From Alphaproteobacteria bacterium (GTDB lineage: Bacteria; Pseudomonadota; Alphaproteobacteria; CAAHEQ01; UBA3637): a DNA stretch of 52,181 nt. The stretch is from positions 1 to 52,181 of the forward strand of contig JAZUQR010000030.1 of NCBI GenBank assembly GCA_045605805.1, written 5' to 3'. Positions 1 to 52,181 of this stretch are shown here, one piece after another (positions within the stretch are counted from its first letter, which is position 1; each line of letters starts with the position of its first letter). The translations under genes and the position numbers were made by a program. A model generated the notes under the pieces. The model was not told the origin of the DNA, ran no database searches, and saw nothing but the letters and a program-made list of their open reading frames with translations.

Positions 1-68
1 CCCCTCACGATTTTTTCGTTATTTTTCAAGGGGTTAGCTTGGTTTAAGACCTGCAATAAACGGGGCAT
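1..68 (-). CDS. partial hypothetical protein (5' end, MPRLLQVLNQANPLKNNEKIVR...), runs off window
   Basis: ATG at 68 preceded by AAGGAG SD and TTGACA-17-TAAAAA; open to window edge. Confidence 0.6.
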   Translation of the reverse strand, partial: MPRLLQVLNQANPLKNNEKIVR

Positions 69-126
69 TTTCTCTCCTTTCACCTCTCCTTTTTACTCTA
101 TATATCATTGAATGTCAAGAAAAAAA

Positions 127-493
127 TCAGATGGCCGATAAGCCGGGTTCTGTCAATGGGCAATCATTCGTCTGGCAATGCTATTACTAACACGCTCAAG
201 CAACCTACCTCACGCCGGCAAACCTGAGACTGTTTTTTTACGATGTCAAACACCGGCCGACTCATTTGGTCTTGCTTCCAATAGGGTTTGTCCTGCCACA
301 AAGCCTCTCGGCCTGTGCGGTAAGCTCTTACCTCACCGTTTCACCCTTACCCGCCAAAAAGACGGGCGGTTTATTTTCTGCGACACTTTCCATCGGGTCA
401 CCCCGCCCGGACGTTATCCGGTATTGCGTCTCATACGAAGCCCGGACTTTCCTCCATAAGCACAAGGCTTACAGCGATTGCCTGACCATCTGA
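127..493 (-). ncRNA. rnpB: RNase P RNA, bacterial type A
   Basis: Minus strand has GAGGAAAGTCCGGGC and ACAGAACCCGGCTTA conserved regions, a terminal P1 helix (TCAGATGG/CCATCTGA) and P6 pairing TGAGAC/GTCTCA. Confidence 0.97.
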
Positions 494-581
494 CAAAAAG
501 AATTGTACAACATTTCACACAAAAAGTCAATAAAAATATATCTCTGGACATACGGTATTAAAATACCACACAAAAAAGTGC

Positions 582-610
582 TTGACAAATAAAGTTTTTA
601 ACGATATAAT
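582..610 (+). promoter_or_regulatory. sigma70 promoter of rplM-rpsI
   Basis: Perfect TTGACA-17 bp-TATAAT. Confidence 0.85.
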
Positions 611-638
611 AGCACCGTTTTAACAAAAGGAATGTACA

Positions 639-1109
639 ATGATTACAAAAACAACAAAAACAATTAAACCGGCTGATGCTGATATCAAATGGTATCTCGT
701 TGATGCCGAAGGCGTTGTTTTGGGTCGCTTGGCAAGCCAAATCGCCACCATTTTGCGTGGAAAAAACAAGGCTTGTTTCAGCCCAAACCAAGATTGCGGT
801 GACCATGTTATCGTTATCAATGCCGAAAAAGTGGCCGTCACTGGTCGTAAAATGGCACAAAAAGAATACTATCATCACACTGGATACATCAGTGGCTTGA
901 AAACCGTCACATTGCCGGAACAATTGAAAAATCATCCGGAACGTGTTTTAACACAAGCTGTGAAAACAATGTTGACACGCAATTCTTTGGGTGCAAAACA
1001 AATGAAGAAATTGCATGTGTTCGCTGGCACAGAACATCCACACGCTGCTCAACAGCCAATTGTGTTGGATATCGCTGGTAAAAATCCAAAAAATAAGAGA
1101 GGTGCATAA
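639..1109 (+). CDS. rplM: 50S ribosomal protein L13
   Basis: WYLVDAEGVVLGRLASQIA, DCGDHVIVINAEKV, HPHAAQQP motifs. Confidence 0.98.
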   Translation: MITKTTKTIKPADADIKWYLVDAEGVVLGRLASQIATILRGKNKACFSPNQDCGDHVIVINAEKVAVTGRKMAQKEYYHHTGYISGLKTVTLPEQLKNHPERVLTQAVKTMLTRNSLGAKQMKKLHVFAGTEHPHAAQQPIVLDIAGKNPKNKRGA

Positions 1110-1720
1110 TGGTCGCTAAGAAAAAAGAAACTGCCGAAGTTGTAGAAGTAAAAGAAGAAAAGAAAACAACAAAAAAAGCGGCCACAAAAACTGTTGTGGA
1201 AAAGAAAGTTTCCAAAACAGCCAAAAAAACTCTGGACGAATTGAAAGAAGTTGTTCAAGAAGCTGCTGCTCCTGTTTAAGAAAAAACAGAAGTCAAAGAA
1301 GAAGTCAAAGTGCGTGAACCCAAAAAAGACAAATTGGGGCGCAGCCATGCTGTTGGTAAGAAAAAAGACGCTATCGCTCGTGTCTATTTGAAACTGGGCA
1401 AAGGGGCTATCACCATCAACGATCGTGATATTAAAGACTATTTCCCTCGCCCTGTGTTGCAAATGATTATCAATCAACCATTTGCCGTCACCGCTCGTGA
1501 AGGGCAATATGATGTTGTGTGTACCGCTATGGGTGGTGGACTTTCCGGTCAAGCCTATGCCTTGCGCCATGGGATCAGCCGTGCGTTAGATATGTTTGAA
1601 CCAGAATTACACACAGCCTTGAAAAAAGCCGGCTTCTTAACACGTGACAGCCGTGTGGTTGAACGTAAAAAACCGGGTTTGTCAAAAGCTCGCAAACGCT
1701 TCCAATTCTCCAAACGGTAA
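1109..1720 (+). CDS. rpsI: 30S ribosomal protein S9 with long K/E-rich N-terminal extension; in-frame TAA at 1277-1279
   Basis: [42 protein letters not shown]; ATG at 1109 is coupled to the rplM stop (TAATG) and in frame with the core apart from one TAA. Confidence 0.95.
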
Positions 1721-2412
1721 TTGGAAACGATACCAAAATCGTTATTTTTGGGCAGGTTGTACTTTTGTGCAACCTGTTTTTTATTTTCAGAATGCTTCTC
1801 CACCCTGTTCATCCCCCACCCCATGCGTTGAATAAATCTATAAACGGTCATTCTTTGCACATCAACCAATCTGGCTATATGTGTAATGGAAACACCTTGA
1901 TCAAGTAAATCTTTAATTCGTTTCGTATTTTTTGATAATTTCAATTTTTTTGATTGAGCGGCAAAAGGTCGCCCTAGTCTCTTTCCACTCGCCCGCACAT
2001 TTTCCAACGATGATTTGGTGCGTTGAGAAATAAGATTCCTTTCAATTTCAGCGGATAATCCAAAAGCAAACGCCATAACCTTACTTTGAATATCATTTCC
2101 AAGGCGATAGTTTTCCTTGATGGTCCACACTTGGCAATTTTTATTCAGGCACGATTCCAAAATACGCATCACCTCCAACAAAGATCGGCCTAACCTAGAT
2201 ATCTCACAAGCAATCAAGATATCCCCTTCCTTCAATTCATTCAGCAGTTGCCCCAGCTGGCGTTTGGCAAGCGGTTTTCGGGAGGATATTTTTTCTTCAA
2301 CCCACCTGTCAATTTTGATTTTTTGAGATTTAGCGAACTTTTTAATTTCAAATTCTTGATGTTCCAGCGTTTGTTTATTTGAGCTGACTCTGATATATCC
2401 AATAATAGCCAT
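1555..2412 (-). CDS. serine recombinase (resolvase/DNA invertase, Mpi-like) with C-terminal HTH; ORF extends antisense into rpsI
   Basis: GYIRVSS catalytic Ser motif, [58 protein letters not shown]. Confidence 0.93.
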
Positions 2413-2457
2413 TTTTAATCCTTCTGTTTTTGTTGATTTTCTTCCACAAAACACCAC

Positions 2458-2499
2458 AAAAGTGTTCTCTTTAATAGAACGATAAAGTCAAACACTTTT
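2458..2499. promoter_or_regulatory. nested inverted repeats upstream of the recombinase (possible recombinase binding/autoregulatory site)
   Basis: AAAAGTGTT(2458-2466)...AACACTTTT(2491-2499) with inner GTTCT-N7-AGAAC. Confidence 0.35.
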
Positions 2500-2699
2500 T
2501 TCATACTTTCATATTTTTCTCCAAATCTTATGAATGGATTGAAAATACAGCAAAAGATTGTATTTTCTAACATACAAAAGAATAGCTCATCTTGCTATTA
2601 TCATCAAGCGCACACAATCGTTGGTTTATGTTATCATATAAGAGTGGGTATAAGAAACATATGCTCATCCCCAAAACAGGAGGCTTATCATAATAAACA

Positions 2700-3475
2700 A
2701 AAGGAGAATAAAATGGGATTGTTAAATCGATTATCTAAAAGTACGAATATTGAGGGTAAGCGTACTCGGGAACTTTATGAAATGGCAAAAAAAGGTAAAT
2801 TCCGAACGGTGGAGGAATGGATTAAAGAACAAGAAAAATCTCTTTCTCCTGAAATGATAAAGATTGTAGAACAATTTGTAGAACAATACCGCCGTAAACA
2901 CGCACACTGGATGTTAAATGAGGGGGAAAAATCAAAGGGAGATGGCAAACAGGACAAACTGTTGAAAAAAGGTTTTCATGCACGCTTTCAACAGTTAGAT
3001 GAAAAAACCATGCAAGAAACAAATGAGGTAGGAAGTGTTCGCCTCTTTCATTTGAATGAAGAAACTGGGGTTTGGGAGGCAAAAGATGCTCTTTCACAAA
3101 AAACAGAGCTAACGATAATCGGTAAGAATTTGTTTGCAGTAAAAGAAACTTATCAAGGTTCGTATGAAACAATTTTATATTCACCAGACAGGAAAATCCA
3201 AGAAATGTTTGTTCGTGGAAAAGATGGTAAATATTCTTTAATGGAACGGACAGATGAAAACATAGATGGAACACGTGATCGTCAAATCTTTGATGAAAGC
3301 GGAAAAATGGTTGAACAAAGGGTTTCTGAAAATTGGGCACTGAAAAAATTAGTGCGTGATGGCAAGGTTTTATTTGATAACACAAAATCAACACAACAAA
3401 AATTAAACAATGCCATTAAAATAAATAATGGTTTAAAAAGATAAATGAAAGGAGAATAAAATGGGATTGTTAAAT
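2700..3475 (+). repeat. 28-bp direct repeat AAAGGAGAATAAAATGGGATTGTTAAAT at 2700-2727 and 3448-3475
   Basis: Identical RBS plus first five codons (MGLLN) in two otherwise dissimilar tandem genes. Confidence 0.9.
2713..3444 (+). CDS. orphan hypothetical protein (243 aa; predicted beta-rich C-half, basic C-terminus)
   Basis: Long ORF; AAGGAG SD before ATG 2713 (preferred over upstream start 2530). Confidence 0.8.
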   Translation: MGLLNRLSKSTNIEGKRTRELYEMAKKGKFRTVEEWIKEQEKSLSPEMIKIVEQFVEQYRRKHAHWMLNEGEKSKGDGKQDKLLKKGFHARFQQLDEKTMQETNEVGSVRLFHLNEETGVWEAKDALSQKTELTIIGKNLFAVKETYQGSYETILYSPDRKIQEMFVRGKDGKYSLMERTDENIDGTRDRQIFDESGKMVEQRVSENWALKKLVRDGKVLFDNTKSTQQKLNNAIKINNGLKR

Positions 3476-4123
3476 ATACTAAGTAATAACGCAAAAAAAT
3501 CTGCTGAAGCAGATAAGAAATTAGCGACTATTTTAGGAGATGATATTAAACGTAACGAATTATTAAAGATGGTATCATATAATAAGACTGTACATGATGA
3601 TTTATTAAAATTGATAGAAATAACTGGATCACCCTTTGATGCTAAAGCGATTGAGGATATGGCAAAAAAATATTTTGGTGATGATCTATCCAAAATGGAT
3701 CCTACTAAAATTGCAGCTAACGCAGAATTAGCCTTAAATGGAGAGTTTGATAGAGAAGTTTTACAAAGAGAGTTAGATGTTAAAATTATGAATTTAGAAA
3801 AGAAAGAAGCTCTTGCAAAAAGTGAGCTTCAAAAAAATGGTGTAAAAACTATGAAAATAGCTTATTCAGATGAACAAAAGATGTTAGATAGACAAAACGA
3901 GTTGGCTGGGGCAGCCGCCTTTTATGCTTTATTATATGGAACGCTTAGAGGACATGGAGGTGTATGGAGTAAAGAGGAAACAGAACTTTTTGAATGGACA
4001 GATAAAGAATTTAACCCCAAATCGAAACAGGCAAGGGAGCAAATAAAAAACTTATTCGGTGAAAATGCAAAAGATTTTGTAAAGCGTCAAGCAATTCAGA
4101 AAAAGTCAAATCAAGGTAAATAA
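3461..4123 (+). CDS. orphan hypothetical protein (220 aa, helical, basic C-terminus)
   Basis: Long ORF with strong SD; followed by a terminator. Confidence 0.8.
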   Translation: MGLLNILSNNAKKSAEADKKLATILGDDIKRNELLKMVSYNKTVHDDLLKLIEITGSPFDAKAIEDMAKKYFGDDLSKMDPTKIAANAELALNGEFDREVLQRELDVKIMNLEKKEALAKSELQKNGVKTMKIAYSDEQKMLDRQNELAGAAAFYALLYGTLRGHGGVWSKEETELFEWTDKEFNPKSKQAREQIKNLFGENAKDFVKRQAIQKKSNQGK

Positions 4124-4131
4124 TAAACTTT

Positions 4132-4163
4132 AACCTCTACTTGTGTATCCGGTAGAGGTTTTT
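4132..4163 (+). terminator. intrinsic terminator
   Basis: AACCTCTAC...GTAGAGGTT followed by T run. Confidence 0.75.
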
Positions 4164-4313
4164 CATAAATCGAGGTCTTTTTTTTGCACGCAATATCTCA
4201 GCAAAACCTTAAAAACAGGCCAATTTTCTTATTTTTTGCTAAAAACTGCATTTTTTTTCAAAAAAACGCTTGCAATTTGTTTTGTTTTGTGTATAATATG
4301 CAATATGACCTTT

Positions 4314-4389
4314 GGGGGTATAGCTCAGTTGGTAGAGCGTTGCAATGGCATTGCAAAGGTCAGGAGTTCGACCCTCCTTACCTCCACCA
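4314..4389 (+). tRNA. tRNA-Ala(GGC)
   Basis: 76-nt cloverleaf, anticodon GGC, G3:U70 pair, encoded CCA, downstream hairpin terminator. Confidence 0.97.
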
Positions 4390-4683
4390 ATTATTAAAAG
4401 AGGATGTTTCTATCCTCTTTTTTTTGTGCTTTGATGAGGTCGAGAAAGCTTAAGTAGTTGCGGGGGTTGTGAAAATAGAATGGATTTTAGGGTCGGATCT
4501 ATTTTTTACATCCCAAACACGATTTTTATGAATAAAAAGCCTTGATTTTTCTGGGCTGGGGTCTGTTTTATTGGAAGTAAACACACCTTTTGGTTGTCTT
4601 TTTGAAGGTTTGTTATTTTTTAGTTGCAATTTGTAAAAAATACAGCTATAAGTATGGGGAAAACTTTAACAAAGGATTGAAAA

Positions 4684-4860
4684 ATGTTGATATGCAAAAA
4701 TGTAATTGTGAATGGCCGGCGCACCAGTATGAGATTAGATAAAGAAACATGGCTCTCGCTGAGCGAAATCTGAGAAGCAAACGACATCAACTTAAACCAA
4801 TTGTGTTCTCACATTGATAAAACCAAAGGCGAATGTTTTTCCAATTCATTGGCCCATTGA
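4684..4860 (+). pseudogene. ribbon-helix-helix (RHH_4-like) DNA-binding protein, disrupted
   Basis: MLICKNVIVNGRRTSMRLDKETWLSLSEI*EANDINLNQLCSHID; in-frame TGA 4771-4773; expected C-terminal helix missing; AAAGGA SD. Confidence 0.7.
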
Positions 4861-4903
4861 TGTTGAGTATCAACATTTAAAATGTATCCTCATAAAAATG
4901 TAA

Positions 4904-4928
4904 AGAAGCCATGTTTTGCATGGCTTCT
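4904..4928. terminator. hairpin between convergent genes
   Basis: AGAAGCCATG-N5-CATGGCTTCT perfect 10-bp stem. Confidence 0.6.
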
Positions 4929-4943
4929 GTCAAAAATGTTTTT

Positions 4944-5588
4944 TTAATCATTCATATATTTACGACCAGACTTCCAATAATCATATCCTGTCATAATGGT
5001 TAAAATAGCAGCAATCCAAAAAGCAAAACCACCTAGCCATGTGAAAAAACCGGAAAAGACACCCGAACAAGATTTATCTGCCACCATCAACATCGGCAAT
5101 GCCGTCATCTGACAGGCAGTTTTCCATTTAGCCAAACGAGTCACCGGACATCCCACTTTGATTTCGGCCAAAAACTCACGCAAACCAGAAACCAAAATCT
5201 CACGCCCCAAGATAATGACAGCAGGAATAACCATCACGCCACCCAACTTACCTTGCCAAGCCAACATGATTAAAATCACGCCAACCAATAATTTATCCGC
5301 AATTGGATCCAACACCCGACCAAACCGAGACAGTTGGTTCAAATGACGGGCCAAATATCCATCCATATAATCCGTTATGGCTGCCAAAACAAACAAGGCA
5401 ACCCCAATCCATGCCCAAATTGGTTGAGGGAAAAAGAAAGTCGCAATAATCACAGGAATCGCCCAAATACGGCCAACCGTCAATAAATTAGGAATGTTAA
5501 TCCCCTTGCGCACAGCCGCAGCCGTAGTTTTCATTTTTTGAACCATCTGTTTGTGTTTTTGTTGTTTTTTATGTTTTTTTTGCACCAT
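4944..5588 (-). CDS. pgsA: CDP-diacylglycerol--glycerol-3-phosphate 3-phosphatidyltransferase
   Basis: NIPNLLT..R, DYMDGYLAR..FGRVLDPIADK, REILVSGLRE; follows uvrC. Confidence 0.95.
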   Translation of the reverse strand: MVQKKHKKQQKHKQMVQKMKTTAAAVRKGINIPNLLTVGRIWAIPVIIATFFFPQPIWAWIGVALFVLAAITDYMDGYLARHLNQLSRFGRVLDPIADKLLVGVILIMLAWQGKLGGVMVIPAVIILGREILVSGLREFLAEIKVGCPVTRLAKWKTACQMTALPMLMVADKSCSGVFSGFFTWLGGFAFWIAAILTIMTGYDYWKSGRKYMND

Positions 5589-5617
5589 GTTTTTACCTCC
5601 AATATCCGCATTATATC

Positions 5618-7420
5618 CTAATCATGAAAAAAAGTATAGACTTTTTTTGCAATTTTTTCATTAAATCCATCCACCTGCATCAATTGAGCCAAAGAAGCCC
5701 CCGAAATCGCCCGAACAGAACCAAAATGAGTCATCAAATCTTTTTTGCGTTTTTGACCAATTCCTTCAATATCCAACAAAGTTTCATGGAACATTTCCCG
5801 ACTGCGTTTAGCCCGATGAGAACCCACAGCAAAACGATGCGCTTCATCTCTTAACCGTTGCAATAAAAACATCAAATCGCTTTTATGGTCTGGAACAATG
5901 GGAGTGGTCGGTGCCCTGTCCAAAAACAAAGTTTCCAATCCCTTATCATGTTGCCCTGCCCCTTTGGCCATCGCCACCACACGCACAGACGAAACGCCCA
6001 TTTTATCCAATACATCCAAAACTTGACTCAGCTGCCCCTTACCACCATCCAAAATAATGGCATCCGGTAAATCATTTTCTTTAAGTCCCCGTTTCAAGCG
6101 TCTGGTTAAAGTTTCACGCATCATCGCAAAATCATCATTCACATCCCCTTTTTCCATATTAAAGCGCCTGTAAAGATTTTTTTGGAAACCGTCTTTTGTG
6201 GCCACAACCATCGCCCCAACAGCTGCCGTACCTTGAATATGGCTGTTATCATACACTTCAATTTTGTCCAGACGAGAAACATTCAACAAGTTTTTTAATG
6301 CATTCCAACTTTCGTTAAAAACATTTTCTTTGTCCATCTGTTGACGCAAAGTTTGTTGGGCATTCTGTTCAGCCTCTTGCATCCATTGACGCCTTGCCAA
6401 CTTGAAAGGAGGGCATAAAACAGATACCTTTTTTTTCGCCATTTGTGACAAAGCCTGTTCAAACAAAAGTTTTTCCTCAATATCTGTGGATAAACATAAC
6501 ACATTTGGCGGTGTTGTCTTATCATAAACCTGCAACAACAACGCAGGCAGTTCATCCAAAGAAAAATCTTTCATCACCTGATAGATATTACCGGACAAAT
6601 TCGGCCGATGAAAAAAAATCTGAACACAAGTATAAGCGCCTTGTGTCACCACCGCCACCACATCGGTAGGCTCCCCCGATTGCAAAGTACCCGTGCCTTG
6701 AATATGATTCAATGCCCAAATCTTATCCCGAACAACAGCCGCTTTTTCAAAATCCTGAGCTTCGGACAGAGCCTTCATTTCTTCGGTAAGTTTATCTTGC
6801 AAAGCAGAAGAATGTCCCATCATAAAAGCCTTTACTTCGGCGGCCAAATCGGCATAATCCTGTTGCGAAATACAGCCACAACAAGGGGCAGTACACCGTT
6901 TAATCTGATACAACAAACAAGGTCTTTTGCGGGCATTAAAATATGTATTTGTGCAAGAACGAACCCCAAAAACTTTTTGTAAAGATTTAATCGTATTATT
7001 CACCGAAAGACCCGAATCAAAAGGGCCAAAATAAATACCGTCTTTCTTGCGTTCACCACGATACTTACAAAGACGAGGAAAGGCCTCTTTTGTCAAAAGG
7101 ATATACGGATAGCTTTTATCATCTTTTAACAAAATGTTGTATTTTGGACGAAATTGTTTAATCAATTCGGCTTCCAATAAAAAGGCTTCGGATTCGCCTG
7201 CCGTTTCAACCGTAATCAAATCATGCACTTTGGAAACCATCTGACGAATCCGATAAGAAAGCCCTTTTTCTTTTGTGTAATTAGCCAATCTTTTTTTCAA
7301 ATTTTTGGCTTTACCGACATATAAAACCACACCGTTTTCATCCAACATCCGATACACCCCCGAACGATGAGAAACGGCTTTTAGCTTTTCCTTCAAAAAA
7401 TCAATGCCTGTTTGTGCCAT
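5618..7420 (-). CDS. uvrC: excinuclease ABC subunit C
   Basis: GIY-YIG (GVYRM..LYVGKAKNL), YDNSHIQG, DGGKGQL, LRDEAHRFA, HhH. Confidence 0.97.
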   Translation of the reverse strand: MAQTGIDFLKEKLKAVSHRSGVYRMLDENGVVLYVGKAKNLKKRLANYTKEKGLSYRIRQMVSKVHDLITVETAGESEAFLLEAELIKQFRPKYNILLKDDKSYPYILLTKEAFPRLCKYRGERKKDGIYFGPFDSGLSVNNTIKSLQKVFGVRSCTNTYFNARKRPCLLYQIKRCTAPCCGCISQQDYADLAAEVKAFMMGHSSALQDKLTEEMKALSEAQDFEKAAVVRDKIWALNHIQGTGTLQSGEPTDVVAVVTQGAYTCVQIFFHRPNLSGNIYQVMKDFSLDELPALLLQVYDKTTPPNVLCLSTDIEEKLLFEQALSQMAKKKVSVLCPPFKLARRQWMQEAEQNAQQTLRQQMDKENVFNESWNALKNLLNVSRLDKIEVYDNSHIQGTAAVGAMVVATKDGFQKNLYRRFNMEKGDVNDDFAMMRETLTRRLKRGLKENDLPDAIILDGGKGQLSQVLDVLDKMGVSSVRVVAMAKGAGQHDKGLETLFLDRAPTTPIVPDHKSDLMFLLQRLRDEAHRFAVGSHRAKRSREMFHETLLDIEGIGQKRKKDLMTHFGSVRAISGASLAQLMQVDGFNEKIAKKVYTFFHD

Positions 7421-7508
7421 AAATCCAAAATATCATTTTTTTGAATAAAAATCAATAATAGCTGAAAAAAACCTTGAAAATACTTTTATTTTAAGGTACA
7501 AACAAAGT

Positions 7509-8759
7509 ATGTATAAATTATTGTTTTTGGTATCATTGCTTTTTGTTTTATCCAACGCAAAAACGGCACAGGCCTATTCGGCTGCTTCTGCGTTGGTTGC
7601 CGATGTGAACAGTGGATACCTTTTTACCAAAGAAAACATTGATGTGCCATTACATCCGGCCTCTTTAACCAAAGTGATGACTTTATACCTCACCTTTTCG
7701 GCATTAGAAGAAGGTTTGTTAAAAATGGACGATGCCTTGCCAATTTCCGAATGGGCAGCCGCACAAGAACCATCAAAGTTAAACCTTGTAGCCGGAGAAA
7801 CAATCACTGTGCGTGAGGCCATTTTGGCATTGATAGTAAAATCCGCCAACGATGTTGCAGTGGTGTTGGCCGAAACATTGGCTCCCACCGAAGCAATCTT
7901 TGCCGATATGATGACGCAGGCGGCCGCCCAATTGGGAATGTCACGCACTGTTTTCAAAAACGCCTCTGGCTTACACCACCCCGATCAATTGACTTGCGCA
8001 CAGGATATGGCCATCTTAACTTTGGCAACCATCAAAAACTTTCCGCAATACTACCCACTGTTCGCCACACAATCCTTCACCTATAAAGGAAGGGAATACA
8101 ACACACACAATCATATTCTCACAGATTATGAGGGGGCAGAAGGCTTCAAAACAGGCTATATTGCCGCCGCAGGATATAATATCATATCCACAGCAAACAA
8201 AAACAACCATCGTTTGGTCAGCATTGTTTTGGGCCATTCCTCCGCCAAAGAACGAGATGACTATGCCAAATCCTTATTAGACTTTGGCTTTGAAAAAGTT
8301 CAAAAACAAAAAAACGCTCTCCAACAAGGACTTTTGCAACCGGCTTTTGACCCCTTGCAACGCAAAGCAATGGTAGGCAAGCTGAATATGAATGTATTCA
8401 CCCCCATGATGAAAATGCGCACAAAACAGGTGCTTGCTCAGGCAAAAAAAGCAAAACAAATGGCACAATCCATCCACGATACAATGCACCAAATTACATT
8501 CACACAAAATCCTGATTACATGTGGACAATTCAAATTGGTGCATTCGGCACACAGGAAAAAGCCCTGTCCATGGCCAACAAAGCCATGTCTGTCCTAAAC
8601 ATCAACCAATGTGCGGTTCAAATTCAAAAAAAAGACAATCAATTGTATCGTTCACGCCTGACGGGTTTTCAAACAAAGCAAATGGCCGAAGCGGCCTGTG
8701 ATACCTTAAACCATAATCATCATGCCTGTTTTGTTGTGATACCGCAGGGGGATAAATGA
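7509..8759 (+). CDS. D-alanyl-D-alanine carboxypeptidase (S11) with C-terminal SPOR domain
   Basis: SLTK (SxxK), SAN, KTG motifs; signal peptide; WTIQIGAF..ACDTL SPOR. Confidence 0.92.
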   Translation: MYKLLFLVSLLFVLSNAKTAQAYSAASALVADVNSGYLFTKENIDVPLHPASLTKVMTLYLTFSALEEGLLKMDDALPISEWAAAQEPSKLNLVAGETITVREAILALIVKSANDVAVVLAETLAPTEAIFADMMTQAAAQLGMSRTVFKNASGLHHPDQLTCAQDMAILTLATIKNFPQYYPLFATQSFTYKGREYNTHNHILTDYEGAEGFKTGYIAAAGYNIISTANKNNHRLVSIVLGHSSAKERDDYAKSLLDFGFEKVQKQKNALQQGLLQPAFDPLQRKAMVGKLNMNVFTPMMKMRTKQVLAQAKKAKQMAQSIHDTMHQITFTQNPDYMWTIQIGAFGTQEKALSMANKAMSVLNINQCAVQIQKKDNQLYRSRLTGFQTKQMAEAACDTLNHNHHACFVVIPQGDK

Positions 8760-9841
8760 AAAAAATAATTTTTCTATCTTGGATATTTTTTATTTTTCCC
8801 ACATGGGCCACAGATTTGGACGAGCAAAACCTGTTTTCGCAAAACAAGCAATGTGCCTTGCACTATCTTTCGCCAAAAGAAAAGAAGCTATGGACCATAG
8901 AAACCCCTGAAAGTTATTGTACAAATCAATGGGTACAAGGATTCACCACAGTCACAATTAAAGATGCCCTTAACCGAACTGCTCACACCCTAACGGGCTA
9001 TTTTCATCAAGGCTATTGGCTGTCTGATTTTACAGGAAAGATCAACACATTTGTGCGCAACTCCCCCGAAGAAGGAGTTCAAGATTTTATTTATCATATA
9101 GGGAAAGACAATGATTTGAATACCGATTTTTATGTTGTAGCTCGTTCCACACAAAACGAAAAAAACTATACACCGTTTATGCTGTGTCCAGATCAGCCCA
9201 TTATGTTGGCCATTCATGAAAACAGTGCCAACCTTCAACAAAGCCTTTTTCAAACAGGCCTTATAAAAACAGCCAAAGAACATCTTCAAAAAATATGTCC
9301 CAAAGCAACAAAATTACAGTTGTTCACCAATACATCAAATATATCAACTAACGCTGCGATATTAGAAATAAAGACAGACTTTCAAAATGACACTTTAACC
9401 ATCAATTACTTTGATAAAAAGGAACAAACACAGCCACCAAAGCCACAAGAACTACGCACAGAAACAGGCGAAACACTATTAACGATTCAAGCCCAAAAAC
9501 AACCAGAAAGCGAGAAAAAAAACAACACAGCCAAACAACCATCCCACTTACAGCAAAACCAACAAAGAAAAAGGTTTGATTCGGCCACAGACCTTGCTTT
9601 ATCGGCAAAAGTTTTACAAACCCCCATCAAAGGAAAAACAGCTGTTTGGGTTGCCGAAACAAAACAAACGAAACAAGCGCAAGTAACTCGCCCCTATCCA
9701 TTATTACTGCAAACACAAACAAGCCTATCTACTGGATGGCATTTAATTGAAGGTACTTTTACACAAAGTACCCCCCAAACGATTGTCCAAGTAGAAAAAA
9801 CAACAAAATGTATAAAGGAATGGTGTGCAAATGAAGAATAA
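8756..9841 (+). CDS. exported hypothetical protein
   Basis: Signal peptide, paired Cys, overlaps the upstream stop. Confidence 0.75.
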   Translation: MKKIIFLSWIFFIFPTWATDLDEQNLFSQNKQCALHYLSPKEKKLWTIETPESYCTNQWVQGFTTVTIKDALNRTAHTLTGYFHQGYWLSDFTGKINTFVRNSPEEGVQDFIYHIGKDNDLNTDFYVVARSTQNEKNYTPFMLCPDQPIMLAIHENSANLQQSLFQTGLIKTAKEHLQKICPKATKLQLFTNTSNISTNAAILEIKTDFQNDTLTINYFDKKEQTQPPKPQELRTETGETLLTIQAQKQPESEKKNNTAKQPSHLQQNQQRKRFDSATDLALSAKVLQTPIKGKTAVWVAETKQTKQAQVTRPYPLLLQTQTSLSTGWHLIEGTFTQSTPQTIVQVEKTTKCIKEWCANEE

Positions 9842-10523
9842 AACAATTTTTTTAATCCTTTGTGGCACAAGCCTGCTAACAATATCTTTATTATCCTGTA
9901 ATCATCATACAAAAAATAAACTGATGCAACAATATCATCAAGAAGGCCTAATAACCGAAAAAATAAGTTATCAAAACGCTACGACAAATGCATTGGGAAC
10001 ATCAATCATACTGTATAATGTACAACACAAAAACTATCCACACATCACCATACATCGCTTACAGTTGGAAAACACAAAAACATCATACAAAGTCTATCTG
10101 CAAGGCATTCAAGGCTCGGCCATTCAATCGTTACAAACAGTGTTTCCGCCCGACTTTCAAAAACAGCTGGCACAATACACACCATCAAAAGATTTGCTAA
10201 ACCATCCAATTTTATCGTGGGCAATTTTGGGGCAAGACAAAATAGAAGCCGACATTTTTCTGAACGCCAAAAGAACAGCCCCCAATCAAATCAGTGTAAA
10301 ACTGATCATTCAAAACAAAGGCAAAACAATGATGTCTTTAAGCACACAATTCACACCACCATATCCCAATGAATCATTATATAAAAACATCCAAGCGCAC
10401 GCTTTACAATTTAGCCTTGATGACATAGATACAACACTCAAACAAACCTTAGACGATTACACTCTAAGTAAAGAATTACCCTTTTTAACCGAGACCACCC
10501 CGATTTTGTTGAATCTGTTCTAA
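9831..10523 (+). CDS. hypothetical protein, membrane-anchored or lipoprotein
   Basis: N-terminal hydrophobic segment ending LLSC; in operon. Confidence 0.7.
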   Translation: MKNKTIFLILCGTSLLTISLLSCNHHTKNKLMQQYHQEGLITEKISYQNATTNALGTSIILYNVQHKNYPHITIHRLQLENTKTSYKVYLQGIQGSAIQSLQTVFPPDFQKQLAQYTPSKDLLNHPILSWAILGQDKIEADIFLNAKRTAPNQISVKLIIQNKGKTMMSLSTQFTPPYPNESLYKNIQAHALQFSLDDIDTTLKQTLDDYTLSKELPFLTETTPILLNLF

Positions 10524-10834
10524 GCAAAAGAAGTCAATAAAAACAAAGCACTTAAAGAGCAAAGCAACACAATGTTGATGATAATACAGTCTTCAAAGGT
10601 ATTTTTTAATGTCAGACCAAATTCATAAAAAGTACCCTTATCAATCAGCAACCATAAAACAACACGCACAGCCAAAGCAATCAAAGAAGCAATCACATAC
10701 AAAGAAGGACTAAATAAAAAAGAAGAAAGCGGCTTCGCTTCCGAAGTTAAAGAAAAAACATACAAAGCGATCACCATTCCGCATAAAGAAACAAAGCGAA
10801 AAGTAAATAATTTATGTAATAAAGTTTCGTTCAT
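10520..10834 (-). CDS. small membrane protein (about 3 TM)
   Basis: AGGAGG SD, hydrophobic segments. Confidence 0.7.
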   Translation of the reverse strand: MNETLLHKLFTFRFVSLCGMVIALYVFSLTSEAKPLSSFLFSPSLYVIASLIALAVRVVLWLLIDKGTFYEFGLTLKNTFEDCIIINIVLLCSLSALFLLTSFA

Positions 10835-10844
10835 CTATCCTCCT

Positions 10845-11822
10845 CTATCTGCGACCTCTGTTAGATCTGCTTCTGCTCTTCAATTGAGCTTCCCGCAAAC
10901 GCTGTTCTTCTTCAAAAGGAGAAACAAGTTGTCCCAAAAGCTGACGCTGAATCTTTATATACTCATGTCTGGCACGATCCAAATCAGACAAAGTCATCTC
11001 TTTTTTCAATTGCTCCAAAGCATCAGTTGCCGGCTCATAATTTTGATTACTGGCCAACGACAACCAAGCATGCCCCAAAACAGTACTTCTTTCAACACCA
11101 TCTCCATTGACATATAAAAGCCCCAAAGCATATTGCGCTGGTTCATAACCTTGTGAGGCGGCATACTCATAATACTTCACGCCCCTTTCTTCATTGATAT
11201 CCGTTCCCAATCCATTCAAATAAATGTCTGCCAAAGCGGCATAAGAAGGCAAATCCCCATAGGTGGCAGCGGATTCATAAGCAGCAATAGCATCCGTTGC
11301 ATCTTTTGGATTCTGTTGTAAATAAATATCACCTAAATAGCGCCCAGCAGTTGGTTGTTGTTCCACCGGAATCTTTTTCAACATTTCAATGGCCTTGGAA
11401 TAATTCATCGGCACACCGTTTCCTTGAAAATAAGCAACCCCCAAATTCAACAAAGCAGAAACATTGCCTTTTTCGGCTGCTTGTTGATATAGACTAATAG
11501 CCTTTTTCAAATCTTGTTGAACAACAACGCCTTTTTCATAAAGGAAAGCCATTAAAGCCTGAGCCAAATCATAATCCTGATCCAAAGATTTTTCCAAATA
11601 GGCCAAACCAATATTATCATTTTTGGAAACACCATAGCCGTTCAAATACATATACGCCAAGTAATACTGAGAACGATAATCCCCTGTTTCGGCCAACGGA
11701 CGAAAGTGTTGAATGGCTTCGGAATATCTTTTATCGGCAAAAGCCTTCTCACCATCCAAAAAGCCAGCCAAACAAGGAAAAGTCAAAACAAAAGACAAAC
11801 AAAATAAGCCTATTTTTTTCAT
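10845..11822 (-). CDS. Sel1-like repeat protein, exported
   Basis: Repeated AQYxLGxxYxxGxGV motifs, signal peptide. Confidence 0.9.
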   Translation of the reverse strand: MKKIGLFCLSFVLTFPCLAGFLDGEKAFADKRYSEAIQHFRPLAETGDYRSQYYLAYMYLNGYGVSKNDNIGLAYLEKSLDQDYDLAQALMAFLYEKGVVVQQDLKKAISLYQQAAEKGNVSALLNLGVAYFQGNGVPMNYSKAIEMLKKIPVEQQPTAGRYLGDIYLQQNPKDATDAIAAYESAATYGDLPSYAALADIYLNGLGTDINEERGVKYYEYAASQGYEPAQYALGLLYVNGDGVERSTVLGHAWLSLASNQNYEPATDALEQLKKEMTLSDLDRARHEYIKIQRQLLGQLVSPFEEEQRLREAQLKSRSRSNRGRR

Positions 11823-11883
11823 TCACGCCCCTTTCTTTGGAATAAGTATAAAACGACTTTTTGCAAAAGACAAGTTTTTTTTC

Positions 11884-11911
11884 AAAAAAAAGTCGGGAAA
11901 CCCCCGACTTT
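11884..11911 (-). terminator. intrinsic terminator after the ompA-family gene
   Basis: AAAGTCGGG-N5-CCCGACTTT with flanking A/T runs. Confidence 0.75.
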
Positions 11912-11939
11912 TCTTTCATAACACACTGTGCTATTTGGA

Positions 11940-12368
11940 TTAATCAACAACCACTTCCACACGACGGTTGTCAGCATAGTTGGATCCAAAAGCGTCTGTT
12001 GCACCATGTCCTTTAACAGCAATGCGATCAGCAGCCACACCTTTTTCAACCAAGTATTTCTTCACAGTTTCAGCACGGCGTTTGGACAAATCAACATTAT
12101 AACTTGCCGGACCTTCCAAAGAAGCATAACCGTTTGCTGTCACAGTTGCATCAGCATCAGCATTCAAACGTTTTGCAGTAGTTGCCAATGCATCAGCATC
12201 TTTTGCTGTCAATTTAGCCGAGTCAAAACCAAACATAGCTGGTGAGGATACAAACATCACTTCACCCGATGTGCAAGGTTCCATACCGCAATCTGTTTCG
12301 CATAAATTGGCACAGGCACTTGTCATTAAAGCCAAGCCGGCCACCAAAAATAAAGATTGTTTCTTCAT
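11940..12368 (-). CDS. OmpA/Pal-family peptidoglycan-binding lipoprotein
   Basis: Lipobox TSAC; FGFDSAKL, YNVDLSKRRAETVK, NRRVEV. Confidence 0.92.
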   Translation of the reverse strand: MKKQSLFLVAGLALMTSACANLCETDCGMEPCTSGEVMFVSSPAMFGFDSAKLTAKDADALATTAKRLNADADATVTANGYASLEGPASYNVDLSKRRAETVKKYLVEKGVAADRIAVKGHGATDAFGSNYADNRRVEVVVD

Positions 12369-12463
12369 ATTTATCTCCTTTTTAATGATTCAACAAAAGA
12401 TAATCTAATCCTTTTATCTTGTGATTGCAAGTACTTTTTTTGAGATTTTCTTCAAAAAGAGTC

Positions 12464-12492
12464 TTGACAAAGAATTTGAAACAATGTATAAT
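12464..12492 (+). promoter_or_regulatory. sigma70 promoter of tRNA-fMet
   Basis: TTGACA-17-TATAAT. Confidence 0.85.
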
Positions 12493-12504
12493 AACAATCA
12501 CTAT

Positions 12505-12582
12505 CGCGGGGTAGAGCAGTCCGGTAGCTTGCCAGGCTCATAACCTGGAGGTCGTGAGGTTCAAATCCCACCCCCGCAACCA
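12505..12582 (+). tRNA. initiator tRNA-fMet(CAT)
   Basis: CGCGGGG 5' end with C1:A72 mismatch, CTCATAA loop, CCA; one extra bulged A in T-stem. Confidence 0.95.
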
Positions 12583-12885
12583 TAAAGAAAAAAGGTCAGC
12601 CGAGAGGTTGGCCTTTTTGATTTATACGTGGGGTGGGGTTGAACCACTGGTTCGGCCGAAATGAAATGAGGCAACGCCGGCAGGCGGCCCGAAGGGTGAG
12701 CGCATTTGCGCGAATAAATCCCACCCCCGCAACCATAAAGGAAAAAGGTCAGCCGAAAGGTTGGCCTTTTTGATTTATATATGGGGTGAGGTGAATGAAC
12801 CTCTGGTTCGGCCGAAATGAAATGAAGGCAACGCCGTCAGGCGACCCGAAGGGTGAGCGCTTTTGCGCGAATAAATCCCACCCCC
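12563..12885 (+). repeat. tRNA-linked tandem repeat (two units, periods 153 and 157 bp), RtT-like
   Basis: tRNA 3' end AAATCCCACCCCC recurs at 12563, 12716 and 12873; each unit has a terminator plus GC-rich hairpins. Confidence 0.9.
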
Positions 12886-12940
12886 TTTGGCCAAAAATAA
12901 TCATTTGACAAGAAAACAAAAACAAATTAATATCACTGAT

Positions 12941-13570
12941 ATGACAACCCATAAAGAAATAGAAATCAAAATTGCACTGACCCAAGACGAATATCAAATG
13001 TTGTTTGATGTGTTGTCCCAAAACGCCACAGCACATACATTCGTTCAAAATGACTTTGTCTGTAAATTAAAAACACAAGAACATGTACGCATCCGCATTG
13101 AAAGCAACAGAGCCTTTTTAACAATAAAAAAGAAAATCTATAACCAACAAGGTGTATTTGCCTATTGTCAAGAAACAGAGGCTCCCATTCAACCATCCAC
13201 AACACATCAGTTAAATGAAATGTTGTATCAAATGACAGTGCCTTGCCCACCGCCTCTTTATTATACCCAGCCAAACATATTGTGGCAATGGATTACCCAA
13301 TCACTTGGGGAAAAAATCAACTTTTGCACACAAGTACAAAAACAACGCACCGAGTTCAAAAAGCATAACTTGACTTATGTGCTAGACGAAGTAAAAAAAC
13401 TGGGCTATTTTTTGGAAATGGAACAAATCGTTCCCAAAGAAGATGAACAAGATGAAACGCTCTTGCGTCAACAACTGTTGGAAAAAGCACAGACTTTGGG
13501 TCTTCAAAATAAACAACCCATTCAACAGGGATACAGCTCATTGATGCATCAATTAGAGAACGCTAAATAG
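12941..13570 (+). CDS. CYTH domain protein (class IV adenylate cyclase/triphosphate tunnel metalloenzyme family)
   Basis: EIEIK (ExExK), RIR, KQR..LDEVKKLGYFLEME, terminal GY. Confidence 0.85.
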   Translation: MTTHKEIEIKIALTQDEYQMLFDVLSQNATAHTFVQNDFVCKLKTQEHVRIRIESNRAFLTIKKKIYNQQGVFAYCQETEAPIQPSTTHQLNEMLYQMTVPCPPPLYYTQPNILWQWITQSLGEKINFCTQVQKQRTEFKKHNLTYVLDEVKKLGYFLEMEQIVPKEDEQDETLLRQQLLEKAQTLGLQNKQPIQQGYSSLMHQLENAK

Positions 13571-15818
13571 ACCGCTTCAAATTAGCTTGAATCGTGGCAG
13601 GCATCTTTGTTCCCAAACGAATTTTTTGCCACAAAGCCAAAACTGTTTCGGGCATATAGTCTTTACCCACAAAATCCACCCGATAAAAATCGGCTTTCAC
13701 ACCATTGCGTTCCTGTCCAATATAAAAAGCATCTTTGTGAAATAAAGTCAATTGACACTTGTCTAACTTAGCAAAATAAGTCTGCCCATCCTTTTGAACA
13801 GGCAACACACATTTTGCCTGACGACAAGCAGCACATTCCTTTTTAATACAGTTAGCACTAATAAACAATGGGATATCTTGATAAACAACCAACACCATTG
13901 GCAAACACGATTTTGCGGCCACCGCCCCCAAATTATCCAAAGTGTCCTCCACCGACAAAGACACCCGAGAAACACCCATTTCTTTGGCATATTGAACAGC
14001 CTGTGTATTCAACATATACAAACTGGTATCAAAAGATAAATCAATGCCTTTTGCGGGCAGTATTTCTTTCCCCCACCAATTGCCAACTTCCCATTTGCGA
14101 TAGCCCAAAGCCAACGCCTTTTGAATAAAAGTTTGATAAGAATCAGGTTGCCGACAAACCGTTGGTAAAGCCAAACGAATTTTGTTTTTGGGCCACTTTT
14201 TCAAATCATCTAAACAAAAATCGGGTTGCACCTCTAAAATAATCTCGGCAAAATCATCCGCATTCAAAGCCGCAATTTTAGGCAACGAATCTGTTTTGAC
14301 AATCCATTGAGTCCCCGCAAAAGAACGTTCTTCCGTTAAAGGTAAAACCCCTTTTTTACAGCAAAGCTCAACCGCCTCATACACCTCTCTACGCAATTGA
14401 TTCAACACTGAAACAGGTACAAAAACGCCATCTGAATTGACCACTTTCACCTTGGCTTCAAAAGCAAAATCACCATCTTTTTGAAAGGTCTTTATTACCG
14501 AATCATTCATCTTGTCAATGTTTTGAGCCGGCAAAAATCCCCCATCCAAACACCGACAAACAGATCCGGCCTTCACACATACCTGCTTTGCCCCCAACTG
14601 TACCAGCACATCCAATTGTGGGCGCACCTGAAATTGTTTAGGCTTTGGCTTATCATAAGCATATGCCCCTTTCACAAAGGAAGACGAAGCCAAATAAACA
14701 GGGCTTCCCTTTGGCATAAAGGGTGTATGTGGCGGCAAAGTAATTTGAACCCGCTGTCCCGCTTTGGCTTCAAACACATTTTTGTTTTGAACCATCATTT
14801 CTTGAACCGAAAAACCAAACGGTTTTTCATTATTGGGTAAATCAATCTGTAATCCATCATACCGACAAACAGTGTGTGTTGGCACAAAAGAAAGTTTGCG
14901 CCCCACAACCTTTTCTACCTGACCGATAACAAGCCCCCGATGTCCCACAAAATCGGGATCAATCACATCCAAATTTTTGCCGTTCAAATGGAACTTTGTC
15001 CAAGCCCGTGAAAAAATCTGTTTAATCTGTTCTTCCTTTTTCAAACAAGCCTGTCCTGTATCTAAAATCTGGCGATAATAATCCACCACAGCCGCCACAT
15101 ACAAAGCCTTTTTCTTTCGGCCTTCAATTTTCAAAGAAGTGACAGGCATCTTCAAAACATCTTCACAAAGAGCCATATCTTTCATAGAAAAACAGTGTGT
15201 CATTTGACCATTTTTTTCAAACAAGGCCCGACAAGGATATTGACACTTCCCCCGATTGGCACTGCGACCAGCCATCACCGAAGAAAACAAACATAGCCCA
15301 CTGTAAGCATAACACAATGCCCCATGAATAAAAGCCTCAGTTTCCAAATCAGGAATATCGGCAATTTCTTTAATTTCTGGCAAAGTCAATTCTCGTGCCA
15401 AAACAACCCGAGAAAAGCCCAACTTTTTCAAAGCCAAGGCCCCTTCTTTATTGTGAACCGCCATCTGAGTGCTAGCATGCATAGATAATTCGGGATATTC
15501 CTTTTGAACCACCCGAGCCACACCTAAATCCTGCAAAATAACAGCATCTACCTGACAAGAAGAACAAACATCCAATGTTTTAAGCAAAGCGGGCAATTCA
15601 TGTTCTTGTAAAACAGTGTTCACCGCAACATAAACTTTACGCCCTAAATGATGGGCATAAGCTGTCAATTCATTTAATTCCTCTGGCGAAAAGTTCACAG
15701 CCCCTGCTCTGGCCGAAAAACTTTTCAAACCCAAATACACCGCATCCGCCCCAAAGAAAAGGGCAGCATATCCGGCCTCAATATCACCGGCTGGTGCTAA
15801 AAGTTCTGTTATTTTCAT
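13563..15818 (-). CDS. U32 family protein (RlhA-like Fe-S hydroxylase, long form)
   Basis: ELLAPAG, GADAVY, HASTQ, HGALCYAYSGLC..NRGKCQYPCR, SLKIEGR. Confidence 0.92.
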   Translation of the reverse strand: MKITELLAPAGDIEAGYAALFFGADAVYLGLKSFSARAGAVNFSPEELNELTAYAHHLGRKVYVAVNTVLQEHELPALLKTLDVCSSCQVDAVILQDLGVARVVQKEYPELSMHASTQMAVHNKEGALALKKLGFSRVVLARELTLPEIKEIADIPDLETEAFIHGALCYAYSGLCLFSSVMAGRSANRGKCQYPCRALFEKNGQMTHCFSMKDMALCEDVLKMPVTSLKIEGRKKKALYVAAVVDYYRQILDTGQACLKKEEQIKQIFSRAWTKFHLNGKNLDVIDPDFVGHRGLVIGQVEKVVGRKLSFVPTHTVCRYDGLQIDLPNNEKPFGFSVQEMMVQNKNVFEAKAGQRVQITLPPHTPFMPKGSPVYLASSSFVKGAYAYDKPKPKQFQVRPQLDVLVQLGAKQVCVKAGSVCRCLDGGFLPAQNIDKMNDSVIKTFQKDGDFAFEAKVKVVNSDGVFVPVSVLNQLRREVYEAVELCCKKGVLPLTEERSFAGTQWIVKTDSLPKIAALNADDFAEIILEVQPDFCLDDLKKWPKNKIRLALPTVCRQPDSYQTFIQKALALGYRKWEVGNWWGKEILPAKGIDLSFDTSLYMLNTQAVQYAKEMGVSRVSLSVEDTLDNLGAVAAKSCLPMVLVVYQDIPLFISANCIKKECAACRQAKCVLPVQKDGQTYFAKLDKCQLTLFHKDAFYIGQERNGVKADFYRVDFVGKDYMPETVLALWQKIRLGTKMPATIQANLKRSI

Positions 15819-15860
15819 GCCCATGATTATATCACAAAATCGTAAAAAAGTCAAACAAGC

Positions 15861-16472
15861 CTAATAAAGCCAGCGTTCATGGCCAATCGTTGTGGGCGCC
15901 CCATGGCCGGCATACACTTGTATTTCATCTGGTAATTTTTCAAAAAGCAAAGCCAAACTTTTTTTCATTTGTTCTTCACTACTTTCGGGCAAATCAGTGC
16001 GTCCACAAGTACCATGGAACAAAGTATCACCGGAAAACAACAGATTTTCCACAAGATAGCACACGCCACCTTGCGTATGGCCAGGCGTTGGAATAACATG
16101 AATTGTATAACAACCGATAGAAAAAGTTTTTTCTTTCGCAAAAGCAATCACTTGTGGCACAGGCAATCTGTCTAATTGAAACAAATCCAAATAGGCATGA
16201 TAACGGTCCAACAACGGCACATCTTTTTCATAAAGATATGCCTCAATCTGATGCTGTTCACGATAAAACTCAACGCCCATAATATGGTCAAAATGCGCAT
16301 GTGTCAAAAGGATATATTTCAAAGTATACCCTTCTTGACAAAGCCAATCCCAAATCTCATTATCCGACATTGAACAATCAATCAACACAGCTTCTTTTGA
16401 TTCAGAATCAGCTAAAATATAGTTGTTATTTTTTAATATACCCTTGACAAATTGTTTTACAATTAAAGCCAT
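15861..16472 (-). CDS. MBL-fold metallo-hydrolase (glyoxalase II/GloC-like)
   Basis: THAHFDH, TPGHT, FSGDTLF, GHG motifs. Confidence 0.92.
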   Translation of the reverse strand: MALIVKQFVKGILKNNNYILADSESKEAVLIDCSMSDNEIWDWLCQEGYTLKYILLTHAHFDHIMGVEFYREQHQIEAYLYEKDVPLLDRYHAYLDLFQLDRLPVPQVIAFAKEKTFSIGCYTIHVIPTPGHTQGGVCYLVENLLFSGDTLFHGTCGRTDLPESSEEQMKKSLALLFEKLPDEIQVYAGHGAPTTIGHERWLY

Positions 16473-16556
16473 TTTCACCCCTAACAATCACAAAAAACAA
16501 ACAAGGCCGATAAAAACACCAGCCTTATTTTGATATATCTTTTTATCCATCATCCG

Positions 16557-16934
16557 TTATTCTTTTGGTAAAAACTTTTGCACATAGGCATCAAACTTCA
16601 TCTGTTCTGCCGGACTCCAACCCATCACATAGCTGTCCCCCATACAAAACAGCGGTGTCCCCATCTGAGAACGATCCAAATTAAACTTTTTACCACAAGC
16701 AAAAAACAACTGCATATTTTCCCGCTGAGAGATTTCTTTAATCTGCACTTGCAAATCAGGATAAGCCTCTTTCAAATAAGCCTCAGCCGTATGACAATGC
16801 GGACAACGCTTTTGTGTAAAAACAAAAATCTCATCATCCGGAATCAAGCTGTCCAACGAAGCTGGGGCCTGTGTGGCAAAAAACACAATTGTACAAATCA
16901 ACGATAAAACAGCACTAATCAAAATATGTTTCAT
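16557..16934 (-). CDS. exported glutaredoxin/thioredoxin-fold protein
   Basis: CPHC active site, GTP cis-Pro loop, N-terminal signal/anchor. Confidence 0.85.
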   Translation of the reverse strand: MKHILISAVLSLICTIVFFATQAPASLDSLIPDDEIFVFTQKRCPHCHTAEAYLKEAYPDLQVQIKEISQRENMQLFFACGKKFNLDRSQMGTPLFCMGDSYVMGWSPAEQMKFDAYVQKFLPKE

Positions 16935-16950
16935 ATACCCCCCTTTTTTC

Positions 16951-17532
16951 TTATTCAATACAACAATCCACCGCTTTGCGTACAACCGATTTCAACCGCC
17001 CAAATAAAGAAGTATCTTTTGCTGGCTCTTTGTCCTCTTTTTTTACAGGAGCCGCCACCTTCAAAGCTGCCACTTCCTTCTTAACATCATCCAAAGAATC
17101 CGTTTTCCATTCAATATCTTTTGTATCCACAAGGTTCATATTCAAGCCCCAGAATAAGCAGTATAAATCATAAGCTTGATTGAACAAATCATACGCATCT
17201 TTTGTATTGCCCATAGATTGTTGTTTGGTACCAACTTCCATCAAACGCATAGAAGTAGCTAATAAATGTTTGGAAATACACCACACCTCGCCTTCATAAG
17301 AAGGAATCACTTTTAACATCAAGTTTTTGCGCAATTCACGCACATCTTGAACCATATCATAAAAGGCAGTTTTACCGGTTTTTGCCCCCGAAAAAATCAA
17401 ATGCTCTTCAATGGAAATCAAGTTCATAATGGCAATTGTTAAATCTTGATCAGACGATAAATCTTTCGGATTTTTCTTTTTGGCTTGATCCACCCGTTCA
17501 ACAAATTCTTTCACACTTTGCGCTTTTGTCAT
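16951..17532 (-). CDS. uncharacterised helical protein with EEH, WCxSKH and C-terminal DCCIE
   Basis: AAGGAG SD before ATG 17532; first gene of the operon with the glutaredoxin-like gene. Confidence 0.8.
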   Translation of the reverse strand: MTKAQSVKEFVERVDQAKKKNPKDLSSDQDLTIAIMNLISIEEHLIFSGAKTGKTAFYDMVQDVRELRKNLMLKVIPSYEGEVWCISKHLLATSMRLMEVGTKQQSMGNTKDAYDLFNQAYDLYCLFWGLNMNLVDTKDIEWKTDSLDDVKKEVAALKVAAPVKKEDKEPAKDTSLFGRLKSVVRKAVDCCIE

Positions 17533-17679
17533 ATTACACTCCTTATAAAAAAACAATCTAGTCCAAAGGATAAAGAAGAAAACACAAAAAGTCAACATCT
17601 TTTTTTTATGAAAATCCATCTTAAAAAGGCTTGATTTTTATTCAATTTCATTCTATCCTATCCAAAAAAAGGAGGAAAA

Positions 17680-18279
17680 ATGGATTTACAAGCACTGTTT
17701 ACAATTTCGCACGGCGTTTACCTAACTGGTGCTCTGGACACAGACAACCGTTTTGTTGGCAGTTGTATTGATTCGGCAATGGTGGTGGAAGCTACCCCTC
17801 AACAAATTATCATTTCCTTAAATAAAGGGTCATACACCGCAGAAGTACTTAAAAAAACACATCAAATAACCTTGTCTGTGTTGCCAAAAAATACGCCCGA
17901 AGAAGTGATTCAGCTGTTTGGAACAACAACCTCTCGCAACACAAACAAATGGGACCAAGTCCCCCACGAAGTGTTTCACGGCCTACCCATATATAAACAA
18001 GCGGTTGCTTACCTGAAAGCAAAAGCCACACAAATTTGTGAAACAAGTGGCCATTTTGTGTTTTTGTGTGATGTAGAAGAAGGCCAAGCTGGCACCATGG
18101 AAGCCCCATTACTGTATGCCGACTATCAAAAAACACAAGCCCAAAACAAATCACAAAAACATTGGCGTTGCACTGTTTGCGGATATGTCTATCAAGGTGA
18201 CATTCCATTTGAAGAATTACCCGAAGATTGGCTGTGTCCTTTGTGCGCCCAACCCAAAAGTGTTTTTGTTTTGGAATAA
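17680..18279 (+). CDS. flavin reductase-rubredoxin fusion (high-molecular-weight rubredoxin-like)
   Basis: Flavin reductase N-domain (GVYLTG..GHFVF); [20 protein letters not shown]. Confidence 0.92.
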
Positions 18280-18280
18280 A

Positions 18281-18937
18281 TTATCCACCTAAAACACAAC
18301 CATATAAAATGGCAAAAAAGTGCATCACTGTGCCAGCCAACACCATAAAATGCCAAATAGCATGCGTATATTTTTTGCTTTTCAACACATAAAAAGCAAT
18401 CCCAAAAGTATAGCATAAGCCCCCCAACACCAAAAACAGCAACGATATTTTTGGCAATACAGAAAATAGACGATGTGAAGCAAAAACAATAAGCCATCCC
18501 ATCAACAAATAAAGGCCAATAGACCAAACTTTTGTACCATTGGGCGGCAAGATAAGTTTCAAAACCGTACCTAAAAAAGCCAATCCCCAAACAATGCCGA
18601 ACAAAGTCCAACCCACAGCCCCACGCAAAGTCACCAATAAAAAGGGCGTATATGAACCGGCAATCAAATAATAAATCGCAATATGATCAAACTTTTTCAA
18701 AACTTTTTTGGCCTCTGCCTGTGGCACAGCATGATATAAAGTAGAAGCTGTATAAAGCAAAATCATGCTCACACCAAAAATGGTGGTTGAAACCACAGCC
18801 CATGCATCAGAATACAGGGCCGAGAAACACGCCAAAACAACCAAAGCGGCAATGCCCAAAATAACCCCCAAACCATGAATAGAGCAATGCCAAATCTCCT
18901 CTCCAATCGTATAAGAACGAATCACTTTTTGAAACAT
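18281..18937 (-). CDS. hemolysin III/PAQR family membrane protein
   Basis: EE..H, STLYH, DHIAIY..IAGSYTP, HAIWH..HF. Confidence 0.93.
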   Translation of the reverse strand: MFQKVIRSYTIGEEIWHCSIHGLGVILGIAALVVLACFSALYSDAWAVVSTTIFGVSMILLYTASTLYHAVPQAEAKKVLKKFDHIAIYYLIAGSYTPFLLVTLRGAVGWTLFGIVWGLAFLGTVLKLILPPNGTKVWSIGLYLLMGWLIVFASHRLFSVLPKISLLFLVLGGLCYTFGIAFYVLKSKKYTHAIWHFMVLAGTVMHFFAILYGCVLGG

Positions 18938-19065
18938 AAAAAACTCCTTCATATTAAAATATGACACTTTTGTGACAATTCTATTATATAAGAAAAATAT
19001 CTTTTTGCAACAAAAAAAGCACCCTTCTAAACGAAAGGCACTTTTTACTGTGTTTTCAAATCAAG

Positions 19066-20454
19066 TCAGTATTGCACCTTATATTCCAATACAGCCTTGC
19101 CCTTTGGCGGCACCACCACCAACCATTTTAAGGTATTAGAGGTCACTTTTTCCGACTTTACAGTTTCCGATAACAGCTTAAAGTTATCTGGAAAATCCAG
19201 CATCAATTGAACAGTCACTTCTTTGGCTCCACCATTTTTGAAAACAACCTCGTAAGCAGCATTCTTAAGCTTATCGGATACGCTGTGGACTTGTGTCCGT
19301 TTCATATCAGCCGACACATTAAAGGCCTCTCCCAAACGCAAACGAACCACTTCGTTTTCTGCCTTATGCGGAACAGTATCTTCACCCACAAAATGCATAT
19401 TATGCCCTGCATCTTCTTTATAAAAGCGTACAATTCCTTTTGGCAAAGGCTTGCCCAAATGATTCAGTGTTGTATTTTCAAAGGATACATACACTGCCGG
19501 CTTCATCTCTTTTTTCTCTGTCGCAGAAACCGTAAAGGGACGATTGAACTCGTAAGTCTTAGTCACACCCACATCATCAACCGAAAAAAGAGCCACCTGT
19601 TTGGTCTGATTAGAAAGCAAATCCGTTTTATGCGGCACAGTATAAATATAAAAATCAGACAAAGACTCGGCCGTCATATTATCACTCGCAACAGCATAGT
19701 TCATCGCCACCATACCGTCATAATATCTCAGTTTAGACTCCGGTTCTCGTGCGATATTCACATCACCGGCCACCAATTGCAACAAAGCATTTTTATACGC
19801 TGCCCCGGAATGGTTTTGTAAAGTCACAAAAGCATTCAAAGCCATCTGTGTTTCATCTTCATTCAATTTAGCAACATAATCGGCCTTCCACGAAAGACCT
19901 TGGGTTAAATAATCCAACTCAACCGTTTCCTGAGTTTGTTTGTCCGATTCAACCACCACCGACAAAGTTGGCTCTGCCCGCAAATCAGCCGGCACAGAAT
20001 CAAAAACAATCCGCCCTGGGTAATCTGTTTCTATCTTGTTGCCAATTTTCAAAACAGGTTTGTCATTATAGGCTAATAAAGTGGCAATACCTCGTTGCGC
20101 CTTGCCTGTCACAGGGTCAATATATTCTGTGGTCACTTGATGTCCCACAGACTTTTTAAGTAAAGCCTCTTTTGTCAATAAATCATAATTAAAGTTTTGT
20201 TCTTTTGTTAAAAGACCATTTCCTTTTAACAAGGCCGTTTGAGGCATTATATTGGCCGACACCCCTTGAAAAGCAAGGGTATTCTCACCCATAGATAACG
20301 CAACCTCTCTTTCGTCTTTAATCAAAGCCCGCCCCTGATTATAAATGGTCACATTGACACCCACTTGGGAAGAAACAGGCACAATCACTTCACCGGCCAA
20401 CGCCACGCAAGAACTGCCCAAAAGCAACAATAAAGATAACGATAACGATTTCAT
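19066..20454 (-). CDS. DUF4139/DUF4140 domain exported protein
   Basis: VTIYNQGRALIKDER, LDYLTQGLSWKADY, LPKGIVRFY; signal peptide. Confidence 0.85.
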   Translation of the reverse strand: MKSLSLSLLLLLGSSCVALAGEVIVPVSSQVGVNVTIYNQGRALIKDEREVALSMGENTLAFQGVSANIMPQTALLKGNGLLTKEQNFNYDLLTKEALLKKSVGHQVTTEYIDPVTGKAQRGIATLLAYNDKPVLKIGNKIETDYPGRIVFDSVPADLRAEPTLSVVVESDKQTQETVELDYLTQGLSWKADYVAKLNEDETQMALNAFVTLQNHSGAAYKNALLQLVAGDVNIAREPESKLRYYDGMVAMNYAVASDNMTAESLSDFYIYTVPHKTDLLSNQTKQVALFSVDDVGVTKTYEFNRPFTVSATEKKEMKPAVYVSFENTTLNHLGKPLPKGIVRFYKEDAGHNMHFVGEDTVPHKAENEVVRLRLGEAFNVSADMKRTQVHSVSDKLKNAAYEVVFKNGGAKEVTVQLMLDFPDNFKLLSETVKSEKVTSNTLKWLVVVPPKGKAVLEYKVQY

Positions 20455-20563
20455 ATAACCTCCCCCTTTTTTTTATCAAGTTAACACAAAGAATCCAAAG
20501 AATCAAGTCTTTTTTTTAAGGCAAAGAGTTGTTTTTTTTCAAAAAATAAAGTAAAATACCCTT

Positions 20564-21859
20564 ATGACAGGTTTATTTGAAACATTGGCACACAAGCCAC
20601 TGGCCGACAAAATGCGTCCTAACCGTTTGAACGAAGTGGTGGGGCAATCTCACCTGTTGGGCGAAAAAGCCCCACTGGCCCGCATGATCCAAAACCAATC
20701 ATTATCCAGTTTTATTCTTTGGGGTCCCCCTGGCTGTGGCAAAACAACAATCGCCCGCATTTTGGCCGAACAAACAAATCTTCACTTTGAACAATTATCG
20801 GCTGTTTTTTCTGGTGTAGCAGATTTACGCAAAGTCTTTGACGAAGCCAAACGCAAACGTATGGCCGGACAAGGCACACTGCTGTTTGTGGACGAAATCC
20901 ACCGTTTTAATCGGGCGCAACAAGATGGCTTTTTGCCCTATGTGGAAGACGGCACAATTATTTTGGTGGGCGCAACCACAGAAAACCCCAGTTTTGAACT
21001 AAACGGTGCTTTGCTGTCCCGTTGTAAAGTGTTTGTGTTAAATCGCTTAAATGACGAAGCATTACAAGAACTGGCCACCCGAGCCGAACAAATTATGCAA
21101 AAACCCTTGCCTTTGGATGATATCGGGCGTAGCTATCTTATTTCTTTGGCTGATGGAGATGGACGCTATTTCATCAACTTGATAGAAGCAGTTTATCAAT
21201 ATGCCACACAGGATGAAATCTTGGATAAAAACGAACTTGAAAAACTGCTGCAAAAAAGATTACCCAACTATGATAAAGACCGAGAAAGTCATTACAATTT
21301 AATTTCGGCCCTTCATAAATCCTTGCGAGGATCCGATCCGGATGCTGGTCTTTACTGGCTGGCCCGTATGGTCACCGCAGGCGAAGATATGAAATATATT
21401 CTGCGTCGCCTTACCCGCTTTGCTTCGGAAGATGTTGGGCTGGCCGATCCACAGGCTCTTGTCCAAGCCATCAATGCATGGAACAGCTATGAACGGCTTG
21501 GCTCACCGGAAGGTGATTTGGCTGTGGCAGGATTGGTAGTCTATCTGGCAACCGCCCCAAAATCAATTGGCGTATATCGTGCATGGAAACAAGCTGTTCA
21601 AATGGCAAAAGAAACAGACAGTCTGATGCCTCCAAAACACATTTTGAACGCCCCCACAAAATTGATGTCAGAAATCGGTTATGCCAAAGGTTATCAATAT
21701 GACCCCGACACAAAAGACGGTTTTTCTGGTCAAGAGTATTTTCCGGACGAACTTAAACATCAAACTTTTTACAAACCGGCCGAACGGGGATTTGAACGAG
21801 AAATCCAAAAACGCTTAGATTATTGGAACAACCTGCGCAAAAAACAAAAAAAAGCATAA
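20564..21859 (+). CDS. rarA: replication-associated recombination protein A
   Basis: PLADKMRP, GPPGCGKTT, DEIHRFN, GATTENP, SALHKSLRGSD. Confidence 0.96.
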   Translation: MTGLFETLAHKPLADKMRPNRLNEVVGQSHLLGEKAPLARMIQNQSLSSFILWGPPGCGKTTIARILAEQTNLHFEQLSAVFSGVADLRKVFDEAKRKRMAGQGTLLFVDEIHRFNRAQQDGFLPYVEDGTIILVGATTENPSFELNGALLSRCKVFVLNRLNDEALQELATRAEQIMQKPLPLDDIGRSYLISLADGDGRYFINLIEAVYQYATQDEILDKNELEKLLQKRLPNYDKDRESHYNLISALHKSLRGSDPDAGLYWLARMVTAGEDMKYILRRLTRFASEDVGLADPQALVQAINAWNSYERLGSPEGDLAVAGLVVYLATAPKSIGVYRAWKQAVQMAKETDSLMPPKHILNAPTKLMSEIGYAKGYQYDPDTKDGFSGQEYFPDELKHQTFYKPAERGFEREIQKRLDYWNNLRKKQKKA

Positions 21860-21914
21860 ACTATCCCTTGATTTTTTATTATTTTGAAGTTATGATACAA
21901 AAAAGGGAGCCTAA

Positions 21915-22892
21915 ATGACACAAGTTCAATTGATATATGTACAAGAAAACGATAACGATATCCGTCTGGACAGATGGTTTCAACGCCATTATCCCGACTT
22001 AAAACACGGTATGTTGGAACGTTTGATAAAAAATAAAAACATCAAACTCAACAAACAAAAAACATCGGCCAGCGCACATGTGCATACGGGTGATGAAATC
22101 CGCATCCCTCCGTTGGAAGTCAAAGAAAAAGAAAACACGCCGTTGAATCTCAGTAAAAAAGAGATTCAAATGATGCAAAAAATGGTCATTTATAAAGATA
22201 ATGAAATCCTCATTTTGAACAAACCGGCCGGACTTGCTGTACAAGGAGGCACAAAAACAACCAAACATATTGATGGATTGTTGGATGCCTTGCGCTTTGA
22301 AAAGGATGAAAAACCACATTTAGTACATCGTCTGGACAAGGAAACATCTGGTGTGTTGGTTTTGGCTCGTTCTGCCAATATAGCCGCAAAAATCACCGCT
22401 GATTTCAAAACACGCTTGGTTAAAAAAGCCTATTGGGCCGTTGTATCTGGCAAACCAGCACTGCCCAGTGGCAAAATTGATGCCCCCCTAACAAAAGGCA
22501 AAGAAAAAGTATTGGTTGATTTTGAGGAAGGCGACAAAGCAATTTCGGTTTATGAAATCATAGACAATGCAGGCAAAAAAGCCTCTTGGTTGGCGCTCAG
22601 TCCTCTAACCGGCCGCACCCATCAATTGCGTGTTCATTTAACCGAGATTTTGAAAACCCCAATTTTGGGAGATACCAAATATGGCAAAAAAGAATTGGCT
22701 GGCATGGGGCAAGGGCTTCACCTTCACGCCCGAGCCATTGAAATTAAAAACCCAAAAACTGGCAAAACAATCCAAGCCATTGCCGAACTGCCCCCACATA
22801 TGAAAGAAACCTTTCAATTGTTTGGGTTTGACGAAAAAACAATTAAAAACCCACTTGACTTTCTACAAAAGGAGAAAAAATGTTCCGTCTGA
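21915..22892 (+). CDS. RluA-family pseudouridine synthase with S4 domain (RluC-like)
   Basis: RLDRW, NKPAGLAVQGG, HRLDKETSG, TGRTHQLRVH. Confidence 0.93.
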   Translation: MTQVQLIYVQENDNDIRLDRWFQRHYPDLKHGMLERLIKNKNIKLNKQKTSASAHVHTGDEIRIPPLEVKEKENTPLNLSKKEIQMMQKMVIYKDNEILILNKPAGLAVQGGTKTTKHIDGLLDALRFEKDEKPHLVHRLDKETSGVLVLARSANIAAKITADFKTRLVKKAYWAVVSGKPALPSGKIDAPLTKGKEKVLVDFEEGDKAISVYEIIDNAGKKASWLALSPLTGRTHQLRVHLTEILKTPILGDTKYGKKELAGMGQGLHLHARAIEIKNPKTGKTIQAIAELPPHMKETFQLFGFDEKTIKNPLDFLQKEKKCSV

Positions 22893-25108
22893 TAAAAAAA
22901 ATACTGTTCATCCTCTTTTTCTTGATTGTTTTAATCGGCTCATTGATTGCCATTTTCATTCTAACCTTTGACTTAAATCGCTATAAAGATTTTACCGAAA
23001 AGAAGCTGTCTGCAGCCCTGCATCGGCCTGTCACAATTGAATCAATGACCACAAAATTATCATTGGTTCCCACAATCAAAATCAATGGATTAAAGATATT
23101 AAACACAGAACCATTCCAAGAAAAAGAACCGCTGTTATATGTGCAACATATGGATGCGGAGTTGGAATTAGCCCCCTTACTCAACTCAAACATCAATATC
23201 CACAAAATTATCATTGACGAAGCCTCAATCAATTTGTATAAAGAAGGCACAAATAACAATTGGGTAAGTAAAATCCAAGAAGAAAAAGAAGAACAAAAAA
23301 AGAAAGCCTCAACAAAAAAATTAACCACAGATAACTTTCATCTGAATCTGATTTCTGTCAATAATCTAAATATATCCTATAACGAAGCAGATCAAACCGA
23401 AACACTTCAACTAAAAAAATTAAGTCTCAAAAACTTTCACATTTTATCTGGTGAAGTGATTCAAAAGAATCAAACCTTTTCATTTAACTTAAAGGCCGGT
23501 ACCATCTTTGACTTTTTGAATCAAACCCCAAACTTCCCGATTGATTTGAAAATTACATCTCGCATTCTTAACCTTAGCATCAACGGAAAAATCGGAGACT
23601 TTAACAAACTATCCGACTTGCAAGCAACCGTCACAATAGATACACAAAACTTAAAAAATGCTTGCAACTTTTTCAATATCCAAAACAAAAAGATACCGGC
23701 ACAGTCAGCCAAAGCAAAAATTCAAGCAGTTGGCGACATCAAAAAATTGACATTAAAACAGGGTAATTTGTCAATCAACGCAGCCAAAGATATGCAAATC
23801 ACAGCCCTAGGAACCATTGAAAACATCAAAACAAACCCATCTGCCACTTTGGATATCAACTTTCAATTATTAAAAGGAAAAACAAGTGATTTATGGAAAA
23901 TACAACCCATGAATATCACGGGTGATTTGCATCTTTCTCAAGATCATATTAAATCAAAACTTTTAACGGTAGATGCGAACCGTTCAGATATCCGATTGAC
24001 TTTTGATGCCACAAAAACAGAGGGAAAATATAACATAAGTACAGCGTTGGCTTCAAACTTTTTGAACATTTATGATATTTTTCAAAAGAATCAAACACAA
24101 ACCACAAAAGAAACAAAAAAAACAACCTCCACCACAAAAAACAAAGAAGTTGTTTTACCTTGGGATTTGTTAAAAAAATTCAATGTGAACTTAAATCTAA
24201 ACATCAAACATCTGCAAACACTAGATGTCATAGACGAATATATCGGCATATCCACACGGTCCACCTTATATGACGAAGTATTAACCGTTCCTTTCAAAAT
24301 TGAGGCATTAAACGGCTCAATACAAGGCACATTAAATGCAAACGCCATAAAACAAAACATCTCTTTTACAGCAAGAGGAATACACCTCAATTTAGACAAC
24401 ATTAGCCCCATTCAAAACGAAATTAAAAATATGGTGATAGACAGCCAGATTTCCGCCACAACACAAGGGGCAACACTCAACAAAGCCTTAAATAATCTGA
24501 ATGCCCAAATTGTGGCAGAAACACATCAAGGAACAATTTTGAACAAATGGTTCTCCAACCTGCCAAAGTTGTTAAATCTAACCCAAAAAAACGCTACGAC
24601 ATTCAACGCAACCGAAGTCCGAACATCCATAGAATGTGCAGCCATCAATATCAAAATCAAAAACGGCATTATCCAAGGCGATAACCAATTGGCTTTAATG
24701 ACAAATAATATAAATCTTTTGGCAGGAGGCACAATCAACCTAAATGACAAAACAATGGATATAGCCTTACATCCCTCTTTGTCTGAAAAAAGTAAAACGA
24801 ACAACTGGTTGGATTTCACAAAGTTTATTCGGATTTCTGGCCCGTTCACAAACCTAACCCCGAAAGTGGATACACAAAAAATTGCCCAAAATCTTATTGA
24901 AAAAGGCATGGAAAAAATCATACCACAACAAAACACACAATTATCCTTGTGTCAAATGGTGTTAGGTAAAGATGAGCTGATAAAAAAAGAACCAAAGCCT
25001 ACACAACAACAAACAAAACCAGAGGCTCAACCACAACCAACACAAGATAAAACACAAGAGTTCAAGCAACAGTTGATGGATTCCTTGTTCAAAGCATTGG
25101 CCCAATGA
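22880..25108 (+). CDS. AsmA family protein
   Basis: N-terminal TM, DLNRYK..LHRPVTI, C-terminal CAAINIKIKNG..GGTINL..ISGPF. Confidence 0.85.
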   Translation: MFRLIKKILFILFFLIVLIGSLIAIFILTFDLNRYKDFTEKKLSAALHRPVTIESMTTKLSLVPTIKINGLKILNTEPFQEKEPLLYVQHMDAELELAPLLNSNINIHKIIIDEASINLYKEGTNNNWVSKIQEEKEEQKKKASTKKLTTDNFHLNLISVNNLNISYNEADQTETLQLKKLSLKNFHILSGEVIQKNQTFSFNLKAGTIFDFLNQTPNFPIDLKITSRILNLSINGKIGDFNKLSDLQATVTIDTQNLKNACNFFNIQNKKIPAQSAKAKIQAVGDIKKLTLKQGNLSINAAKDMQITALGTIENIKTNPSATLDINFQLLKGKTSDLWKIQPMNITGDLHLSQDHIKSKLLTVDANRSDIRLTFDATKTEGKYNISTALASNFLNIYDIFQKNQTQTTKETKKTTSTTKNKEVVLPWDLLKKFNVNLNLNIKHLQTLDVIDEYIGISTRSTLYDEVLTVPFKIEALNGSIQGTLNANAIKQNISFTARGIHLNLDNISPIQNEIKNMVIDSQISATTQGATLNKALNNLNAQIVAETHQGTILNKWFSNLPKLLNLTQKNATTFNATEVRTSIECAAINIKIKNGIIQGDNQLALMTNNINLLAGGTINLNDKTMDIALHPSLSEKSKTNNWLDFTKFIRISGPFTNLTPKVDTQKIAQNLIEKGMEKIIPQQNTQLSLCQMVLGKDELIKKEPKPTQQQTKPEAQPQPTQDKTQEFKQQLMDSLFKALAQ

Positions 25109-25395
25109 TAACAAGACACATCTCCGTTATTGGCAGAGTACAAGGAGTCGGCTTTCGCAGATGGGCCGAAAAACATGCCATAAAAGATAATCTGTCCGGC
25201 TGGGTAAGAAATGTATCAGATGGCTCGGTTGAAATAATGATAAAAGGCCACGAGGAAGATATCAATCACTTTTTAGGTCTGTGCTGGCAAGGCCCGATCT
25301 TTTCAAATGTCATAATGGTTCAGCCGGTGACAATTCCAAAAAACACCCCCTTACCAATTGAAGAAGGGGTTTTCAAAATCGTTGCTTCGGTATAA
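25105..25395 (+). CDS. acyP: acylphosphatase
   Basis: GRVQGVGFR, GWVRN..DGSVE. Confidence 0.95.
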   Translation: MITRHISVIGRVQGVGFRRWAEKHAIKDNLSGWVRNVSDGSVEIMIKGHEEDINHFLGLCWQGPIFSNVIMVQPVTIPKNTPLPIEEGVFKIVASV

Positions 25396-25402
25396 AAAAA
25401 TC

Positions 25403-25729
25403 CTAAATCGTCACAAGGCTTTTAGGAACAGAAACATTTTTCAAATAGGCCACCGCACAGACATATTCACGCACCACAGCCCCATTGTTAGTTTCCACAA
25501 TCAAAACCTGTTTTTTTTGACGCAAAGCCTTGCGAATGGCGGGGTGAATATAATCCAACACAACAGTGTTATGATCATTTCTGTATAACAAAGCATGCTC
25601 GCCCCCATTATAAACCAGCTTGGGCAACTCTGCATCTTCCAATCGGGCCCGAATCAAAATCATCAATTGTCCTGATTCATTTTGTAAAATATTAAAGTTT
25701 TTCTCTTGTTCAATAAGCGGTATAGACAT
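25403..25729 (-). CDS. hypothetical protein
   Basis: AGGAG SD, 108-aa ORF filling the gap. Confidence 0.7.
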   Translation of the reverse strand: MSIPLIEQEKNFNILQNESGQLMILIRARLEDAELPKLVYNGGEHALLYRNDHNTVVLDYIHPAIRKALRQKKQVLIVETNNGAVVREYVCAVAYLKNVSVPKSLVTI

Positions 25730-25942
25730 TTCTACTCCTAAAAATACACTTTCAGCATAAAACAGAAAAAATCAAAAAGCAATACTTTTTTTTAGAAAAA
25801 AATCATTTTTTTGACCAACCAAAATAAAAAAAACATAAAACAAGTGTTGCACCAATAACAAAATACAAGAGACCTTTTTCCGTAAAAACCAACCTCTAAA
25901 AAACAAAAAAAGCCTTGAAAAAATCAAGGCGTTCAAAAAAGA

Positions 25943-26018
25943 TGGTGCCTGGAGACGGAATCGGACCGCCGACACAGAGATTTTCAGTCTCTTGCTCTAC
26001 CAACTGAGCTATCCAGGC
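25943..26018 (-). tRNA. tRNA-Phe(GAA)
   Basis: 76-nt cloverleaf, CTGAAAA loop, CCA; T-loop reads TCCGATT. Confidence 0.95.
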
Positions 26019-26078
26019 ACGCTGTATGGTCAATTATACACATTTTGAAATAAAATGCAACAACTTTTTTTGAAAAAA

Positions 26079-26678
26079 CTATTTTTTCTGTTCCGTCTCC
26101 CATTCGGATTTCAACTTAGACCACACATTTTTATCCCGATACATATTCCAATAAGGCGACCATTCCTCGGCCCGCATCACCCCATCCAAGTGATACCCAA
26201 GCCGTTCCGCCACATGAACAGACCGCACATTATCCACATCATTCCGAATAACCAAACGATTGAGGCCTTGTTCAAACGCCATCCTCTCCAAAATAAGCAA
26301 AGCCTCTCGCACATAGCCATGCCCACAGGCCTCCTCAGATAACCAATAACCAAACTCTGCCCAACGATTCTGTTTATCCAAGCGAAACAGCTCAACAACC
26401 CCCAAAAATTGATTCGTTTGCTTATCCCGCATCATATAGGCAAAGCCCGTTCCGGCTTCCCATCCCTTTAAGCACCAATCAATCAACCAATGTTGATATT
26501 CATCTTCGGGAGTTTGTGTATATGCCACCCACGGCAACCATTCTTGCAAAGAATCTCTGGATGCTTCCACATAACCAAACATTTCTGTGGCCAATTCCAT
26601 TGTCACAGGATACGGACGCACCAAAACAATCCGTTCACCTTCAATACGCTCCGGCATGGTAAAAGTATCAGACACCAT
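26079..26678 (-). CDS. GNAT acetyltransferase, RimJ/RimL family
   Basis: LQEWLPW, AEFGYWL..GHGY, NVRSVHVAERLGY; TTGACA-17-TATAAT promoter and SD. Confidence 0.9.
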   Translation of the reverse strand: MVSDTFTMPERIEGERIVLVRPYPVTMELATEMFGYVEASRDSLQEWLPWVAYTQTPEDEYQHWLIDWCLKGWEAGTGFAYMMRDKQTNQFLGVVELFRLDKQNRWAEFGYWLSEEACGHGYVREALLILERMAFEQGLNRLVIRNDVDNVRSVHVAERLGYHLDGVMRAEEWSPYWNMYRDKNVWSKLKSEWETEQKK

Positions 26679-26737
26679 AAAACACTCCTTGACAAATAAC
26701 AACAGGATTATAGCCCAATAACCTTTATCTGTCAAAC

Positions 26738-26768
26738 AAAAAAGCCCGACATAAAAATCGGGCTTTTT
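26738..26768 (-). terminator. terminator after nifJ
   Basis: AAAAAGCCCGA-N8-TCGGGCTTTTT. Confidence 0.8.
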
Positions 26769-26788
26769 GTTGAGGTATAACTGACCGC

Positions 26789-29700
26789 TTATTTATCTTC
26801 GCCAGCCAGTTGTTTATAAAACGCCCAACGATCATCCACTTGCTTTTGAGCCTGCTTCAACAATTCCTCATAATGTTCAGGATTTTGTTGTTTCACAAAC
26901 TTAAAGCGTGTTTCTGTTGCCATAAAGTCGGCCACAGGAATGCTTGGCTTACTGTCCAATTGGAATGGATTTTTGCCTTCTGCCTTCAAGCGTGGATCAA
27001 AGCGGTAAAGTGGCCACAAACCAGACTTCACAGCCATCTGTTGATGTTCTAAACCTTGTGTCCCAATGTCATAACCATGGGCAATACAGTGGCTGTAAGC
27101 AATAATCAAAGAAGGTCCGTTAAAGGATTCAGCTTCATTCATTGCTTTCAAAGCCTGAGCATCATTGGCACCCAAAGAAATGCTGGCCACATAAACTTCG
27201 CCAGAACTCATGGCAATAGCACCCAAGTCCTTGCGTGGCAAGCTGCTGCCAGAAACAGCAAACTTGGCAGAAGCACCAATCGGTGTAGCTTTTGATCTTT
27301 GACCACCTGTATTAGAGTAAACATTGGTATCCATCACCATAATGTTCACATTCTTACCAGAATACAACACATGGTCCAAACCACCATAGCCAATATCATA
27401 GGCCCAACCGTCACCGCCCAAAATCCAAACGGATTTTTTCACAAGATAGTCAGCATGTTCTTTTAATAATTGAACACGATCGCCACTCATCAAAGCAAGT
27501 TTTGCCTTCAAATCAGCAACCCGCTTACGTTGAGCCGCAATACCTTCTTCTGTTGTTTGATCTTGATTCAAGATACCATCAACAGTATCAGCCCCTAATT
27601 GATCTTTCAATTCGGTCAATAACTGAATAGCAAACTCGGTTTTAGAATCCACCGAAGAACGCATACCCAAACCAAATTCAGCATTGTCTTCAAACAAGCT
27701 GTTGGCCCAAGCTGGTCCACGACCGGCATCATCTTTGGCATAAGGAGTTGTCGGCAAGTTGCCCCCATAAATGGAAGAACAACCTGTGGCATTGGCCACC
27801 AACAAGCGATCACCAAACAATTGGGTCATCATCTTCACATACGGTGTTTCACCACAACCGGCACAAGCCCCCGAGAATTCAAACAAAGGACGCATCAAAG
27901 AAACACCCTTCACAGTTTTTGGATTCAATTTAGACCGATCCATATCCGGCAATTTCATAAAGAAATCAAAGTTTTTAATTTCTTGATCCACATGCTTTTC
28001 AATGGGTTCCATCGTCAAAGTATTTTTGGCTTTCATCGGACAAACTTGTGTACACAAAGAACAACCGGTACAATCTTCCGGAGCCACTTGAATCACAAAC
28101 TTATTGCCTTTGAAATCAGGTGCTTTGTAATCAGCAGACTTAAAGCCTTCCGGAGCCGAAGCCAATGCTTCTTCCGAAACCACTTTGGCACGAATAGCCG
28201 CATGAGGACACACGGCAATACATTTACCGCATTGGATACATGTTTCAGAATCCCAACAAGGCAACATAGTCGCCACACGGCGTTTTTCATATTTAGCCGT
28301 ATCTGTTGGCCAAGCCCCATCCACAGTCCATTCAAAAGCGGATACAGGCAATTCATCACCACGGCCTTCAATAATGGCACCAGTCACATTACGAATCAAT
28401 TCTGGGGCTTCACTTGGTACACCAGGTTGACGACGGATTTTGGAATCCACAGCCCCCACAGCAATTTCATGTAAATGTTCCAAAGACGCATCCACTGCTT
28501 TAATGTTGGCATCCACCACATCTTGACCTTTTTTCATATAGGTTTTGGTAATGGCTGCCTTAATCTTTTCAATGGCCACATCTTTTGGCAATACACCAGA
28601 AATAGCAAAGAAGCAAGCCTGCATAATAGTATTGATACGACGACCCATACCTGTTTTACCGGCCACATCCACAGCATCAATGGCATACATTTTAATGTTT
28701 TTATCCACAATAGTCTGTTGCACTTCACGAGGCAAACTGTTCCATACTTGATCAGCTGGTGTTTGTGTATTCAATAAGAACACAGAGTTTGGCGCAGCCA
28801 CAGCCAACAAATCAATCTTATGCAAGAAAGGTTCGTGGTGACACGCCACAAAATCAGCCGATGTAATCAAATAAGGGGCCTTAATCGGGTTTTTCCCAAA
28901 ACGCAAGTGTGATGTTGTCATCGCACCAGATTTTTTGGAATCATACACAAAATAAGCCTGACCATACATATCATCTGCATCAGCAATAATTTTAATTGAG
29001 TTCTTATTAGCACCCACAGTACCATCTGACCCCAATCCAAAGAAAATACAAGCTGTTTGATCTTTTGTTGGCAATTGATAAGAAGCATCATAAGCCAAAG
29101 AAGAATGGGTCACATCATCATTGATACCAACGGTAAAGTGATTCTTTTCCACATTTTCAAACACAGCTTTCACCATAGCAGGTGTGAACTCTTTGGAAGA
29201 AATACCATAGCGTCCACCCAATACTTTTGGCATAGCATGTCCATTGACGGCAGCTTCGGCCAAAGCAGAAACAACATCCAAGTACAAAGGTTCACCAACC
29301 GAGCCGGCTTCTTTTGTGCGATCCAAAACAGTCACATATTTCACTGTGCTTGGCAAAGCATCCACAAAGGCTTTGGATGGGAACGGACGATACAAACGCA
29401 CCGCCACAACACCATATTTACCGCCATTTGCATTCAAAGCATCAACTGTTTCGGTCAATGTTTCAACGCCCGACCCCATGGCCACAACCACATGTTCGGC
29501 ATCCGCCACACCATAGTAATCAACAATGTGATAGCTGCGCCCCGTCACTTCTTCAAACTTGCGCATACATTTTTCAACAATATCCGGACAAGCCTGATAA
29601 TACTTGTTGGCCGCTTCTTTAATTTGGAAGAACACATCCGCATTTTGGGCTGTACCGCAAATCTTTGGATGATCTGGTGTCAAAGCATTCTTTCCTGTAA

Positions 29701-30301
29701 AATCTGTTGGAATATCCGCCATCAAGGTTTTCAAATCCTCATCACTCAACAAATTGATTTTGTTGATTTCATGGCTGGTTCTAAACCCATCAAAGAAGTG
29801 TAAAAAAGGAATGCGAGACAAATAAGTCGCCATGTGTGCCACAGCAGCCATATCGTGTGCTTCCTGCACAGAATTGGAAGCCACCATCGCAAATCCGGTT
29901 TGACGACAAGCCATCACATCAGAATGATCCCCAAAAATAGACAAAGCGTGTCCAGCAACAGTACGAGCCGCCACATGCATCACAAATGGCAACAATTCAC
30001 CGGCAATCTTATACATATTCGGAATCATCAACAACAACCCTTGTGAAGCAGTATAAGTAGCAGTCATAGAACCTGCCTGCAAAGCCCCATGTACAGCACC
30101 AATAGCACCCGCTTCGGATTGCATTTCAACCACTTCTGGTACTTTACCCCAGATATTTGTTTGTTTTCCAGCTGCCCAAGCATCGGCCCATTCCCCCATC
30201 GGACTTGATGGTGTAATCGGATAAATGATGGACATTTCGTTTAATTTATAAGCAACCAAAGCGGCTGCTTCATTTGCATCTAACATTTTTGTTTTTGACA
30301 T
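26789..30301 (-). CDS. nifJ: pyruvate:ferredoxin (flavodoxin) oxidoreductase
   Basis: YPITPSS, two CxxCxxCxxxCP clusters, GACAGCGE, GGDGWAYDIG. Confidence 0.98.
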   Translation of the reverse strand: MSKTKMLDANEAAALVAYKLNEMSIIYPITPSSPMGEWADAWAAGKQTNIWGKVPEVVEMQSEAGAIGAVHGALQAGSMTATYTASQGLLLMIPNMYKIAGELLPFVMHVAARTVAGHALSIFGDHSDVMACRQTGFAMVASNSVQEAHDMAAVAHMATYLSRIPFLHFFDGFRTSHEINKINLLSDEDLKTLMADIPTDFTGKNALTPDHPKICGTAQNADVFFQIKEAANKYYQACPDIVEKCMRKFEEVTGRSYHIVDYYGVADAEHVVVAMGSGVETLTETVDALNANGGKYGVVAVRLYRPFPSKAFVDALPSTVKYVTVLDRTKEAGSVGEPLYLDVVSALAEAAVNGHAMPKVLGGRYGISSKEFTPAMVKAVFENVEKNHFTVGINDDVTHSSLAYDASYQLPTKDQTACIFFGLGSDGTVGANKNSIKIIADADDMYGQAYFVYDSKKSGAMTTSHLRFGKNPIKAPYLITSADFVACHHEPFLHKIDLLAVAAPNSVFLLNTQTPADQVWNSLPREVQQTIVDKNIKMYAIDAVDVAGKTGMGRRINTIMQACFFAISGVLPKDVAIEKIKAAITKTYMKKGQDVVDANIKAVDASLEHLHEIAVGAVDSKIRRQPGVPSEAPELIRNVTGAIIEGRGDELPVSAFEWTVDGAWPTDTAKYEKRRVATMLPCWDSETCIQCGKCIAVCPHAAIRAKVVSEEALASAPEGFKSADYKAPDFKGNKFVIQVAPEDCTGCSLCTQVCPMKAKNTLTMEPIEKHVDQEIKNFDFFMKLPDMDRSKLNPKTVKGVSLMRPLFEFSGACAGCGETPYVKMMTQLFGDRLLVANATGCSSIYGGNLPTTPYAKDDAGRGPAWANSLFEDNAEFGLGMRSSVDSKTEFAIQLLTELKDQLGADTVDGILNQDQTTEEGIAAQRKRVADLKAKLALMSGDRVQLLKEHADYLVKKSVWILGGDGWAYDIGYGGLDHVLYSGKNVNIMVMDTNVYSNTGGQRSKATPIGASAKFAVSGSSLPRKDLGAIAMSSGEVYVASISLGANDAQALKAMNEAESFNGPSLIIAYSHCIAHGYDIGTQGLEHQQMAVKSGLWPLYRFDPRLKAEGKNPFQLDSKPSIPVADFMATETRFKFVKQQNPEHYEELLKQAQKQVDDRWAFYKQLAGEDK

Positions 30302-30463
30302 ATTTTTCCTTTCAAAAATTGGTAATTTTCTTATACAACTTTTTCAATAAAAAAGCAAGAAGATTTTCTATTATTTTATGACAGCAAAAACATTTTCAAA
30401 AAAACTTGACAAATAAAATAATTTTTACTAAAATAAAGTATCTGTTTTTCAAAGGAGAACCTG

Positions 30464-30991
30464 ATGCTGCTTCTAAACAACTTTATTGAACACGCAAAAG
30501 AATTGGATAAAAAAACGAATGATATCCTACCATTTTGCATTGAAATGAACAAAAAATACCCCTACTTGCAAAAATTAAGAGAACATATTGTACGGGCAGA
30601 CTTCACCACAAATGGGCAGGAAGATTATGAAGAAATACCCCTCAATCCGCCCATTCAACAACCATTTTATGATATGTTGCGTGTGGTTCAATTAAAAAAA
30701 CTGTTTCCAAACTTCTTTTCCGAAAAAAATAAAGAATTGATAAAAAAAACCGCTTTGCCCAACGATACCCATCCCCAAGCCACCGCTTTAATAAGTTTGT
30801 TGCTATGGCACGATTTTGACGAAAAACAATACCTGATAAACAGAGCGCAAAAACAACAAGAAATAGCCCAACTGCAAAAACACGAAGCAATTAAACGCAA
30901 CAAGAAAAAGTTCCGCCAACTTTTACATAAAAAACAGAAAACACCGTTGGAACAATTACAAATCAAAAGTTGGCTAAAAAAAGAAAAATAA
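30464..30991 (+). CDS. orphan hypothetical protein with basic C-terminus
   Basis: Own TTGACA-17-TAAAAT promoter (30406-30434) and AAGGAG SD. Confidence 0.75.
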   Translation: MLLLNNFIEHAKELDKKTNDILPFCIEMNKKYPYLQKLREHIVRADFTTNGQEDYEEIPLNPPIQQPFYDMLRVVQLKKLFPNFFSEKNKELIKKTALPNDTHPQATALISLLLWHDFDEKQYLINRAQKQQEIAQLQKHEAIKRNKKKFRQLLHKKQKTPLEQLQIKSWLKKEK

Positions 30992-31004
30992 TAAAAATAA
31001 CAAA

Positions 31005-32252
31005 CTATCTTTCTAACCCCTTGCGTCTTCTTAAAGGAACTTGGGGTTTTTTTGTTGCCTTTTGTTCAACCAAACCATCATCAAGTAATAATTGTCCCAA
31101 ATAAATACTGGCAGGCTGAGACTTGGATATTTTTTTCAAAGAATCTGACTCATCAAAAGAAATGTCAATTTGACGAATATGGCCATCTTTACCTGACTTA
31201 TTTGGTACAACCCGAGATTTCATAGAAACAACAGGCGTACCTAATTCACGAAACAACGGATCAAAATAGACCAACGAAGAAGCATATAAACGATTCAACC
31301 AATCTTCATCAGGAGAAGCCCGCAGCAAATCAGATAAAAAAGCAGACAATGCCGCACGCTTTAATTCCAATGTCTTCGCCTCTCGTTTTTCGGCCGATAA
31401 AGAACAAACCAAATCCAAAAAAGCCCCCTCTATCATCTTTTTTTCTTTTAAGAAGTTCAAAGCCGTTTTCACCCGAGTCGCATGATGTTTAAGCCGATAA
31501 GAGGCAAACTTGCCCTTCACCCGCTGCTTCACCACAGGATTGTGTGCATAATCATTGATATCCGCCAAAGCCCGATAGATTTGAAAAGAATTCAATTTTT
31601 CCATCGCATGCCGAGCACTGTCCAAAGGCACCCCAAACGGCGCATCCATTTTATCAGAAACCATTTGGTTTAATGCTTCCCAACACCCTCTTTCATCTTT
31701 TGGATAATCCTCACGACAAGTCAATTCATCCAACACGCTAATCCATTTAGACTTATCCGTACGCAGATTTTCCATAGACAGAGCCTCAGTCAATTTTGGC
31801 ATCATTTTCAATGGACGCTCTAAACGCAAAAAAAGATTTTCATGAGCATCAAAATTCCAACCCCGAATTAAATTAGACAAAGAAAAATCCGGCATCTGTT
31901 CTTCTGAATCTAAAACAAGAATCTTTGTTCCTGTTTCTTCATCTTGAATTGTCTCCGCTTCTTCATTTTCCTTACATTGATTCACAAAATCAAGCTGCCA
32001 ATCCAGCATATGATTTTTGAAAAAGTTATATTCCAACGGAGAAATCAACCCTAAACCACCATACAAGCCCAAATCGGTAATCGAGTTTTGTTCATACCAT
32101 TTTTCCAAAGACAGGGATTTTTGTTTCTTACCAAAAAAAAGATGTTCCATCAATTTTGTTTGGGCTTTGGACACATTATCAGCATCAAACAAATTAGATG
32201 AAGCATCATAGGTTTCTGTCCATTTGAAAGGGCGAGCTTCTCTCATCGTCAT
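31005..32252 (-). CDS. orphan hypothetical protein ending KKPQVPLRRRKGLER
   Basis: 415-aa ORF, GGAGG SD, TTGACA-17-TAGACT promoter. Confidence 0.8.
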   Translation of the reverse strand: MTMREARPFKWTETYDASSNLFDADNVSKAQTKLMEHLFFGKKQKSLSLEKWYEQNSITDLGLYGGLGLISPLEYNFFKNHMLDWQLDFVNQCKENEEAETIQDEETGTKILVLDSEEQMPDFSLSNLIRGWNFDAHENLFLRLERPLKMMPKLTEALSMENLRTDKSKWISVLDELTCREDYPKDERGCWEALNQMVSDKMDAPFGVPLDSARHAMEKLNSFQIYRALADINDYAHNPVVKQRVKGKFASYRLKHHATRVKTALNFLKEKKMIEGAFLDLVCSLSAEKREAKTLELKRAALSAFLSDLLRASPDEDWLNRLYASSLVYFDPLFRELGTPVVSMKSRVVPNKSGKDGHIRQIDISFDESDSLKKISKSQPASIYLGQLLLDDGLVEQKATKKPQVPLRRRKGLER

Positions 32253-32335
32253 AACCTCCAAAAATAATTATAATTTGCACAAGTCTAGCATAAACGCATC
32301 ATTCTGTCAAGTTTTTTTACCTATTTCAAACATAA

Positions 32336-32367
32336 AAAAACACCCCGCCTTGTTCGGGCGGAGTGTT
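32336..32367 (-). terminator. terminator after pgk
   Basis: AACAC.CCGCC...GGCGG.GTGTT stem with T tail on the minus strand. Confidence 0.75.
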
Positions 32368-32383
32368 CAACTTGTGGATAAGT

Positions 32384-33568
32384 TTATTTTTCCAAAATGG
32401 CAACGCCTGGTAAAGATTTACCTTCCATCCATTCCAAGAAAGCCCCACCAGCCGCAGACACATAGGTCAAATCAGCTTTTACACCAGCTTTTTTCAAGGC
32501 AGAAACAGTATCGCCGCCACCAGCCACAGATGTTAAAACACCAGCCTTAGTTTGCTCGGCCACCACTTTGGCAATTTCGTTTGTCCCCTTATCAAAAGGT
32601 TTGATTTCAAAACAACCCACAGGGCCATTCCAAATCAAAGTTTTGGCATTTTGAATCACTTTGGCAAATTCAGCCACCGATTTTTCACCAATATCCATCA
32701 ACACTTTACCGGCAGGCACAGCATCTGCATCAGATGTATGAGCTTCTTGTCCTTCACCAAAGGCATCAGCCCACACTAAATCCACAGGCAACACAATTTG
32801 ACAAGCACCGGCATTGGCCAAAATATTTTTGGCTGTGTCAATCATATCTGGTTCAACCAAAGAACCTTCACCCATCGGAATCCCTTTGGCAGCCAAGAAA
32901 GTATGGGCCATACCGCCACCAATCAACAAATAATCCACTTTTTTCACCAAGTTGCCCAACAAATCCAACTTTGTGGATACCTTACTGCCACCCACCAAAG
33001 CAACCGCAGGATGTTGTGGGTTTCCCAATGCCTTATCCAAGGCTTCTAATTCTTCTTGCATTAAACGGCCAGCCCCATTTGGCAACAAATGAGCCATCCC
33101 TTCTGTGGAAGCATGCGCCCTGTGTGCTGTGGAAAAAGCATCATTGATATAAATATCCATTCCATGAGCCAAGGCTTCACCAAACGCACGGTCATTGGCC
33201 TCTTCACCTGCATAGAAGCGCAAGTTTTCCAACAAAATCACTTCACCGTTTTGCATGCCTTGAACAACAGCATCCCGTTCTTCGCCAATACAATCATCCA
33301 CAAACTTCACAGCAACGCCGGCCGCTTGTTCCAAAGCTGGTGCCAAAAATGCCATGGAAAACTCAGGATTTTTCTGTCCCTTTGGACGCCCAAAATGGCT
33401 GGCCACCACAGCTTTACCACCATGTTCAATCACATATTTCAAAGTTGGCACAAAGCGATCAATACGAGTCGTATCTGAAATAGCCCCATCCTTCACAGGC
33501 ACATTCAAATCGGCACGAATAAACACTGTTTTACCATTAAAATCAAAATCATCCAAAGTTTTAAACAT
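32384..33568 (-). CDS. pgk: phosphoglycerate kinase
   Basis: RADLNVP, SHFGRP, LLENLRF, GGSKVSTK, GGGDT. Confidence 0.98.
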   Translation of the reverse strand: MFKTLDDFDFNGKTVFIRADLNVPVKDGAISDTTRIDRFVPTLKYVIEHGGKAVVASHFGRPKGQKNPEFSMAFLAPALEQAAGVAVKFVDDCIGEERDAVVQGMQNGEVILLENLRFYAGEEANDRAFGEALAHGMDIYINDAFSTAHRAHASTEGMAHLLPNGAGRLMQEELEALDKALGNPQHPAVALVGGSKVSTKLDLLGNLVKKVDYLLIGGGMAHTFLAAKGIPMGEGSLVEPDMIDTAKNILANAGACQIVLPVDLVWADAFGEGQEAHTSDADAVPAGKVLMDIGEKSVAEFAKVIQNAKTLIWNGPVGCFEIKPFDKGTNEIAKVVAEQTKAGVLTSVAGGGDTVSALKKAGVKADLTYVSAAGGAFLEWMEGKSLPGVAILEK

Positions 33569-33648
33569 TTTTTTCCTTTCGTTTGTTAAAATAAATCGTA
33601 CCCATATTTCTAACCTTTTTTTTCAAAAAAAGCAAGCGAAATTATTTA

Positions 33649-33677
33649 TTGCACAATCAAATTATTTGTGGTACAAT
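33649..33677 (+). promoter_or_regulatory. sigma70 promoter with extended -10 driving the structured RNA
   Basis: TTGCAC-17-TACAAT with TG at 33669-33670. Confidence 0.7.
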
Positions 33678-33683
33678 TCAAAC

Positions 33684-33869
33684 CGAGACAGGCGATTCCT
33701 GTCTTGAGGCTTAGAAAACCTCCCAATTGATGTCTGGAAAGACATAAAATTTCCAACTGATATATCTATCGGTTGGAAGATCGCAAAATAAGGGCAACCA
33801 AATATGCGATGCTATTTTCAATTGATAGTTTTCTAGCTTCCAACCGCCTCTCATCAAGGCGTTTTTTTT
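33684..33869 (+). ncRNA. putative structured RNA/attenuator leader
   Basis: Multi-hairpin fold with GGAA and GCAA tetraloops, long closing stem, alternative 10-bp pairing and terminal CGCCT/AGGCG-T8 terminator. Confidence 0.7.
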
Positions 33870-33887
33870 ATGTTGAAAGGAACCTTT

Positions 33888-34286
33888 ATGAAAAAAACTT
33901 TATTACTATCATTTTTATTTTTGGGCGCATGCACCTCTTTAAGTGGAATTGAAAATGCAAAACTACATCAACTAAAAGCCCAAGGAGTCACAATAGATCA
34001 TCCTGTGGGACACTACACCAAGCCCGCCTCTGCGATTGGAGCCGCCGCATTAAATGTCTTACCAGGAGTTGGTAATTTCTATCTTGCCGCAGGCGAAGCT
34101 GGCGAATCATCACACTGGTTATATGGTTTTTTGAATTTACTGACTTGGCCCGTTTCTATTTTGTGGGGCATTCCAGAAGCCGCCGTTGATGCCAACACAA
34201 TCAACAAAAAAGAAATGCTATATTATTATACTTACGATAAACAAGGACAAAAAGACTTACAACACGCAGGCGTGACATTAGATTAA
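33888..34286 (+). CDS. lipoprotein with TM2-like hydrophobic hairpin
   Basis: Lipobox LGAC; AALNVLPGVGNFYL...GFLNLLTWPVSILWG. Confidence 0.8.
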   Translation: MKKTLLLSFLFLGACTSLSGIENAKLHQLKAQGVTIDHPVGHYTKPASAIGAAALNVLPGVGNFYLAAGEAGESSHWLYGFLNLLTWPVSILWGIPEAAVDANTINKKEMLYYYTYDKQGQKDLQHAGVTLD

Positions 34287-34289
34287 AAG

Positions 34290-34319
34290 AAACACCCCCG
34301 ATTGTTCGGGGGTGTTTTT
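34290..34319. terminator. bidirectional terminator between the lipoprotein gene and gap
   Basis: AAACACCCCCGA-N4-TCGGGGGTGTTT. Confidence 0.85.
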
Positions 34320-34344
34320 GTATTTAAGCGACATTGCTTATTGC

Positions 34345-35352
34345 TTACAGCAATTTGCCCATAGCAACGGCTGTATCTAACATACGGTTGGAGAATCCCC
34401 ATTCGTTGTCATACCAGCTCATAATACGCAATTGAGTGCCACCCATCACCTTTGTACCATTGGCATCAAATGTGGAAGAGTGAGGATCATGTGTAAAGTC
34501 AATGCTGACCAGTTTTTCAGCATTATAACCAAGCACGCCCTTCAATTCACCTTCTGCGGCAGCTTTCATAGCAGCATTCACTTCGTCAACAGTCACTTCT
34601 TTTTCCATAATCAAGTTAGCATCAACCAAAGAAACATCTGGTGTGGGCACACGAATGGACACACCGTCCAATTTGCCAGCCATTTCTGGAATCACCAAAC
34701 CAATAGCTTTGGCCGCACCAGTTTTTGTTGGAATCATGCTCATAGCAGCAGCACGAGCACGATACAAATCTTTATGCAATTGATCCAAAATCTTTTGATC
34801 GTTGGTGTAGCTGTGAATGGTTGTCATAAAGCCTTGTTTAATACCAAAAGCCTTTTGCAATACATATACCACAGGGGCCAAACAGTTTGTGGTGCAAGAA
34901 GCATTGGATACAACCAAATCTTCGGCTGTCAATGTATCGTGGTTCACACCATAAACAATGGTCTTATCAGCCCCTTCACTTGGAGCAGACACCAACACAC
35001 GTTTGGCACCGGCTGTCAAATGAACAGTGGCTTTTTCTTTGGAAGTAAAAATACCTGTGCATTCAAAAACGATATCAATACCCATTTCACCCCAAGGCAA
35101 TTGAGTTGGATCTTTTTGCGCAATCACCCGTGTTTTTTTGTCACCAGCAATCAAATAATCACCTTCGGCACGAATATCCATATCCAATTTTCTATGAACA
35201 GAGTCATACTTCAACAAATAAGCATTAGCAGAAGCATCACCCAAATCGTTGATGGCAACAATATCCACATCATCACGGCCTGATTCTAACCAAGCACGAT
35301 AAACCAAACGGCCAATACGTCCAAAACCGTTAATAGCAACTTTTACTGTCAT
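34345..35352 (-). CDS. gap: type I glyceraldehyde-3-phosphate dehydrogenase
   Basis: INGFGRIGR, SNASCTTNCLAP, WYDNEWG. Confidence 0.98.
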   Translation of the reverse strand: MTVKVAINGFGRIGRLVYRAWLESGRDDVDIVAINDLGDASANAYLLKYDSVHRKLDMDIRAEGDYLIAGDKKTRVIAQKDPTQLPWGEMGIDIVFECTGIFTSKEKATVHLTAGAKRVLVSAPSEGADKTIVYGVNHDTLTAEDLVVSNASCTTNCLAPVVYVLQKAFGIKQGFMTTIHSYTNDQKILDQLHKDLYRARAAAMSMIPTKTGAAKAIGLVIPEMAGKLDGVSIRVPTPDVSLVDANLIMEKEVTVDEVNAAMKAAAEGELKGVLGYNAEKLVSIDFTHDPHSSTFDANGTKVMGGTQLRIMSWYDNEWGFSNRMLDTAVAMGKLL

Positions 35353-35550
35353 TTTTTTATCCTTTCATATTTTTAACATACGACTTCAAAATCGTGGGTT
35401 TAGTATAAACACATTTTGAAACAAATTGCAAGTACTTTTTGACAAATTTTAAGTTTAATAATACAAAATGAAAAAGGTCTATTTTAAGAAAACTCTTGAC
35501 AAAAACAACAGTTATAATTATAATATAACCAATTTTTTAAGGAGTTGGAA

Positions 35551-36144
35551 ATGTTAGATATTCAAATTTTTAATGTACGCACACCCGTTTATGAAAATAA
35601 AACACAGGTTGGATCTATTCCACATATCTCTCTTGGAACCTATACAGCTTTAACCCCAGAGGAACGTACTGCCCTTGAAGGCTGCACCTCCCATCTAACC
35701 GACAATTCTGTATCCGCTTTTAACAAAGCGATTCACAACATAGGAAAAAAGTTTTATGCCATTCATCTGTTGCATGAACTGGCCAAAGTCAACCATCCAT
35801 TGGTTAAAGAGCAATTAAAAAATCAGATTCAAAACATTTGTCAACAAAAACCTCAAAACTTACCCCAACTGCAAAAGGAACAAAAATTGTTGCAATCATA
35901 TATTGTCAAAACCTTTACGCCCGAAGAACAAGTCATGATGATGATTCGTCTAAAAAATCACCATGACCAAAAAAAGAAAGCCAACGAAATCACCCCCGAA
36001 GAAGATGAAATCTTTGCCAGAGGTATTGCTGAATGCGTTCAGGCTATCAAGGATATGCCCAAGGAAAGGAAAAGCCCTCTTATCCGCAACTTATGCATCA
36101 ACAGCACACACCGACATTATACAAAGAATCACTCTCGCACATAA
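35551..36144 (+). CDS. orphan hypothetical protein
   Basis: TTGACA-17-TATAAT (35496-35524), AAGGAG SD. Confidence 0.75.
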   Translation: MLDIQIFNVRTPVYENKTQVGSIPHISLGTYTALTPEERTALEGCTSHLTDNSVSAFNKAIHNIGKKFYAIHLLHELAKVNHPLVKEQLKNQIQNICQQKPQNLPQLQKEQKLLQSYIVKTFTPEEQVMMMIRLKNHHDQKKKANEITPEEDEIFARGIAECVQAIKDMPKERKSPLIRNLCINSTHRHYTKNHSRT

Positions 36145-37823
36145 ATGGGCCACTGCCCTTGCACCACTTCGTTTAATGTGGTCATCGGCAACCCCATCAG
36201 ATTACAATAAACCCAATAATTGATAAGGATTCTTTCAACAAAGCCTCGTGTTTCTTTGGAAGGCAAAATCTCCAAAAACAACAACGGATCATCCCGATAA
36301 AGCACACTGTTTTGCCATTTATTCAAGTTCCCTGGTCCGGCATTATAAGCAGCCGCCAAAAACATCAAATTACTTTGAACCTGAGGATAGTCCATCAACT
36401 GCAACAAATAAGCCTGTCCCAACCGCAAATTATAGGCAGGATCTTTCAATGATCGTTTGGAATAAGGGCATTGTAAATTACCCGCCAAAGCCTTTGCGGT
36501 ATCCGGCATCAACTGCATCAACCCCACAGCACCAACATAACTTTCAGCTCGCTTGTTAAAACACGATTCCTGACGCACAAAAGCATAAACCAAAGCCTTG
36601 TCCAATTTCCAACCGCCTTCTGGCCGCCAATTAGGCATCGGATACCGAGCCTCCTCGCCCTGCAAAGTACCTGTTAAACTTTGAAACACATCTGAAAAAC
36701 CGTTTTTTTCGGAAATCATCATCAACACACCTTTTGCCTCATCATCAGCCTCTAAATACAGTTTTGACAATTCCTGTGTTGCCCAATCCTTCTTACCGAT
36801 TTGATATAAAGCATAAAATCTTTCCAAAGCTGGATGCGAAAACCGACCAATTACTTCATCTGAAGGTGTAGAGGGCTTATCCCAAACATAGTTCAAATCT
36901 TGCCCCAAAGTTGCCAACGCCAACATCCCATAAAAATAACGGGGAAATTGCGCTGCCTTTTGCAAATAAATCACTGCATTTTGATAATCCCCCACAGCCA
37001 AAGCACTTCTGGCCGCCCAATAGGATGCCTTCACCTGCAAAAAGTCATCCGCCCCATCCAAATCAGATAAGTCTGAAAAAAAATCAAACGCTTTGTCAAA
37101 ATCATCCAACTGCCAATAAGCCAAACCACCCACCCATAAAGCCAATGGCACCGGCTGGGAAGAAAAAAAAGTGGCTTCTTCCACCAAGGCAACAGCCTGT
37201 TCCAACTGTCCGGATAATAAATAGCTGAACGCCAAAGCCGTTTTCATTTTATCAAAATCCACCCGAGGAAGAAGTCTTTGAAGTTTGTCCTGTGCCAAAA
37301 GAACATGTGCTTCGGCCAAATTGTTTTTTTTCAATAACGATAAAAAGAAATCTTTTTGTTCTGTTAAAAATTGCCTATCCGTCTCGGCCAACGAGTCCGA
37401 AAAACACATTTCCACCACCAAATCAATCGGCTCTTGACGATAAGGCTTAACACAAGCATTCGTATTGGAACCAAACAACCCCTTTGGACGCTTTAAGTTT
37501 TCAACCTTTTTTTGTTGTCCCAGCGCATACACCTCTCCGGCAATCGGCAAATCGGAATAACGTTTCATCCAATCCCGAATCTCTTTCTCCGAGGTTTTAT
37601 AGCGATTAGCAAAATAACGGTCATACAATACATACCCCATCAACAGTTTGTTGGAAATATCCTTTGTCTTATTTTTTGCCGAAGTTAAATGATTTTTTTG
37701 TTGTAAATCAAAGATTTCTCTGTAAATGCTGACATCTGTTTTTTTCAAAACCTTGGGTAAAGCGGCCTCAACCGAAGCCGAAACCCAAAACAAAAGCAAA
37801 AGAAAAACAATCCGAACAAACAT
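36129..37823 (-). CDS. soluble lytic transglycosylase (SLT domain with TPR-like region)
   Basis: RQES, GAVGLMQLMP, AAYNAGPG, ETRGFV; signal peptide. Confidence 0.93.
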   Translation of the reverse strand: MFVRIVFLLLLFWVSASVEAALPKVLKKTDVSIYREIFDLQQKNHLTSAKNKTKDISNKLLMGYVLYDRYFANRYKTSEKEIRDWMKRYSDLPIAGEVYALGQQKKVENLKRPKGLFGSNTNACVKPYRQEPIDLVVEMCFSDSLAETDRQFLTEQKDFFLSLLKKNNLAEAHVLLAQDKLQRLLPRVDFDKMKTALAFSYLLSGQLEQAVALVEEATFFSSQPVPLALWVGGLAYWQLDDFDKAFDFFSDLSDLDGADDFLQVKASYWAARSALAVGDYQNAVIYLQKAAQFPRYFYGMLALATLGQDLNYVWDKPSTPSDEVIGRFSHPALERFYALYQIGKKDWATQELSKLYLEADDEAKGVLMMISEKNGFSDVFQSLTGTLQGEEARYPMPNWRPEGGWKLDKALVYAFVRQESCFNKRAESYVGAVGLMQLMPDTAKALAGNLQCPYSKRSLKDPAYNLRLGQAYLLQLMDYPQVQSNLMFLAAAYNAGPGNLNKWQNSVLYRDDPLLFLEILPSKETRGFVERILINYWVYCNLMGLPMTTLNEVVQGQWPIYVRE

Positions 37824-37828
37824 CAAAT

Positions 37829-38506
37829 CTATTCAGAAAGTGGCAAAAAAACAACTCGTTTAATACAGTTTTTTTCTGTCATATTTTCCACAACACAACG
37901 AGTAACTTCCATCTTTGGCATACCCATAATATAATCGCACGCCTCATCCACCAAAACAATCGACTCTTCTTTTTCTTGTTGTGGGGCTAAATTACGCACC
38001 TTGTAAGCGGTATCAAAACCACCATAGTTCAACGAAAAATCTAACTGTTGAATAGGTTTTTTGAATGGGTTTGTCACAGCAATTGTACCATCACAGTAAG
38101 AAAAAGCCTTTTGTGGCATAATTCTTGCCTTTGCCGTTTTCATATAAATCACAATTTTTTTATCTTCTTCCTCTTCGTCCTCCTCGGCCTCTTTCTCATC
38201 AGGTATTGCTTCCGCATCAACAGCTACCGGTTCGGTTGGAGATTCCGCAAACAAATCAGTTTCATTCACATCTGCAACCGCATCTGTCACGGCCACTTCG
38301 TCTGTTTCTGACACGGGGGGAACAACATCGTCCACAGGCAGCACATTTTCTGTCATTTCTGTCACAACAGCATTTTCTGTTGAAGGGGACACAGCATTTT
38401 CTGTCTCTTCTGTAATTCTTTCATAAGCAGCAAACTCCGGGAACAGCTCTTGAGCCGACACAGAAGACACCACAAAAGCAATCAAAGCAATAAATAATTT
38501 TTTCAT
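37829..38506 (-). CDS. exported hypothetical protein with acidic low-complexity linker
   Basis: Signal peptide, E/D/V-rich linker, four-Cys C-terminal domain. Confidence 0.75.
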   Translation of the reverse strand: MKKLFIALIAFVVSSVSAQELFPEFAAYERITEETENAVSPSTENAVVTEMTENVLPVDDVVPPVSETDEVAVTDAVADVNETDLFAESPTEPVAVDAEAIPDEKEAEEDEEEEDKKIVIYMKTAKARIMPQKAFSYCDGTIAVTNPFKKPIQQLDFSLNYGGFDTAYKVRNLAPQQEKEESIVLVDEACDYIMGMPKMEVTRCVVENMTEKNCIKRVVFLPLSE

Positions 38507-38592
38507 TTTTTTTTATCCTTTCTTTGACATTTCAGTACAAATTGACTACAATATAAAACAAACAAGAATAACTATAAAGAAAGTTTTTACAA

Positions 38593-39972
38593 ATGACAAC
38601 ATTTTTTTTCTGTGGGATTGGCGGAATCGGAATGAGCAGCATTGCCCTCTACCTAAAAAAACAAGGGCATACCGTTTTGGGGTCAGACAGATCTTTTGAT
38701 CAAAACACCGCCTCAGAAACCAAAGAACGCTTAAAACAAGCCGGCATTGTTCTTTTTGCACAAGACGGCAAAAGCATCTCTCCCTTCATTGATATATTTG
38801 TTGTTTCATCAGCCGTAGAAGAAGCAATCCCCGATGTAAAAAAAGCAAAAGAATTAAACTTGACAATCAAAAAACGGGCCGAGGTGTTGGCAGATATTTT
38901 ATCCAACCACTTTGGAATTGCTGTGGCCGGCACAAGTGGCAAAACAACAGTCACCGCTATGATTGGACATATTCTTTATACATTAAACAAAAAACCACTG
39001 ATGATAAACGGAGGCATTTCTGAAAATCTCTATAACAACGAAACACAATCAAATCTGTTGATGGCAGGCAATGAAATCTGCGTCATAGAAGCCGATGAAT
39101 CTGATGGCTCTATTCAACAATACACGCCCGATTTATCAGTGGTCACCAACATCACGCTTGACCACAAAGCCTTATCTGAAACAAAACCATTGTTTCAAGA
39201 TTTTCTAAATCGCACCAAAAAAGGCATTGTAATGAATCTGGATGATACCGAATCACAAACTTTAACAATCAATCGGCCAAATATCATCACATTTTCTGTT
39301 TCTGGGAATCCATCAGCCACGCTTTACGCCACAAACATATCACAAGAAAAAGAAGGGCTTCATTTTTTCATCAATAACACCCCCGCTTTTTTGCCGATGA
39401 TAGGCAAACACAACATTGAAAACGCATTGGCAGCCATCAGCATCTGTATGCACATGGATATTTCCATCCAAGAAAGCCTTCAAGCGCTTCAATCTTTTTT
39501 GGGAACAAAAAGGCGTATGACAAAAATCGGCACAGCCAATGGGATTACAGTCTATGACGATTACGCCCATAATCCCGCCAAAATCCAAGCCGCCATTACA
39601 GCCTTAAAGCCTTTGGCAAAAAGGTTATTTATCGTCTATCAGCCCCATGGTTTTGGTCCGTTAAAATTGATGAAGGATGACTTGATTCAAACCTTAAATC
39701 AAACTCTAAATGAAAACACAGAATGGATTATGTTGCCCGTTTATTTTGCCGGTGGCACAGTCAATAAAGATATTTCATCCAATGATATTATCACCCCATT
39801 ACAACAAAAAGGCAAACGAGCAGTCACCTTGAACACCCGCCCGCAAGTATTAGAATATCTTCAAAAAAGGGCCTGTACCGGAGATATCATCTTGTTGATG
39901 GGGGCCAGAGACCCCAGCCTATCCCAATTTGCAAAAGACATCTACACAACCCTAGAAAAGGAAGAAAAATGA
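38593..39972 (+). CDS. Mur ligase, MurC/Mpl-like (possibly murein-peptide recycling)
   Basis: GIGGIGMS, GTSGKTT, EADESD, DDYAHNP; coupled to the LD-carboxypeptidase gene. Confidence 0.9.
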   Translation: MTTFFFCGIGGIGMSSIALYLKKQGHTVLGSDRSFDQNTASETKERLKQAGIVLFAQDGKSISPFIDIFVVSSAVEEAIPDVKKAKELNLTIKKRAEVLADILSNHFGIAVAGTSGKTTVTAMIGHILYTLNKKPLMINGGISENLYNNETQSNLLMAGNEICVIEADESDGSIQQYTPDLSVVTNITLDHKALSETKPLFQDFLNRTKKGIVMNLDDTESQTLTINRPNIITFSVSGNPSATLYATNISQEKEGLHFFINNTPAFLPMIGKHNIENALAAISICMHMDISIQESLQALQSFLGTKRRMTKIGTANGITVYDDYAHNPAKIQAAITALKPLAKRLFIVYQPHGFGPLKLMKDDLIQTLNQTLNENTEWIMLPVYFAGGTVNKDISSNDIITPLQQKGKRAVTLNTRPQVLEYLQKRACTGDIILLMGARDPSLSQFAKDIYTTLEKEEK

Positions 39973-40850
39973 AAAAAGTTCAAATCGTTTCACCGGCTTC
40001 CATTTGTCCCATCAATACAAAAGAAAAAGCAAAAATCAATGCCTTTTTCAAAAACAATCACTACACTGTGTCGTGGGCTAAATATGCCTTAAAACAAGCA
40101 ACAACCGAACAAAAAACAGCCGACCTGATGAACGCATTTGAATCAAATTCGGATATCATTTTATCTTTGCGTGGTGGCTATGGAAGTATCAAATTATTAA
40201 ACCAAATCAATTGGAAAAAATTAAAAAAATCCTCGTCCTTGTTTGTCGGGTTCAGCGATCTGACAACCTTTCAAAACGCCTATTATACCAAAACAGGCAA
40301 ACCAAGTCTGACCGGCTTTATTGCAAAAGATATCCTCAAGTTAAACAAAACATCTGATGAAAGCAACCTCTTTTGGCAAATCATCAATGGGGCCAATATC
40401 CAATTTTGCAATTGTCCTGTCCTTTCAAAAGGGATAAAAGAAAAAGTCAGTGGCACATTAGTCGGTGGCAACCTTTCCTGTTTTGTCACTTTACTTGGAA
40501 CACCCTATATGCCCAACCTGAAAAATAAGATTTTATTGTTGGAAGATGTATGCGAACCGCCTTATAAAATTGATCGCATGTTGACCCACCTAAAACTTGC
40601 CGGAGTTTTTGAAAAAATCAATGGCGTTGTTTTGGGCAATTTTTATCAATGTACCAACGAAACACAACCACAAAACATAAATGACACATTAAAAGAGTTT
40701 TTTCAAAACTGTAAGCTGCCTGTCTTACAATGTGTAGCATATGGGCATCAGCCACATCATATGTGCCTACCGATTGGCACAAAGGCCACACTCAATACAA
40801 AAGAAAACAGTCTGATTATTGACGGCATTAAAATAAAAACAAACAAATAA
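39969..40850 (+). CDS. LD-carboxypeptidase (S66, LdcA-like)
   Basis: RGGYGS, GFSDLT, GGNL, LEDV.E, YGH. Confidence 0.92.
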   Translation: MKKVQIVSPASICPINTKEKAKINAFFKNNHYTVSWAKYALKQATTEQKTADLMNAFESNSDIILSLRGGYGSIKLLNQINWKKLKKSSSLFVGFSDLTTFQNAYYTKTGKPSLTGFIAKDILKLNKTSDESNLFWQIINGANIQFCNCPVLSKGIKEKVSGTLVGGNLSCFVTLLGTPYMPNLKNKILLLEDVCEPPYKIDRMLTHLKLAGVFEKINGVVLGNFYQCTNETQPQNINDTLKEFFQNCKLPVLQCVAYGHQPHHMCLPIGTKATLNTKENSLIIDGIKIKTNK

Positions 40851-40864
40851 AAGAAAGGAAAAAC

Positions 40865-41635
40865 ATGAAAAAAATCTCTCAATTTTTCAAAAAACTGTTA
40901 AAAACAATCTGCTGGATACTGGTCATTTTAATCATTCTGGTTTCGGCAATATATCTTTTTGCAGGGCAACTGGTCCAACGCTTTGCCCCCGACTTCATAA
41001 GTAAAATCACACAAACCGAAACGCAACTTGGCAAAGTGGACTTATCCTTGCTGTCCGGCCACATAGAATTAAATGATTTGGCCATCGGCAACCCCAAAGG
41101 TTTTAAGGATAAAAATGTTTTTCAACTTGGGAAAATCAGTGTTGATTTCACACCAAAAAGCCTGCTGACAAATAAAATCATCATCAATGATGTCACAATT
41201 TCTGGCGTTCAGGTTTCCACAGAACTCAATGCAAAAGGCAAAACAAATGTGACCGAGCTGTTAAACAACATTCAAAAAATAACAGGCTCTACCCAAGAAA
41301 AACCAGCCGAAGAAACAAAAAAAGAAAAAACACCAACACAAACAAGCCCAGCTAAAACGGTTGTCATTAAAGATTTGAAAATTGAAGACTCGTCTGTACG
41401 TGCCGGAATTGCCGGACAAATGATGACCATACCGTTGCCAAACATTCACCAAAAAAACATTGGGGAACAGAAAAAACAAACCCTCAGTCAAACAATTGTT
41501 GACATCTTAAATACCCTTAACACTGAATCAGCAAAGGCAACCGTCAAAGCCGCCAAAGAAGGGGTTAAAAACACCATTCAACAAGGCAAAGAGGCCATCA
41601 ACAACCTAAAAGATAACTTCAAAAAACTCTTTTAA
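40865..41635 (+). CDS. AsmA-like/DUF748 membrane-anchored protein
   Basis: N-terminal TM, VDLSLLSG..IGNPKGF motif. Confidence 0.75.
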   Translation: MKKISQFFKKLLKTICWILVILIILVSAIYLFAGQLVQRFAPDFISKITQTETQLGKVDLSLLSGHIELNDLAIGNPKGFKDKNVFQLGKISVDFTPKSLLTNKIIINDVTISGVQVSTELNAKGKTNVTELLNNIQKITGSTQEKPAEETKKEKTPTQTSPAKTVVIKDLKIEDSSVRAGIAGQMMTIPLPNIHQKNIGEQKKQTLSQTIVDILNTLNTESAKATVKAAKEGVKNTIQQGKEAINNLKDNFKKLF

Positions 41636-41649
41636 GGCCAGCAAAAATC

Positions 41650-41678
41650 AACGCCCTTTTTTCAAAGGGCGTTTTTTT
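41650..41678. terminator. terminator between convergent genes
   Basis: AACGCCCTTT...AAAGGGCGTT-T run. Confidence 0.75.
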
Positions 41679-42568
41679 TATTTCTTTTTGTGACATTTCT
41701 CCTTCTTTTTTGGCTTTTTGGGCTTAGCCTTCAAAAACTCAAAATGAGTAATCTTCACTTTCTTGATGCGTCTGGCATCCACATCCATCACTTGAAACTT
41801 TATGCCGGAAGGATGAACAATAACTTCCCCACGATAAGGCAAACGACCAGCAATATGAAACACAAAACCACCCACGGTATCAATATCTGCTTCCTTATCA
41901 TCAAAAGTTAAAAACGGCCCAATCATCGCTTCCAAATCGGCCAATTCCACCCGAGCATCAGCCTCAATCACACGAGGAGAAACTCGTTTCAATTCTGGCG
42001 GACGATCCAACACATCGTGTTCATCTTCAATTTCGCCCACAACCTCTTCCAACAGGTCTTCCAAAGTAATCAAGCCAAAAGTGCCACCAAACTCATCCAC
42101 CACCACAGCCAACTGCATAGATTTAGCCTGCATCTCACGCAACAAATCTAAACAGCGCATGGAAGGGGCAACAAAAACAACATGATGCGTCATAATTTGG
42201 GACACTTCCATAGACTTATTCTGCAAGGCTGCACTCAACAAATCTTTCGTGTGTAAAACGCCCACAATGTTATCCAAAGTTTTTTCATAAACAGGCATTC
42301 TGGTATATTTATCTTTCAAGATAACATTCTTGACCTCATCCAACGAAGCATTCACAGGCAGAGCCACCACCTCAGCACGAGGAATAGCAATATCACTGGC
42401 TCGTTTGTCCCGCAACTTAAACACATTTTTTAACAACAACATCTCGTCATCATCCACCAAAACATCTTCACCTCGTTCTTCCCGCTCATCCATAATTTCT
42501 TCCACAGTTTCAATGGCTTCTTCTTCTTCCGGATGTTTCTCAAATAAATCTTTAATCTTGTCAAACAT
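41678..42568 (-). CDS. CBS/CorC-HlyC domain protein (CorC-like)
   Basis: YTRMPVY, VVDEFGGT.GL.TLEDLLEEVVGEIEDEHD. Confidence 0.92.
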   Translation of the reverse strand: MFDKIKDLFEKHPEEEEAIETVEEIMDEREERGEDVLVDDDEMLLLKNVFKLRDKRASDIAIPRAEVVALPVNASLDEVKNVILKDKYTRMPVYEKTLDNIVGVLHTKDLLSAALQNKSMEVSQIMTHHVVFVAPSMRCLDLLREMQAKSMQLAVVVDEFGGTFGLITLEDLLEEVVGEIEDEHDVLDRPPELKRVSPRVIEADARVELADLEAMIGPFLTFDDKEADIDTVGGFVFHIAGRLPYRGEVIVHPSGIKFQVMDVDARRIKKVKITHFEFLKAKPKKPKKKEKCHKKK

Positions 42569-43009
42569 TTACATCACTCCCTCGTATGGGTCATTAAATC
42601 CCAGTTGTTTCATAAGTTTTGTTTCCAATTTTTCCATTTTCAAGGCCTGTTTATCGGTTAAATGGTCATATCCCTGCAAATGTAAAGCCCCATGAATCAA
42701 TAAATGTGTCAAATGAGCCTTAAATGACTTATGTTGAGCCTTTGCTTCTTGACACACAACATCATAGGCAATGACAATATCCCCTGCAAAAGGAAACTCG
42801 TTTTCAAAAGATAAAACATTCGTGGGCTGATCTTTACCCCGATAACGCTTATTCAAATCATGAACAAAATCATTATCAGCCAACACAACCGACACAATCA
42901 CTTCTTCTTTTTTTTGCCAAGCAAAGCGAATGACCTCCGCACATAAGTGCTTGATAAAAAGATTTTTAAGATAAAAATGTTTATCCAAAACTTGAATATC
43001 TATCTGCAT
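42569..43009 (-). CDS. ybeY: rRNA maturation endoribonuclease YbeY
   Basis: YRGKDQPTNVLSF, HGALHLQGYDH. Confidence 0.96.
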   Translation of the reverse strand: MQIDIQVLDKHFYLKNLFIKHLCAEVIRFAWQKKEEVIVSVVLADNDFVHDLNKRYRGKDQPTNVLSFENEFPFAGDIVIAYDVVCQEAKAQHKSFKAHLTHLLIHGALHLQGYDHLTDKQALKMEKLETKLMKQLGFNDPYEGVM

Positions 43010-43681
43010 TTACTTTGTCTCTTTTTCCTTGGCATAAGCATTCACGATTTTTGACACCAAACCGTGACGCACCACATCCCGTTCATCAAATTGCACAAAA
43101 GCAATTTCATCCACATTTTGCAGGATACGAGTTGCCTCACGCAAACCGGATTCCATCCCTCTGGGTAAATCAGTTTGAGTTAAATCACCATTGATAACCA
43201 TTTTTGACCCCTCCCCCAAACGGGTTAAAAACATTTTCATTTGCATGGGTGTGGTATTTTGTGCTTCGTCCAAAATCACAACAGCGTGTGATAAAGTCCG
43301 CCCCCGCATATAGGCCAACGGAGCAATTTCAATTTCACCATTTTCAATTTTTTTATCCACAACTTCCCGTGGCAACATATCATATAACGCATCATAAAGC
43401 GGGCGCAAATACGGATCAATCTTTTCTTTCAAATCCCCAGGCAAAAAGCCCAGATTTTCCCCTGCCTCCACCGCTGGACGAGTTAAAATAATCTTATCCA
43501 CTTTGTTGGCTTCCATTTCGGAAACAGCCTTCGCCACAGCCAAAAAGGTCTTCCCTGTTCCGGCCGGACCTAATCCAAAAGTCATATCGTGAGTGTTCAT
43601 TGCTTCAATAAACACACTTTGATTTGCCGTTCTGGGGTTGATGTGACGCAGTTTGGTTTTTAAGGTTAAATTATCTGCCAT
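43010..43681 (-). CDS. phoH: PhoH family ATPase (short form)
   Basis: [34 protein letters not shown]. Confidence 0.93.
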
Positions 43682-43743
43682 CTTAAATCCTTTCATTTAT
43701 GAATAAAGTTAGTATACTTCATTCGTGACAACTTGTCAAAGAA

Positions 43744-45012
43744 TTATCTTGATTTTTCCTTGTATTTAGGAAATCCCGATGTGTTGGGATATAAAATCTG
43801 TTTGGAAAATCGCAATATCTTGGCATAATGGTCCTTGGAAAAACATTCCTTTAATTCATTTTTTTGCTCTATATTTTCAACCAATTCAATTGTGGCATCA
43901 AACAACTCTTGTGTCTTCAAAGCATTCAAATTTGCCTGTCTCAGGTCATTAAAAGTGGCTTGATTGGATTGAATCAACGCAACTTGTGCAACAGTCGGAA
44001 AACCCAGCCAATAACAAAGAGATTGCTGTTCCTCTGGCGAAAAGCGATAGCCATTTTTTTCTGCTTTTTCAATAACTTCCAACAACATATCTGAAACAAA
44101 AGTTTTAACAGCCAATTCATCTTTTTTTAATTCCGAGCGATTGTGAAGCACACAAGATAAATCAAAAGCATCCACACTGGTTGCCGTTGGGTGTTTTTGA
44201 ATCTCCCGCAACAAACAAATCCCCATAAATTGCAAAGTTGGCTTGGGCATCAGTGGCATTTTCTTAACCTGCCCCCTGCTTAAAATACAAACAATCTCAT
44301 CCCAATTTGGATTTTCATTAAAAAAGCGTTGATTAGGCAAAGTTTTGGTATCCCCATTGGCAAATAAAAGGGTTTGTATAACATAAGCATCTTGAACGCC
44401 CTTCTCACGACTGACACAAAGCAAAGAATCCAAAAAGGCCTTATCCCCAATGGCCTCTATCTCTTTTTGATCTTGCAAGGACATCGGAAAACATTCTTTT
44501 TCCGCAAAACAAACCGCCACCTTACGTTCAGCCAAAGCCTCTAAAATAGCATTATAACAAAACAAATCATCTAATGAAGCAAAACTCAACGCATTGATAC
44601 CCATTTTCTGCCCCGCCACCAAATGCACCAGATGTTCGGCTTCATGCAAAAAAGTATCAAACAACGACTTCACAGAACGCACCTGAGGATTGATATTCAA
44701 AATAAGGTTTTTCCCATCACACTTTCCCCCATCCACATTTCCATCAGAATCAGGGGCAACATCTTCCAGCAATAAACAGGGAGAACACTTTTTCACATCT
44801 TGTAAAAGTTTTTGTGCAGAAGGACTTTGAAGACAAAATCGGCTGATATCCTGAGCAATTTCATCTGTCTGTTCACAACGATTCACAAAAAAAGGACGAA
44901 TATCAATTTCTTTGTCTGGCTTTGAATCCAAATCAGCCGAAACACAACCCTTGGATACAGCCGCTGCAGCCATTAAAGCACCCAAAAAACGCAAGGTTTT
45001 ATTTTTTTTCAT
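43744..45012 (-). CDS. orphan protein with HExxH zinc-metalloprotease motif and signal-like N-terminus
   Basis: FLHEAEHLVH plus downstream Glu (LEALAE); overlaps the miaB stop (ATGA). Confidence 0.75.
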   Translation of the reverse strand: MKKNKTLRFLGALMAAAAVSKGCVSADLDSKPDKEIDIRPFFVNRCEQTDEIAQDISRFCLQSPSAQKLLQDVKKCSPCLLLEDVAPDSDGNVDGGKCDGKNLILNINPQVRSVKSLFDTFLHEAEHLVHLVAGQKMGINALSFASLDDLFCYNAILEALAERKVAVCFAEKECFPMSLQDQKEIEAIGDKAFLDSLLCVSREKGVQDAYVIQTLLFANGDTKTLPNQRFFNENPNWDEIVCILSRGQVKKMPLMPKPTLQFMGICLLREIQKHPTATSVDAFDLSCVLHNRSELKKDELAVKTFVSDMLLEVIEKAEKNGYRFSPEEQQSLCYWLGFPTVAQVALIQSNQATFNDLRQANLNALKTQELFDATIELVENIEQKNELKECFSKDHYAKILRFSKQILYPNTSGFPKYKEKSR

Positions 45013-46316
45013 TTTGATTTTTTAACCAATTCAGCCTTCAAAGCCGTTGCAGTTGCCGCAATCACTTTTACCCGAACAATTTCGCCCAACAACTTTAACG
45101 GAGCTTTCACAATCGTCCCCTGTAAATAAGGGCTATATCCTAAAAGTTGGCCTTTTTCCTTTCCTTTTTCCGTAAAAAGCACATCAAACTCTTTACCCAC
45201 AGAGGCCATATTAAAGGCCTTTTGCTGTTTAAGCAATAAAGCCTGCAAGCGCATCAACCGTTTTGTTTTTACATCTTCCGGCACTTGATTTTTCATCAAA
45301 CTAGCCGGAGTCCCTGGGCGTGCGCTGTACTTAAAGGAATAAGAACTGGCATAACCAATGCGTTCAACCAACTGTAAAGTTTGTTCAAAATCTTCCTCCG
45401 TTTCCCCTGGAAAACCAACAATAAAATCGGAAGACACGGCAATATCCGGACAAACCTTTCTAAAATCCGCCACAATTTGTTCATATTCTTGAACGGTATA
45501 TTGGCGATTCATCGCCTTCAAAACTTTATCACTGCCCGATTGAATCGGCAAATGAATATAGGGCATCAAGTTTTTCAAATCCTTGTGTGCCTCAATCATA
45601 TTTGGTGTCATTTCACTGGGATAAGAAGTTGTATAACGCAACCGTTTTAACCCTCTAATTTTGGCCACAGCCCGCAACAAATCACCAAAATCTTTGCCTT
45701 CATCCCCATGCCAACCGTTCACATTCTGGCCCAAAAGCATAATTTCTTTTGCACCAGCCTTAACCAAAGATTTGGCTTCCTTCAAAACATCTTTGATAGA
45801 ACGAGAATACTCACACCCCCGAGTATAAGGCACAACACAATACGAACAAAAATGGTCACACCCTTCTTGAATAGCCAAAAAAGCCGAAGCCTTGCTTTGT
45901 TGAGGCAGAGGCAAAAAATCAAACTTCATTTCTGCGGGAAAATCAGCCTTCAAAAGGCGTCCTTTTTTGCGTTGATATTGTGCAATCAGTTCCGGTAATT
46001 GATGATAATTCTGCGGCCCAACAGCAATGTCAATCACCGAAGCCCTGCGTAAAATCTCCTGTCCATCCGCTTGCACCACACAACCAGCCACCACCACCAA
46101 GGCATTTTTCTTTTTTTGGCGAGCAATTCGTCCTAACTCAGAAAAAATCTTTTCACTGGCTTTTTCCCTGATATGACAAGTGTTCAACAAAATCACATCC
46201 GCCACAGACACATCTTCCGTTTCACGATAACCATGTACAGCCAACGCATCACGCATGCGTGTGGAATCATAAACATTCATCTGACAACCGAAAGTTTTAA
46301 TATAAAGTCTGGGCAT
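45009..46316 (-). CDS. miaB: tRNA-2-methylthio-N6-dimethylallyladenosine synthase
   Basis: TFGCQMNVYDS, CDHFCSYCVVPYTRG radical SAM, TRAM domain. Confidence 0.97.
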   Translation of the reverse strand: MPRLYIKTFGCQMNVYDSTRMRDALAVHGYRETEDVSVADVILLNTCHIREKASEKIFSELGRIARQKKKNALVVVAGCVVQADGQEILRRASVIDIAVGPQNYHQLPELIAQYQRKKGRLLKADFPAEMKFDFLPLPQQSKASAFLAIQEGCDHFCSYCVVPYTRGCEYSRSIKDVLKEAKSLVKAGAKEIMLLGQNVNGWHGDEGKDFGDLLRAVAKIRGLKRLRYTTSYPSEMTPNMIEAHKDLKNLMPYIHLPIQSGSDKVLKAMNRQYTVQEYEQIVADFRKVCPDIAVSSDFIVGFPGETEEDFEQTLQLVERIGYASSYSFKYSARPGTPASLMKNQVPEDVKTKRLMRLQALLLKQQKAFNMASVGKEFDVLFTEKGKEKGQLLGYSPYLQGTIVKAPLKLLGEIVRVKVIAATATALKAELVKKSK

Positions 46317-47055
46317 TTTCCAAATCCTGTTGTTTTCTGATTTTCACTTTTTCCTGAAACTCTTTCAACAGTTGACTCCGCCTAAAGGCATCTGCTTTTC
46401 CTTGCGTGGGATAAAGTGTTGAAACAAAAGTTTGATATTCTTCTTTTGATAAAATCTGCCGAGCAATTTCCAACAATTTGCGTTTTTTCCAAGCCGATGC
46501 CTGACGCTTAAAATTATGAATCTGCTTGTCATTCAAGTTAAATGAATTAAACAAAGACTTAGCATAGGCCGGTGCTTGTAAAACCTTTGTCGGATAATAC
46601 CATTTATTTTCTGGTTTTTCATTGGCCAACATCAACAAAACATAGGGATGAACAAGGCTGCCATCAAAGTCCTTTTCCTCACTGTCCGAAAAAGAAATAT
46701 ACGCAATCTCGTCTAAATACTCACGCACTTGTTGGCGTCCCTCTCTTGTTTTATCCGCTTCCATATATATCTGAGCCAATCTTGTTTGCGATTCGGCATT
46801 ACCATTATCAGCCGACAGTTGATAATAGTACAAAGCCTTTTTCAAATCTTGAGTCACCCCAGCACCACCTTTATCATATAACTCAGCTAATTTTGCCTGA
46901 GAAACATCATCATTTAAGGTTTCGGCACAATTTTTATAAAGAACCAGCATAGACTTGACAGGCATAGAATTCAAAAATGTGGATGAATACGGGCAAAACG
47001 ATGCCGATACCCCAAAAGAAACAAATAAAGCAAATATAAAAAGAATCCGATACAT
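46297..47055 (-). CDS. Sel1 repeat exported protein
   Basis: Signal peptide; LAELYDKGGAGVTQDLKKALYYYQLSADNG. Confidence 0.8.
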   Translation of the reverse strand: MYRILFIFALFVSFGVSASFCPYSSTFLNSMPVKSMLVLYKNCAETLNDDVSQAKLAELYDKGGAGVTQDLKKALYYYQLSADNGNAESQTRLAQIYMEADKTREGRQQVREYLDEIAYISFSDSEEKDFDGSLVHPYVLLMLANEKPENKWYYPTKVLQAPAYAKSLFNSFNLNDKQIHNFKRQASAWKKRKLLEIARQILSKEEYQTFVSTLYPTQGKADAFRRSQLLKEFQEKVKIRKQQDLENAQTLY

Positions 47056-47072
47056 TTTTCCCCCTCTGTTGA

Positions 47073-47876
47073 TTAAAAGGTCACATCAATCCATTGAATT
47101 TCTTCTTCTGGCAAAGAGTGTGAACCGAAAAAAGCCTGTTCCGCCTCTGCTTCTAAAACAGAATCGGCCAAATAAATATCTTTTTCAAAAAGCACACCGC
47201 CTTGTGCATTATAAGCAATTGCCCGCACCTTTTCTGGCAAACGCATCATCTGATCGGTTTCATTTTTCAAAATGCCTTCCATCCGCACAACTGATTCGGG
47301 CGCCTCCCTCTTTTCAAAACGCACGGAATGAATCCGAGGCAAAGCAACCACAGTTTGATTTTCTTGTATAACTTTTTCTTGCACTGGCTCAACATCAACC
47401 TTTGCCGGCTCAACCACAACAGGTTTTGGGGGCACAACTTCTTTTTGTTCGGTTTGTACAACCTTCTTAGGTAAAGAAACAGAAAAAGTTTCAGAAAACG
47501 GGGCAAACAAAATATCCCGATAAATAAAACCAGCCCCCACCAAAAGAACAACAAAAATCAATACCACCCTCCTCCCAAACAGGTGAAATGATTTTTTTTG
47601 GGGGGAAACAGGCACCACAACCGGCATAAAGGCTTGTGGCACATCCTCTTGAAACACAGGTGCATCCGCAAAGACATTAGGCTGTGTTTCCTGTTGAACC
47701 TCAACAACAGATTCAACCGCCACAGGTTCAGACAAAACAATGGGATCATCAGTCTGATTTTGTTCAAAAACAAACACATGCTGACACGCAGAACATTTTA
47801 ATTTTTTTCCCGAAACCAATCGCACTTCTTCCGGTATTTGGTATTGCACAGAACATTTTGGACATGTAATAAGCAT
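47073..47876 (-). CDS. MJ0042-type zinc-ribbon membrane protein (ZitP-like, DUF3426-like C-terminus)
   Basis: MLITCPKC..KCSACQHVF, single TM, divergent from ftsE. Confidence 0.88.
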   Translation of the reverse strand: MLITCPKCSVQYQIPEEVRLVSGKKLKCSACQHVFVFEQNQTDDPIVLSEPVAVESVVEVQQETQPNVFADAPVFQEDVPQAFMPVVVPVSPQKKSFHLFGRRVVLIFVVLLVGAGFIYRDILFAPFSETFSVSLPKKVVQTEQKEVVPPKPVVVEPAKVDVEPVQEKVIQENQTVVALPRIHSVRFEKREAPESVVRMEGILKNETDQMMRLPEKVRAIAYNAQGGVLFEKDIYLADSVLEAEAEQAFFGSHSLPEEEIQWIDVTF

Positions 47877-47966
47877 TTTTATCTTTCCCTTTTCTAAAAA
47901 ATAGTGTATTTATAATATAACGAAATAAAAAAAAAGATACAACTTTTTTATGAATAAGGAGGAAAA

Positions 47967-48710
47967 ATGTCACAAAAGCCCAATCCGTCCCCCTTCATTG
48001 CTGAATTCAACGGGGTGTCTTTGCGTTATAATAAAGGGCCAGAAATCTTAAAAGATATCAATTTTTCTCTGTCACCCGGCTCGTTTCATTTTATGACGGG
48101 CGAAAGCGGTGCCGGCAAAACATCACTTTTAAGTTTGTTGTATCTGCATCTGGAAGCAACAAAAGGGCGCATTCGTTTGCTGGGGCAAGCCACAGACATG
48201 ATGTCTCGCAGTACAAAAGCCCAAATTCGTCGTCAAATCGGTGTGGTATTTCAAGACTATCGGCTGTTAAATCACCTCAACGCCTTTGATAATGTGGCCT
48301 TACCATTAAGATTGGCCGGAGAAAAAGAATCAGACATCAAAAAACATGTTGCCGAATTGCTGTCTTGGGTCGGTCTAGAAAAACAATTAAAGGCTTATCC
48401 GGAAGAATTATCTGGTGGAGAACAACAACGCATTGCCATTGCACGGGCTGTTATTCATAAGCCCACACTTTTGCTGGCCGATGAACCCACCGGCAATGTA
48501 GATGATGCCATGGCGAAGCGGTTGATGTATCTGTTTTTGGAATTAAATAAACTCGGCACAACAGTGGTGGTGGCCACACACAATGTGGGATTGGTTAAAA
48601 ACTTTCACTTTCCGCAATTACATTTGGCCGACGGCCACCTAACAATCTTACCGCCCAGCCCTAATCATACAGATATGGCCTCTAAATTATTCAAAAAGGA
48701 GATAAAATAA
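47967..48710 (+). CDS. ftsE: cell division ATP-binding protein FtsE
   Basis: GESGAGKT, VFQDYRLL, LSGGEQQR, ADEPTGN. Confidence 0.95.
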   Translation: MSQKPNPSPFIAEFNGVSLRYNKGPEILKDINFSLSPGSFHFMTGESGAGKTSLLSLLYLHLEATKGRIRLLGQATDMMSRSTKAQIRRQIGVVFQDYRLLNHLNAFDNVALPLRLAGEKESDIKKHVAELLSWVGLEKQLKAYPEELSGGEQQRIAIARAVIHKPTLLLADEPTGNVDDAMAKRLMYLFLELNKLGTTVVVATHNVGLVKNFHFPQLHLADGHLTILPPSPNHTDMASKLFKKEIK

Positions 48711-49600
48711 TGCACAAAAAGTCTGATTTCCTTTTCAATAAAGAATCATCCCGATTTTTCTTACCGTGGATTTGTGCCTTGATGGTATTTATCGCCACTT
48801 TGGTTTTGGCGGGAGGCATCACCACACATAATTCATTAAAACTGTGGCAAAAAGGCGTTGCCGAATCTCTAACGGTTCAAATCCCAACTTATGACGAAGA
48901 AGGGAATGAACGAAACGAATTAGTCTATCAAGACATTGAAAAAGCATTGATGTTATTGCGCACAACCCCAGGGGTATTGGGGGCAATTGTCCTGAATGAT
49001 GAACAAATGCAAGATTTAATGACCCCATGGCTTGGCAACAAAGCGGTTGTATCACAACTGCCCCTGCCAAAATTGATTGATGTGGCGGTTGATACCACTC
49101 AACCACCGTCACTGGAACAATTAAAAGCCGATTTGGCCAGCCAAGTTCCTGGTGCTGTGTTAGACAGCCACCGCATTTGGTTGAATGATTTAATCAAGTT
49201 TGCCAACACCTTATTGACTTTAATCATTGGCATTTTGGGCTTGTTGTTCTTCACCGTATTTGTGACTGTTATCTATACCACCAAAGCAAGTCTGTCTATC
49301 CAAGAGTATGTTTTGTCTTTGGTTCATATGCTGGGGGCCCGAGATTTTTACATCACCAACCGATATGCTTGTCATAATTTCAAAATTGCCTTGTGTGGCA
49401 GCTTGTTGGGTTTCGCATTAGCCCTGCCAATTCTGTTTGGCATCAGTATGTTCTTAAAATCCGTTTCCGGCAACATTTTTCAAAGCACTCTCACCCCCAT
49501 CCAATGGGGCTATTTGGCAGCCATCCCTATTTCAGTTGCCATTTTGGCCTTTTTAACAACCTTCAAAACCGTATTCAAGTTTTTACGAAAGTTCTTATGA
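48710..49600 (+). CDS. ftsX: cell division permease FtsX
   Basis: 4-TM layout, PWLG..LPLPKLIDV; follows ftsE. Confidence 0.92.
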   Translation: MHKKSDFLFNKESSRFFLPWICALMVFIATLVLAGGITTHNSLKLWQKGVAESLTVQIPTYDEEGNERNELVYQDIEKALMLLRTTPGVLGAIVLNDEQMQDLMTPWLGNKAVVSQLPLPKLIDVAVDTTQPPSLEQLKADLASQVPGAVLDSHRIWLNDLIKFANTLLTLIIGILGLLFFTVFVTVIYTTKASLSIQEYVLSLVHMLGARDFYITNRYACHNFKIALCGSLLGFALALPILFGISMFLKSVSGNIFQSTLTPIQWGYLAAIPISVAILAFLTTFKTVFKFLRKFL

Positions 49601-50184
49601 TAAAAAAAGTGTTAAGTTTTCTTTTTTATCCAACAATGATTGCCCTTCCCCTGTGGTTGATAGGCTTTGTCATGTTTTTGTTATATGTGTTCAGTTTTCG
49701 CTTTAACACACCCGTCACAAGTGATGGCATTGCCGTTTGGACAGGAGGTAATTCACGCATCAGCACAGGCATCACCCTGCTTCAAAACGAACATGCTCCC
49801 AGACTATTGATTTCTGGGGTCAATCAAAAAGTCAATCCGGATTTATTTTTGGGAAAACTACACAAAGAAACCTTAAAGAAAATCCATCTGGGGTATGAAG
49901 CCACAACTACCAAAGAAAATGCATTGGAAACAGCCGACTGGGTCTATCAAAACAACATAAACTCTGTCATTTTAGTCACAAGTTTTTACCACATTCCACG
50001 CAGTCTTCTTGAATTCAAACATCAACTGCCCAACACAACCGTTTATCCCTATCCCATTTGGCCAAAAGATGTCACCGAGTCGGTTTCCTGGTTGCACACT
50101 CGTTCTGCATTTCAACTGCTTGTGGAATATCATAAGTTTGTTTTTGTCAAACTAACATATCTAATGAAAGGATACTTTTTATGA
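49597..50184 (+). CDS. YdcF/DUF218 family protein
   Basis: TGGNSRI, LLISGV, TKENALET, VTSFYHIPRS; ATGA coupling to ftsX. Confidence 0.9.
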   Translation: MIKKVLSFLFYPTMIALPLWLIGFVMFLLYVFSFRFNTPVTSDGIAVWTGGNSRISTGITLLQNEHAPRLLISGVNQKVNPDLFLGKLHKETLKKIHLGYEATTTKENALETADWVYQNNINSVILVTSFYHIPRSLLEFKHQLPNTTVYPYPIWPKDVTESVSWLHTRSAFQLLVEYHKFVFVKLTYLMKGYFL

Positions 50185-50909
50185 TTTGGATACGATCAAT
50201 TTTATTCACAATTTGCCACTATATTTATTCACTGTTGGTTTTCATCATCATGTTGCCTGTGTTCATCCTGCCACGCAAGTGGGCCATGATTATGCCCATC
50301 GTTTGGACAGGTGGCACAATCAAGCTGTTGCAATGGATTTGTGGGATAAAAATTAAAATTGAAGGCAAAGAAAACCTGCCAAAGAAAAATGGCTATATCG
50401 TTGCCTCAAAGCACCAATCCGCCATGGAAACACAAATGTTTCACACCCTTGTACCCGAAACATTTTTCATCTTCAAAAAAGAATTACTATGGTTGCCATT
50501 TGCCGGCTTATATGCCTTAAAGGTGGGATGTCTGCCTGTGGACAGAAGCGGAGGCGGCGTCGCCCTGCGTAAAATGCTCAACGGGGCAAAAAAACGCTTC
50601 AAAGAAGGGATGAATATGGTCATCTTTCCGGAAGGCACACGTACACCACCGGATAAAGAAACAACAAAACCATACAGCCCCGGCATCGCCCTCATTTACG
50701 AAGCCTGCCAAGTGCCTGTTGTCCCAATAGCCTTAAACACAGGTTATTGTTGGCCGAAAAACAGCTTTATGCGCTATCCTGGAACGGTGACAGTGCATAT
50801 CCTGCCGCCTATTCAACCTGGGCTGCCAAAGCGTCAGTTTTTGCAAGAACTGCAATCCCAAATTGAACACGAGCAAAAGAAATTGCCTAACCCCTTTCAA
50901 AAAGGATAA
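50181..50909 (+). CDS. plsC: 1-acyl-sn-glycerol-3-phosphate acyltransferase
   Basis: KHQSAMET, FKKEL, IFPEGTR. Confidence 0.92.
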   Translation: MIWIRSILFTICHYIYSLLVFIIMLPVFILPRKWAMIMPIVWTGGTIKLLQWICGIKIKIEGKENLPKKNGYIVASKHQSAMETQMFHTLVPETFFIFKKELLWLPFAGLYALKVGCLPVDRSGGGVALRKMLNGAKKRFKEGMNMVIFPEGTRTPPDKETTKPYSPGIALIYEACQVPVVPIALNTGYCWPKNSFMRYPGTVTVHILPPIQPGLPKRQFLQELQSQIEHEQKKLPNPFQKG

Positions 50910-50911
50910 AA

Positions 50912-52003
50912 ATGCTTTTGAAAAACCACATTGTTTTAGGCATCTATTCCGACCCATCTGCTTTTGCCGTTGAATTGGCGGTAATAGAAACAGACGGATT
51001 AGATATTCTGGCCTTACACCAAACACATATCGTACCTTATCCCCACGCCCTTCGGGAACAATTAATAGAGTTTGCGATAAAAAAAGAAACAAATGTGGCG
51101 CAGTTCAATCAACTGAATCACGAAATAACAAACTTTTTCATACAGGAAATCTCTCAACTGGTGCAAGAACTTCATCAAAAGCAAATCAAGGTGGATGTGA
51201 TAGCACTGTCAGGTCACAGTGCTATTCATAACCCAAAAGAAAAAGTACACATCAATTTTGGCAATGCCGAAACATTGGCTAATACATTAAAGATTCCTGT
51301 GATTCATCACTTTGTAAAGGAAGATATGAATGCGGGTGGAGTCGGTGCGCCCTTGCTCACCTCCTTTTGGGCCACTCTGTGTCAAGATAAAGAAAAGCCT
51401 GTGGCCTTGGTAGCACTGGGTGCGCTCACCCGTTTGGTCTATATTGGTCCAATAGGGGAACAAATCGGCTTTGATATAGCGGCCGGCCTGTTTGCAGTGG
51501 ACAGATGGGTCTATAAGCACACAGGGCAAGAAATGGATTTTAACGGCACATTGGCGGCCAAAGGCAAACCAGATAAGCGTGTCATTCAGGCCCTACTCAA
51601 ATTACCCTATATTCAAAAACAACCGCCCAAGTCCGCCCAACGAGAAGACTTCAAAAACATTTTGGAACATGTGGAAGGGCTGTCACCGGCAGACGGAGCC
51701 GCCACTTTAACCACATTTATTGTGGAAAGCATCATACAGGCGCAACAATTTTTGCCCCAACCACCGGCACAATGGATATTCATCGGAGGGGGTACCTATA
51801 ACCCGACCTTGATGTTGCAATTAAAACAAAAATTAAAAAACACACAATCAGCCTCTCAGGCTTTACCTTATACCGAAGGCTTAAATGCCATGGGTTTTGC
51901 CTTCATCGGGGCAAGATATTTGTCCGGTCTGCCCATCTCATTTCCAACAACCACAGGGGTTTTACAACCCTTTTCGGGTGGAGAAATCACCTATCCAAAT
52001 TAA
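50912..52003 (+). CDS. anmK: anhydro-N-acetylmuramic acid kinase family protein (divergent motifs)
   Basis: DMNAGGVGAPL, PPKS..RE, DGAATL, GGGTYN, FPTTTGV. Confidence 0.8.
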   Translation: MLLKNHIVLGIYSDPSAFAVELAVIETDGLDILALHQTHIVPYPHALREQLIEFAIKKETNVAQFNQLNHEITNFFIQEISQLVQELHQKQIKVDVIALSGHSAIHNPKEKVHINFGNAETLANTLKIPVIHHFVKEDMNAGGVGAPLLTSFWATLCQDKEKPVALVALGALTRLVYIGPIGEQIGFDIAAGLFAVDRWVYKHTGQEMDFNGTLAAKGKPDKRVIQALLKLPYIQKQPPKSAQREDFKNILEHVEGLSPADGAATLTTFIVESIIQAQQFLPQPPAQWIFIGGGTYNPTLMLQLKQKLKNTQSASQALPYTEGLNAMGFAFIGARYLSGLPISFPTTTGVLQPFSGGEITYPN

Positions 52004-52135
52004 AAACCTTTCATTTTCTCGTGGGCTTTTGGGGCTGGGTACATAATGTAAATTATGCGAACAAGGCTTCAAGGAAGGCAAACACAAGTTTAATATTAAA
52101 CAAAAAAACAAACAAAACAAATGAAAGGAATTAAA

Positions 52136-52181
52136 ATGAACTGGAACATAGAACAAACCATTGAAGGCCGGCGTAAGGCAT
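52136..52181 (+). CDS. partial CDS (MNWNIEQTIEGRRKA...), runs off window
   Basis: GAAAGGA SD before ATG 52136. Confidence 0.5.
   Translation, partial: MNWNIEQTIEGRRKA

Follow-up and report, generated by a model that had tools for sequence, protein, structure and literature searches.

Genes and features at the locus

The window analysed in this work, i.e., the whole 52,181-nt stretch of DNA, carries a gene for a predicted lipoprotein between gap and pgk. Upstream of this gene are its own promoter and a structured stretch, which belongs to a widespread and hitherto undescribed family of intricately folded leader RNAs about 180 nt in length. The sigma-70-type promoter is located on the plus strand at 33649-33677 and consists of a -35 element TTGCAC (33649-33654), a 17-nt spacer and an extended -10 element TGgTACAAT (33669-33677); a promoter pattern scan gives 9 of 12 matches with the TG present. 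The extended -10 element had already been noticed in a preliminary description of this DNA, and the -35/-10 layout is conserved at the same distance upstream of the leader element in 29 aligned copies. Transcription is predicted to start at about 33684. The structured stretch ends in a short hairpin followed by eight Ts (33845-33869), after which a ribosome-binding site, AAAGGAA, can be read from the sequence at 33876-33882 of the plus strand, with 5 nt separating it from the ATG at 33888. Directly 5' of the lipoprotein gene there is, as the preliminary description had it, a structured RNA with a promoter, an alternative pairing and a terminator.

The lipoprotein gene (33888-34286, plus strand) is predicted to encode a protein of 132 amino acids with a lipobox LGAC, its cysteine being Cys15, and two later hydrophobic segments. 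The protein belongs to no known family: it matches no Pfam family at E <= 10, and in NCBIfam only a far sub-threshold match to MlaA is obtained. The earlier label "TM2-like" finds no support, as a search of the whole genome for the Pfam TM2 domain (PF05154) finds nothing at E <= 10, although the same search does detect it in control genomes. Orthologues of the lipoprotein gene at two other loci (L012 and L021) carry the same leader. Downstream, a GC-rich, terminator-like hairpin of 12 bp (34290-34317) lies between the lipoprotein gene and the convergent gap gene.

Strains differ in the presence of the lipoprotein gene, an insertion/deletion polymorphism: one variant, represented in two runs by joints that connect 33869 or 33871 to 34286, keeps the leader without the gene. 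Three more joints lie within the leader or start in it (33709-33844, 33726-33822 and 33801-34277), but their sides are 26-38 letters long with unknown letters between them, and we take these joints to come from contigs of paralogous copies and not from deletions. The cassette had been described as inserted between gap and pgk. In favour of this, two loci from another genus have gap and pgk about 120 nt apart; on the other hand, 18 loci of the same genus show no gap homologue upstream of pgk within at most 1.5 kb, or less where the contig ends. An insertion at this place is plausible from such comparisons.

The element was also thought to be a unique insertion, and this did not hold. The source genome (1.2 Mb) contains six copies of the leader RNA, 72 of the 80 genomes of the same family have it, with copy numbers that start at 1 and go up to at least 33, and outside that family it occurs in 13 of the 149 alphaproteobacterial families sampled. 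Copies within a genome are divergent (75-77% identical in the source genome, 66% on average in genome G091, with within-genome values spanning 54-97%). In high-copy genomes, leader copies are often found at contig ends. Two of the 92 pattern matches (L076 and L084, from records of Planctomycetia and Pirellulales) lack the remaining element and for this reason were taken as chance matches. The leader RNA serves small-genome gut Alphaproteobacteria, where it stands 5' of surface-protein genes (lipoproteins, outer-membrane proteins, pilins). No family of Rfam 15 reaches its threshold for this RNA, and a gathering-threshold scan of the whole window returned nothing in the leader region. There is no account of it in Rfam 15, in the literature on RF32 alphaproteobacterial riboswitches or, by title and abstract, in that on CAG-239 RF32 genomes.

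Fold of the leader RNA

For the 206-nt stretch the predicted folding energy is -66.8 kcal/mol (z = -6.2), and none of 200 shuffled sequences is as stable. The reverse strand is no less stable (z = -5.9), so energy by itself gives no indication of the strand. The strand is indicated instead by the substitutions at paired positions, where G.U pairs exceed A.C mismatches by 463 to 101 overall and by 137 to 4 in hairpin P4, and the structure was therefore assigned to plus-strand RNA. Homologues covary along this structure, with 92-95% of alignment cells paired across sets of 94-99 copies. In detail, 92.5-93.6% of cells are paired among 94 distinct homologues, where shuffling leaves 77-78% (none of 500 shuffles gets as high) and sliding the partners 32-43%. 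A model-based alignment of 95 distinct rows (alignment A3) gives 95.2%, and over all these alignments the shuffles range from 77 to 79% and the slid controls from 32 to 44%. In having a structured, covarying and conserved domain in what is, judging by the sequence, a 5' untranslated region, the leader is riboswitch-like in the generic sense.

The RNA begins with an 8-bp hairpin, P1 (33685-33692/33698-33705), which the preliminary description had already drawn at 33684-33706 and which covaries: 86-89% of its cells are paired and all eight pairs show changes on both sides in alignment A3. Its loop, CGATT, holds a near-invariant GAU, the G, A and U columns being present in 94-97 of 99 copies. Next comes P2, a short GAGG/CCTC hairpin (33706-33709/33719-33722) with 90.7% paired cells and changes on both sides in three of four pairs, the outer pair being GC in 61, GU in 18, UA in 8 and AU in 5 copies of alignment A3, which was built by a model that did not contain P2. 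The GAGG strand had previously been paired with a distant CTTC as the outer part of a long closing stem, and RNAalifold in part proposed this too. That outer part was rejected, since its columns are invariant and it is the local GAGG/CCTC pairing that covaries, whereas the remainder of the closing stem survives in the form of two long-range stems.

Both of these stems are pseudoknots. In PK1, the loop of P2 (33712-33718) pairs with 33829-33835; 94.4% of cells are paired, six of seven pairs have changed on both sides, and one example pair is AU in 43, GC in 33 and CG in 18 copies. In PK2, the strand CAATTGA (33724-33730) pairs with TCAATTG (33818-33824) in the loop of P6, a short CTAT/ATAG hairpin (33812-33815/33825-33828) which was absent from the preliminary description and in which 98.9% of cells are paired and three of four pairs have changed on both sides. 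The loop of P6 has 74 distinct sequences across copies, and PK2 was assessed by comparing matched with mismatched copies. When the joining region and the P6 loop are taken from the same copy, the longest Watson-Crick run has a median of 7 and reaches at least 6 in 85 of 99 copies, versus a mean of 2.8 and 70 of 9592 cases for mismatched copy pairs. The two pseudoknots are reciprocal: the P2 loop pairs with the strand that follows P6 on its 3' side, and the P6 loop with the one that follows P2.

Between the pseudoknot strands lie three further hairpins that had been placed correctly before and are supported by covariation. P3 (33731-33735/33740-33744) is a variable hairpin with 98.4% paired cells and changes on both sides in four of four pairs. 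P4 (33751-33762/33767-33778) has 92.9% paired cells and changes on both sides in two pairs, with covariation in distant copies. P5/P5b (33780-33810, with the P5 stem at 33780-33785/33805-33810) encloses a conserved internal loop, AAAATAAG / AAATAT; its two parts are paired in 98.5% (P5) and 92.2% (P5b) of cells, with changes on both sides in all eight pairs.

The 3' end is formed by the terminator-like hairpin CGCCT-CTCATCA-AGGCG (33845-33861) followed by T8 (33862-33869), the terminator that had been recorded upstream of the reading frame. Its stem of 5 bp, four of them GC, is paired in 94.7% of cells, with one pair being CG in 78 and UA in 16 copies, and at least six Ts occur within 9 nt after the hairpin in 73 of 95 copies. 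As a GC-rich hairpin followed by a U tract, 33845-33869 has the form of a putative intrinsic (Rho-independent) terminator, albeit one with a short stem. The AUCA of its loop is complementary to the UGAU of the P1 loop. Two compensatory cases of this loop-loop pairing were found (L032 and L136), along with three copies without both loops. Taken together, covariation shows a fold made of P1, a reciprocal double pseudoknot, a three-way junction and a 5-bp terminal hairpin with a U tract, although the reading of the last as a terminator comes from the sequence pattern.

Competing helices and the genes behind them

The central feature of the leader is a strand with two conserved partners. Strand 2 (TATCGGTTGGAAG, 33767-33779), whose core UGGAAG is invariant or nearly so, can pair with strand 1 (33751-33762), the 5' arm of P4, or, over 33770-33779, with strand 3 (CTTCCAACCG, 33837-33846) downstream. 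The second pairing is the perfect 10-bp alternative between 33770-33779 and 33837-33846 pointed out in the preliminary description. It is kept by compensatory change: 98.8-99.5% of its cells are paired, two of its pairs have compositions of AU46 GC36 GU13 and CG65 UA28, and more compensatory variants occur in distant copies. Helix 2:3 closes the three-way junction with P5 and P6. The 1:2 helix is likewise maintained through compensatory change, distant copies included, so strands 1 and 3 are rivals for strand 2. When each state was forced on 99 copies, the energies averaged -31.2 for one and -31.7 kcal/mol for the other, the median difference being -0.3 kcal/mol, and state 2:3 was the more stable one in 53 of 99 copies. 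Within this nested model, which ignores the pseudoknots, the two states are predicted to be near-isoenergetic. Copies in a single genome have different variants of the 2:3 helix and of PK1, and every variant is compensated in cis; for 2:3, such variants coexist at L012 and L033 of genome G015, which implies that the pairing acts within a molecule.

The preliminary description went further and proposed that terminator and antiterminator are mutually exclusive. The competing helices 1:2 and 2:3 are indeed conserved, but the exclusivity is weaker than claimed, because strand 3 shares only its last two nucleotides with the first two of the terminator stem. The overlap amounts to 1-2 bp, constrained folds keep four of the five terminator pairs, and helix 2:3 and the terminator stem could, according to these models, stack on each other instead of excluding each other.

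Among the 95 distinct copies, 88 are followed, 2-60 nt (median 28) past the hairpin, by a start codon with its ribosome-binding site in the same orientation. This leaves too little room for a second promoter, and the leader RNA is then necessarily the 5' end of those mRNAs. By N-terminal rules, 27 of the 95 copies stand before lipoprotein-like, 19 before signal/TM-like and 19 before prepilin-like proteins, and 23 downstream N-termini fit no export rule; some of the latter are missed signal peptides or membrane proteins and others look cytoplasmic (glycosyltransferase-like, DNA methylase). Among 35 downstream proteins compared with Pfam, 25 match nothing and 10 could be named: outer-membrane beta-barrel (two), Bor lipoprotein (two), BamE, DUF805, weak pilin-type (two), Hint/EGF (one) and DNA methylase (one). 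Pilin-like genes stand behind seven of the eight loci examined in genome G091. In genome G088, a pilin-like gene comes immediately after the leader at one of 12 loci; seven of the other 11 were read further, and all seven have a pilin-like gene about 100-220 nt downstream. Most copies in this genome are about 215 nt from their gene. Seven of the 95 copies have no gene start close by. The other copies precede ordinary envelope genes, and the role in entry exclusion or immunity once suggested for the lipoprotein is left unsupported.

The sequence GGAAGT is enriched in the ribosome-binding sites nearby: it occurs in 27 of 88 leader-associated sites versus 4 of 569 control genes, and a Watson-Crick run of at least 6 between strand 3 and the Shine-Dalgarno sequence is found in 31 of 88 versus 19 of 569. 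Masking of the ribosome-binding site by strand 3 was considered as a general mechanism and rejected: it holds in only about one-third of copies and fails for the copy in the window, whose own site matches strand 3 over just 4 bp, so translational masking cannot be general.

Candidate functions of the leader

The leader looks, from its sequence and covariation, as if built to switch the surface genes behind it on and off. We consider it somewhat more probable than the alternatives combined that 33684-33869 is a bistable, riboswitch-like cis-acting leader which sets read-through at a weak terminator and perhaps, in about one-third of copies, access to the ribosome-binding site as well; the "unknown riboswitch" that the preliminary description had offered as its second option comes close to this. 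Each copy would be transcribed from its own sigma-70-type promoter as the 5' untranslated region of an envelope or surface-protein gene. With strands 2 and 3 paired, the junction would be closed and the terminator stem would lose its outer 1-2 pairs, allowing read-through into the gene, and in about one-third of copies the ribosome-binding site would also be free. With strand 2 held by strand 1, the full terminator hairpin would form and strand 3, whose CUUCC resembles an anti-Shine-Dalgarno sequence, would be free to mask the GGAAGU ribosome-binding site in that third of copies. The balance might be shifted by a small ligand bound at the conserved junction and internal loops, by temperature or by a protein, and the outcome would be the co-ordinated expression of a surface-protein regulon.

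Junction-plus-pseudoknot riboswitches, of which SAM-I with its terminator platform is an example, share with the leader a covarying multi-helix fold in the 5' untranslated region, pairing between a loop and a junction, a closing helix and an expression platform with one strand in common, and a terminator ending in a U tract, as well as many copies per genome under one functional theme. The leader differs from them in that the competitor of the closing helix (strand 1) lies upstream inside the RNA and not downstream, in that the overlap with the terminator is limited to 1-2 bp, and in that the loops of the 5' hairpin and of the terminator are complementary. Rfam has no riboswitch family that matches the leader at gathering thresholds or at E <= 10.

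The only Rfam family that aligns to the leader element is sRNA-Xcc1 (RF02221), an 88-nt RNA of Xanthomonas campestris. Its model covers 33771-33853, i.e., the domain of state B with a 9-bp closing helix (2:3), P5 with an AAUA-rich internal loop, and P6, so that both RNAs have a three-way junction of a closing helix and two hairpins in common. The scores of 32.8 bits for the window, 33.8 for L002 and 41.9 for L060 stay below the gathering score of 53, and such matches are limited to 3 of 23 copies scanned, with none in L003 and L060 being the sole match among 20 further copies. The leader RNA is twice as long as sRNA-Xcc1, whose model has no P1, P2, P3, strand 1, two pseudoknots or conserved terminator loop. 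The contexts differ too, the leader RNA being found before envelope genes in gut Alphaproteobacteria and sRNA-Xcc1 in integron cassettes. Like the leader RNA, sRNA-Xcc1 lies next to a protein gene, being placed directly upstream of symE in integron cassettes (bioRxiv 10.1101/2025.06.18.660453) and directly upstream of an ORF6N gene in APSE phages (bioRxiv 10.1101/2020.03.17.996009). Judged on the alignment, homology between the leader RNA and sRNA-Xcc1 is possible.

The seven copies without a nearby gene start, the 23 downstream N-termini that fit no export rule, the distant genes of G088 and the strain variant without the lipoprotein gene would be compatible with an RNA whose function is independent of a downstream gene. 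It could be a free-standing, trans-acting small RNA of about 185 nt, in which, e.g., the invariant CUUCCA pairs with GGAAGU ribosome-binding sites of envelope mRNAs and downstream expression is incidental read-through. The strong conserved promoter and the terminator with its U tract suit such an RNA, as do the geneless copies and strain variant, and the enrichment of GGAAGT sites fits pairing in trans as well as in cis; moreover, the nearest Rfam family, sRNA-Xcc1, is recorded as an 88-nt RNA on Northern blots (PMC2996969). We nevertheless regard a trans-acting RNA as unlikely: most copies stand close to a downstream ribosome-binding site and start codon of matching orientation, the variants of 2:3 and PK1 are compensated in cis copy by copy, and no Hfq was found in the source genome.

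A second alternative is a constitutive, non-switching 5' untranslated region, compact and nuclease-resistant, that stabilises or boosts envelope mRNAs, for which the ompA 5' untranslated region is the model; P4 would then be a folding intermediate. The 5' hairpin begins at the predicted transcript start, pairing between the complementary 5' and 3' loops would hold the two ends in contact, helix 2:3 and the terminal hairpin could coexist given their small overlap, and genes for outer-membrane proteins, lipoproteins and pilins typically are highly expressed. It is, however, hard to see why a hairpin with a U-rich tract should be placed before the ribosome-binding site, where it would cost expression if never bypassed, or why the complementarity of strands 1 and 2 should be compensated and the two states so close in energy if one were a mere intermediate; we hold a static leader to be rather unlikely.

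Catalysis or processing, such as self-cleavage by a ribozyme in the 5' untranslated region, would agree with the reciprocal pseudoknots, the conserved unpaired nucleotides and the high copy numbers, but appears very unlikely, as there is no similarity to any Rfam 15 ribozyme family even at E <= 10 and, to our knowledge, a conserved two-state competition with a terminator is foreign to the known self-cleaving classes. Still less probable is a DNA-level repeat, i.e., a promoter-carrying miniature mobile element or a recombination site whose palindromes act as DNA. Equal folding of both strands, the frequent position of copies at contig ends in high-copy genomes and the polymorphism of the gene behind the leader are in keeping with it; yet the excess of G.U over A.C makes sense only for plus-strand RNA, the divergent copies of one genome retain their pairs by compensation, and orientation and spacing to the downstream gene are fixed.

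The preliminary description had favoured a kinship with the CI RNA of phage P4 and the c4 RNA of P1, which P7 also has; in these RNAs, one sequence complementary to two sites of the same leader is linked to premature termination. The leader RNA has the same triple, strand 2 being complementary to strands 1 and 3 upstream of a terminator. A phage-type immunity RNA that forces premature termination and gates an exclusion lipoprotein is nonetheless largely refuted and hardly credible here: cmscan of 33400-34500 on both strands, the search suggested for this purpose, lists 13 matches at E <= 10 with no C4, c4-a1b1, isrK or related family among them, the element is chromosomal, multi-copy, widespread in its family and located before ordinary envelope genes, and compensation copy by copy fits pairing in cis and not a single trans-acting immunity RNA.

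Returning to the bistable cis-acting leader, some candidates for what moves it can be narrowed down. No CsrA and no Hfq were found in the source genome (98.85% complete), which has only one NusG, and titration of CsrA, Hfq-dependent action and antitermination of the RfaH/LoaP type are therefore disfavoured. The c-di-GMP-I and -II riboswitches control regulons rich in pilins, adhesins and other surface proteins and reach high copy numbers in some genomes, but the analogy is functional only, as neither matches the leader in sequence or structure at E <= 10. The source genome encodes two GGDEF proteins and one EAL protein and has no PilZ match. We rejected c-di-GMP as an unsupported ligand because the presence of GGDEF does not track the RNA across the 80 genomes: GGDEF was not found in four RNA-carrying genomes (97-98% complete) and is present in all eight RNA-less ones. 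A search with RF01051 gave no match in the source genome and none in control genomes either, and is uninformative. For c-di-AMP, no DAC (synthesis) domain turned up in the source genome; RelA/SpoT (ppGpp) is present, as it is universally.

A bolder reading, which we put forward tentatively and would not expect to hold in full, is that the leader is a new riboswitch class or an unusually complex RNA thermometer. Its doubly pseudoknotted, pseudo-symmetric sensor would directly read the signal. Present in up to 30 or more copies in a genome of 1 Mb, the leader would determine which pilin-like proteins, outer-membrane proteins and lipoproteins make up the entire surface of widespread uncultured gut Alphaproteobacteria presumably lacking Hfq and CsrA, and sRNA-Xcc1 would be a minimal relative of the sensor domain. 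If the two are related, a mechanism would be suggested for an RNA of integrons, transposons and phages in plant- and insect-associated bacteria. For research on RNA structure and co-transcriptional folding, the fold is a fresh example, in which loop-to-tail pseudoknots that are reciprocal occur together with a 5' hairpin loop complementary to that of the terminator and with a competitor strand inside the RNA.

Covarying cis-regulatory RNAs that are this large and abundant and yet missing from Rfam have become rare finds. The leader RNA delimits a surface-protein regulon in a lineage known from metagenomes alone, in which gene control is barely known, and, should it prove to sense a ligand, it would point to a signal by which these gut bacteria control what they display to the host, to phages and to their neighbours.

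The leader RNA and its fold

The 776-nt interval between pgk (32384-33568, minus strand) and gap (34345-35352, minus strand) holds a unit whose elements all lie on the plus strand. It opens with a promoter identified by pattern scan (TTGCAC-17 nt-TGgTACAAT, 33649-33677). Next come a densely structured stretch of about 180 nt (33684-33861), a run of eight T (T8), a ribosome-binding site and the gene for a 132-aa lipoprotein (33888-34286); a 12-bp terminator-like hairpin (34290-34317) is common to this gene and gap. The flanking ORFs of 418 aa (31005-32261, minus) and 199 aa (35545-36144, plus) have no Pfam match at E <= 0.01. Scanning the window with Rfam at gathering thresholds gave RNase P RNA class A, three tRNAs and an RtT-like element, located at 123-493 (minus), 4314-4386 (plus), 12505-12579 (plus), 12617-12735 (plus) and 25946-26018 (minus). 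The RtT-like element directly follows one of the tRNAs and scores 46.6 bits against a threshold of 45.

All hairpins and pairings listed in the preliminary description were found in the sequence, and covariation among homologues upheld the structure. The structured stretch folds far more stably than shuffled sequences (z = -6.2), but its reverse complement also folds well (z = -5.9), so folding energy cannot pick the strand. The excess of G.U over A.C mismatches (463 vs 101 overall, 137 vs 4 in hairpin P4) places the selection for this structure on the plus-strand RNA, which is the sense strand of the downstream gene. Our first alignment, A2, comprises 94 distinct full-length copies, which remained of the 96 distinct sequences among 120 nhmmer hits when the truncated L061 and L085 were left out. 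The hand-named pairings were paired in 92.5% and 93.6% of its cells, compared to 78.0% and 77.1% in shuffles, none of which attained the observed value in 500 trials, and 32-43% in slid controls. The covariance model built from A2 (182 positions, 43 pairs) produced the model-based alignment A3, with 99 matches from 100 sources searched and 95 distinct rows; here 95.2% of cells are paired vs 78.9% in shuffles, a count that takes in three pairings absent from the model.

Changes on both sides occur in the 5' hairpin P1 (86-89% of cells paired), the local GAGG/CCUC hairpin P2 (90.7%), the variable hairpin P3 (98.4%), P4 (92.9%), the hairpin P5/P5b with its internal loop (98.5%/92.2%), the CUAU/AUAG hairpin P6 (98.9%) and the terminal, terminator-like hairpin T (33845-33861; 94.7%, CG78 UA16), as well as in pseudoknot PK1 between the P2 loop and 33829-33835 (94.4%, e.g., AU43 GC33 CG18). 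A second pseudoknot, PK2, between 33724-33730 and the P6 loop, is too variable for column counts and was therefore tested copy by copy: the longest Watson-Crick run between the joining region and the P6 loop of the same copy has a median of 7 and reaches at least 6 in 85 of 99 copies, compared to a mean of 2.8 and only 70 of 9592 pairs when the loop is taken from another copy. P2 and P6 are hairpins of 4 bp, and each uses its loop to pair with the strand that directly follows the other on its 3' side, so that the strands of each helix pair are ordered as in an H-type pseudoknot; from this connectivity we infer that the P2, P6, PK1 and PK2 helices all form simultaneously. In 95.7% of cells the P1 loop (UGAU) is complementary to the loop of the terminal hairpin (AUCA). 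Since both are nearly invariant, the evidence that they may contact each other is thin: compatible changes in both loops occur in two copies (L032, UGAC/GUCA; L136, UGGU/ACCA), and both motifs are missing from three (L030, L035 and L134).

Alternative pairings and their possible output

Strand 2 (33767-33779) has a core, UGGAAG, that varies little or not at all. It can pair with strand 1 just upstream (33751-33762), forming P4, or, through 33770-33779, with the downstream strand 3 (33837-33846), closing a three-way junction with P5 and P6. The latter helix, 2:3, is paired in 98.8-99.5% of cells with changes on both sides (AU46 GC36 GU13; CG65 UA28). Both partners track the changes of strand 2 across copies: its pairing reads GGUUGGAAG/CUUCCAACC in the window copy, GACUGGAAG/CUUCCAGUC in most others, GGCAGGAAG/CUUCCUGC in L138 and GGGUGGAUG/CAUCCACCC in L134, a divergent own-genome copy, with strand 1 altered to match in each of the four. 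One genome, G015, has two of the variants (L012 and L033), which implies that strand 2 pairing acts within a molecule. Each state was imposed in turn on the 3' domain of the 99 aligned copies, using a nested energy model that ignores pseudoknots. The means were -31.2 kcal/mol (1:2) and -31.7 kcal/mol (2:3), with a median difference of -0.3 (range -12.1 to +8.1) and 2:3 more stable in 53 copies. As modelled, this near-equality is the balance that a bistable element would need.

The case for terminator/antiterminator exclusivity is weaker than originally proposed: helix 2:3 overlaps the 5-bp terminal hairpin by its outer 1-2 pairs only, which would weaken the terminator rather than abolish it. 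In the mechanism that we propose, the 2:3 state would have the junction fully folded, the terminator weakened and the ribosome-binding site free, turning the gene on, and the 1:2 state would combine a complete terminator hairpin with a free, anti-SD-like strand 3, turning it off. GGAAGT occurs in the ribosome-binding region of 27 of 88 leader-associated genes vs 4 of 569 long genes of the own genome, and a Watson-Crick run of at least 6 with strand 3 (AACUUCC) in 31 of 88 vs 19 of 569, counts which may be inflated by paralogous families and which set leaders from many genomes against a single control genome. In the copies with such long matches, the ribosome-binding site could be masked by strand 3 when the latter is unpaired; the window copy matches its own site over 4 bp only.

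Relation to known RNAs and distribution

The initial idea was right in kind in proposing a leader RNA that can switch and ends in a terminator, perhaps a riboswitch. The analogy with phage P4 CI and c4 RNAs was wrong, the c4, P4 CI and isrK families of Rfam being absent even at E <= 10, and so was the label "TM2-like" for the lipoprotein. No family of Rfam 15 attains its threshold in the leader region. The only recurrent match at permissive thresholds is sRNA-Xcc1 (RF02221), whose whole model aligns to the junction closed by 2:3 (33771-33853) with 32.8 bits; another own-genome copy gives 33.8 bits, and among 20 further copies a single one gives 41.9. Since the gathering score of this family is 53, the leader does not qualify as a member; a distant relationship is possible. 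A 2011 paper by Chen et al. is reportedly devoted to sRNA-Xcc1. On Northern blots of Xanthomonas campestris, sRNA-Xcc1 is an 88-nt RNA (PMC2996969). It precedes symE in integron cassettes (bioRxiv 10.1101/2025.06.18.660453), and some APSE phages have it in front of an ORF6N gene (bioRxiv 10.1101/2020.03.17.996009); bioRxiv 10.1101/427781 is among the texts citing Chen et al. As far as Rfam 15 and the literature searched can show, the leader represents a new family.

Searching the DNA of the own genome (1.21 Mb in 31 contigs) revealed two further copies with 75-77% identity, both just upstream of exported-protein genes. One of these genes encodes a second lipoprotein and the other a protein of 475 aa that begins like a pilin and has EGF/Hint matches (L003 1643-3067, contig C10). 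The covariance model brings the total to six (144, 140, 134, 84, 54 and 25 bits) and finds the leader in 72 of 80 genomes of the same family, covering 15 of 16 genera, with from one to at least 33 matches per carrier genome; the insertion is thus not the unique one it was taken for. BLAST gave matches in 17 of 41 related genomes. When one genome was sampled per family in other families of the class, 13 of 149 had copies; the 13 genomes are all 0.9-2.5 Mb in size. The conserved 3'-end pattern matched 92 stretches in a collection of species-representative genomes, and the whole element is present in 90; in two Planctomycetes records the remainder is absent. By title, nearly all the records are metagenome-assembled genomes of "Alphaproteobacteria bacterium" from animal and human guts, a group which we take to be order RF32 in GTDB. 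A full-length leader of 132 bits (L080) was also seen on a 3.3-kb contig assigned to a cyanobacteria-related gut genome (Candidatus Gastranaerophilales by its title); a binning error seems likelier here than transfer.

Genes behind the leader and the pgk locus

A ribosome-binding site and start codon follow the terminal hairpin in the same orientation in 88 of 95 distinct copies, 2-60 nt away (median 28), and at least 6 T are found among the first 9 nt after the hairpin in 73. Simple N-terminal rules class the products as lipoprotein-like (27), signal-peptide or membrane-like (19), prepilin-like of the G-R-S-M-V-E-M-L type (19) and other (23), with no gene found in seven; by eye, some of the 23 have signal peptides that the rules missed, and others are membrane proteins or start like glycosyltransferases. 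Among 35 full-length downstream proteins, 25 have no Pfam match and ten are named: two OMP beta-barrels, two Bor lipoproteins, BamE, DUF805, two weak pilin-type matches (N_methyl, PilS), a Hint/EGF protein and an N6 DNA methylase. Not every leader serves an exported protein, since the two weakest own-genome copies (54 and 25 bits; C24:17649-17868, minus, and C8:49050-49237, plus) precede paralogous cytoplasmic-looking proteins of about 160 aa (…F-I/F-G-H…) without signal peptides; the C24 protein, the one scanned, matched no Pfam or NCBIfam family.

We fetched 20 loci from two high-copy genomes. In G091, paralogous pilin-like genes stand behind the leader in seven of eight loci, with a mean leader identity of 66%. 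In G088 (12 loci, leaders 85% identical) such a gene follows directly in one locus, and in all seven of the other 11 that were read further it lies about 100-220 nt downstream. The large number of copies thus reflects the expansion of a pilin-like gene family whose members have each kept a leader of their own. Most of the 12 G088 loci (L171-L182) have a conserved stretch between terminator and pilin-like gene, its first 26 nt identical in ten; within it are a TTGCAA motif that resembles a promoter element and a small ORF of about 62 aa. Proteins with the pilin-type N-terminus (…G-R-S-M-V-E-M-L-G-V-L-A-I-I-G-V-L-S…; L003, L171-L189 and many other loci) form a large, fast-diverging family with varied C-terminal parts, and in some genomes of about 1.1-1.6 Mb there are dozens of them, every one preceded by a separate leader RNA.

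Because of this pilin/surface theme, c-di-GMP was considered as the trigger. The own genome encodes two GGDEF proteins and one EAL protein and gave no PilZ match. The candidate is not supported: GGDEF was not found in four genomes (97-98% complete) with 3-5 leader copies each and is present in all eight genomes without the leader. The absence from the own genome (98.85% complete, 1.2 Mb) of detectable CsrA, Hfq and c-di-AMP cyclase (DAC) domain, together with its single NusG, argues against the usual protein-mediated routes and mildly favours direct sensing of a signal by the leader RNA. RelA/SpoT is present.

In 30 pgk loci of the family, the lipoprotein homologue is found beside pgk in the own genome only, and orthologues with the same leader sit elsewhere (L012, on G015 contig 10, and L021). 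Two loci from another genus (L166 and L170) have gap immediately upstream of pgk at a distance of about 120 nt, and L165 has a 48%-identical gap homologue there. In 18 same-genus loci no gap homologue was found within up to 1.5 kb upstream of pgk (in three, within the 130-730 nt to the contig end), and the DNA there matches other parts of the own genome. In G008, another species of the genus, a different unit, a leader with a gene for a 70-aa secreted protein, lies just upstream of pgk in the same orientation (L014, contig 56, 1-874). Such leader-plus-gene units seem to recur in front of pgk. In DNA of two animal-gut metagenome runs, X1 and X4, a single contig each joins 33869 or 33871, where the T tract of the leader ends, to 34286 at the stop codon of the lipoprotein gene; the 414-416 nt omitted correspond exactly to the reading frame. 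The X4 contig (1029 nt) has 45 clean letters past the joint; in X1 the shorter side has 30 letters, with 3 extra letters between. Gene-carrying contigs are present in both runs as well. A close strain thus appears to keep the leader without the lipoprotein frame, a polymorphism which fits gain or loss of a cargo gene behind a resident leader.
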